From Eledone cirrhosa (lineage: Eukaryota): DNA of 64,000 nucleotides. The stretch spans positions 48,794,001-48,858,000 of the forward strand of contig OZ024750.1 in assembly GCA_964016885.1 (NCBI GenBank). The letters are read 5' to 3'. The position numbers were made by a program, and so were the translations under genes. How positions within the stretch are numbered: position 1 is the first letter of the stretch; the number at the start of each line of letters is the position of its first letter. A model generated the notes under the pieces. It made no database searches and was not told the origin of the DNA. It worked only from the letters and a program-made list of their open reading frames with translations. Shown in pieces: positions 1 to 64,000 of the stretch.

Positions 1-735
1 GCTACCGGGGGGCGCTGCCGGTTCGGGATAAACTCTACAGGCACGGAAGTGCTGTCAGACGAACCTGCCCGAGATGCGCGCAGAGCGACGAAACCGTTCT
101 GCACGCACTCGTCCAGTGTCCGTGCATTGCTGACTTGTGGGGTTATGTCGAACAGCTATTGTCGCGTGTAGAACGGATCCGGCTATCGTCCGAGTCCATA
201 GTGAAGATTGACCCGCCGCCTTCTTTTGGTCAGGAAGGGCAGGCAATTTTCCTCTGCCTGGTGGCAGTAGCGAAAGAGGTTGCATGGTGGACCAGGTTGA
301 AAGGACTGAAGACAGACACTTTTCTCTTCGGCCAATCCCTCATCAACTTCTTCAAGTTTCACTTGGAAAGGAAGGTGAGGGTGGAGAGAGAAGTGCTGCC
401 CCCCAGTACATTTACTGAAAGGTGGGTGAATGTGGCGAGAATGGCCCGCGTGAGTGGGCCTACTCTGATCATGCGCCTGTAGGCTGGTGAATTCGAGAAG
501 GAGAGGGGTGCCCTTCCCGGGTGCCCTAGGAGCGTCGGGTGGCTCAGGACTGGTGGGGTGCTTGAGTCAACCCTGGGTGGTGATCCCTCTTATTGGGGAA
601 CTTTCATTGTTGTATTTTTATTGTTATTTTGTTTTTTTGTTATTTATACTTACTCGATCTCTATGTAAACCCCCACTGTCCCTGTCTATTGTGTTGTCCC
701 CTATATGTCGGCCCTTGTGGCCAATAAATGAAATC
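1..735 (+). mobile_element. 3' end of a Tx1/L1-clade LINE (zf-RVT C-terminus of ORF2 plus 3' UTR); continues beyond the window start
   Basis: The frame from nt 3 reads YRGALPVRDKLYRHGSAVRRTCPRCAQSDETVLHALVQCPCIADLW... to a stop at 482, giving the CxxC-ETxxH-C zinc knuckle typical of L1/Tx1 ORF2. It is followed by a 3' UTR, AATAAA at 723-728 and an (ATT)n tract. Confidence 0.8.
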
Positions 736-754
736 ATTATTATTATTATTATTA

Positions 755-3700
755 CTGTTGCATTTATCTTGCTTTATGTTCATACGAGTTATCACCAAGT
801 CACAACCAGTGACCTCAAGAGACAACAAGGTCCGCCATGTTCAAGAAAGAACATACATACTCACACATGCATCTTTGGTGTTTAGACTTGTGATGTACTT
901 ATATTGGCTGAATCTTCCTTAGTATATGGGCAGTTCCAATTCGTACTATCTTTTGTATTTCTCCTATACGCGGGTTTCCTGGGATTTGCGATAACTAATC
1001 ATTAGACCCCTTAGATATTATTCCCAGAGCGCCTACAACCACTGGTATTGTTTTAGTTCTCAATTTCCACATTTTTCCAATTTCTATCTCCAGGTCCTTA
1101 TACTTGCTCAATTTTTCAAATGTTTGTATAAATACATTCTTGTCTATTGGAACGGACATATCAAATAGCAGGCATACCCTCTTTTTAAAGTCCTTCAATA
1201 TTATATCAGGTCTATTTGCATCTATTTTTCGGTCTGTTTCGATGCTAAAGTTCCACAAGATTGAGATGTGATATTTTTCAAGAATGGGATGTGGTTGATG
1301 CTCCCACCAATTCTTTTGATGGGGCAAGTCAAAATGTATCCAATGTATGTATTGTGCAGCTCTGTCATGCCTGTTCAGGTATTCGGTTGGAGCTATCGGA
1401 CTGCACATTGAAATTATATGGTCAATGGTCACTGGTTGTTTTTTGCATACACGGCATAATGGGCTGGATCCATTTTTTATTATGTTGGCTTGGTAATTTT
1501 TTGTTGGCAGACACTGATCTTGTGCTGATATAATCAGTCCTTCAGTCTCCGATTTCAGTCCAGAGGATGCCAACCACTGATGGATTAAAGTTTTGTCAAC
1601 ATCATGATTGTTAGCTCATTCTGGATATTTTCCATACAGAGGCTTTTCTTGCCATTTCTTAGCCAGTTTCTGTAGCAGTTCTTTCTTTGCAGTTACTTTT
1701 ACCTGCTTTGCTTTTTCTGTGTTTTCCATTTCAGCAGTAAATGGGACTTCTGAAATTTGTAGTCCATTACTGTATCTTTGTGCATCTTTTGTAATGGAAT
1801 ATGATCTGTTGATGCTTACGTGTTTCAAAACGAGTTTGATCACCCAATCATGTGATTCCTTTAGATATGTAGATAATCCAATTGTTGCAGTTTTCAACGC
1901 AATGTCTAACTGGATTAACCCACGTCCTCCTTCTTTCCTAGGGAGATATATTCTATCTATATCTGCCTGAGGGTGATGCATTCTGTGCATGGTTAAGAAT
2001 TTTCGAATTTTTGTATCGAGCCTACGGATCTCTGTGCTTGACCAGTTGATGACATTGTAACTGTAGGTTACGATAGGTATGGCAAGCATGTGTTTATGGC
2101 ATCGATCCTATTCCTTGCATTCAATTCCGTTCTTAAGATTGCTCTTACTCTGCGGTAACATTCCTTCCTTATCCTTTCCCTCATTGTCGAGTGCTTGATT
2201 CCGTCTCCTTCACAAACACCTAGATATTTGTAAGTTTTTTCTTGATCAAGTTCTCTTATCGCGTTCCCCCGATCAAGATTAATGTCTGAACTCTTAGCAG
2301 CTTTCCTCTGGTGAACGTTGCTTTGGCGCATTTATCTAGTCCAAACTCCATTTTAATGCCATCACTGAACTGCTCCACAGTGGATAATAGCCCTTGCAAT
2401 TGTTCATCATTTTTTGCAAATAATTTTAGGTCATCCATGTAGAACAAGTGATTAATGGTTTTGTCATAGACTTTATATACATGTTTTGTTTCATTGAGCA
2501 TTTCACTTAATGGTATAAGTGCGATGCAGAATAAAAGCGGTGATAAAGAGTCACCCTGAACAATTCCACAATTAATATTAACTTCTCCAGCTTCCAGTGA
2601 TTTTGTTTCACTAGTCAAAAGGAGTGTCGTTTTCCATGTCTTCATACTGAATGACAAAAATCTCCTGACAACGGGGGATATTTTGAAAATCTCTAAACAT
2701 TTTTCAATCCAACTGTGTCGCAAACTGTCGAATGCTTTTTTATAATATATCCACCAATCGATAGATTTTTGTGTCTATTATGACAATCTTCCAGTATCAT
2801 TTTGTTAACCAAAAGCTGATCCTTACAGCCATATGAGCCTTGTTTACACCCTTTATGTTCAATGGGAAATAGGTCATTTGTTATCAGGTGGTCATATGTG
2901 TATTCAGTTAGGACTGTTGTTAACATTTTATACATTGTGGTCAAGGAAGTTATCGGTCTGTAATTTTTGGGATTGCTTGTCTTATCATTCTTCGGAAGCA
3001 GGAATGTAATGCCGTTAACTAGCCATGATGGTATCTTTTCGGGCTCCTTAACTATTTCATTGTAAAGTTGGGCTAACAGCTCATGAGACTCTGTGAAGGC
3101 ATTTATCCAAAAGTTTTGTATTTTGTCTTTTCCTGGGGATTTCCTTTTGCTGGATTTTCTTAGAGCCAAGCGCAACTGTTCAACTGTTATATTTTCCCAT
3201 ATTTGTTCCTCAAGGTGAGCTGTATCTTTCATTTGTCTGTCTATCCATGGGGCATGTATGTTATGAACTTCTTCTTCGGCCCAAATCTTTACCCAGAATT
3301 CTTGCACTTCCTCTTTGGGTGGTATTGATTTAGCAGTTATTGTTGACTTACCAATTTTTCTGTAGAAGTTTCTTTGGTTGTTTTTGAACATATTATTGTC
3401 ATTATAGAATATAGATCGTTTTTCAAAGCGCCTTATACGAGCAGCTTTGGCCGACACTTTTTGCTTGATTATTTCTATCAGCATGTATATGTCACTTGTT
3501 GATTTTATACTGTACTTTCTTTTCAATTTTCTAAGTTTAGTTTGTTTAACATGTTCACCTACTTTATAGTTTGTTAAAACGTCTATGTCAGATCGGAGAA
3601 GGTTTATTTGGCGATTGATGTTCTCTTGCCAAGTAGATTTCTTGTGGGAATTCCTTTGTTTTTTCATCTTCACTCCACATAAGTGAGTGGTGACTTTAGC

Positions 3701-4600
3701 CGATGCATAATAGAGATGATTTAAATCAGTAATGTTCAGTTTGTTTGTGATGATAATGTATTTGAGAATTATGTTAGTCTTGTGTATTATCTTTTGGTTC
3801 TGTTTGGAGTTCTGGATCTTAGGGAGGGTGTCTCGTTTCCCCATGACAGATTCTTTCATTTTCATCCATTCGATCATAATTTCATCCTTCAAGTTGGCAA
3901 TTTCATTCTCATTCATTTCTTTATCATTTACGATCTCATTATATTCATTTGGAATTTCATCTTGAGCATGCACTCCCTCATGTTTCATTTTCCCTTCGCT
4001 GACTTTGTGCTAATAGCTTGATCTGATCAATTTCTATATCAGTTAGTAACTTTTTTCTTACAATATTTCTTCGTATATTGGCTAGTTTGTTACTGTCAAT
4101 ATAGCCTCTGTTTTCGGGATGTTTCTTTTTCCAGTTGATATATGTCTGTTCTGTATTCGATGTATTTGATGGGTAGTACATGGCAGTGTAGAAAGCCTCA
4201 AGGACTTCTTTATTATCTTCCCTTGATCATTTTTCTCTCTTTTTCTTTGGATTTCTTGGTGGTGAGCATGGAGGGCCAACAGTAGAAGTATTCCGGTTAT
4301 GGGAGGCCTCCAGCTCCGAAGTGATGGGAAGGTTTGAACCATTAGCTGATTTTTCGACCCCAGTCTGGTTCCTCTCTGAGTGACGCGGCCCTTTTTTACC
4401 CGGGTGACGGCCGATCCGGTATGAGATTTTATCATTAGACATTTACTTTATTTTGTCGCGTTTTATCCTTATCCGCCAAGGGGTAATCATTTCGTGTTAC
4501 CACTTCTAGAACGAGTGTCAACCAAGACTAGAGGGGTCGTTCTCCCCTAGAGACACGGCTATTCCCCGCCGGCCACCATCCCGGTATTTCTTGGTCACGG
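755..4600 (-). mobile_element. Full-length but decayed R4/Dong-clade non-LTR retrotransposon (RT plus restriction-like endonuclease)
   Basis: Frameshifted ORF pieces run from 4442 to ~900. RT motifs: NYRPITSL, QGDSLSPLLF, LFYMDDLK. Also present: GGRGL, a CCHC finger (CRVC...DHIISMC), RHD, RPD...FDMSVP...EKLSKY (RLE) and terminal GTAHILRK. The 3' end lies in (TAA)n, the known Dong/R4-type target. Confidence 0.92.
4440..4596 (-). ncRNA. Structured 5' leader of the R4/Dong element: candidate P4-less HDV-like ribozyme plus downstream small pseudoknot
   Basis: Sense strand: P1 GACCAA/TTGGTT (G-U first pair), P2 AGAAC/GTTCT, P3 GAC/GTC closing the 7-nt loop CCCTCTA. Downstream is a hairpin CCTT-GGCGGAT-AAGG whose GCG can pair with CGC after ATAAAA. 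G1 lies at the apparent element boundary. Confidence 0.55.
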
Positions 4601-5582
4601 GTTTTCTTTTTGTTTTTTTTTAAATTGTTATTATCATGAGTGGTTCCTTATTGTGAGCATTGCGTGGCTTAAGAATGATATTATTAATAAGTGTCTCCAC
4701 TCCAGGCACAAGGCCAGCAATCACCCAGTGTATTACAATAATATAATATACTTTTTGCTGAAGTTGCCTGTTATTGTTGTTGGCTATGTCGGTGGTGGTT
4801 CTGGGGCTTTTTATATTGTTGGTGAGGAAGGGGGGAGCCAGCAGTGCCATAGATGTTGACGTTTGGCCGGTGGCCAGGTCACTAAGTCAATCTAGTTATA
4901 TGTTTTGCTAGCCTCTCCCTTGTCTAGTGATACCGCGACCTTCCCCTTTCTTAAGTTAACAGGAGAATAGTGGTGGTAGCAATCAAGGAGTGGTGGCGGC
5001 GGTGATGGGATAGTAGTAGCAATGATGGATGGAGTGGTGGCGGCGGTGGCGTTGCCGTTACTGAGTTTTGTGATATGTAGTATCTATGAGTTTGTGTCGC
5101 GTATGTTTAATATATATTGTGTTGACATATTCCCGTAAAATTGGAATTAAACATTTTGATAAAACTTGAGTCAATAATAATAGTAATTATTATTATGATG
5201 CTGGGATTGGTGGTGGTGGTGGTGGTGGTGAAATTGCCGTTATCTGGCTGTTATATTTAGTGTGATGGGGTAGGTGGTGTATCAAGTTTCTGGTTTCGGT
5301 GAAATTGCTGTTATTTGGCTTTTCTATATAGTGTAGACAGAGGGTGTTTTCTTCCATTTATAACCATTTTCTTTTTTGAATACAAAATATATAATACAAA
5401 ATTGAATATTTGAGCGATATAACAATATAATATGGATCCGAAATTTTATGAGACTTGATTCGGTGGTTTATAGATCATTTGTACTAAGAATTGTTATTTC
5501 ACAATTGATTTAAATATGTTAAAAATCAAAAACTTACGGGAGCGATTTCATGACCTTTTACCACCACGTGCGTCTTCTTCCC

Positions 5583-5650
<68 letters not shown>
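5583..5650. repeat. (ATT)n microsatellite
   Basis: Pure trinucleotide run. Confidence 0.97.
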
Positions 5651-5652
<2 letters not shown>

Positions 5653-6079
5653 GCATTCATATTGTTTTTATGTTATTCCATTTCTAAGAATAAATATAAT
5701 TTCAGATGAAGAATGCCACGTGGGTTTGCACTCAAATCAACACAATCAGGTTTGCCACTAAACATTAACCTTCATAAATAAATGTATTGAGACGACAGAG
5801 AATATAAAGTATTTGTTTAATATAATTTTTAGGCTGAAAGAAATGTAGGTAAAATGAATCATACCGAAAATGTAGAGTTTCGTATGATCAAATGTAATCA
5901 TGCATGTATGTATGAATATTTGTATATATGTATATATGTATGTATGTATATATGTATGCATGTATGTTTGTATGTATGCATGTATGTATGCGTGTATGCA
6001 TGTATGTATGTTTGTATGTATGTATATATGCATGTATGTATTATTTTTGTATGTATGTGCGTATGTACATACATATATA

Positions 6080-6935
6080 GTTTGCCAGCTAAGCCCGCAA
6101 ACCGACTGCAAAACTAGAAACTTAGTATATAGCATAAGATATATTGAGGGACAGTGTAGGAATAGGAACATAATATACACAGGTGAAACAATCCGTAGCA
6201 TAGGAGAAAGGATAAGTGAACCCTGGCGAGAACTCCAGGATGGGAACAAATCTTCAGTACTCCACCACAATTGATAACATAGAGATAACAATTATATCCA
6301 CACAGAGAAAAGAGGCAATGCTCAGACAAATCACAGAGGCAACAAGCATAAACTTACTACAACCAAAATTAAACCGAAGACATGAGTAGAATAGCAACAT
6401 CACACCTATTAATTAAAGACAAAATGAAGAAATACAGAGACACACAAAAACCAAACTAACAAAACAAATTAGACACACACAGATAGAACAAACAACCAAT
6501 TAGTGACAAAGTAAATAAACACATAAATAGATAAACACACACACACAAATACCCGTATGTAACATATGTATGTAAACTAAGCACACAACACACCGTTATC
6601 GAAGAAACCAACCAACCAACCAACCAACCAACATAAAATGTATAATAAATTTAAGTGAAAACCAACAAGTGCATGTGTTTTTATTGGCAGCATGACCCTG
6701 ACAAAGTGACATCCTCATTGACAAGCAAAAATAATATTGTTTAAGTCAGAACAAAGGCGAGACACAAAATAGAATAACGTGTCAATAAGGAGGCACATAA
6801 TTCGTGACGTAAAGTTTTTAACAATATAATAACAACCCTTAGCTTATCAAACCAACCAACCGGAAATTTATAATAAATTGAAGTGAAAACCAACAATAAA
6901 AGGTCCGTGTGCTTTTATTATCAGCATGACCCTCC
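6080..6935 (+). mobile_element. Penelope-like element 3' fragment (GIY-YIG endonuclease remnant plus 3' region with ~90-bp direct repeat)
   Basis: NLVYSIRYIEGQCRNRNIIYTGETIRSIGERISE matches VY...YxGET.R...R..E. A direct repeat lies at ~6610-6700 and ~6850-6932. Confidence 0.7.
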
Positions 6936-7103
6936 CCAAATATAACTATATATATCTAATTAATTATATAATAAACGCATCACAATATAAGTATTCCATT
7001 ACCGAAGGTTTCAAGAAACTAAACGATACTTACAACAACGTCATCAGATAGAATATTTATAACACAGACTCACACATACACACACAAACACACACGCGCG
7101 CGT

Positions 7104-7211
<108 letters not shown>

Positions 7212-8209
7212 GTGTATATTTTTATATATACATATTTTATAGAAAAAATATTGGTATACTTCGAGAAAACCAAAATTGAGTTATAAACTTGATAAGGTTT
7301 GCAGCTGCTGTTTATCTTAAAAGAAGTTTCCAATCCAGGTGTAATCTCCAATGAATGAAAACTAAACAAATTTGTATAAGTACAGGTTATATGTATATAT
7401 ATATAAAATATTGTTACAGTTGCTTTAAGCAGTGTAGAATATATGAAAATGAAGGTTACTTGAAAGCCGCGGCAAAGCAGATACGGTGGAAAATATTGAT
7501 GTAACAACATCTTTTGAGGAATGAGGAAGATGTGGTTGAATAAAACGAAGGGGTGAAGAGAACGAAAACTAGAATGAGAAATTATTTTACAATAGCTTTT
7601 TATGTATTAGAATATCAGAGAAGACCGACCTAAGCCTATGTGTTTTTGTTGCTGGAGTTAATCCTGATTGTGTTCCGCACATGCTCTCACACCAGCTTGC
7701 TATTCAGTCGTGTCGTAATGTCATCAGTGTCCAGCAGGTTGGTTGTGGTATATTCGTGTATGTTATGGCAGGCTGTGTTATACATCATTAAACATAACAT
7801 TTCCCTCACTACTTAATCATACTGTCGATATTTTAATATATCGTATCATTATTTGAGTAATCTTTATTTTATTTCATATAATTATTCGTTTTCGTTTCGA
7901 TCGTTCAAGTAAATTAGTCATTGGACTTCCTTTCTTTCCAGTATAATATTCATGGACTGTCTTGCCTGTTTTATTAGAAGGGGTTACTTGATTGGCATTG
8001 TCCGAATATTACGTTCAATAAGTAGTTGTTAAGCTGTTGTTCTCAATACTGCATTTAAGGATGCATTTCTTGAATGACGTGGAGTACGTGGTAACTTATT
8101 GATTTATTCTCTAGTGTCGAATTGTACTTTGGTGTAACGTTCATTGCAATTATCTCCCTCTAATCTATGCACCTCGTGTGCATTCATGAATGTTTGATTC
8201 GTATACAAT

Positions 8210-8643
8210 TCTAAAACATTAGCGTAATGTCTTCGAAATGCTTTTAATTAAGCATACAGTGTATTGCAAAATACACTATATATACATTCATATATATATC
8301 GCTATTTCAGAGCACCAATTCTAATGTTCAATTTTTGCTTGACCGGCAACAGCTCTGTATAATCAGTTCCTGGTTATTATTAGAATTCTATAAGAATCAA
8401 ACATTCATGATTTTCAGCAAAGAGGTGGAGTACTTAGCTTTGATAAGTACCAACAAGTACGAAACAGAACTCTGTCAGCTTTATCTCCCCTGTTTGCTAA
8501 ACATTTAAAGTAAATGAGACTGTCACTACTCTAAAACAATAGCGTAAGTTATTCGAAATGGTTTTAATTAAAAATACAGTGTATTGCAAAATACACTATA
8601 TATATACATACATATATATATATATCGGTATTTCAGGCACCAA

Positions 8644-8650
<7 letters not shown>
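8210..8650. repeat. Diverged ~115-bp direct repeat pair (8210-8324 and 8531-8650)
   Basis: Shared ctaaaaca.tagcgtaa...tacagtgtattgcaaaatacactatatatac...caccaattctaat. Confidence 0.85.
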
Positions 8651-8691
<41 letters not shown>

Positions 8692-8695
<4 letters not shown>

Positions 8696-8870
8696 TAAAA
8701 GGAAAAGAAAATGCTGACAAATTGTTCAGAGTGAAAATAGTTTAATTAGGAATAAGTAAAAATTAGTAATAGTATTGGTGAGTATTCAGTTTTGGTTTTA
8801 AGTTTTACCGGTTGCGCATTTCTAATGCTTTTCAAAAATAATTCTGAGATAGAGCGCCCGTGATGTTTGC

Positions 8871-8875
<5 letters not shown>
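8692..8875 (-). mobile_element. Short Penelope-like 3' terminal remnant between (TA)n tracts, with a decayed hammerhead at 8803-8838
   Basis: The minus strand reads ttt-TTGAAAA-GCAT-tagaa-ATGC-GCAA-CCGG-TA-aaa, and (TA)n flanks both sides. Confidence 0.5.
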
Positions 8876-8944
<69 letters not shown>

Positions 8945-8955
8945 CATATATATTC

Positions 8956-9570
8956 ATTAGTTAAGCAAAACAGGACGACAAATTTCACAAGGAAGACATT
9001 ATTAAAAGATTGTCAACATAGTTTAGTTTGATGTAAGCAATGTAGAGAATAAGAATGATAATATTAATAATAATAATATCCGTTTACAATTCTTTCGCTA
9101 CTCCATATAATATTTCTGGATCAGATGACTATATATCATAATTGATCTGGTTCAGTTGAAAATAATTAACATATTTAAAAAAACACAGCGGCTCATCGGA
9201 ACTTCTATGTTCCGATGAGCCGCTAACAACTGATGCATCCAAGACACCATGGTAAAAATCAATATATGGAATATTATATTATGTAACATTCTCTCATTAT
9301 TATAATTTATATTCCTTAGAAGTTCCGATGAGCCGCTCTGTTTTTTAAATATGTTAATTATTGTCAACTCAAACAGATCAATTATGATATATTGTCATCT
9401 GATCCAGAAATATCATATGGAGTAGCGAACCAATTGTAAACGGACATTATTATTATTAATATTATTATTATTATTATTCTCTACATTCCTTGCATCAAAC
9501 TAAAATAGGTTGACGATCTTTTAACAATGTCTTCCTTGTGAAATGTGTCGTCTTGTTTTGCTTAACTAAT
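8956..9570. repeat. Foldback: ~250-bp inverted arms (8956-9207 and 9317-9570) with an inner hairpin at 9187-9224
   Basis: The arms are diverged reverse complements (attagttaagcaaaacaggacgac... versus ...gtcgtcttgttttgcttaactaat). Confidence 0.92.
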
Positions 9571-9744
9571 TAACATTTCCAGCTCTGCGCACCTAACTTC
9601 TGCATGAAGCCAGCCACATAGCTGCTTTCTACTGCATATTGCACATGCCTTTACGCTTTGGCTTCTAACTAATTAAAACCAATCTCTCCTCTCATATCTC
9701 CTCTCATATCTCTATCTCTCTCTTTAAGATTGGTTACTCTTGAA

Positions 9745-9977
<233 letters not shown>

Positions 9978-11877
9978 ACGAAGGAGTTGTGGTAAGGGAC
10001 CAGATGGACCATAACGCACCAAAGTACTCAATACTTATGGTAGTAGTGTGGGTAATAGGAACAAGTATTACTCTGAAGGCAGAGCTCAAGCCGTTCCGAC
10101 GGCTATTTCTGGACTAAGTAAGAATGTTTAGCCTGGTAAATAAATAGCCGAACTTCTCAGGTGGTATATCCTTATATGGGAAGATAGTAATTGTCAAAAG
10201 TATTAGTCAAAAATTTGTTCTAGAGACAGACGAATCTATCATGGCATTTGGTGGAGGTAGGGGTAGCTGAACTTGCCGTTAGAACAAAGAGGGAGTGGGG
10301 GTAACCCAGTCAAATGTTAAAAGTGATATATATACCGCAGATTCTAAGGATAGTGTATAAATGATCGAAAAAGTGTATTGGAGAAGAGGAGGGGTTAAAC
10401 AAAATAAACATTATAAAATAAGGAAATAAATAAATAAAAATCAATTTCTGGTTACTAATCCAATTCCACAATCACAAAATCTCTTATTGGTATTGCTAAG
10501 CTATAGAAAGGTTTAATAGGTGGAGAATAGGAAAAATACTAAAAACAAGAAAGTAGTGAAACAATTTTATAAAGCCGAATTTATAGCGAGTCTAGCACCA
10601 TTGGTATAGGTAGTTAGTAATCAGACAATGCTATCTTACAATGTCAGGTTAATAAGTTGAGAAGAAAAATACTAAAATACTACTACAAAAATACTAATAC
10701 AAAATATTAATACAAAAAAACTAATACAAAAATACTAATACAAAAATGCTAATACAAAAATACTAATACAAAAATACCACTAAGAAATTTAGATACCACA
10801 GAAATGGAGCAGCAAATAGAAATAAATAAATTTACTGGGGTCTAACACATCTGCTATAAAAAGCGTAATTGGCCAATTCTATCTTAAAATTATGTGGAAT
10901 GGGGTGCTGAGGCTACAAAGGACCGATGGGCTGCATCGGGGTAGGCGAAAGGTGAAAAAAAGAGGAGGAAGGAGATCGGGGGTGAAAGAACTAGGACGAG
11001 ATGGGGGAGAAGAATTAAACATAAAGGTAAAGATAACAAAGTTACGCCTACGTTTGTAAGCAGGGGTTACCCCTTATAAAGTCGACAAGTAGGGTGTATC
11101 AGCCCTTGTCTAACCCCCGGGTCATTATGGGGTTTGAGAGCGAGGTAAGTCCTACGCAATCTGTGTTTGCATGCCGTTACCATTCGTCTTTCTTGTTTAG
11201 AAGTTGGTCCTTCGAAAACAGAATCTGTAATGTTTCCTCCGAGCATAAGATACACGGACGGCGTCCTACTGTGTAAAAGTTAGTTCTAGACAGTAAGCTC
11301 CAAGTGAGATTGTAGCTTATATTATTATCTTTGATTAAACCATGTTAGGTTGCGTGAGCGGCGGTTACGCCTGCTGGTTCCGCGAATGGAAGCTGGATAA
11401 TAGGATATTTCCTCCAGGAAGCCACTCCGCTTTAGGGCCTGATTGTAATAAGGCGCATATTTGTCGAATATCTCCTCATTAGCGGACAAACGAGATAAGC
11501 GGAGGGAGAAGCTTTAACCAGGTTTTATCTATTCATTCACCCCCCTCCTCTTCTCCAGTACGCGTTTTCGACCTTTTATACACTATCCCTAGAATCTGCT
11601 TTATAGATTTCACTTTCAACGCTTGACTGGGCTTCTCCCACTCCCTCTGTGTTCTACCGGCAAGTTCCGCCACCCCTACCTCCCACCAAATGCCATGATA
11701 GATTCATTTATCTCTACAACAAATTTTTGACCAATCCTTTTGACAATTACTATCTTCCCATATAAGGAAATAACCCCTGAGAAGTTTGGCTATTTATTTA
11801 CCAGGCTAAAAATTCATTAGTCCAGAAATAGACGTCGAAACGGCTTGAGCTCTGCCGTCGGGTCATACTTGCTCCTA
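9978..11877 (-). mobile_element. 5'-truncated Naiad-type Penelope-like element (family B) with an inverted copy of its 3' end
   Basis: GIY-YIG C-terminal remnant at ~11066-11500 (IKDNNISYNLTWSLL...PCILCSEETLQIL...LLNKK...TACKH) is homologous to the neighbouring element. Inverted arms are 10057-10397 and 11538-11877, with (TA)n at both ends and a 13-bp tandem repeat at ~10680-10780. Confidence 0.8.
11770..11866 (+). ncRNA. Type I hammerhead-like motif, core CUGAGAA (second copy on the minus strand, ~10068-10166)
   Basis: Stem I ACCC/GGGT, long stem II (GCTATTT/AAATAG), GAAA, stem III ACGGC/GCCGT with a GAGCTC-containing loop, and a GUC cleavage triplet. Confidence 0.6.
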
Positions 11878-11884
11878 TATATAT

Positions 11885-11980
<96 letters not shown>

Positions 11981-12029
11981 TGAGAGGGAGATGCGTTTGC
12001 GTGTACACACAAGATGAGAGAGAGGTACA

Positions 12030-12067
<38 letters not shown>

Positions 12068-12071
<4 letters not shown>

Positions 12072-15000
12072 AATAATAATAAATTTGAAGACTAAAATCC
12101 AAAGAGGGCTCGTTAAGGTTAAATATATATCAAATATATAAGAGCCTTAGAGCAAATATTTATTAAAATAACAGATTAAAGTTTAAGCAACGTATCGCTG
12201 CTTTCACACTTAACGGGATATTCTGAAACTAACAAAGTCAATCTGTAAACGCAGGACTGGATATTTCAAAATACGTTGCAACTGGAGGAAGACAGGAAGA
12301 CGATACTTTGGTTCGTGGAAACGTTCGTTGGCAAAGAACGGGAAAAAACGAATATAATACGTCATTAATAGGAGCTGTGAAAAACAATTACGCGCAAAGA
12401 CAGAAGCACGTTTATGGTATAAAAGAGGTCGTAGACTAATGTTCTCTTAGGTGGTGCATAGAGACGTTCTCTGGCAATGAACGAAAAAAAAACGAAGCTA
12501 ATACGTCATATGTGGAGCGTGGAGAACAATAGCACGCAAAGACAAAACCACGCAAATGGTATAGCAGAAGTCGTAGACTAAACTTCTAACTAGGAGACCG
12601 AATGAATCTCCGCTACAGAGTTAAGAACAAAGTAAATAAATACAATACAGAAGTAATAGAAATAAATAAATACATACACGCAAACAAATACGTACATACA
12701 CAAGCATACGCAGAAACTACCATAGGTAAACAAAACCACGCACATATAAATATGTGTGTGTGTGTATGCGTGTATACAAATAAATAAATAATTATATAAA
12801 CGTATATAAATAAATAAATACGTATATAACAAACGCACACACACACCTACATGTAATTACACGAATGTTCGAAGACGTAAGTCAACCAAAACATGAAGTA
12901 CACATATACACACGCCCACCATACGTACGAACCTGCATACTCACACAGACGTAAAACTCCCGTATACACATAGCCGAACCATATGTACCAGAATATATAA
13001 AAAAATTATACGCCATAACAATCAAATATACGTACGAGAAGGTATACGTACCTTCACAAATCATACAGATAATATATACTTACCTATGCAAATAAGTAAA
13101 GGTATAAAGAAAACATATACTTAACTCCCACATCGAGACGTAAAATATCCACGTATAGATCGTACTATCCGTCAGGGTATAACGTGGGGCTGTAATACAG
13201 GAAAGTTTTGTGCAATTTATGTTTACAAGCCGAAATTGCCTCAGATTTTTTGTTTAAGATGTGGTCTGTGGCGTAGAGTATTTCCAGGGCCTCAGCGGCG
13301 CAGAGGTCACATGGTCTTTTATTTCCGTTATACGATCTATCCCTAGCTAGGATCTCCCAGTGTAACTTATATTCGGTGTGGTTGTCTTTTAGACTCCAGA
13401 TATAAGCTGAAAGTGACGTCAGATTCCTTCTTAGAGGGTAACGAAAAGAATGGGTGTGCATGTAAAGACTCTGCTTGAATCTATTGGCGGTTAACCATAT
13501 GTAGGCCCTACGGGACGTGGCTGTTACAACCTTACATTTGTAGACAATGTTACTAGAGAGGCATTTCCCGGATAGGGGACAATCAGCCCGATTTCTACAA
13601 TTACAGTTAGTACTAACTACAGGGTTGCACGTGTTCCTACGGCTAGGTATTTTAGCTAAATTTGAAGCTGTGATGTTATGTGCAAGGTTAGGAGTCGTTG
13701 AGTAAGAAATTTTAATAGTGTTTCTATTAAAAATGTTACTATGTTTATGTGTAGAGGGAAAATGCTTCGTAATAAGGGAAAGAAAGATCTTAGCTAATGG
13801 TGTGGCCAGCTCCATATTATATGGTGGGTTATACCAACAAATGCGACGGGATCTATTTCTTCTAGGTCTATTTTCGTACTCTGTATATGCTACCTTATCG
13901 ACAAATCCACTTTGAGCAAGAGCTTCATTGTAATAAGTGGAATGGTCGTTGAAAATACGCTCATTGGTGGAAAGACGGGAAAGCCTCAACGAAACGTTTC
14001 TTACCAGGTTATTGGTTATGCTGGCTGTATGGTTGGAATGCTTACTTATGTAATTAAGCGAATCATTCGGCTTTCTATACGGATAATACAACCCATTCAA
14101 TAAGTTGAGGGTTACATCGAGGTAATTAACGACCGAGAGATTGGCCTCAACCTGTATAGAGAGGTTGAAGCCTTTAAAGAAGGCTGTGAGTTCTTTTCTG
14201 AACCTGTTGCAAGCACGAGGTCCGCACTTAGTCATGGTCAAAAGACCATCGTCACGGTACAAACCACCGCCCGCTTTGGGGAATTCGTCCTTGATAGAGA
14301 AAAGAAGGAAAAGGCCGATAAGATCAGTAACCTCCGCTGAATCACTGGCACCCATACTCACGTCGAATGGGGTACTATTGGATTTTTTAATTCAAATATA
14401 GTCGTCGAAATTAATCACCGACTTTCGGGCATTGAGGATGATATCAACTTCGAAATCCTTAACCACTGTGAGTGTTTTAGCGAAATTGATAGCTCTAAGG
14501 AGAAGTGGTAAAGTGATGGAGGAGTAGTAATTGTTGATGTCGAATTGGATAAAACGGCAATGTTCCTTGTTACATATGCCGTTGAACCAACCAATCACCG
14601 CGAAGGAATTGTTCCACAGTGCAAGATGGGTCAAACTCCTAATTTCAGGTATAATTCTATCAAGAATCGTTTTACTAAGTCTACCTAAATCGGACTTCGT
14701 AGGGTTAATAAGCCGAATAGAGCGGTTGTTCGGAAAATTGGATTTGTGATCCTTCAGGGTAAAGTGGGGAGAAATAGGGTCCAGAGGTTCGGTCCGGTCC
14801 AGGATGTTGAGATCAGATGTGATTTTAAACCCAGCATCATTGATTTCATTGATGACGCACCGATTAGTTTTACGGTAATCCTTAGTTACAGCATTATGTA
14901 GTAGTTGATGGTAAGTACTGCGCTCCACTTGATATAGGTTGCCAGTTTTGTCGGAATGGACGACCACGGCATTAGAATCCTTAATAGAACGAATTCTATT

Positions 15001-15599
15001 ATTCAGGTCTTGCTGGAAGGAATTGCTCCTATTCAGAAATTTGATACTCCGAATGAGTTCCAAGACATCATTTTGGAAGGGTAGCAATGCTGGGTTACAC
15101 GGAGGGTTATTATAGGTTTAAAATCCAAATTTATCCTGTTTGATGCTTGCTTTTCGCGGATTATCGAAGTAAAAGGCCCGCCAACGCAACCTTTTAATGA
15201 ACGCGTCTGTTTTCTGTATCAGGAGTTTTAGGTATGTTTTCCTGCTTGGTACGGGTGACTTATTAGCTTCTTTTTTTTTCGTTCATTGCCAGAGAACGTC
15301 TCTATGCACCACCTAAGGGAACATTAGTCTACGACCTCTTTTATACCATAAACATGGTTCTGTCTTTGCGCGTAATTGTTTTTCACCGCTCCTATTAATG
15401 ACGTATTATATTAATTGTTTCCCGTTCTTTGCCAGCGAACGTTTCCACGAACCAAAGTATCGTCTTCCTGTCTTCCTCCGGTTGCAACGTATTTTGAAAT
15501 ATCCAGTCCTGCGTTTACATATTGACTTTGTTAGTTTCAGAAGATCCCGTTAAAGGTGAAAGCAGCGATTCTTTGCGTAACCTTTAATCTGTTATTTTA

Positions 15600-15605
<6 letters not shown>
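12068..15605 (-). mobile_element. Near-complete Naiad-type Penelope-like element (family A) with an inverted 3'-end copy at its 5' junction
   Basis: RT plus GIY-YIG ORF and a ~1.1 kb 3' region. 15260-15605 is the reverse complement of ~12157-12503. Both ends abut (TA)n. Confidence 0.92.
13165..15258 (-). pseudogene. Penelope-like RT-GIY-YIG polyprotein with one in-frame TGA; extreme N-terminus clipped
   Basis: A single frame reads PVPSRKTYLKLLIQK...FIKRLRWRAF, DKTGN, TLKDHK, RLINP, FDINNYY, MGASDSAE, GLYRDDGL, NYLDVTL, WYNPPY, CNCRNRADCPLSGKCL, IVYKC..YIW, CDLC. The TGA is at 14392-14394. Confidence 0.9.
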
Positions 15606-15688
<83 letters not shown>

Positions 15689-16461
15689 CATCAATTATTT
15701 TACTCAGTTTGACAATAATAATCAATTCTCTGTATATATGACCTTACATACAAACACGTTTTTTTAGTATAACTCTGTTAAATGCTATCGTGTGTCCTAG
15801 ATGATATACTATATAATAGAAATAATTATTTTCAATGTGTTTAATAAAAGATACATTTCACTTTTATATGAAATATAATAGGATCAATGTTTCAGATACT
15901 GCCACAGGGGATGATATTAATTCAAAAGAAATACTTCAATTTATGAAAATATAACTTTCCGTTATCAGTGCAATTATTATTCGCTTCGTTATTCACGTTA
16001 TATATGTATAGGGCATCTTTAAATAACCCATTTATATTTTGAATATCCATGGTTTTTCTGGACGTTTATCGTATTTGAATTTACATTTTTTCCTCGTTAC
16101 TTTCTTTCTATTTTCGTAAATGTATTATTATCGAGAGGTTTCCTTTAACACGTCTAGTCCACGGTTCCATAATAGATTGTCTTTGTCTGTTTCTCAATAA
16201 AGATATATGTAATCATTTTTTTTTCTTTTTCACTGTAAGTAATCGTGTATTAGCTTTTAGTGTTTTGTTCTATATTTACAACGCTTTAAACATTTTTTTT
16301 AATGTAATGTAAATGTTATTCTCTTTTAAATGGCAACATTTATTGAGCCCATGCATACATTAATATACAAACACATTTGTAATATACAAACACATTTGTA
16401 ATATACAAACACATTTGTATACACACACACACGAATATATACATTTATTTAAGTATATGAT

Positions 16462-16501
<40 letters not shown>

Positions 16502-16724
16502 CACGCGTGTATATGTGTATGTGTGCGTGTGTGTGTGTATGTATCTATATATGTATATACAAATATATATATCAAATATATATGTATTTATATATATATA
16601 TGTGTCCGTGCGTGCGTGTGTGTGTGTGTTTCTGCGTGTGTGTGTGTGTGTATAAAAAATGAATAAAAAATAGGAAACCCAACGATAGAGTACAATTAAC
16701 CCTTGAAATAATAGGTAAAGGGCA

Positions 16725-16756
16725 TTAACGTTCCTGACACTTGTCTTTCATCAGAA
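16725..16756 (-). ncRNA. Decayed minimal type I hammerhead in a probable Penelope 3' remnant (~16655-16850)
   Basis: tt-CTGATGA-aa-GAC-aagt-GTC-a-GGAA-CG-TT-aa, with GAAA changed to GGAA. Confidence 0.45.
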
Positions 16757-16909
16757 GGAAGAATGGGAAACAAAATACGAAATAGAAAGATAAAGAGGAA
16801 AGAACGGAAAAAATATTGTTAAAAAAAAATCACCCCTGTTTGTCCTTCAGCCATATTTGCATGACACGTAAGGTTTCAAAAGCTTTTCAGGTGTAGGTCA
16901 TAGTGATGC

Positions 16910-17112
16910 TCTACTTACTAGTGTTACCTACATTTCGGGCATTAATAAGATGTCCAGCATTATTACATACATGACATTTATCAACCCCCGTAAGGATGAA
17001 ATTCAAGATTAAACTCGGCAGGATTTGAACTTAGAATGGTAAGGGCCGTAACTCTATGCGTCAAAGCATGGCGTGCGACCCTCTACCGATACTGTGAATC
17101 AACCGCCCTTGG
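16910..17112 (-). mobile_element. tRNA-derived SINE (same family as 54010, 57575, 61255, 61722)
   Basis: A-box-like start, B box GTTCAAATCC and core tttcatccttacgggg-tgataaa. Confidence 0.8.
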
Positions 17113-17244
17113 TTTTAATAATGTGTAGGTTGTTGTTAAATATGTACTTGCTGTGCATTTTTGTACTTGTGTCTGTGTTTGTATTTATGTGTACATTGTT
17201 AAGCGTGGTGTGTGTTTGTTTAAGGTGTATGTCTTATTTATGTT

Positions 17245-18760
17245 CTCTTCTTCTTGCTCTTGCAAGGCATCATCATGTATAGAGCTGACCATGTCCAAAT
17301 ATACCCTCCATCGCAAATGTTCCAGTGCTACCCCAGTTATATGGTACCGGGCCAGCCCCAGAGTCTCTTCCAGCCTGTAACTGCTGCAGATCCTGGTAGG
17401 TTGAAATGCTCGCAGGTGGAGGATATGTCCGTACAAGAACATGTGGTGAATGACTGTGGTGGCATGCTGTGAGATGATGCGTGTACGCACGCAACTCTTT
17501 GTTGAAAACGTGTTTATCTATGTCATGTCCTGTCCTCGATGGTCTTCTGGGCTCTGCTATCGAAACTGTCGATCCTCTTTGCGATATATCTACTCCATGC
17601 AGGAGAACACAGAAGACATACGCGTTCTAATTGCAGAGCTTCATCTTCCGGAAGATAGAGCAGTGTCGTCAAAGGAGCGTCCATTGTGAATGTATGACTC
17701 CGCCTGCCAGAACACATCTTCGGTTGACCGCTGGGCTCAGGTTTCCATTGTTGTAGAGTGTCGAAACCAGGTAAATGAAGGAGTTGATCAACTCCCCGTC
17801 ACCGGGGCCAACATGAAGTTGGACAGTACCCAGGTAATCAGCGACAAGCATAAAATATGTCTTCGTATTTGCCGATTCCTCACAGTATATGGTCAGTGCT
17901 TCCCTGAGAAAATCGTGCGAGTTAATGAACAGGGTGATGTCCTCCGTATATTCCAGGTCGGCCAGGTGATCGTTTACGAAGGTAGCGTCAGAAAACCGCT
18001 GACAGTCCTTGGTCATCAGATAGCCGATGAGGCAGTTGAAAAGGGCAAGGGCAGCCATGCTGGTCTGTCTGATTTTTCCGTTGATGGAGAACTAATCGGA
18101 GTCATTCCTATTCTTACGGACTCAACTCTCAGCGCTGTTATAACATCGTTGGGACAGGAGGGTGGATGTGCGAGGCGCACTGACGGACTTCGGCATTTTC
18201 CAGAGGGATGCAAGATCGACGTGTCAAAAGACGCCTTGAAGTTGACGAAATGACGTAGAGCTGGTGATCTCTACGGACTTCAGGTGATCATTCACTAATA
18301 AGACGGAAGGCAGAAATGTGGTCGGTGGCTGATCAATTAGGCATGAATTCGGCTTATTTTGGGCGACGAATGCTTCAAATATCAGGATGAGCACGGCTGA
18401 TGGTGATCATGGTGAATAGAATACTTTTGATGGAGAGAAGGTTTATGTCCTTGTGTTTGCTGCGGGTGATTTTGTCACCCTTCGGTTTCCAGAAGGATAT
18501 GATGATACAACTGGGTCCAGTCATTTGGGAGACGCTCTGACAACCATACATTGATGCGGGTGAGCCACTGGATCATGTTATATCCACTGGCGTTCAACAT
18601 CTCATTGATAGTACAAATTCCAGGAGGTTTGTGATTTTTCAGCTTCTTCAGGGTGACTCTGACTTCGTCAGGGGTGAGAGGATCGTGTTTGCAAATGTCG
18701 TTGGTTGTAGCTTTGTTATTGATTATTGGCGTTAAGGAGTAGTAGGGTTAAGGAGCAGCC
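17245..18760 (-). mobile_element. Decayed, 5'-truncated RTE-like LINE
   Basis: RT remnants (VNFKASFDTS, VRIGMTPIS, LADLEYTEDITLF, FIYLVS) with many stops and frameshifts, and an (AAG)n-like tail. Confidence 0.75.
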
Positions 18761-19868
18761 GTCTACGTAGCGAGCTGACGCACTGTGGGATACCGTTGGG
18801 CTGGATCCTCCGCGGGAGGCCGACCCACCTGGTGTGACGCTACATGTAGCAAAGCTCTAGAAGATGATGCTCTTTCGGTTATAAAGAAAACACAACCCTC
18901 TTCTCTATGACAAGGCCAGACATAGGACAATTATTTATGTGAATATTGTTCATAAACCTTACTGTATTTAACGGCGATTATGTGCAGTGTGACATGTGTA
19001 TAGACATGAGACACATTTAGTGAACTAGATGGATGTAAAATAGTCTTTTGTGTGTCTGTGCATGCATGGTTCCATGCTGAGAGCAGATGCCTTCTTATAT
19101 GTAAGGATCCTATAAATAGGTCATTCTTTGTGTGTACCTATAGACCAGAGGATTTCCGAACCTATAATATCTTTAATATTTCACTTGAACAAAGTGAGCA
19201 CCTCTTTCATCCATTAATATATCGGGCTAGTAAAATGGTTCTTCTCTCCCACGAACATACACTGATAAGGACACAGAGAAGAATTAATAAATAGACAATT
19301 AAAGCAGAGTATGGGAAGACATGACACCTAGCGAAGATAATATTCTTCTATAAGTCTACAAAAAGGGATATTATGTAAACTTATGCATTGAAAATCTTAG
19401 AAACCCTGCTGAATATGCTTATATATCCTAACACATTGATTGGGAGCCCTTTAGCTAATATGGAATCAATGGTATTTACAGATCTTCCACATGTGTGCAA
19501 ATTCGGGTTCAAAATATACTTCAGGTGGCATATGTAATATCTGAATTAAAGGGTGAATTGGCTGAATCGTAAAACCAACTGATAGATTATTTGTTGGTAA
19601 TTGTTTCGACGTTCAAATCATCTTCACTTCAATTGTACATTTTATTATTCCTTTCCTGGTCGATTATCATAAATCTAGGCTTCATTCTACATAAAAAAAA
19701 GTGTCTCTCTCTCTATATATATATATATGAAAAGTAAGTTTCTACACAAAACGAAGGTTATAGAGAAAATTGAGGTTGGTAATGGCACATGTAATATATA
19801 AGAGACAGAATACTTTTTTGTGAAAAAACATATAATTTTATAAGGTAAGGAAAGAATAAAGGGTATAA

Positions 19869-19916
19869 AAAATGACCGGTTTCGATGGGTCTGCAAAAGC
19901 CATCTTTTCAAATGTT
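19869..19916 (-). ncRNA. Minimal type I hammerhead with U3-A8 core, within a probable Penelope 3' remnant (~19725-20155)
   Basis: aacat-TTGAAAA-GATGG-loop-CCATC-GAAA-CCGG-TC-atttt, with palindromic stem III ACCGGT. Confidence 0.65.
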
Positions 19917-20284
19917 GATTAATATTAAGAAAAATTAATAATAAGAGGAGTTAAAATTTGAGATTTGAAAATTCAAGTATAAAATTCATTGTGGGATTTC
20001 ACAGTAGTTTTCATCTAGGTAGCAGAAAGTTGACTGCTGTGTGTCCCTTTCTGGTAGTGAATGAGGAATTATTTGTGGGGAGTGTTTTTTTTTAAGGTCA
20101 GATTTAGCAATGGCCAGATGGCCAGCTGCTGGTCAGTGAGGGGGTGGAAGCAATATACATACATATATCTCCATGTGGTCGGTAGGAGAGGGGAGAGTGA
20201 TAGAAAGGGAGTTAGTGCACTTACACCTATATATACACATACCCTCACATACATACATATACATATACACACATACATATACAT

Positions 20285-20336
<52 letters not shown>

Positions 20337-20340
<4 letters not shown>

Positions 20341-20620
20341 TGGCTGCCAACTCGTTTTCGAGTACGGCCACCACTTTATATCCATGTAGCAGAACCTCTA
20401 CCGAAGCGCTGAACGAGTGTGACTTTTTAGTCCAGCCAGCGACTTGAAAACTCTGGTACAAACACTACACCTGTAACAATTATTGACACATAGTGCTGGG
20501 CCCATGGTGCCATGTGACGACAAGTGCAGAGAGATCTCCAGATATAAAGCAATGCCTGTGCCGTGAAGCTTTTATAGTGAGCAAAGGCACTGCACAAAGC
20601 CAGTCCCACTCTCTTAACCA
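20337..20620 (-). mobile_element. 5'-truncated copy of the non-autonomous RTE derivative
   Basis: Near-identical to 20661-20944. Confidence 0.9.
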
Positions 20621-20660
20621 CTATATATATACACACACACATACATACACACATATATAC

Positions 20661-21220
20661 ATGGTGGCTGCCAACTCGTTTTCGAGTACGGCCACTACTT
20701 TATATCCATGTAGGAGAACCCCTACCGATGCGCTGAACGAATGTGACTTTTTAGTCCAGCCAGCGACTTGAAAACTCTGGTACAAACACTACACCTGTGA
20801 CAATTATTGACACATAGTGCTGGGCCCATGGTACCATGTGACGACAAGTGCAGAGAGATCTCCAGATATAAAGCAATGCCTGTGCTGTGAAGCTTTTATA
20901 GTGAGCAAAGGCACTGCACAAAGCCAGTCCCACTCTCTTAACCAAGATGATATTTACCAAAAAGAAGAACAATTCAACATCATTGGATACCATCAGGGTT
21001 GCAGGTGTTATATCAGAGTTTTCCTTCTCCTAGAATTCTGCCTTGACAGAGGCTAAGGGGTCATCTCTCCCTGTGATTTTGGATGGCCATCGACTCTTAA
21101 GAGCTCCTTTGCCCTTTGAGAGGTTTTGTTTTTAGTCCTGCAGGATGTCCAAAGTCACCCTCCTCACCAAGAAACCTTGGTGGGGTTGCCAGTTTAGTCG
21201 CCAACGACCCGACCATGAGA
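20661..21220 (-). mobile_element. Bipartite non-autonomous RTE derivative (560 bp)
   Basis: Reverse complement of 25541-26100. The 5' part is homologous to the RTE leader; the 3' part encodes the RTE terminal zinc finger and 3' stem-loop. Confidence 0.88.
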
Positions 21221-21439
21221 CAGGTTGTACTGGGATACATGTTACCAGTAGCACCAACTGGTGACATATATACATACACACATACATACACACACACACA
21301 CACACATATATATACATACACACACATCCAGATACACACATACATACACACACACACACATACATACACATACATATATCCATATGCACACACACACACA
21401 GACACACACATACACATACACACACACACATAGAGAAAT

Positions 21440-22185
21440 GTTTTCCATAATATAAGAAGTTAGAACAGTGAAATAAAAATAGAAGTCATTCTGATCACAT
21501 TGAGTTCTTCGTGTAGATTGGGCCCCTCAACCGACAGTTGTGAATTCTGTGTGAGCATATATATATATAGATATATGTGTGTGCACGTGCAGGGTTTAAC
21601 ATGGATGTGTTGGTCACACAAAGGCATAGTCTGTCAACGAATAAACCTGATTCTACAGAATTGGTCTCTGGTCTTTAATAGTAGTGATAATTATATATAT
21701 ACACACATACACACACATATATGTCACTCCGTGCGTATGTGTGTTTATATTTTATGACAATTCTATTGGGGTGATAACCCGTTTTGTTTTGATTTAAATT
21801 TGTTAAGGAATAGATTTTCTTTGTTTATTCTTTGTTGCTGTGTGAACGAATATGAGCACTTGTAGAAGGGAAAGATTTTAAAGTTGGGTAGTGTCATTCG
21901 TGCGCAGTTCGCAATATGGCTGCTCAAGGGGATTTTTCTTGTGTTAGCGTCCCGGATTTGTTGGCGGTGGATGGTCATTATTTTGCGTAAAGAGGTGCCC
22001 GTCTGTCCTATGTAGTTGTGTTTGCACCCACCGCAAGTTATTGCGTAAATCAAGTTCTCCGAGTTTAAAGGTGAAATTGTTTTTTACTGTAAATATTTGG
22101 CCATCTTTAAATGTAAATTGTTGTCCTTCAGTGAGGTAGAGGCACGTTCCACAGTTTGTTCTACCACATTTGGTAACTTTAGGGT
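21440..22185 (-). mobile_element. Neptune-type Penelope-like 3' fragment (Cys-rich linker plus GIY-YIG)
   Basis: KCGRTNCGTC linker, IYAITCGGCKHNYIGQTGTSLRK...IHRQQI and KENLFLNKFK. The 3' boundary is approximate. Confidence 0.8.
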
Positions 22186-22512
22186 TCCATATGAATCCTT
22201 TGAGGGCGGCTGGCTATGAAGCTAGCTGGTCAGCCGCCCTTTCTGTCTCTGGTTCCCGGACCCCGGGTTTTTCGGACCCATGGCTCTTTACATATTCCTT
22301 TGTATATTCCAATACCTGATGATAATCACCGGATTCATATGGAACCCGGTCATTGAAATGATCAAAGTATAATAAACCTTTCAAGGATTTACACCAGTCC
22401 AGCCTCCTGTTATTTCATTTATCAATAACTCCGTATTCGCACCACCAACTACACAAATGAAGATGGGTGAACAGCACTGCGTTGAGTACTCTTCACAATA
22501 TTACACCAGGAT

Positions 22513-22561
22513 TGACCATACGGAATGACCGGTTCTATCCAGTGGTGAACCATCAAACCTT

Positions 22562-22611
<50 letters not shown>

Positions 22612-22660
22612 AAGGTTTGATGGTTCACCACTGGATAGAACCGGTCATTCCGTATGGTCA
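22513..22660. repeat. Perfect palindrome (~52-bp arms) centred on a (TA)n tract
   Basis: tgaccatacgg...aaccttaaaa(ta)n ttttaaggtt...ccgtatggtca. Confidence 0.97.
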
Positions 22661-22978
22661 TGTGTTTCACCGCTCCTATTAATGACGTATTATTCGTTTT
22701 TTCCCATTCTTTGCCAGCGAACGTTTCCACGAACCAAAGTATCGTCTTCCTCTCTTCCTCCGGTTGCAACGTTTTTTGAAATATCCAGTTCTGCGTTTAC
22801 AGATTGACTTTGTTAGTTTCAGATGATCCCGTTAAGGGTGAAAGCAGCGATTCTTTGCTTAAACTTTAATCTGTTATTTTAATAAATATTTGCTCTACGG
22901 TTCTTATATATTTGATATATATTTATCCTTATCGAGCCCTCTTTGGATTTTAGTCTTCAAATTTATTATTATTGCTAT
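22661..22978 (+). mobile_element. 3' terminal fragment of Naiad family A
   Basis: Matches the reverse complement of ~12068-12385 and 15378-15605; ends in (TA)n. Confidence 0.92.
22815..22865 (+). ncRNA. Type I hammerhead-like motif with CAGANGA core (other copies at 15533-15583 + and 12180-12230 -)
   Basis: AGTTT-CAGATGA-T-CCC-gttaa-GGG-T-GAAA-GCA-loop-TGC-TT-AAACT. Confidence 0.65.
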
Positions 22979-23330
22979 ATATATATATATATTGCAAAAT
23001 GTGTGAGATCCTTGGTAGTGATAGAACTCGGTGTAATCGGATGGTGAGTAATCCAGTGAAATACATATAAACGTTCCGTCTTCCGCTGGGTTTAATTCCT
23101 TATATTACAGAGTCAGATATTAGGTATTAAATTAACAATGAAAATAAATGCAACAAAGTTAAGTTCTGCTCGAACCTATATATGCGGTCTCATAAAATAC
23201 AGTTATATTACTGCTATAGATCGAACAATATGTCAACATGATCAACCCAACAAAGGGATCGTTAAACAATTATAGGAATAGCTGAAATAACTTGAAATTG
23301 TTTTTCTATTTCCATTGTTAATTTAATACC

Positions 23331-23396
<66 letters not shown>

Positions 23397-23414
23397 AATT
23401 GATAGTTTCCTTGA

Positions 23415-23490
<76 letters not shown>

Positions 23491-24453
23491 GAATGTTTCC
23501 TGTGTTTGTGTGTGCATCTCTCTATATACACCATTCAACCATACATACAAATATGCTGCTGAAAGATAGGAATTTTCTGAAAATGTCATATTATAGAATG
23601 TGACATTTACAAAACGTGCCCTGAAGCGAATTTGCACGGTAATTAAAATATTCACAATATGTATATTTATCTATAATTCCGTTGGGTAAATTAATGTAGC
23701 TTTCTACGCTTAAATCTCAACTTTTATTTTTATGTTTCACACATCCTCCGTTGATTATTAAATATCTCACTTTTCTGAAATATCATGCTATAATATATTT
23801 AGTGCTGAATTATTTTTATGAATTTTGTGTACTTACTTTGATACCTAAAATATGTAGGCAACAATGCAATTCGTAGATATATATAGCTTAGGTATTTTCC
23901 ATTCATACGAGTTCAATCAAAACACATACCAGATGGTGGTAGCTTCGCAGAGTTGACAATGTGTTGCACTGTGATAATTATTTACTACTTCCAACGTTCA
24001 AGCCCTACCAGGGTTAGTTTTACATTTCATCATTCCACGTTCGGAATGATATCATCAACTTCCCCTTCTTTCTAAAATTACTGACATTGCGGTTAATTCG
24101 AAACAAATGTATTAACATAGTAACTAAAACTGTCCTGTGGGTTTTCTCCTGGCGATATTAGCTAATCTCATATATTTTTTTCATGTCATTCCTTTATGTA
24201 GGTATTTCAATGGATAGGCCTTTTTATGTTCCCTTGACTATATCTATCTAACCCCTAATTATCTACCAAATGTTCTCACTTACATCCCCTTTGTCTAAAA
24301 CCTCTTTCCTTGAGTGTCTCATATGCATCATTCTTCTCATTTGGAAAATTGTTTACGTTTGCAGGAAAAGAATACAATTGAAACTGGAGTCGATTCAGTG
24401 CGAGAATATGTGAAGATACGAAGCACACAACCAGAAACGAAATCCATCTAAAT

Positions 24454-24741
24454 CAGGGGTTCTCAACCTTTTTTTCGCTGTGGACCACCAAAATAATTAT
24501 TTTTTCCTGTGGACCACCTAAACGTTTAAATCTGTTGTAATATAACTGCTAGAGACATTCTAACCACATGCCCATAGTATCAGAGCTGTGAACTCGAAAT
24601 TTTCAAATATAATGGACATGAGTGTAATTAAACAAAATATTATATTAGTTACATTTTGGTGAAATGGCTACAATTTTTTTATGGCTACGAATTCTCTGTG
24701 GACTACTAGAAATGCTATGTTGACCACGTTGAGAATCACTG
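24454..24741. mobile_element. hAT-family (Charlie-like) MITE, 288 bp
   Basis: TIRs CAGGGGTTCTCAAC and GTTGAGAATCACTG, with a perfect 8-bp TSD ATCTAAAT at 24446-24453 and 24742-24749. Confidence 0.92.
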
Positions 24742-25039
24742 ATCTAAATAGCACCATAGTGTTGTATATATATTGAATTAGTAGCGCCTAAACACGTGAT
24801 CGTTTACACATACGCACATTATATATTGATATGTATGTATGTTCTTCTGGTTTTGTAATTTCGCAAATGTTTGCCAATAGAGGGAGTGTCGGCTTATAAC
24901 ATAGACACAATACTCTGTCATTGGATTTTACACAACATCAACTCGGTGGATATGCGGATGTTATTGTATGTGTGTATGTGTATGTTTTGAGTTGTATGTG
25001 TGCATGTAAACATGCTATGTATCCGTACATGTGTATATG

Positions 25040-25455
25040 CAGTTATTAGATGCAGAATTTTAGAATGCTTTACATATGTTTACTCTTCCATTAATGGGTT
25101 GTACTTGTAATTTCCTAGCTAGCTGTGTTCTTTCTGTTCCTGTAGCCCAGCCTCTCAAAGTGTGTACTGAGGCAGTTACTAACATATCCCAGTGCCCACA
25201 AATCACCAGCATAAAACTGGAGGGGTAATCAGGCTGGATTATCTGTAGGTTTCTCATTAGTTCAGCATACATATTCTCCTTTTCGCTAATCAATGATATT
25301 ATATTGGCACCTGCCTTCTTTTCCCTGTCCCATATCATTGTATCTGGTCTGTTATGCCTGCATTATTTTGGGGTTTTTACTGGAACGTTCCACTAGTACT
25401 CTTTGATATTATATATGTGTATGTCTTCCACCTTGCTGTAGCATTTAATGTGTTT
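25040..25455 (-). mobile_element. 3' fragment of a second RLE-type (R4-like) non-LTR element
   Basis: WNVPVKT...HNRPDTMIWDREKK...EKENMYAEL, a decayed restriction-like endonuclease. Confidence 0.75.
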
Positions 25456-25467
25456 ATTTAATGTCTG

Positions 25468-25500
<33 letters not shown>

Positions 25501-25540
25501 TGTATGTATGTATGTATGTATGTATGTATGTATGTATGTA

Positions 25541-26100
25541 TCTCATGGTCGGGTCGTTGGCGACTAAACTGGCAACCCCACCAATGTTTCTTGGTGAGGA
25601 GGGTGACTTTGGACATCCTGCAGGACTAAAAACAAAACCTGTCAAAGGGCAAGGGAGCTCTTAAGAGTCAATAGCCATCCAAAATCATTGGGAGAGATGA
25701 CCCCTTAGCCTTTGTCAAGGCAGAATTCTAGGAGAAGGAAAACTCTGATATAACACCTGCAACCCTGATGGTATCCAATGATGTTGACTTGTTCTTCTTT
25801 TTGGTAAATATCATCTTGGTTAAGAGAGTGGGACTGGCTTTGTGCAGTGCCTTTGCACACTATAAAAGCTTCACAGCACAGGCATTGCTTTATATCTGGA
25901 GATCTCTCTGCACTTGTCATCACATGGTACCATGGGCCCTGCACTATGTGTCAATAATGGTCACAAGTGTAGTCTTTGTACCAGAGTTTTCAAGTCGCTG
26001 GCTGGACTAAAAAGTCACATTCGTTCAGCGCATCGGTAGGGGTTCTCCTACATGGATATAAAGTAGTGGCCGTACTCGAAAACGAGTTGGCAGCCACCAT
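25541..26100 (+). mobile_element. Bipartite non-autonomous RTE derivative (560 bp) flanked by (GTAT)n
   Basis: The 5' part aligns with 27040-27252 (ctaggagaagg, gatgttga, gagagtggga, gcacaggcattgc). The 3' part reads CSLCTRVFKSLAGLKSHIRSAHR* and ends GGCCGTACTCGAAAACGAG..GGCAGCCACCAT, like 31341-31373. Confidence 0.9.
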
Positions 26101-26985
26101 GTATGTATGTATGTTACCCTATCGAGACTAAAGTCATCGACCTGTTGTCAAACTCTCTACTCTCTGATGAATGTATATATATATATGTGTGTGTATGTAT
26201 ATGTGTGTATATACATCACTCAGTCAAACAACCAGATTTCAACCCCAACATCTACAACAACAACAACACCGGCACTAATGTTTACAGCAACAACAGCTTC
26301 AGAATGAACTGAAATGAACATTTACAACAATTACAACAACAACAACAACAGCGGCATCAAAACATAAAAAAAGGAAGGGAAAAGAAAAAAGAAAAAAGAA
26401 AAAGGGAAGGGGAAAAAAAAAAAAAAAAAAAAGGAGGAAAAAAAAAAGAAAGGAAAAAAAAAAAAAAAAACTCAAAATAACAAAACACAAACACACACAC
26501 ACACACACACACACACAACAGAACAACAACATCAACTGCCACCACCACCACCACCGCCACCGCCGTCGCCATCACCATCACCAGCGACCTTAAGAACAAC
26601 TTTAATAATAATTTTTCTGCTTTTGGCACGGATCCAGCGACTGGCCCAGCGCATCACTGGTACTCTCTTTTGTTGACTCCGTGGAGAGCCATAACTCTAT
26701 GCTGTAAAGCAATTATAGTAATACTGGACTGTAATACGATCGGCTTCAACTATACAAACTCTTGAAAGTCAACAGTTGACATAATCTGGTAATCTTGTAT
26801 CAGTAATGACGGTAATATATATATATATATGTGTGTGTGTGCGTGTAAGTGAGTAGAGTAGCGTGTGTGTGTGTTTGTTGTGTGTGTGAGTGTTGCTGTG
26901 TGCACGCATATGTGTGCGTGTGTGTGTATGTCGTACGTATAAGTGTCAATAAGCAATTTTTTTTTTTTTTTTTTTTTTGCGCGGG

Positions 26986-27119
26986 GACATAGAAATAATC
27001 GGGCTGGATGCCCGATCGCGCAGTTAAGCCACTGGGAGTGAAGAACCCCTAGCCCATGTCAGGGTATTCTTCTAGGAGAAGGCATCTCAGGAAACTGGGT
27101 TAACTCCGATATAAAACCT
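26986..27119 (+). ncRNA. Structured 5' leader of the RTE element (HDV-like topology plus downstream pseudoknot)
   Basis: GACATAG/CCATGTC, hairpin ATCGGG/CCCGAT, GAAGAA/TTCTTC, CC/GG, then a GGAG/CTCC stem whose loop AGG is complementary to CCT at 27117-27119. Confidence 0.5.
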
Positions 27120-27281
27120 GCGGCTCAGTAGTTACCGATGATGTTGATCTTTTCTTCTTTTCGGGTTATAGCTACTGTCGCTCAGAGAGTGGGATTGGTT
27201 CAGTGCACAGTCTTTCCTCACTTTAAAAATATTCGTCACGCACAGGCATTGCACGAGTGCATTAATAATTATTAATAGTGT

Positions 27282-27319
<38 letters not shown>

Positions 27320-27367
27320 TATTATTACTTCTTTTTTTTTTTTTTTTTTTTTTTTTTTTCCAATTCA

Positions 27368-30300
27368 ATGATGTTCCGGAACAATGTAAACGAGATAATT
27401 GCCAATTTGGGTTCTGGAACAAAAGGGATCATTGGCAATAAGGGCAGGGGCCCCAAGTTATCACAACCTGGGCCCGCCCGTCATCGTGCCATTGTAATAG
27501 AGCCAAACAGGGCACTTAGTCTTGGCTGCTGGAACGTACGGACGCTGCTTGACGGGGATTCTTTGGAGCGTCCTGAACGAAGGACCGCTCTTGTTGCGAA
27601 GGAGCTTCGACGTTACGATCTTGACATCGTGGCTTTGTCTGAGACGAGGTTAGCTGGAGATGGTCATCTTACGGAATTTTGTGGAGAATATACATTCTTC
27701 TGGAAAGGAAGAGATGAAGGAACCAGAAGAGAGGCTGGGGTAGGATTTGCTGTTAAGACTGTACTGGTGAATAAATTAGAAGAATTCCCAGTGGGGATTA
27801 GTGAGCGTCTTATGTCCATGAGAGTTCCGCTGGACAAGGGAAGATATGCTACCCTGGTGAGTGTGTATGCTCCAACTATGAATTCTGTCGATGAAGAAAA
27901 ACTGTCCTTTTACCATGCCTTGAAAGGTGTTTTAAGAAATATCCCTCAGGCAGACAAAGTCATCGTGCTTGGTGACTTTAATGCTAGAGTGGGTAGGGAT
28001 TTTAACACATGGAATGTAATCGGAAGGCATGGGGTGGGAAAGTGTAACAGCAATGGTATGCTCTTGCTGCAGATGTGTGAGGAGCTGGATCTGTGTGTTA
28101 CCAACACCATGTTCCAACAAAAGAACAAATTCAAGACCACATGGATGCATCCTGCATCTAAGGAATGGCATCTTTTGGACTACGTCCTAGTCAGGATGCG
28201 TGACAGACAGGATGTGCAGTGTGTTCGTGTTCTTCGTGGAGCTGAGTGCTGGACGGACCACCGCCTGGTACGCGCAAAAGTGAATCTAATCACCAGACGT
28301 AAAATCCGGGCTCCTGGTGTTATCCTGCCCAAAAGATTGAATGCTGCTCGTCTTAAGGATAAAAATGTGAAGAGGACATTGGAAGAAGAGATGCAGGCTG
28401 CAGATCTTGGTGAGGATTGGCCGACCCTTAAAAAGTCGGGTTATGATGTAGGCAGACGTGTTCTGGGATTGGTGCAGAGAAAACATCAGGACTGGTTTGA
28501 TGAGAAAGATGTGCATATAGATGACTTGTTGGCTGATAAGAGGCGCGCTCTGTCACGCTACTTGACGGCAAAACCACGGGAGAGGAATACGTTGCATGAG
28601 GAGCTCAGGGATGTAAAATCACGTGTTAGGCGGAGTCTTTCTCAGATGAAGGATCAGTGGTGGAGTGAGAAGGCTGGTGAGATACAAACTGCGTCTGATT
28701 GCAATAACACAAAGCTGTTGTACAGTCTCTTGCGTGAGGTTTATGGACCGTCTTCTTCTCTGGTGACACCGATTCGCAGCAGGGATGGCAAAGAACTTCT
28801 TCGTGACTCACAGGGAATTCTACGAAGGTGGCGAGAGCACTTTGATGATCTTTTGAATCAGCCGTCTGTCGTCAGTGAAGATTTCCTCAATCTCATTCCG
28901 GAAAGTCCTGTGAAAGTAGCTCTCGCAGAACCTCCGACACTTGTGGAGGTTGCAGTGGCTATTTCGAAGCTGAACAGTGGAAGATCTCCAGGTATGGATG
29001 GCATACATGCTGAGCTCCTACAATATGGTGGTGAGAGACTCCTGCAACATCTTCACTCTCTGTTTGGAGGGATATGGGCTAATGAATCCGTGCCTGAGGA
29101 CTGGAGAGATGCGGTAATGGTGGTCTTGTACAAGGGAAAGGGTAACAGGAATGATTGTGGGAACTACAGAGGTATATCATTGCTTTCTGTCGTGGGGAAA
29201 GTTTTATGTAGGGTGCTTCTGGACCGTCTGCTGACACACATTGCAGATTGTGTCCTTCCTGAAAGTCAATCTGGTTTTCGTGTTGGACGCGGCACTACTG
29301 ATATGATCTTCTCAGCTAGACAGCTCCAGGAGAAGTGCATTGAACAGGGCTTGGATCTGTATCAGGTTTTTGTCGATCTGACAAAGGCTTTCGATACTGT
29401 CAACAGAGATGCATTATGGAAGGTTCTCCAGAAACTTGGTTGCCCTGATAAGTTCCTTGCTTTAGTTAGGTCTTTCCATGACGACATGAAGGCTTGGGTC
29501 AATGTCGGAGGTAACATGTCGGAGCCTATCTCAGTAAAAAATGGAGTGAAACAGGGGGATATTCCAGCACCGACCCTGTTTGCCATATACTTTGCAATGG
29601 TTTTCTGTATTGCATTCAGGAATTGCGAGCATGGTGTTTACATCCGATATCGAACCTCAGGCAGCATATTTAACATCAGGCGCTTTGCTGCGAAGACAAA
29701 GGTATTTACATCAGTCATAAGAGACCTCTTGTATGCAGATGATTGCGATCTTGTAGCGCACACAGAGAGTGATATGCAGCACATTTTGAATGTATTTTCT
29801 GACGCTTGCACTGCCCTGGGTTTGACTGTCAGTCTCAAGAAAACCGTCGTCATGTACCAACCTGCACCTGGTGGGCAGTACACTGAACCAAACATCTATG
29901 TGTATGGCAAACGACTTGGAGTGGTTGATCAGTTTGTCTACCTGGGAAGCACTGTCAATCGATACGGCAACCTTGACGGTGAAATCTCACTTAGGATTAG
30001 GAAAGCAAGTGATGCTTTCGGAAAGCTAGAAAGGCGACTCTGGGGTCGGCGAGACATATGCAGGAGGACAAAGGTAAAGGTGTACAGGGCATGTGTACTC
30101 TCTTGTCTTCTTTATGCCTGCGAGACCTGGGTCACATATCGACGCCACCTTAAGCAATTGGAGCGTTTCCATCAGATGTGTCTCAGACGGATACATGGCG
30201 TTCGCTGGAGGGACCACATCAGTGATGTCGAGATTTTGGAAAGCTCTATGTGTGACAGTATAGAAGCTCTTGTGCTTAAGCAGCGACTCCGTTGGAGTGG

Positions 30301-30913
30301 TCACCTTGCCAGGATGAAGGATTCTAGAATACCAAAACAACTCTTCTATGGAGAGTTGGTTAAAGGAAAACGACCGCCACATAAACCAAAAAAGAGGTAT
30401 AAGGATTCCTTGAAGGCCTCTCTGAAAGACGCTAACATCTCTGCTGATACATGGGAAAATATTGCTGCTGATCGTAATAAATGGAGAAAGACTGTATATG
30501 AGGGAAAAGTTGCCTTTGAGGCATCTCGAATCGCACACGAGAAAGTAAAGCGGGACGTGAGGAAGGGTATTGCTGTTGCACTTCCAGACGGCGAGGGTCC
30601 TCCTATGTTTCTGACATGCAGCGTCTGTGCGAGACTCTGCCTAAGCAAAGCTGGACTCGAAAGTCATCTTCGCAGTCATAAAGTAAGACCAGTGGTTGAC
30701 TACCAGGCTGCTGTTGGAGATGCTACTCATCATGCTTGCCAAACATGTGGTAGAGAATGTAAATCAGCAGGAGGACTCAAGCGACATGCAAAAGTACACG
30801 AACTCCAACCACAGCCGACTATTCCCAGTAAATGTTTTGGTTGCCGACTCTGTGCAAGACATTTTAGATCATTGGCTGGGCTAAAAAGCCACATTCGATC
30901 GCAGCACTGTTAG
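27368..30913 (+). CDS. RTE LINE polyprotein, 1181 aa: APE endonuclease, reverse transcriptase and three C2H2 zinc fingers
   Basis: Uninterrupted ORF. EN motifs WNVRTL, LSETR, VYAP, GDFNA, LDY, TDH; RT motifs NYRGISL, QSGFR, DLTKAFD, GVKQG, YADD, YLGS; fingers CSVC..HLRSH, CQTC..HAKVH, CRLC..HIRSQH. Confidence 0.96.
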   Translation: MMFRNNVNEIIANLGSGTKGIIGNKGRGPKLSQPGPARHRAIVIEPNRALSLGCWNVRTLLDGDSLERPERRTALVAKELRRYDLDIVALSETRLAGDGHLTEFCGEYTFFWKGRDEGTRREAGVGFAVKTVLVNKLEEFPVGISERLMSMRVPLDKGRYATLVSVYAPTMNSVDEEKLSFYHALKGVLRNIPQADKVIVLGDFNARVGRDFNTWNVIGRHGVGKCNSNGMLLLQMCEELDLCVTNTMFQQKNKFKTTWMHPASKEWHLLDYVLVRMRDRQDVQCVRVLRGAECWTDHRLVRAKVNLITRRKIRAPGVILPKRLNAARLKDKNVKRTLEEEMQAADLGEDWPTLKKSGYDVGRRVLGLVQRKHQDWFDEKDVHIDDLLADKRRALSRYLTAKPRERNTLHEELRDVKSRVRRSLSQMKDQWWSEKAGEIQTASDCNNTKLLYSLLREVYGPSSSLVTPIRSRDGKELLRDSQGILRRWREHFDDLLNQPSVVSEDFLNLIPESPVKVALAEPPTLVEVAVAISKLNSGRSPGMDGIHAELLQYGGERLLQHLHSLFGGIWANESVPEDWRDAVMVVLYKGKGNRNDCGNYRGISLLSVVGKVLCRVLLDRLLTHIADCVLPESQSGFRVGRGTTDMIFSARQLQEKCIEQGLDLYQVFVDLTKAFDTVNRDALWKVLQKLGCPDKFLALVRSFHDDMKAWVNVGGNMSEPISVKNGVKQGDIPAPTLFAIYFAMVFCIAFRNCEHGVYIRYRTSGSIFNIRRFAAKTKVFTSVIRDLLYADDCDLVAHTESDMQHILNVFSDACTALGLTVSLKKTVVMYQPAPGGQYTEPNIYVYGKRLGVVDQFVYLGSTVNRYGNLDGEISLRIRKASDAFGKLERRLWGRRDICRRTKVKVYRACVLSCLLYACETWVTYRRHLKQLERFHQMCLRRIHGVRWRDHISDVEILESSMCDSIEALVLKQRLRWSGHLARMKDSRIPKQLFYGELVKGKRPPHKPKKRYKDSLKASLKDANISADTWENIAADRNKWRKTVYEGKVAFEASRIAHEKVKRDVRKGIAVALPDGEGPPMFLTCSVCARLCLSKAGLESHLRSHKVRPVVDYQAAVGDATHHACQTCGRECKSAGGLKRHAKVHELQPQPTIPSKCFGCRLCARHFRSLAGLKSHIRSQHC

Positions 30914-30921
30914 TTGCTATC

Positions 30922-30959
<38 letters not shown>

Positions 30960-31038
30960 GCTTATGTGCGTGCGTGTGTGTGTATATATATATGAATATG
31001 TATATTATTATTGTTGTTGTCGTTATTATTATTATTGC

Positions 31039-31078
<40 letters not shown>

Positions 31079-31198
31079 GTTATTAATGTATGTGTGTATA
31101 TATGTGTGAGTGTATGTGTATGTATGTGTGTGTGTATATATGTATGTATGTGTATGTATGTGTGTGTATATGTATGTGTATGTATATATATGTGTATA

Positions 31199-31235
<37 letters not shown>

Positions 31236-31265
31236 CTTTTCCCTTTTTTTTTTTTTTTTTTTTTT

Positions 31266-31307
<42 letters not shown>

Positions 31308-31469
31308 TTTTTTTTTTTTTTTTTTTTTTTTTTGTGCAATGGCCATACTCGATAACGAGGGGGCAGCCATCATGTATGTATGTATGTATGTATGTATGTA
31401 TGTTCGTGTGTTTGTAAGGATTTGTATGTATAAATGCTTTATGTTTGTAGGCGTGAGCGTATGAATGTA

Positions 31470-34400
31470 TATGCACTCATGTATCAGTATGTATGTATGT
31501 ACATGTACCCGTGTATCAGTATGTATGTATGTACATGTACCCGTGTATCAGTATGTATGTATGTAATGTACCCGTGTATCAGTATGTATGTATGTACATG
31601 TACCCGTGTATCAGAATGTGTGTATGTACATGTACCCGTGTATCAGTATGTATGTATGTACATGTACCCGTGTATCAGAATGTGTGTATGTACATGTACC
31701 CGTGTATCAGTATGTATGTACATGTACCCGTGTATCAGTATGTATGTATGTACATGTACCCGTGTATCAGTATGTATGTACATGTACCCGTGTATCAGTA
31801 TGTATGTATGTACATGTACCCGTGTATCAGTATGTATGTGCATGTACCCGTGTATCAGTATGTATGTATGTACATGTACCCGTGTATCAGTATGTATGTA
31901 TGTACATGTACCCGTGTATCAGTATGTATGTATGTACATGTACCCGTGTATCAGTATGTATGTATATGTACCCGTGCATCAGTATGTATGTGCATGTACT
32001 CGTGTATCAGTTTGTATGTATGTACATGTACCCGTGTATCAGTATGTATGTACATGTACCCGTGTATCAGTATGTATGTATGTACATGTACCCGTGTATC
32101 AGTATGTATGTATGTACATGTACCCGTGTATCAGTATGTATGTATGTACATGTACCCGTGTATCAGTATGTATGAATGTACATGTACCCGTGTATCAATA
32201 TGTATGTATGTACATGTACTCGTGTATCAGTATGTATGTATGTACATGTACCCGTGTATCAGTATGTATGTATGTACATGTACCCGTGTATCAGTATGTA
32301 TGTACATGTACCTGTGTATCAGTATGTATGTATGTACATGTACCCGTGTATCATTATGTATGTATGTACATGTACCCGTGTATCAGTATGTATGTACATG
32401 TACCCGTGTATCAATATGTATGTATGTACATGTACTCGTGTATCAGTATGTATGTACATGTACCCGTGAATCAGTATGTATGTACATGTACCCGTGTATC
32501 AGTATGTATGTATGTACATGTACTCGTGTAATAGTATGTATGTATGTAGATGTACCCGTGTATCAGTATGTATGTATGTACATGTACCCGTGTATCAGTA
32601 TGTATGTATGTAGATGTACCCGTGTATCAGTATGTATGTATGTACATGTACCCGGGTATCAGTATGTATGTATGTACATGTACCCGTGTATCAGTATGTA
32701 TGTATGTACATGTACCCGTGTATCAGTATGTATGTATGTACATGTACCCGTGTATCAGAATGTATGTATGTACATGTACCCGTTTATCAGTATGTATGTA
32801 TGTACATGTACCCGTGTATCACTATGTATGTATGTACATGTACCCGTGTATCAGTATGTATGTATGTACATGTACCCGTGTATCAGTATGTATGTATGTA
32901 CATGCACCCGTGTATCAGTATGTATGTATGTACATGTACCCGTGTATCAGTATGTATGTATGTACATGTACCCGTGTATCAGTATGTATGTACATGTATT
33001 CGTGTATCAGTATGTATGTATGTACATGTACCCGTGTACCAGTATGTATGTATGTACATGTACCCGTGTATCAGTATGTATGTATGTACATGTACCCGTG
33101 TATCAGTATGTATGTACATGTACCCGTGTACCAGTATGTATGTATGTACATGTACCCGTGTATCAGTATGTATATATGTACATGTACTCGTGTACCAGTA
33201 TGTATGTATGTACATGTACCCGTGTATCAGTATGTATGTATGTACATGCACCCGTGTATCCGTATGTATGTATGTACATGTACCCGTGTATCAGTATGTA
33301 TGTATGTACATGTACCCGTGTATCAGTATGTATGTACATGTACCCGTGTATCAGTATGTATGTACATGTACTCGTGTATCAGTATGTATGTATGTACATG
33401 CACCCGTGTATCAGTATGTATGTATGTACATGTACCCGTGTATCAGTATGTATGTACATGTACTCGTATATCAGTATGTATGTATGTACATGTACCCGTG
33501 TATCAGTATGTATGTACATGTACCCGTGTATCAGCATGTATGCATGAACATGTACCCGTGTATCAGTATGTATGTACATGTACCCGTGTATCAGTATGTA
33601 TGTATGTACATGTACTCGTGTATCAGTATGTATGTATATACATGTACCCGTGTATCAGTATGTATGTACATGTACCCGTCTAGCAGTATATATGTACATG
33701 TACCCGTGTATCAGTATGTATGTATGTACATGTACGCGTGTATCAGTTTGTATGTATGTACATGTACCCGTGTATCAGTATGTATGTACATGTACCCGTG
33801 TATCAGTATGTATGTATGTACATGTACCCGTGTATCAGTATGTATGTATGTACATGTACCCGTGTATCAGTATGTATGTACATGTACCCGTGTATCAGTA
33901 TGTATGTATGTACATGTACCCGAGTATCAGTATGTGTGTATGTACATGTACTCGTGTATCAGCATGTATGTACATGTACCTCTGTATCAGTATGTATGTA
34001 CATGTACCCGTGTATCAGTATGCATGTACATGTACCCGTGTATCAGTATGTATGTATGTACATGTACCCGTGCATCAGTATGTATGCATGTACATGTACA
34101 AGTGTATCAGTATGTGTGTATGTACATGTACTCGTGTATCAGTATGTATGTATGTACACGTACTCGTATACCAGTATGTATGTATGTACATGTACCCGTG
34201 TACCAGTATGTATGTATGTACATGTACCAGTGTATCAGTATGTATGTATGTACATGTACCCTTGTATCAGTATGTATGTATGTACATGTACCCGTGTATC
34301 AGTATGTATGTACATGTACCCGTGTATCAGTATGTATGTATGTAATGTACCCGTGTATCAGTATGTATGTATGTACATGTACCCGTGTATCAGAATGTGT

Positions 34401-37400
34401 GTATGTACATGTACCCGTGTATCAGTATGTATGTATGTACATGTACCCGTGTATCAGAATGTGTGTATGTACATGTACCCGTGTATCAGTATGTATGTAC
34501 ATGTACCCGTGTATCAGTATGTATGTATGTACATGTACCCGTGTATCAGTATGTATGTACATGTACCCGTGTATCAGTATGTATGTATGTACATGTACCC
34601 GTGTATCAGTATGTATGTGCATGTACCCGTGTATCAGTATGTATGTATGTACATGTACCCGTGTATCAGTATGTATGTATGTACATGTACCCGTGTATCA
34701 GTATGTATGTATGTACATGTACCCGTGTATCAGTATGTATGTATATGTACCCGTGCATCAGTATGTATGTGCATGTACTCGTGTATCAGTTTGTATGTAT
34801 GTACATGTACCCGTGTATCAGTATGTATGTACATGTACCCGTGTATCAGTATGTATGTATGTACATGTACCCGTGTATCAGTATGTATGTATGTACATGT
34901 ACCCGTGTATCAGTATGTATGTATGTACATGTACCCGTGTATCAGTATGTATGAATGTACATGTACCCGTGTATCAATATGTATGTATGTACATGTACTC
35001 GTGTATCAGTATGTATGTATGTACATGTACCCGTGTATCAGTATGTATGTATGTACATGTACCCGTGTATCAGTATGTATGTACATGTACCTGTGTATCA
35101 GTATGTATGTATGTACATGTACCCGTGTATCATTATGTATGTATGTACATGTACCCGTGTATCAGTATGTATGTACATGTACCCGTGTATCAATATGTAT
35201 GTATGTACATGTACTCGTGTATCAGTATGTATGTACATGTACCCGTGAATCAGTATGTATGTACATGTACCCGTGTATCAGTATGTATGTATGTACATGT
35301 ACTCGTGTAATAGTATGTATGTATGTAGATGTACCCGTGTATCAGTATGTATGTATGTACATGTACCCGTGTATCAGTATGTATGTATGTAGATGTACCC
35401 GTGTATCAGTATGTATGTATGTACATGTACCCGGGTATCAGTATGTATGTATGTACATGTACCCGTGTATCAGTATGTATGTATGTACATGTACCCGTGT
35501 ATCAGTATGTATGTATGTACATGTACCCGTGTATCAGAATGTATGTATGTACATGTACCCGTTTATCAGTATGTATGTATGTACATGTACCCGTGTATCA
35601 CTATGTATGTATGTACATGTACCCGTGTATCAGTATGTATGTATGTACATGTACCCGTGTATCAGTATGTATGTATGTACATGCACCCGTGTATCAGTAT
35701 GTATGTATGTACATGTACCCGTGTATCAGTATGTATGTATGTACATGTACCCGTGTATCAGTATGTATGTACATGTATTCGTGTATCAGTATGTATGTAT
35801 GTACATGTACCCGTGTACCAGTATGTATGTATGTACATGTACCCGTGTATCAGTATGTATGTATGTACATGTACCCGTGTATCAGTATGTATGTACATGT
35901 ACCCGTGTACCAGTATGTATGTATGTACATGTACCCGTGTATCAGTATGTATATATGTACATGTACTCGTGTACCAGTATGTATGTATGTACATGTACCC
36001 GTGTATCAGTATGTATGTATGTACATGCACCCGTGTATCCGTATGTATGTATGTACATGTACCCGTGTATCAGTATGTATGTACATGTACCCGTGTATCA
36101 GTATGTATGTACATGTACCCGTGTATCAGTATGTATGTACATGTACTCGTGTATCAGTATGTATGTATGTACATGTACCCGTGTATCAGTATGTATATAT
36201 GTACATGTACTCGTGTACCAGTATGTATATACATGTACCCGTGTATCAGTATGTATGTATGTACATGCACCCGTGTATCCGTATGTATGTATGTACATGT
36301 ACCCGTGTATCAGTATGTATGTATGTACATGTACCCGTGTATCAGTATGTATGTACATGTACCCGTGTATCAGTATGTATGTACATGTACTCGTGTATCA
36401 GTATGTATGTATGTACATGCACCCGTGTATCAGTATGTATGTATGTACATGTACCCGTGTATCAGTATGTATGTACATGTACTCGTATATCAGTATGTAT
36501 GTATGTACATGTACCCGTGTGTCAGTATGTATGTACATGTACCCGCGTATCAGTATGTATGCATGAACATGTACCCGTGTATCAGTATGTATGTACATGT
36601 ACCCGTGTATCAGTATGTATGTATGTACATGTACTCGTGTATCAGTATGTATGTATATACATGTACTCGTGTATCAGTATGTATGTACATGTACCCGTCT
36701 AGCAGTATGTATGTACATGTACCCGTGTATCAGTATGTATGTATGTACATGTACCCGTGTATCAGTTTGTATGTATGTACATGTACCCGTGTATCAGTAT
36801 GTATGTACATGTACCCGTGTATCAGTATGTATGTATGTACATGTACCCGTGTATCAGTATGTATGTATGTACATGTACCCGTGTATCAGTATGTATGTAC
36901 ATGTACCCGTGTATCAGTATGTATGTATGTACATGTACCCGAGTATCAGTATGTGTGTATGTACATGTACTCGTGTATCAGCATGTATGTACATGTACCT
37001 CTGTATCAGTATGTATGTACATGTACCCGTGTATCAGTATGCATGTACATGTACCCGTGTATCAGTATGTATGTATGTACATGTACCCGTGTATCAGTAT
37101 GTATGCATGTACATGTACAAGTGTATCAGTATGTGTGTATGTACATGTACTCGTGTATCAGTATGTATGTATGTACACGTACTCGTATACCAGTATGTAT
37201 GTATGTACATGTACCCGTGTACCAGTATGTATGTATGTACATGTACCAGTGTATCAGTATGTATGTATGTACATGTACCCTTGTATCAGTATGTATGTAT
37301 GTACATGTACCCGTGTATCAGTATGTATGAATGTACATGTACTCGTGTACCAGTATGTATGTATGTACATGTACTCGTGTATCAGTATGTATGTACATGT

Positions 37401-40400
37401 ATTCGTGTATCAGTATGTATGTACATGTACCCGTGTATCAGTATGTATGTATGTACATGTACCCGTGTATCAGTATGTATGTATGTACATGTACCCGTGT
37501 ATCAGTATGCATGTACATGTATTCGTGTATCAGTATGTATGTATGTACATGTACCCGTGTACCAGTATGTATGTATGTACATGTACCCGTGTATCAGTAT
37601 GTATGTATGTACATGTACCCGTGTATCAGTATGTATGTACATGTACCCGTGTACCAGTATGTATGTATGTACATGTACCCGTGTATCAGTATGTATATAT
37701 GTACATGTACTCGTGTACCAGTATGTATGTATGTACATGTACCCGTGTATCAGTATGTATGTATGTACATGCACCCGTGTATCCGTATGTATGTATGTAC
37801 ATGTACCCGTGTATCAGTATGTATGTATGTACATGTACCCGTGTATCAGTATGTATGTACATGTACCCGTGTATCAGTATGTATGTACATGTACTCGTGT
37901 ATCAGTATGTATGTATGTACATGCACCCGTGTATCAGTATGTATGTATGTACATGTACCCGTGTATCAGTATGTATGTACATGTACTCGTATATCAGTAT
38001 GTATGTAAGTACATGTACCCGTGTATCAGTATGTATGTACATGTACCCGTGTATCAGTATGTATGCATGAACATGTACCCGTGTATCAGTATGTATGTAC
38101 ATGTACCCGTGTATCAGTATGTATGTATGTACATGTACTCGTGTATCAGTATGTATGTATATACATGTACCCGTGTATCAGTATGTATGTACATGTACCC
38201 GTCTAGCAGTATGTATGTACATGTACCCGTGTATCAGTATGTATGTATGTACATGTACCCGTGTATCAGTTTGTATGTATGTACATGTACCCGTGTATCA
38301 GTATGTATGTACATGTACCCGTGTATCAGTATGTATGTATGTACATGTACCCGTTTATCAGTATGTATGTATGTACATGTACCCGTGTATCAGTATGTAT
38401 GTACATGTACCCGTGTATCAGTATGTATGTATGTACATGTACCCGTGTATCAGTATGTATGTATGTACATGTACCCGTGTATCAGGATGTATGTATATGT
38501 ACCCGTGCATCAGTATGTATGTGCATGTACTCGTGTATCAGTATGTATGTATGTACATGTACCCGTGTACCTGTATGTATGTACATGTACCCGTGTATCA
38601 GTATGTATGTATGTACATGTACCCGTGTATCAGTATGTATGTATGTACATGTACCCGTGTATCAGAATGTATGTATGTACATGTACCCGTTTATCAGTAT
38701 GTATGTATGTACATGTACCTGTGTATCACTATGTATGTATGTACATGTACCCGTGTATCAGTATGTATGTATGTACATGTACCCGTGTATCAGTATGTAT
38801 GTATGTACATGCACCCGTGTATCAGTATGTATGTATGTACATGTACCCGTGTATCAGTATGTATGTATGTACATGTACCCGTGTATCAGTATGTATGTAC
38901 ATGTATTCGTGTATCAGTATGTATGTATGTACATGTACCCGTGTACCAGTATGTATGTATGTACATGTACCCGTGTATCAGTATGTATGTATGTACATGT
39001 ACCCGTGTATCAGTATGTATGTACATGTACCCGTGTACCAGTATGTATGTATGTACATGTACCCGTGTATCAGTATGTATATATGTACATGTACTCGTGT
39101 ACCAGTATGTATGTATGTACATGTACCCGTGTATCAGTATGTATGTATGTACATGCACCCGTGTATCCGTATGTATGTATGTACATGTACCCGTGTATCA
39201 GTATGTATGTATGTACATGTACCCGTGTATCAGTATGTATGTACATGTACCCGTGTATCAGTATGTATGTACATGTACTCGTGTATCAGTATGTATGTAT
39301 GTACATGCACCCGTGTATCAGTATGTATGTATGTACATGTACCCGTGTATCAGTATGTATGTACATGTACTCGTATATCAGTATGTATGTATGTACATGT
39401 ACCCGTGTATCAGTATGTATGTACATGTACCCGTGTATCAGTATGTATGCATGAACATGTACCCGTGTATCAGTATGTATGTACATGTACCCGTGTATCA
39501 GTATGTATGTATGTACATGTACTCGTGTATCAGTATGTATGTATATACATGTACCCGTGTATCAGTATGTATGTACATGTACCCGTCTAGCAGTATGTAT
39601 GTATGTACATGTACCCGTGTATCAGTATGTGTGTATGTACATGTACTCGTGTATCAGCATGTATGTACATGTACCTCTGTATCAGTATGTATGTACATGT
39701 ACCCGTGTATCAGTATGCATGTACATGTACCCGTGTATCAGTATGTATGTATGTACATGTACTCGTGTATCAGTATGTATGCATGTACATGTACCCGGCT
39801 ATCAGTATGTGTGTATGTACATGTACCCGTGTATCAGTATATATGCATGTACATGTACCCGTGTATCAGTATGTGTGTATGTACATGTACTCGTGTATCA
39901 GTATGTATGTATGTACACGTACTCGTGTACCAGTATGTATGTATGTACATGTACCCGTGTACCAGTATGTATGTATGTACATGTACCAGTGTATCAGTAT
40001 GTATGTATGTACATGTACCCTTGATTCAGTATGTATGTATGTACATGTACTCGTGTACCAGTATGTATGTATGTACATGTACTCGTGTATCAGTATGTAT
40101 GTACATGTATTCGTGTATCAGTATGTATGTACATGTACCCGTGTATCAGTATGTATGTATGTACATGTACCCGTGTATCAGTATGTATGTATGTACATGT
40201 ACCCGTGTATCAGTATGTATGTACATGTATTCGTGTATCAGTATGTATGTATGTACATGTACCCGTGTACCAGTATGTATGTATGTACATGTACCCGTGT
40301 ATCAGTATGTATGTACATGTACCCGTGTATCAGTATGTATGTACATGTACCCGTGTACCAGTATGTATGTATGTACATGTACCCGTGTATCAGTATGTAT

Positions 40401-43400
40401 ATATGTACATGTACTCGTGTACCAGTATGTATGTATGTACATGTACCCGTGTATCAGTATGTATGTATGTACATGCACCCGTGTATCCGTATGTATGTAT
40501 GTGCATGTACCCGTGTATCAGTATGTATGTATGTACATGTACCCGTGTATCAGTATGTATGTACATGTACCCGTGTATCAGTGTGTATGTACATGTACTC
40601 GTGTATCAGTATGTATGTATGTACATGCACCCGTGTATCAGTATGTATGTATGTACATGTACCCGTGTATCAGTATGTATGTACATGTACTCGTATATCA
40701 GTATGTATGTATGTACATGTACCCGTGTATCAGTATGTATGTACATGTACCCGTGTATCAGTATGTATGCATGAACATGTACCCGTGTATCAGTATGTAT
40801 GTACATGTACCCGTGTATCAGTATGTATGTATGTACATGTACTCGTGTATCAGTATGTATGTATATACATGTACCCGTGTATCAGTATGTATGTACATGT
40901 ACCCGTCTAGCAGTATGTATGTACATGTATCCGTGTATCAGTATGTATGTATGTACATGTACCCGTGTATCAGTATGTATGTATGTACATGTACCCGTGT
41001 ATCAGTATGTATGTATGTACATGTACCCGTGTATCAGTATGTATGTACATGTACCCGTGTATCAGTATGTATGTATGTACATGTACCCGTGTATCAGTAT
41101 GTATGTGCATGTACCCGTGTATCAGTATGTATGTATGTACATGTACCCGTGTATCAGTATGTATGTATGTACATGTACCCGTGTATCAGTATGTATGTAT
41201 GTACATGTACCCGTGTATCAGTATGTATGTATATGTACCCGTGCATCAGTATGTATGTGCATGTACTCGTGTATCAGTATGTATGTATGTACATGTACCC
41301 GTGTATCAGTATGTATGTACATGTACCCGTGTATCAGTATGTATGTATGTACATGTACCCGTGTATCAGTATGTATGTATGTACATGTACCCGTGTATCA
41401 GTATGTATGTATGTACATGTACCCGTGTATCAGTATGTATGAATGTACATGTACCCGTGTATCAATATGTATGTATGTACATGTACTCGTGTATCAGTAT
41501 GTATGTATGTACATGTACCCGTGTATCAGTATGTATGTATGCACATGTACCTGTGTATCAGTATGTATGTATGTACATGTACCCGTGTATCATTATGTAT
41601 GTATGTACATGTACCCGTGTATCAGTATGTATGTACATGTACCCGTGTATCAATATGTATGTATGTACATGTACTCGTGTATCAGTATGTATGTACATGT
41701 ACCCGTGAATCAGTATGAGTGTACATGTACCCGTGTATCAGTATGTATGTATGTACATGTACTCGTGTAATAGTATGTATGTATGTAGATGTACCCGTGT
41801 ATCAGTATGTATGTATGTACATGTACCCGTGTATCAGTATGTATGTGTGTAGATGTACCCGTGTATCAGTATGTATGTATGTACATGTACCCGTGTATCA
41901 GTATGTATGTATGTACATGTACCCGTGTACCTGTATGTATGTACATGTACCCGTGTATCAGTATGTATGTATGTACATGTACCCGTGTATCAGTATGTAT
42001 GTATGTACATGTACCCGTGTATCAGAATGTATGTATGTACATGTACCCGTTTATCAGTATGTATGTATGTACATGTACCCGTGTATCACTATGTATGTAT
42101 GTACATGTACCCGTGTATCAGTATGTATGTATGTACATGTACCCGTCTATCAGTATGTATGTATGTACATGCACCCGTGTATCAGTATGTATGTATGTAC
42201 ATGTACCCGTGTATCAGTATGTATGTATGTACATGTACCCGTGTATCAGTATGTATGTACATGTATTCGTGTATCAGTATGTATGTATGTACATGTACCC
42301 GTGTACCAGTATGTATGTATGTACATGTACCCGTGTATCAGTATGTATGTATGTACATGTACCCGTGTATCAGTATGTATGTACATGTACCCGTGTACCA
42401 GTATGTATGTATGTACATGCACCCGTGTATCAGTATGTATATATGTACATGTACTCGTGTACCAGTATGTATGTATGTACATGTACCCGTGTATCAGTAT
42501 GTATGTATGTACATGCACCCGTGTATCCGTATGTATGTATGTACATGTACCCGTGTATCAGTATGTATGTATGTACATGTACCCGTGTATCAGTATGTAT
42601 GTACATGTACCCGTGTATCAGTATGTATGTACATGTACTCGTGTATCAGTATGTATGTATGTACATGCACCCGTGTATCAGTATGTATGTATGTACATGT
42701 ACCCGTGTATCAGTATGTATGTACATGTACTCGTATATCAGTATGTATGTATGTACATGTACCCGTGTATCAGTATGTATGTACATGTACCCGTGTATCA
42801 GTATGTATGCATGAACATGTACCCGTGTATCAGTATGTATGTACATGTACCCGTGTATCAGTATGTATGTATGTACATGTACTCGTGTATCAGTATGTAT
42901 GTATATACATGTACCCGTGTATCAGTATGTATGTACATGTACCCGTCTAGCAGTATGTATGTACATGTACCCGTGTATCAGTATGTATGTATGTACATGT
43001 ACCCGTGTATCAGTTTGTATGTATGTACATGTACCCGTGTATCAGTATGTATGTACATGTACCCGTGTATCAGTATGTATGTATGTACATGTACCCGTGT
43101 ATCAGTATGTATGTATGTACATGTACCCGTGTATCAGTATGTATGTACATGTACCCGTGTATCAGTATGTATGTATGTACATGTACCCGTGTATCAGTAT
43201 GTGTGTATGTACATGTACTCGTGTATCAGCATGTATGTACATGTACCTCTGTATCAGTATGTATGTACATGTACCCGTGTATCAGTATGCATGTACATGT
43301 ACCCGTGTATCAGTATGTATGTATGTACATGTACCCGTGTATCAGTATGTATGCATGTACATGTACCCGTCTATCAGTATGTGTGTATGTACATGTACCC

Positions 43401-46400
43401 GTGTATCAGTATATATGCATGTACATGTACCCGTGTATCAGTATGTGTGTATGTACATGTACTCGTGTATCAGTATGTATGTATGTACACGTACTCGTGT
43501 ACCAGTATGTATGTATGTACATGTACCCGTGTACCAGTATGTATGTATGTACATGTACCAGTGTATCAGTATGTATGTATGTACATGTACCCTTGTATCA
43601 GTATGTATGTATGTACATGTACCCGTGTATCAGTATGTATGTATGTACATGTACTCGTGTACCAGTATGTATGTATGTACATGTACTCGTGTATCAGTAT
43701 GTATGTACATGTATTCGTGTATCAGTATGTATGTACATGTACCCGTGTATCAGTATGTATGTATGTACATGTACCCGTGTATCAGTATGTATGTACATGT
43801 ACCCGTGTATCAGTATGTATGTATGTACATGTACTCGTGTATCAGTATGTATGTATATACATGTACCCGTGTATCAGTATGTATGTACATGTACCCGTCT
43901 AGCAGTATGTATGTACATGTATCCGTGTATCAGTATGTATGTATGTACATGTACCCGTGTATCAGTATGTATGTATGTACATGTACCCGTGTATCAGTAT
44001 GTATGTATGTACATGTACCCGTGTATCAGTATGTATGTACATGTACCCGTGTATCAGTATGTATGTATGTACATGTACCCGTGTATCAGTATGTATGTGC
44101 ATGTACCCGTGTATCAGTATGTATGTATGTACATGTACCCGTGTATCAGTATGTATGTATGTACATGTACCCGTGTATCAGTATGTATGTATGTACATGT
44201 ACCCGTGTATCAGTATGTATGTATATGTACCCGTGCATCAGTATGTATGTGCATGTACTCGTGTATCAGTATGTATGTATGTACATGTACCCGTGTATCA
44301 GTATGTATGTACATGTACCCGTGTATCAGTATGTATTTATGTACATGTACCCGTGTATCAGTATGTATGTATGTACATGTACCCGTGTATAAGTATGTAT
44401 GTATGTACATGTACCCGTGTATCAGTATGTATGAATGTACATGTACCCGTGTATCAATATGTATGTATGTACATGTACTCGTGTATCAGTATGTATGTAT
44501 GTACATGTACCCGTGTATCAGTATGTATGTATGTACATGTACCCGTGTATCAGTATGTATGTACATGTACCTGTGTATCAGTATGTATGTATGTACATGT
44601 ACCCGTGTATCATTATGTATGTATGTACATGTACCCGTGTATCAGTATGTATGTATATGTACCCGTGTATCAATATGTATGTATGTATATGTACCCGTGA
44701 ATCAGTATGTATGTACATGTACCCGTGTATCAGTATGTATGTATGTACATGTACTCGTGTAATAGTATGTATGTATGTAGATGTACCCGTGTATCAGTAG
44801 GTATGTATGTACATGTACCCGTGTATCAGTATGTATGTATGTAGATGTACCCGTGTATCAGTATGTATGTATGTACATGTACCCGTGTATCAGTATGTAT
44901 GTATGTACATGTACCCGTGTACCTGTATGTATGTACATGTACCCGTGTATCAGTATGTATGTATGTACATGTACCCGTGTATCAGTATGTATGTATGTAC
45001 ATGTACCCGTGTATCAGAATGTATGTATGTACATGTACCCGTTTATCAGTATGTATGTATGTACATGTACCCGTGTATCACTATGTATGTATGTACATGT
45101 ACCCGTGTATCAGTATGTATGTATGTACATGTACCCGTCTATCAGTATGTATGTATGTACATGCACCCGTGTATCAGTATGTATGTATGTACATGTACCC
45201 GTGTATCAGTATGTATGTATGTACATGTACCCGTGTATCAGTATGTATGTACATGTATTCGTGTATCAGTATGTATGTATGTACATGTACCCGTGTACCA
45301 GTATGTATGTATGTACATGTACCCGTGTATCAGTATGTATGTATGTACATGTACCCGTGTATCAGTATGTATGTACATGTACCCGTGTACCAGTATGTAT
45401 GTATGTACATGTACCCGTGTATCAGTATGTATATATGTACATGTACTCGTGTACCAGTATGTATGTATGTACATGTACCCGTGTATCAGTATGTATGTAT
45501 GTACATGCACCCGTGTATCCGTATGTATGTATGTACATGTACCCGTGTATCAGTATGTATGTATGTACATGTACCCGTGTATCAGTATGTATGTACATGT
45601 ACCCGTGTATCAGTATGTATGTACATGTACTCGTGTATCAGTATGTATGTATGTACATGCACCCGTGTATCAGTATGTATGTATGTACATGTACCCGTGT
45701 ATCAGTATGTATGTACATGTACTCGTATATCAGTATGTATGTATGTACATGTACCCGTGTATCAGTATGTATGTACATGTACCCGTGTATCAGTATGTAT
45801 GCATGAACATGTACCCGTGTATCAGTATGTATGTACATGTACCCGTGTATCAGTATGTATGTATGTACATGTACTCGTGTATCAGTATGTATGTATATAC
45901 ATGTACCCGTGTATCAGTATGTATGTACATGTACCCGTCTAGCAGTATGTATGTACATGTACCCGTGTATCAGTATGTATGTATGTACATGTACCCGTGT
46001 ATCAGTTTGTATGTATGTACATGTACCCGTGTATCAGTATGTATGTACATGTACCCGTGTATCAGTATGTATGTATGTACATGTACCCGTGTATCAGTAT
46101 GTATGTATGTACATATACCCGTGTATCAGTATGTATGTACATGTACCCGTGTATCAGTATGTATGTATGTACATGTACCCGTGTATCAGTATGTGTGTAT
46201 GTACATGTACTCGTGTATCAGTATGTATGTATGTACACGTACTCGTGTACCAGTATGTATGTATGTACATGTACCCGTGTACCAGTATGTATGTATGTAC
46301 ATGTACCAGTGTATCAGTATGTATGTATGTACATGTACCCTTGTATCAGTATGTATGTATGTACATGTACCCGTGTATCAGTATGTATGTATGTACATGT

Positions 46401-49400
46401 ACTCGTGTACCAGTATGTATGTATGTACATGTACTCGTGTATCAGTATGTATGTACATGTATTCGTGTATCAGTATGTATGTACATGTACCCGTGTATCA
46501 GTATGTATGTATGTACATGTACCCGTGTATCAGTATGTATGTATGTACATGTACCCGTGTATCAGTATGTATGTACATGTATTCGTGTATCAGTATGTAT
46601 GTATGTACATGTACCCGTGTACCAGTATGTATGTATGTACATGTACCCGTGTATCAGTATGTATGTATGTACATGTACCCGTGTATCAGTATGTATGTAC
46701 ATGTACCCGTGTATCAGTATGTATGTATGTACATGCACCCGTGTATCCGTATGTATGTATGTACATGTACCCGTGTATCAGTATGTATGTATGTACATGT
46801 ACCCGTGTATCAGTATGTATGTACATGTACCCGTGTATCAGTATGTATGTACATGTACTCGTGTATCAGTATGTATGTATGTACATGCACCCGTGTATCA
46901 GTATGTATGTATGTACATGTACCCGTGTATCAGTATGTATGTACATGTACTCGTATATCAGTATGTATGTATGTACATGTACCCGTGTATCAGTATGTAT
47001 GTACATGTACCCGTGTATCAGTATGTATGCATGAACATGTACCCGTGTATCAGTATGTATGTACATGTACCCGTGTATCAGTATGTATGTATGTACATGT
47101 ACTCGTGTATCAGTATGTATGTATATACATGTACCCGTGTATCAGTATGTATGTACATGTACCCGTCTAGCAGTATGTATGTACATGTACCCGTGTATCA
47201 GTATGTATGTATGTACATGTACCCGTGTATCAGTATGTATGTATGTACATGTACTCGTGTATCAGTATGTGTGTATGTACATGTACCCGTGTATCAGTAT
47301 GTATGTATGTACATGTACCCGTGTATCAGTATGTGTGTATGTACATGTACCCGTGTATCAGTATGTATGTACATGTACCCGTGTTTCAGAATGTATGTAT
47401 GTACATGTACTCGTGTATCAGTATGTATGTACATGTACCCGTGTATCAGTATGTATGTATGTACATGTACCCATGTATCAGTATGTATGTATGTACATGT
47501 ACCCGTGTATCAGTATGTATGTATGTACATGTACTCGTGTATCAGTATGTATGTACATGTACCCGTGTATCAGTATGTATGTACATGTACCCCTGTATCA
47601 GTATGTATTTACATGTACCCGTGTATCAGTATGCATGTACATGTACCCGTGTATCAGTATGTATGTATGTACATGTACCCGTGTATCAGTATGTATGCAT
47701 GTACATGTACCCGTGTATCAGTATGTGTGTATGTACATGTACACGTGTATCAGTATGTGTGTATGTACATGTACTCGTGTATCAGTATGTATGTACATGT
47801 ACCCGTGTATCAGTATGTATGTACATGTACCCGTGTATCAGTATGCATGTGCATGTACCCGTGTATCAGTATGTATGTATGTACATGTACCCGTGTATCA
47901 GTATGTGTGTATGTACATGTACTCGTGTATCAGCATGTATGTACATGTACCTCTGTATCAGTATGTATGTACATGTACCCGTGTATCAGTATGCATGTAC
48001 ATGTACCCGTGTATCAGTATGTATGTATGTACATGTACCCGTGTATCACTATGTATGCATGTACATGTACCCGTCTATCAGTATGTGTGTATGTACATGT
48101 ACCCGTGTATCAGTATATATGCATGTACATGTACCCGTGTATCAGTATGTGTGTATGTACATGTACTCGTGTATCAGTATGTATGTATGTACACGTACTC
48201 GTGTACCAGTATGTATGTATGTACATGTACCCGTGTACCAGTATGTATGTATGTACATGTACCAGTGTATCAGTATGTATGTATGTACATGTAGCCTTGT
48301 ATCAGTATGTATGTACGTACATGTACCCGTGTATCAGTATGTATGTATGTACATGTACTCGTGTACCAGTATGTATGAATGTACATGTACTCGTGTATCA
48401 GTATGTATGTATGTACATGTACCCGTGTGCCAGTATGTATGTATGTACATGTACCCGTGTATCAGTATGTATGTATGTACATGTACCCGTGTATCAGTAT
48501 GTATGTACATGTATTCGTGTATCAGTATGTATGTACATGTACTCGTGTACCAGTATGTACGTATGTACATGTACCCGTGTATCAGTATGTATGTATGTAT
48601 ATGTACCCGTCTATCAGTATGTATGTATATACATGTACTCGTGTATCAGTATGTATGTATGCACATGTACTCGTGTATCAGTATGTATATATGTACATGT
48701 ACCCATATATCAGTACGTGTGTATGTACATGTACCCGTGTATCAGTATGTATGTATGTACATGTACCCGTATATCAGTATGTATGTATGTACATGTACCC
48801 GTGTATCAGTATGTATGTACATGTACCCGTGTATCAGTATGTATGTACATGTACCCGTATATCAGTATGTGTGTATGTACATGTACCGGTGTATCAGTAT
48901 GTATGTATGTACATGTACCCGTGTATCAGTATGTATGTATGTACATGTACCCGTATATCAGTATGTGTGTATGTACATGTACCCGTGTATCAGTATGTAT
49001 GTATGTACATGTACCCGTGTATCAGTATGTATGTATGCACATCTACACGTGTATTAGTATGTATGTATGTACATCTACTCGTGTATCAGTATGTATGTAT
49101 GTATGTATGTACATGTACTCGTGTATTAGTATGTATGTACATGTACCCGTGTATCAGTATGTATGTATGTACATGTACCCGTGTATCAGTATGTATGTAC
49201 ATGTACCCGTGTATCAGTATGTATGTACATGTACTCGTGTATCAGTATGTATGTATGTACATGCACCCGTGTATCAGTATGTATGTATGTACATGTACCC
49301 GTGTATCAGTATGTATGTACATGTACTCGTATATCAGTATGTATGTATGTACATGTACCCGTGTATCAGTATGTATGTACATGTACCCGTGTATCAGTAT

Positions 49401-52247
49401 GTATGCATGAACATGTACCCGTGTATCAGTATGTATGTACATGTACCCGTGTATCAGTATGTATGTATGTACATGTACTCGTGTATCAGTATGTATGTAT
49501 ATACATGTACCCGTGTATCAGTATGTATGTACATGTACCCGTCTAGCAGTATGTATGTACATGTACCCGTGTATCAGTATGTATGTATGTACATGTACCC
49601 GTGTATCAGTTTGTATGTATGTACATGTACCCGTGTATCAGTATGTATGTACATGTACCCGTGTATCAGTATGTATGTATGTACATGTACCCGTGTATCA
49701 GTATGTATGTATGTACATGTACCCGTGTATCAGTATGTATGTACATGTACCCGTGTATCAGTATGCATGTACATGTACCCGTGTATCAGTATGTGTGTAT
49801 GTACATGTACCTGTGTATCAGTATGTATGTATGTACATGTACTCGTGTATCAGTATGTGTGTATGTACATGTACCCGTGTATCAGTATGTATGTATGTAC
49901 ATGTACCCGTGTATCAGTATGTGTGTATGTACATGTACCCGTGTATCAGTATGTATGTACATGTACCCGTGTTTCAGAATGCATGTATGTACATGTACTC
50001 GTGTATCAGTATGTATGTACATGTACCCGTGTATCAGTATGTATGTATGTACATGTACCCATGTATCAGTATGTATGTATGTACATGTACCCGTGTATCA
50101 GTATGTATGTATGTACATGTACTCGTGTATCAGTATGTATGTACATGTACCCGTGTATCAGTATGTATGTATGTACATGCACCCCTGTATCAGTATGTAT
50201 TTACATGTACCCGTGTATCAGTATGCATGTACATGTACCCGTGTATCAGTATGTATGTATGTACATGTACCCGTGTATCAGTATGTATGCATGTACATGT
50301 ACCCGTGTATCAGTATGTGTGTATGTACATGTACACGTGTATCAGTATGTGTGTATGTACATGTACTCGTGTATCAGTATGTATGTACATGTACCCGTGT
50401 ATCAGTATGTATGTACATGTACCCGTGTATCAGTATGCAGGTACATGTACCCGTGTATCAGTATGTATGTATGTACATGTACCCGTGTATCAGTATGTGT
50501 GTATGTACATGTACTCGTGTATCGGCATGTATGTACATGTACCTCTGTATCAGTATGTATGTACATGTACCCGTGTATCAGTATGCATGTACATGTACCC
50601 GTGTATCAGTATGTATGTATGTACATGTACCCGTGTATCACTATGTATGCATGTACATGTACCCGTCTATCAGTATGTGTGTATGTACATGTACCCGTGT
50701 ATCAGTATATATGCATGTACATGTACCCGTGTATCAGTATGTGTGTATGTACATGTACTCGTGTATCAGTATGTATGTATGTACACGTACTCGTGTACCA
50801 GTATGTATGTATGTACATGTACCCGTGTACCAGTATGTATGTACGTACATGTACCAGTGTATCAGTATGTATGTATGTACATGTAGCCTTGTATCAGTAT
50901 GTATGTACGTACATGTACCCGTGTATCAGTATGTATGTATGTACATGTACTCGTGTATCAGTATGTATGTACATGTATTCGTGTATCAGTATGTATGTAC
51001 ATGTATTCGTGTATCAGTATGTATGTACATGTACCCGTGTACCAGTATGTATGTATGTACATGTACCAGTGTATCAGTATGTATGTATGTACATGTAGCC
51101 TTGTATCAGTATGTATGTACGTACATGTACCCGTGTATCAGTATGTATGTACGTACATGTACCCGTGTATCAGTATGTATGTATGTACATGTATTCGTGT
51201 ATCAGTATGTATGTACATGTATTCGTGTATCAGTATGTATGTACATGTACTCGTGTACCAGTATGTATGTATGTACATGTACTCGTGTATCAGTATGTAT
51301 CTATGTACATGTACCCGTGTACCAGTATGTATGTATGTACATGTACCCGTGTATCAGTATGTATGTATGTACATGTACCCGTGTATCAGTATGTATGTAC
51401 ATGTACTCGTGTACCAGTATGTATGTATGTACATGTACCCGTGTATCAGTATGTATGTATGTACATGTACCCGTGTATCAGTATGTATGTATGTATATGT
51501 ACCCGTCTATCAGTATGTATGTATATACATGTACTCGTGTATCAGTATGTATGTATGCACATGTACTCGTGTATCAGTATGTATATATGTACATGTACCC
51601 ATATATCAGTACGTGTGTATGTACATGTACCCGTGTATCAGTATGTATGTATGTACATGTACCCGTATATCAGTATGTATGTATGTACATGTACCCGTGT
51701 ATCAGTATGTATGTACATGTACCCGTGTATCAGTATGTATGTACATGTACCCGTATATCAGTATGTGTGTATGTACATGTACCGGTGTATCAGTATGTAT
51801 GTATGTACATGTACCCGTGTATCAGTATGTATGTATGTACATGTACCCGTATATCAGTATGTGTGTATGTACATGTTACCCGTGTATCAGTATGTATGTA
51901 TGTACATGTACCCGTGTATCAGTATGTATGTATGCACATATACACGTGTATTAGTATGTATGTATGTACATCTACTCGTGTATCAGTATGTATGTATGTA
52001 TGTATGTACATGTACTCGTGTATTAGTATGTATGTACATGTACCCGTGTATCAGTATGTATGTATGTACATGTACCCGTGTATCAGTATGTCTGTATGTA
52101 TGTATGTATGAACATGTACTCGTGTATCAGTATGTATGTATGTATGTATGTATGTATGTATGTATGTATGTATGTATGTATGTATGAACATGTACTCGTG
52201 TATCAGTATGTATGTACATGTAGCCATGTATCAGTATGTATGTATGT
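31470..52247. repeat. Satellite array, ~20.8 kb, mixed 32-bp and 28-bp units GTATCA(GTAT)2-3GTACATGTACCCGT with kb-scale higher-order duplications
   Basis: Read directly; roughly 700 units. Diagnostic variants recur at offsets such as 2779 and 2992 bp. Confidence 0.98.
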
Positions 52248-52762
52248 TTGATTTCCTCGACAAGACAACTTCTCATACATTAAATCATCAACGTCGAAGC
52301 TGGATAGAAGCCCAAACCACTCCATACCTGCTGCAAAGCACTTCTCTTAAATACACATAATATTAATTTATTAATTATCTCGCCCATGAATAAATCGGAG
52401 CAGATAACAGGTAGATGCCTAAATTACACAGCACTATATTGACTGAGATTAATAAAAATTAATTGTTTACCTGAGGCAATAATACATAAATCAATAGCAC
52501 CATAGACATTTGTACAGGGACCTATGACATGGAATTAGCCGATAGGAAACATATCATGTCTGCTATAAAGTCCTGTTAATTAAATATCTAAATATTGAAT
52601 CATTAACATACTTTCACAACATACATAGCTGAAGTCAACAACCTGATAATTACGTCATGTAGCAAACTTTCATGCCTAGAATCTAATTACACATAAACTG
52701 AACTTGAATTGTAAATATTACTTCCTCCAGCCCCCCTTGTTGCTTCTGTTATTGACGTCATT

Positions 52763-52918
52763 TTTCTTCTTCTTCTTCTTCTTCTTCTTCTTCTTCGACC
52801 CCTCCTCCTCCTCCTCATTTTTCTTCTTCTTCTTCTACTTCTTATTCTTCCACTCCTCCTCCTCATTCTTCTTCTTCTTCTTCTTCTTCTTATTATTATT
52901 ATTATTATTATTATTATT
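52763..52918. repeat. Compound (CTT)n/(CCT)n/(ATT)n microsatellite
   Basis: Read directly. Confidence 0.95.
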
Positions 52919-52924
52919 CCAATT

Positions 52925-53440
52925 GTCAAGGTTCGCCCCATTTCGAACCCTCTTTGTGGTCTTGGGACACACAATTTTATTCTTTCATCGCACGTCTCTC
53001 AGGACAGGTTGCAGGAGCGACTACGCCATGCTGTGTTATTTCGAAAAAGCTTGGCATTTGCTATAGGGACTATCTTGCTGGATCCAGAAGGTAAGTTGGT
53101 GGTGCTGGACGTGACCAGTAACGAAGGCTATGCACTTAGGCTGGGTAGCTTCCTATGCCCCAACAGGAGCAGGATGTCCTGATCATTTCAGACGCCTTAA
53201 GACCTTTCTAGGAACGTCCTGCTCTTTAGTGTTAGTGGGGCAATGGAATGGTATTTTGGATGCAGGCTGGGACTGTGCGGGAATAGCAGATAGGGGAGGA
53301 GGGGGTAAATGCCTCGCTATCCTACTCAGACGCTTCCAAATGGCTGAGAGGTATCAACTGGATTTCCCAAATCTGCCAATGTGGACATGGACAAACTACA
53401 TCGGGCCATCCAGATCGTACTTAAATAGTGTATTCTATAG
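52925..53440 (+). mobile_element. Decayed APE endonuclease fragment of a Tx1/L1-type LINE
   Basis: DPEGKLVVLDV...(frameshift)VASYAPTG...HFRRLKTFL..SLVLVGQWNGILD...WTW resembles the L1/Tx1 EN motifs D.EGR, YAP, GDFN and TW. Confidence 0.7.
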
Positions 53441-54009
53441 AGAAATAAATAATTCTAGTACAAGTTAACCACAATTCAAAGTAGTCGACTACACAGGCCA
53501 TATATTTGGGATCTTTGTGGTAAATCTAGAAAGGTTTCATACACAATGATCTGGTTACTGGAAGATCAGATCAACGCCTCATTCCCGAGGCGCAAAAATT
53601 ACAGAGACCAGATTATTTGATTAGTTTTTATTGTATTCTGTATCATTATTTGAGAACTGCTATTAAACATCTCATATCTTATGATATACCCTGAAATGGT
53701 TACTATGATGCAGTATTGCGTGTCAGATGACTTTACTAATCGGTATAACCTCGTGCCAATATGAATGAATATTCTGTTTTAGAATATACCAATTGGATAG
53801 AATAGACTTCAGCCGTAATTTGAAAACCAACAATTAGTCCCCTTGGCATTAATATATATGGCTCTGCTGGTTGATGCATTCCTTACTACCTTTTCTTTCG
53901 GGGAAATATGAATATAGTAAGGTTTTATATGTTGTGTTCATTTTCTCGATTTTTCCTTCCAATATTTTCCCTATTTGACTTCTATTGTTGCTTATTTTTA
54001 ATAAAGGTA

Positions 54010-54152
54010 ATACTTGTTTCTACTTTTGGCACAAGGCCAGCAATTAACCAGTACATTTCTGATACTTTATGTTATCGACCCTGTAAGGATGAAAGGCAAA
54101 GGTAACCTCAGCGGGATTTGAACTCAGTTCATAAAGGGACGTAACTGTGCTG
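54010..54152 (-). mobile_element. tRNA-derived SINE, partial
   Basis: B box GAGTTCAAATCCC and core gcctttcatccttacagggtcgataa. Confidence 0.8.
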
Positions 54153-54724
54153 TAAAATGTTAATAATGTGTGTAGTATTTCAAATATTTTAAACATTGTG
54201 GCAGTCGAGTAAGTATTTTTTAAAATTGTTTTCCCCTCATGATTATGAATTATTTATATCGTATCTACTAACTTATGGGGGATTGGACATTGAATTGTTA
54301 GAACGTCAGATTAAATGCATCACCATTACAGATCAAATCTCACCAATCTGAACATTGATGTTCCTTCTTTCAAGGCTGATAAATGCAGTACCAGTACGGA
54401 AGTGTTGGATTGGCTGAATTATTAAAGAATTGGACATGATTATATCCGTTATCTGAATCCTCCTCGTTGCTTTTGGGGTTCAAATATTTCTCCTTTTGCC
54501 TGTAATTGTAACCTGAGTATAATACCAGTAATGATACGAGCAATAGACACATAGACTCCTGTGTCCGATCAGACGATCGACCCCTTTAATTTTCCGTTTT
54601 ATTTCTCAAATTGTATAAGGCCCTTTTTCATATATAACTGGGATCATTTAGACGATGTTTTATGTTTCGTATATGTAATAATATTAATCTGAATTCATTA
54701 GTATTTTTAATTACATACGAATCA

Positions 54725-56650
54725 GCCGCGAATAATATTTGCTGCTATGAATCATGATCTTATCAAAATGGCCTCCGACGAGATAAATTGGCGCAGCCTA
54801 ACTGAAAATCAGTCTGTTGAAACTTTGTATAAAGAAAATTCTCCTTGGGCTAGAAACACAAACCCCTGGATAACAATGACAATTATCCGTGAACGGAAGT
54901 TAAGAAATGCTGCTTGGGGGCACTATCAACGGACCATGTCTTCGGAGGCATTTGAAGTCTACAGAAAGCAGCGAAATCATGTCGAGCATATTTCCACAAT
55001 TGGAAGGCAACATTTTGAAAGGGAACTTGCGTGTGATGCCGGTTGTAATCCAAAGCGCTTTTATACTCACTTGCAGAGAAATCAAAAACTGAATGACCAA
55101 ATTGTCACTCTTCAAAACCCCGAAGGTGCAGTTATTGAACACGCTGACCAACAAGCTTCTCTGTTTGCCGATGTTTTCGCAAATATCTGCAAAGAGGACG
55201 ATGGCAGAGAACCTCCAAATCTAAACATGGTCGCCCAACCAATGCAGCCAACCACCGTCAGACCGGACGAGGTGGAACAGTTGCTTTTCTCCTTAGATGT
55301 GAATAAGGGGCATGGTCCAGGCAGTCTACATCCAGCGATTTTGGGTCCAGTTGCACCCAACCTTGCTAAACCTCTAGCCACACTATTCAACCTATCATTG
55401 GCTACCGGAGTTATTCCTGCCGACTGGAAAGTAGTTACAATTTGCCCTATCTTTAAAAAAGGCGACAAAGAAGACCCGGGGAACTACAGACCCGTGAGCC
55501 TCACCTCAATTGTCTGTAATGCCTTGGAATCTCTAATCAAGCGAGAAATTATGACTCATCTTGCGTCTTTCACTGCCATCTCTCCATCTCAACACTGTTT
55601 CATTCCGAAACATTCCTGTCTCTCAAACCTACATTTGATGGAAGAATGGGTGACGAGGAAATGGACGATGAGATGCGGCCGATATTATCTTTCTCGACTT
55701 CACCGAAGCCTTTGACTCTGTCAACCACCGCCTGCTCCTGTATAAGCTCAGCAACTACGGTCTCCATGACTCGATTAAAAAGTGGATTGGATCACTTCTT
55801 GAGGGTCGAACTTGCAGAGTTAGGATCAATGGCAGTCTGTCATCGGGGGTGGATGTAGGCAGTGGAGTTCCGCAGGGCTCTGTGTTGGGCCCGATGCTAT
55901 TCCTTCTATACATCAACGAAATGCCGGACGTGATTGGTAGAAACGTGCTGCTATTTGCAGATGATGTGAAAATGGTAGCCCGTAGGAGCGAGATCGACAA
56001 TCTCAAGTCCAGCCTCCAGCGCGCCTGGAGTTGGTCCATTGACGGGGATTTATACCTCAATGTCGATAAGTGTTGCCATATGGCCGTGGGTAAACGTTAT
56101 AACTCAGTTCTTACCTTCAACGGTGGCGCTTCTCCTGTGTAGGAGGTTCATGAGATTAAAGATCTTGGTCTGCTGGTCGACTCCTTCTTCAAACCATCAA
56201 AAACATTGCATTCAAGCCGCAAACAAGGCAAGGAGCTCTCTTTTTTCTTATTCGACGCTCCTTTGCCAAACTCACTCCAGAAATGTCCAGGCCTCTCTAT
56301 GTCGCCCACGTGAGACCGCACCTAGAATATGGCATCCAAGCATCAAACCCATATCTCATCCGGGATATCCATCACTTGGAGAGAGTTCAACGACTAGCAA
56401 CTCGAATGGTACAGGGTGTTCATGAGCTGCCCTACTAAAGCCGGCTGCAGAAGCTGAACCTCTTCTCCTTGGAGCGTCGACGGCTACGAGGCGATCTCAT
56501 TTTGACTTACAATCTCTTCAATGGCCATTACGATCTCCCTCAATATCTCCTATTCACTCCTGCACTTGAAAGGGGTCTACGTGGACATGACAAAAAGTTG
56601 TTTCACCGCCCCTTTCACCTAAATAGACGGAAAGTTGGTTTCTACCCTCC
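54725..56650 (+). mobile_element. Decayed CR1-clade LINE ORF2 fragment
   Basis: PWIT, NPKRFY, PIFKKG...NYRPVSLTS, DFTEAFDSV, SGVPQGSVLGP, LFADDVK and LERRRLRGDLI across several frameshifts. Confidence 0.9.
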
Positions 56651-57408
56651 TTACATTGCATCCGAAGCATCTATGTTTCATTTGCTGCCAAATATATTGA
56701 ATTGAATTGAATATTCCTTTTACTTTGTACAATATATTTTTCTCTTTTAAACATACTCAACAAAACGTAACGTGCTTCCATTTTATTCATTTAATTATAA
56801 TTTCCATTATTTTAGAACCTACATTTCATGTTTCAGTGTATGATCAATTTGTAAGTGTAAATAATGTATGTATTGTATAGATAACAATTGTTTTCCTCCT
56901 ATTTTCACTTGAGTCCTTGATTATATCCTGCAGAGATTCTCTTTGTTTACGTAACTGGTTTACTGAAGAGTAGTATTATTTGCAATTCATTGCTTTAAGC
57001 TACAATCATCACAATTTGTCTTCCATTCAACTTGTGCTTACTCTTAATGTTATAGATAGTATGGCATTACCTTTGTTTTTATCACTGTCTCATTTCTCCT
57101 CTAAATCTTTCTTGAATTCTCAATGTTTCTTTTCCAGTTCCTCTACAGGGAATATGTTTCAGCTCTTGCTAAAAGGACTTCTCTCTTGGGTTAAATGTAA
57201 TATCAGAACAAATCGCGTCAAATTCCTGTTTTAGTTTCAGGTGTTTCGTTTTTATATAACTAGTTTGTACTTTTACAATACTCTATCATAAATATTGAGT
57301 TCTTTTGGGGTGAACAACATCAATCACCTGACAATCACCCACTCCCTCTCGCTCCCTTCCCCCCATCTATCTCGCCTCCCTCCCCATCTCTCTCTCTCTC
57401 TCTCTCTC

Positions 57409-57469
<61 letters not shown>

Positions 57470-57574
57470 CCAGCACAAGGGCAAGTATGGAAGGTTCGTT
57501 CTACTGACATGGCTTTAAAAATGAGGCTTGTTTGCATAATTGCAAATGAATCGAATGTTATTATTAATGGTCTG

Positions 57575-57688
57575 AGTTCAAATCCCGTCGAGATTAACTT
57601 TGCCTTTCATCCTTACGGGGTCGATAAAATAAAGTACTAGTAATGTACTGGTTGATTGCTGTCCTTGTGCCAAAAGTAGAAACAATTA
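57575..57688 (+). mobile_element. tRNA-derived SINE, partial
   Basis: gagttcaaatccc..gcctttcatccttacggggtcgataaaataaagtac...ccttgtgccaaaagtagaaac. Confidence 0.8.
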
Positions 57689-57729
57689 TAAATATCCGAA
57701 AAACTCAGATTACAGTTATATATATATAT

Positions 57730-57842
57730 ATGTATAATCCTTTCTCAAAATCCTGGTTGTTCCTCAGTGACGAGACTTGTATAAGGTATCCCTGCTAGTA
57801 CCAGTTGTATCTCCGTGTACTCAACAGTTAAGATACTATATA

Positions 57843-57913
<71 letters not shown>

Positions 57914-58017
57914 TCTTAACTGTTGAGTACACGCAGATACAACTGGTACTAGCAGGGATACCTTATACAAGTCTCGTCACTGAGGAATAACCAGGATTTT
58001 GAGAAAGGATTATACAT
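57730..58017. repeat. Palindrome with ~107-bp arms (2 mismatches) centred on (TA)n
   Basis: atgtataatcc...agttaagatac(ta)n gtatcttaact...ggattatacat. Confidence 0.97.
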
Positions 58018-58146
58018 GCAGTAAGAATGTCGAACGACAGGGCCATTAGTCATTTATGAATCACTTCTGTGTATAAATTTTGACATTAGATTCGTCTGAA
58101 TTCAAAGTAATAATAATAATAACAATAATAATAGTAAGATTATATA

Positions 58147-58966
<820 letters not shown>

Positions 58967-58974
58967 AGGCAAGA

Positions 58975-59385
58975 AGCCGCTAGAATTGGTTGAGGACTTC
59001 TTATATCTGGGATCAAAGAGATGGTGGCTGAGTGCTACACAAGAATTCTGAGGAAGGATCAGAACTTTAATCGGTATACACTGAGGATGAAAAACTCAGA
59101 GCCGTATGGGAGCCTCCCAAGAGTCAGCTCGAAAGAAAGTAGCACAGAGGACGTTGTGGTTAGCTGGACATGCTCACTGACATCCAGACTTGACACTGCA
59201 TCCAGTGCTCCTGTGGGTACCCCTCCACGGACACACTAGAAGAGGGAGACCGATGTTGACATATATTGATGCCCTAAGGGCAGAAACTGATCTCTGGGAG
59301 TGGCAAGATGTGTCGGTGATGATGAAGGACAGAGACCACCGGAGAGAACTCGTCCATGGATCTCGGGAATTCTACCCACCCTAAA
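58975..59385 (+). mobile_element. Decayed, internally deleted RTE-like 3' fragment
   Basis: LELVEDFLYLGS...YGSLPRVS...VLLWVPLHGHTRRGRPMLTYIDAL...MKDRDHRRELV. Confidence 0.75.
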
Positions 59386-59902
59386 TAGATTGAAAGATAG
59401 ATATATACAATATATCATCCATTCATCTTTCATATCTGCTCAATATTTCTCACACACACGGTAACAATTGTAAAATAAAACCCCATCTTATTTAACGAAT
59501 ATAAATAACAAGAACGTTTAACAACTCATGCGAAATGGATATTTAGTTGTAGGATATGTAGTGGAATAATCAAATAGACAACCATTTTGGTATATTTAAA
59601 ACACAAGTTCAGACAATCTAAATATAGATGGACATAAAGCGATGTTGCAGCAAATGCAGTGAAGCAAAACGACGCTCAACAAAATTTGAAATAATATTTT
59701 TCAATAAATCAAAGGAAGGTTTCAACGTTGATAACAGATGATGGTGGATGTTAAGCCAATTTTTATATATACAAGTGACCCAAACATGTTAAATTGTTTG
59801 ATAAGTCTGGCTGGGTCACTGTGACCTCTATCTATTTACAAATAGATTACAGCACATATCTTATTTCATCGACGTCGTCCTCGCTGTCCTTGTTTTTATC
59901 TG

Positions 59903-59910
59903 AGTAGTAC

Positions 59911-60000
<90 letters not shown>

Positions 60001-60006
60001 AAGTAT

Positions 60007-60075
<69 letters not shown>
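59903..60075. repeat. (AGT)n microsatellite
   Basis: Read directly; source of the poly-Thr ORF. Confidence 0.96.
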
Positions 60076-61252
60076 CCACCACCTTTATAATAATAATAAT
60101 CATCATCATATTGTTCATCTTCATAGTCATCATCAACCGTTTGTTGTTGTTGTCATCAACATCAACATCATAACCATTATCATCATCACCGTCATCATTA
60201 ACATCAGCATAATTGTCTTTCTTACGTCGATGTTTCCATGAAGGCAGGGTCATAAAAGAAGACGGAGACTTACCCTTGTTTCATTATATTCTGATCCTTT
60301 GAGGACCCATCACAAGTCCCAGCTGCTGATGATGGTATTCCTTTTCAACAGAGTGAACTTGTGCAACATGAAATGAGATATTTTTCATCATGGCATAATG
60401 TATAAATAAGCCTATGATGAGCTTAGTTATTTAATCTCTAGGAATCTAGGAAATAGGTTTACACTTTCTTTGGGAAACGTTATGTTTCCTTAAATTGTAT
60501 CGGTTGATATAAAATTATTCTCTTTCATCCATTTTCTCTCACATTAAGTAACAAAGAGCTCTCCTGGTCTTCGTTCAATATGAGAGAATATGAGCCAAAT
60601 ATTCTTCAAGGCAGAATTCTACATTAAAGTATTTCAAAATAATAGTTACGTTAGATAATCTAGCTTTTAATCATGTCGTCTTAACGATGATGGAATTATC
60701 AAAGATAGGACACGTTTGATCCTGGAACATCACGACCAGATTCGACATGAGTTTGATTTACAACACTTTAGGTCAATCTATATGTAGCTATCATAGTTGT
60801 ATAAGATATTGATAACTAATAAATGTGAGCTGCTAATGTAATTTGTTCAAACCTATCCAAAACTGTCTCTGGTTGTATGTGAAAATAATTATTAGGTTTA
60901 AAGTGTTCTTGTATAATTTAAAATCTTCCATCACAAATTCACATCACGTCAGTATTAAGTTACTATCTCAGTAATGATTAGTGTTATTATATAACTTAAC
61001 GCTCTCCTTTAATTTATTGAAATAGACCATGACCTGCTTTCGCAAGTTTCATCTGACTACCCTGTAAAAAATGTTTGTCAGTGTTATTAACATACATTCT
61101 AGAATAGTATGTTTGTAAATTGGAAAGTGTTAAGACACTTCGATATATGTGAGGATTGGTCGCCTGACGATTCTGACGAGAGTGTTTCAGTTATACGTTC
61201 AATCGTACGACCTGCACGTGAAATTAACGTTTAAATGTGTGAACATGTTAAT

Positions 61253-61438
61253 AATTGTTTCTACTTTAGGCACAAGGCCAGCAATTTCCCAGTGCATTAC
61301 TGGTACTTTTTTTTATCGACCCCGTAAGGATGAAAGGCAAAGTCAACCTCGGCGGGATTTGAACTCAGATCGTAAAGGGACGTAACTATGTTGGAAAGCA
61401 TGGCGTCCGACCCTCTACCGATACTGCCAATCCACCGT
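61253..61438 (-). mobile_element. tRNA-derived SINE, best-preserved copy, with a Nin/Deu-like core
   Basis: A box TGGCAGTATCGG, B box GAGTTCAAATCC and core gcctttcatccttacggggtcgataaaaaaagtaccag. Confidence 0.85.
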
Positions 61439-61721
61439 GAACATGCTAATAATGAATAATACATATGAATCTCATTTCCTCCGAAAATCAAATCAGGTTC
61501 GTAAACAGAAGAGACTAATCCCCTAGCCACGTGCAGTCATACAAAACAACATGTCGTCCAATGTGATATCCTGAAAGACTAAATATTATTTTTCAGAACT
61601 AAAATATTTGTTTCTTAACAAATATATTTAGTGTTCTAAATGTCGGTTTACATTCTGTTAATAGAACGACCTCCATAGATAAGCATCGTTTTCACACAAT
61701 CCACTGCCCAATTTAATTAAG

Positions 61722-61930
61722 GATGGTGGATTGTCAGTATAGTTAGAGCTTTGCAGCATAGAGATATATCCATTTACGTGCTTAGTTCAAATCCCGCCGA
61801 GATTAGCTTTGCCTTTTATCCGTACGAGGTCGATAAAATAAAGTACCAGTAACGCACTGGGGTCGATTTAATCGAGTTTTCTCTTCAAACAAATTTGTTG
61901 GCTTTGTGCCTAAATCAGAAAACGTTATTG
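61722..61930 (+). mobile_element. tRNA-derived SINE, inverted relative to the copy at 61253-61438
   Basis: ggtggattgtcagtatagttagag...gttcaaatcccgccgag...ggtcgataaaataaagtaccag. Confidence 0.85.
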
Positions 61931-62709
61931 TTTCTTATGAAATATATTTGAAAGTTCTGATGCTATTATATCTTAATTATTAATGAGTCAAACATATGGT
62001 TTTAACTGATTTCATGAAAGACTAATTTGTTTTTGAGGAAAATGAAAATCCGCCATTTAAAATGTCATTTTGGAAATAAATAAATATTATATAAAGCGTC
62101 TTACATGCACACTCATACTCACACAAATACATGATGAAAATACAACGTTCCTTACAAAATAAATAGACAAACATCTATAGCGGTTGTACTAATATCAGAA
62201 TGTAAACAATAATATAGCACACTGATAAAATACACGTGAACCTATTTATAATACTTCTCACGATTGAGTCACTCAGTAGTTTATTATCAAGACACCAAAA
62301 TGTCTTACCACCACTTGGTTATAGTATGGTTACTATTAAACACAGGACAAGAATGTCAATAATATAAACAGTTTGATTCTGAAAAAAATAGTGCCGTGAC
62401 AACTTCGAAACTTTCAAACACACATGGGTTTCGGATATCATTTTGTCTGAAACTAAGAATAAGAAAATAATAAAGCAATACAAATAGATACTTTAACAAA
62501 TATATATGGTTGTGTAATGGAATAGATTAGATTACTTCACTACTTGGCGGTTCTGGTTTCAGTCATGCTGCGCTGGATCAGGGTTAAATGGTTTCTACCA
62601 TTTACTCTATCTCACCTTGGAATTGGAATTTGGTAGTCGGAAAATGCTAGTCGAATAAGTTAACTCCGTGTTATATATTGCCTATAGTATTTTGTGTAAA
62701 AAAAAAAAA

Positions 62710-62758
<49 letters not shown>

Positions 62759-63331
62759 GGTATGTGTGTGGGGATGAGTGTGTGTGTGTGTGTTGCACAT
62801 GCTATAAGAGCCACGGAACATGTTCTCTAACGTCAGAAAATATTGTACGTGTTTTGTAGTTTAACAGCTATAAATTAATATTTTGTCTCGTCTTTTACTC
62901 CTTTGGACAGCGTTTGGTTTCTGTCAGACGCTGCGACCCTGGATATACCAGCTATACCGTTGGTACAGGTCGAAACTATCCAAGTCAATCTAAAAGGCCA
63001 AAGACATGGAGTTATGTGCTCCTCATTTATATATTTATTTTTAGAAAATAATTTTTTAAGTCTTCCCCTTACAAACATGTTTTAACATTTTGTTTTATTT
63101 GCGTCCATTTATTGGACATGTTACAATCGTTTCTCTGGCGACCAGCTTGAGGCACGATCGATGTGATCTTCGAACATGACTCTGAAAATCGCAAGGTCCT
63201 CAGAGACGTTTTGATTCTACGAAGCAGATTTTCAAAATGTCCTTTTATGTCGATATCCTTTGCCCCTCGGTGTTTGCATAGATACGGCTCTCTAAAACCG
63301 CATTTCTTTTGGAGATACGAAATATTTATAC

Positions 63332-63388
<57 letters not shown>

Positions 63389-63940
63389 AATATACAGCGT
63401 CTCTTCACATATCCGACGGAACTACCTCAGGAACTTACCCACGAATATACACTCACATTTTTGTTCGCACCTCGCCACCCACATCCATACCACATATAAA
63501 CACAAACACACACGTGCGTACCCCCCACATATACACACTCAACCTCCGGAATAGACACGCCATATACCCCAGCCCCTCACCCCTCTCCTTCCACATGCAT
63601 GCACACACCGACTTACACCCCGACCCCCACACACACCTTTTCCTGAAAATGGAACATCGTTCTTCCTAAAACTCTCATATACGCACGCACACACACTCAC
63701 GTACACCTACACACATACACAAACACCACCTTCAGCCTTCTCCGCTCCGACCCCCCGCCTCTCTCTCCCAACTCCACCCGCCAGCACCCTTACACGCCTC
63801 ACACCCTTCCACCACTTGTTCATCTTATTGTTTATTCTTATGTTTACTTTTACGTTTATTTTTATTTTTATTTGTTCTCCTTTCCACTTTTTGCTAAATG
63901 TCTTTCCACACACACCCTCAACTCTCTTCCTAACCTATTT

Positions 63941-63972
63941 ACTCCTGAAGAAGGGCTGATGCCCGAAACGTC
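63941..63972 (+). ncRNA. Minimal type I hammerhead, ending at the cleavage triplet, at the end of a probable Penelope 3' remnant (~63385-63972)
   Basis: actc-CTGAAGA-a-GGGC-tgat-GCCC-GAAA-CG-TC; the 3' strand of stem I is absent and replaced by a C-run and (CA)n. Confidence 0.7.
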
Positions 63973-64000
63973 ATCCCCCCCCCCCCCCCCACACACACAC

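Follow-up and report, generated by a model that had tools for sequence, protein, structure and literature searches.

The leaders of LINEs with two different protein architectures, the APE-type RTE and the RLE-type R4 elements, have in common one structured RNA module with compensatory changes in its helices, as a preliminary description of this DNA had proposed. The module is a real and widespread structured RNA, known as a sequence and apparently new as a fold, and it is predicted to consist of two tandem pseudoknots, PK-A followed by a weaker PK-B. A putative role in cap-independent translation is plausible.

The fold would give a testable job to a catalogued sequence block of unrelated retrotransposon leaders. 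It bears on two questions, namely the function of the conserved SINE body and the translation of single-ORF LINEs that have kilobase-long, ATG-rich leaders. With a covariation-supported fold for that half of the Ceph-domain which derives from RTE, both become accessible to mutation and rescue of an RNA of 70 nt. The UTRs of RTE elements are also being engineered for gene insertion (PMC13708176).

Retrotransposons of the window

The window, by which we mean the whole 64-kb stretch of DNA that was analysed, belongs to a 3.0-Gb animal genome assembly. Three retrotransposons lie in it: an RTE LINE with an intact ORF that encodes APE, RT and zinc fingers; an RLE-type LINE, which is broken, on the minus strand; and a bipartite non-autonomous element derived from RTE (SINE), which is present twice. 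The three are large young families with 2417, 1617 and 1858 first-look candidates, respectively, of which 40 per family were scored. The two coding regions are:

27368 to 30913, plus strand: intact RTE ORF (APE endonuclease, RT, C2H2 fingers)
995 to 4445, minus strand: RT-RLE ORF, broken in the window copy, with ATG at 4442 and a preceding in-frame TAA (4445-4443)

An intact copy of the RLE-type family (locus L167) encodes 1213 aa in a single ORF, with RT followed by CCHC and an RLE endonuclease as judged from C-terminal motifs; aa 446-1159 match R2 structures in their RT-endonuclease part. The family is putatively R4/Dong, a label that comes from the preliminary description and from N-terminal motifs. 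Protein searches for R4 relatives gave no match with a fragment and three, none with genomic context, with the full-length sequence; no R4 relative was found in IMG/VR, and an N-terminal search of MAGs G001-G003 returned only one weak, broken match.

Directly 3' of the RTE, positions 30950-52200 form ~21 kb of uniform composition, several phases of which have long stop-free frames; the single frame tested has no Pfam match, and the region looks like a tandem satellite. Inverted arms flanking (AT)n tracts at 22510-22663 and 57781-57965, with sub-threshold miRNA-like hairpin scores, are probably inversion junctions of repeats.

A predicted tandem-pseudoknot fold

The RTE and R4-type leaders can be aligned almost without gaps over 100 columns, only 40 of which are identical. 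The strands on which the preliminary description was based were all located: in the RTE, GACATAG (26986-26992), GAAGAA (27040-45), CCATGTC (27054-60) and TTCTTC (27067-72), and in the R4-type leader, on the minus strand, the series from 4596 to 4458.

Features of the RTE leader (plus strand):
26115 to 26978: 5' UTR upstream of the module, ~0.87 kb, microsatellite-rich, with 13 upstream ATGs (871 nt common to 14/30 copies)
26979 to 27033: candidate upstream domain (P0, X-a, AGAAATA linker, hairpin A), proposed from two families only
26979-83 with 27017-21: helix P0
26986-90: strand X-a, able to pair with the H3 loop
26998-27016: hairpin A
27034 to 27072: PK-A (covariation, covariance-model match)
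27034-36 with 27046-49: PK-A stem H2
27040-45 (P2a, in the H2 loop) with 27067-72 (P2b): PK-A long helix P2
27052-65: hairpin H3, in the connecting loop of PK-A
27075 to 27119: PK-B (outside the window genome only a GG/CC core is kept)
27075-78 with 27104-07: PK-B 4-bp stem, GGAG/CTCC
27080-82 (loop AGG) with 27117-19 (CCT): PK-B triplet pairing, with an A-rich linker between
27086-99: hairpin inserted in PK-B
27129 to 27275: in-frame TAG (27129-31), then a 45-codon upstream ORF (ATG 27138, stop 27273-75)

Features of the R4-type leader (minus strand):
4602 to 5670: 5' UTR upstream of the module, ~1.07 kb, with 11 upstream ATGs
4548 to 4601: candidate upstream domain (P0, GACCAAG, AGAAATA, hairpin A)
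4559-4555: strand with which the loop of hairpin A may pair
4508 to 4547: PK-A (covariation, covariance-model match)
4547-44 with 4536-33: H2
4543-37 (P2a) with 4514-08 (P2b): P2
4528-17: H3
4458 to 4501: extra hairpin (4501-4482) and PK-B
4481-78 with 4470-67: PK-B stem, its loop GCG pairing with CGC at 4460-58

Modules in the SINE:
25689 to 25758, plus strand: copy a (element at ~25541-26100)
21003 to 21073, minus strand: second copy

PK-A is predicted to have a G-rich 4-bp stem, H2, the loop of which pairs with a downstream strand over 6-7 bp (P2), and its connecting loop would carry a 3-5-bp hairpin, H3. After one or two further bases, PK-B is predicted to comprise a 3-4-bp stem, a GG loop, an A-rich linker and CC. 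In SINE copy a, H3 and PK-B are intact and the long pseudoknot helix P2 has decayed.

Sequences beyond the window came from further families of the window genome, from a metagenome scan (at least 120 stretches) and from host-like contigs in three MAGs. Across 23 distinct modules, 93% of the PK-A cells are paired, compared with at most 49% in slid-partner controls, and 10 of the 15 PK-A pairs have changes on both sides, a count lowered by four RTE-type rows that are out of register. The compensatory changes affect 6/7 pairs of P2 and 3/4 pairs of H3. The PK-A covariation score was reached in 0/500 shuffles, a control that overstates significance because the sequences are related; nor are these comparisons probabilities, since the modules were picked by a pairing descriptor and the structure was derived from the same sequences. 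When PK-A and PK-B are taken together in the 15 outside modules only, 10 of 22 pairs have changes on both sides. PK-B is less strongly supported than PK-A, mainly by the invariant GG/CC and a few swaps. In an older subfamily of the R4 family, P2 differs by a swap from A-U to G-C. Such compensatory changes in P2 and H3 would be unexpected for a DNA motif, and they make it very improbable that the module is a promoter or enhancer monomer acting as DNA, with an incidental fold, as might be suggested by the tandem monomers in a LINE leader and by the speculation of Kojima on transcription-factor binding.

A covariance model built from the 15 modules of other genomes only, and run unfiltered across the window, is an independent test. 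It ranked the two SINEs (E-values 1e-15 and 1e-15), the RTE (3e-10) and the R4 (2e-6) as its top four matches, with the next match at 0.09; the shared leader is real. The pairing descriptor gave five matches in a reversed control of 1.7 Mb compared with several hundred in real loci, most of which had been chosen for holding the module. Single-sequence folding gave no signal (z -1.9 to +1.0), as is expected for pseudoknots. By eye, the published consensus sequences of RTE-3_BF and SepiaSINE keep a 7-bp P2, and the PK-B stem of RTE-3_BF is changed compensatorily (PMC5786205 supplement). Rfam searches returned nothing at the R4 leader and one sub-threshold opposite-strand snoRNA match at the RTE leader, and no relevant family was present in six related loci or among the best 150 of 591 whole-window matches.

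An additional domain upstream of PK-A, with P0 and hairpin A, may be common to the window RTE and R4, as these two families suggest; P0 has compensatory differences between them. Here the preliminary description had placed a helix P1. Both of its strands exist in the RTE, but their pairing holds an A-C mismatch. This P1 is possibly a pairing, X, of the 5' strand with the H3 loop in the window RTE and R4 only: X has 5-6 bp and the same register in these two alone (75 versus 77 nt), and ten other modules have 4-5 bp at scattered distances. An apparent 8-bp P1 of the SINE was dropped because a microsatellite separates both strands in related subfamilies. Two motifs thought to be common to the leaders turned out to be less general, AGCC being a variant of the window RTE copy (AACC in 29/29 other RTE copies) and the ATAAAA before the triplet reading ATAACA in the SINE.

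Some loci were dropped as module families, either because they contain a palindromic element (L108, L212, L221) or because they have no PK-A (L208/L210/L211, L213, L215, L216). The palindromic (fold-back) element, at L212:2000-2600 and in L221, is unrelated to the module and measures ~0.6-0.8 kb. In RTE-type families, at L147:2190-2420 and in the window at 25645-25800, the module is preceded by an arm that is complementary to another arm closely following it, and the two would enclose the module in a long-range stem. Another RTE-type non-autonomous family of the window genome (L106:8785-9353, minus-strand count; L114, L124, L081) has tandem units of 48-112 nt, each of which can form a small A-rich H-type pseudoknot. 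In L177, the autonomous relative of this family, knots of this kind occur together with PK-A.

Distribution and relation to a published sequence block

In 480 kb of the window genome sampled irrespective of the module, the model found 10 matches; they fall into about five families, two of which are additional RTE families. A metagenome locus, L324, is a second R4 element, independent of the first. Its protein shows 36% identity over aa 7-413 (E 2e-47) to that of the window-family R4, and two tandem modules precede its ORF. Together with the outside RTEs L303, L318, L334, L335, L448 and L499, which have one to three modules each, this element shows that the sharing is not peculiar to the window genome. 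The RTEs L177 and L229 also carry the module. In the window RTE and R4 it is the last module copy before the ORF. Metagenome RTE-type elements (L299-L418) repeat it in tandem in units of 71 nt, and in many copies the start coincides exactly with a boundary of the module. The bacterial MAGs G001-G003 include contigs (L422, L446, L448) that bear SINEs and LINEs of animal type, have 47, 17 and 4 model matches and are probably host contamination; the outside-only model also matches SINEs carrying the Ceph 5' motif in G001 and G002. IMG/VR gave nine pattern matches, which look like chance.

The sequence block itself, and its sharing between RTE and R4, have already been published (PMC5786205). The published block lies in mid-UTR, is sometimes duplicated, and occurs in RTE LINEs, RTE-derived SINEs, one Ingi and one R4 (R4-1_ADi, at 135-179 of a 652-nt UTR) (PMC5786205). 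The module corresponds to this conserved RTE 5'-UTR domain, which is the Ceph-domain's 3' half: the same core can be recognised by eye in OegopSINE, SepiaSINE and RTE-3_BF (PMC5786205), and the module has the same mid-UTR position, presence in RTEs, SINEs and sporadic R4s, and occasional duplication. The main text of that paper makes no mention of a pseudoknot, IRES or stem, and a literature search, covering mostly journals outside subscription, found no published description of the fold. Compared with PMC5786205, the new points are a tandem-pseudoknot fold supported by covariation, the addition of two R4 families, and the candidate upstream domain of the window RTE and R4.

Position within the elements and the ribozyme question

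The module had been placed at the 5' ends of the elements; it lies 0.9-1.1 kb inside them. In 30 RTE and 30 R4 copies, retrieved with queries placed downstream of the module, shared sequence extends upstream of it for 871 nt (14/30 RTE copies) or 1009-1078 nt (13/30 R4 copies), with 13 and 11 ATGs, respectively. The remaining copies have scattered 5' ends, five of them inside the module. No 5' junction fell within 30 nt of the proposed P1 start (0/30 RTE, 0/30 R4). The suggested 5' processing thus finds no counterpart among the 60 junctions, and the module, which is internal and is the starting point of none of these copies, is therefore not a 5'-processing ribozyme. Both LINE families have sharp full-length 5' ends (26115 and ~5670) beyond very long microsatellite-laden UTRs, and no ribozyme was recognised at these two ends.

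HDV-like ribozymes have the helix order P1a-P2a-P3/L3-P1b-P1.1-P4-J4/2-P2b. The topology assigned earlier to the module does not agree with this order, as P2a lies in the H2 loop with no P3 after it, and the supposed P1b is the loop of the covarying H3. An unpaired catalytic C in J4/2 is absent from the 15 sequences inspected; the base in question closes H3, as G-C in 13 and A-U in 2. The fold is not HDV-like, and Rfam gives no match. The module is internal, and no Rfam match to twister was obtained at E up to 5-10.

Related precedents exist in LINE leaders. The HDV-like ribozymes of R2, R4, RTE and L1Tc are likewise pseudoknotted RNAs in 5' UTRs of both APE and RLE clades, and have been proposed to aid cap-independent translation (PMC6765202), but the module differs from them in helix order, has no free catalytic C, is internal and has no Rfam match. 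The Twister T-variant of the Perere-3 RTE is also a structured RNA in an RTE leader and has been linked to single-ORF translation; such T-variants sit at the 5' end and cleave (PMC8501958), whereas the module has no twister match. Ribozymes are known in RTE and R4 leaders (PMC6765202, PMC8501958, PMC5786205), and one metagenome family has sharp ends at the boundary of PK-A and PK-B; both might point to a self-cleaving ribozyme, either HDV-like or of a new class cutting between PK-A and PK-B. We regard this as scarcely credible, given the lack of HDV helix order, a candidate catalytic C that closes H3 and covaries with its partner, the 0/60 junctions at the P1 start, and SINEs that carry the block intact behind their heads.

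The sharp ends comprise 5' junctions at the PK-A/PK-B boundary in 23 of 51 loci of that metagenome family, five of them with a short duplication, a count biased by a search pattern that starts at this boundary. In the window RTE family, 17 of 48 distinct places start there (hand count among the first 100 of 298 matches), the 48 places having a microsatellite within 30 nt of the start; this pile-up is confounded by microhomology, because other TA/TG positions are favoured too. Our reading of the pile-up is that RT halts on reaching the stable P2 helix, at its 3' edge; it may instead mark a defined RNA end.

The pile-up in the metagenome family, weaker in the window RTE family, would also fit a site at which the element's own RT protein binds or pauses, serving RNP assembly or completion of the 5' junction in the manner of the R2 5' RNA pseudoknot, and such a site could account for the independent retention of the module in many non-coding SINEs (PMC5786205). 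However, one RNA would then need to bind both APE-RT and RT-RLE proteins, most window-family copies reach far past the boundary, and the pile-up may have other causes: RT may stop passively where a helix is stable, a subfamily may start there, the search pattern may be biased, or there may be TA microhomology to the microsatellite target. We regard a site of this kind as possible, but as less likely than the engagement of ribosomes discussed below.

Still less probable, in our view, is that the pseudoknots block 5'-3' exonucleases in an xrRNA-like or cap-like way and thereby stabilise uncapped LINE and SINE RNA. Tandem duplication, use across clades and retention in SINEs would all fit such a block, as would copies starting at module edges in two metagenome families, and the R2 ribozyme fold is stated in a review to give such protection (PMC13708176). 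Ends at the PK-A/PK-B boundary, however, would imply that the stronger knot is digested while the weaker one resists, and the 60 window-family copies have no junction at the 5' edge of the module.

The triplet and the reading frame

The triplet pairing of PK-B had been compared with the codon-anticodon mimicry of dicistrovirus IGR IRESs and proposed to set the reading frame. The swap of AGG/CCT for GCG/CGC is present, but 12 of the 13 outside modules have a broken third pair, and in another family the pairing spans 4 bp. The R4 triplet also has a GTG/CAC variant, which was left out of the count since CpG decay explains it.

The next ATG does lie in the frame of the triplet, as claimed (+21 in the RTE, +18 in the R4, +12 in the SINE), but in both LINE families a stop intervenes: TAG in 29/29 RTE copies matching the test pattern (30 examined) and TAA in 29/30 R4 copies. 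The in-frame ATG of the window RTE opens the 45-codon upstream ORF and not the main ORF, the frame of which relative to the triplet varies among copies because microsatellite length differs. In eight coding elements, several of them decayed copies, the main ORF starts at distances of 18-251 nt, with all three frames represented, and in none of them does the triplet frame lead into it: in seven a stop follows after 3-19 codons, and in the eighth the main ORF is in another frame. Seven coding elements have an ATG within 120 nt after the module, and in five of them the first one shares the triplet frame, a weak trend (p ~0.05 by hand) among related and partly decayed copies.

The closest formal parallel is to type 6 (dicistrovirus IGR) IRESs, especially 6c and 6f, which are likewise compact tandem pseudoknots with a small 3' knot before the coding sequence (10.1101/2024.04.17.590008); as in these, an Ala codon follows CCT in RTE-type families of the window genome. 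The module shares the arrangement of tandem pseudoknots ending in a small 3' pseudoknot, the support for PK-B being the weaker. In contrast to type 6 IRESs, it has no P1.1/L1.1 domain, no long PKI stem and no constant 3-bp mimic; the frame after its knot is closed by a stop, and the ORFs start at AUG. By eye, the alignments contain no helix-loop-helix around the PK-A stem that would correspond to a PKII domain with P1.1 and L1.1a/L1.1b, and none of the eight coding elements has a PKI triplet directly before an open protein frame.

A dicistrovirus-type element whose triplet mimics the codon-anticodon pair is therefore very unlikely: the small terminal pseudoknot, the swapped 3-bp pairing, the Ala codon and the five in-frame ATGs speak for it, and against it stand the early in-frame stops, the wrong frame of the eighth element, the broken third pair, the 4-bp variant, the missing P1.1/L1.1 and the lack of an Rfam match. 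Frame setting of the main ORF by the triplet is largely refuted. Transposons are not mentioned in the available text of two papers on type 6 IRESs (10.1101/2024.04.17.590008, PMC12221177), and in that of PMC3894237 there is only speculation that IGR-type IRESs might exist in non-LTR elements.

A possible role in engaging ribosomes

The explanation that we favour, tentatively and with somewhat less than even confidence, is that the module is a ribosome-engaging element, and we place it ahead of RT-protein binding and nuclease protection. Since two protein architectures use the module and non-coding SINEs keep its fold, it most simply acts on a host machine; its crossing between APE and RLE clades likewise suggests a host-facing role. 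In LINE RNA, the module would recruit the ribosome past the upstream ATGs. Initiation would then take place not at the triplet but at an AUG lying 18-250 nt downstream, which the ribosome would reach by scanning a short distance or by reinitiating once it has passed small upstream ORFs. In SINEs, the fold may tether the RNA to ribosomes engaged in making LINE protein, a role also ascribed to the Alu domain. A ribosome-engaging element would thus explain how upstream ATGs are bypassed in LINEs as well as the retention in SINEs, the latter being left unexplained by plain IRES activity.

This role is favoured by the presence of the module in LINEs with different protein layouts (RTE; R4 here and L324; Ingi and R4-1_ADi, PMC5786205), by the place of the module as the last copy before the ORF, with 13 (RTE) and 11 (R4) ATGs upstream of it, by the observation that the copied RNA is not cut at the module (60 junctions), and by the weak trend of the first ATG to lie in the triplet frame. 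Against it, the distance from module to main ORF varies from 18 to ~250 nt, the block of R4-1_ADi lies far from the end of the UTR, and tandem 71-nt modules also occur without an ORF in view.

The Alu domain of SINE1 is a possible functional analogue, being a folded RNA kept for retrotransposition through ribosome docking (PMC7245038). The module is unrelated to it in sequence and fold, and derives from a LINE UTR and not from 7SL RNA. A broader and more doubtful proposal is that the tandem-pseudoknot RNA, having spread widely and been exchanged horizontally, represents a new class of ribosome-binding element of cellular mobile elements that serves both LINE translation and SINE tethering. If this were true, cap-independent translation of single-ORF LINEs would extend to at least three clades, and an Alu-like tether for SINE parasites would explain the conservation of the "conserved SINE body".

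Several elements have, downstream of the module, a stop codon that overlaps or adjoins a start codon, as AUGA in L177 (3670-3720) and L318 and as UAAAUG in the R4 (window 4445-4440), and this arrangement may hint at termination-reinitiation.
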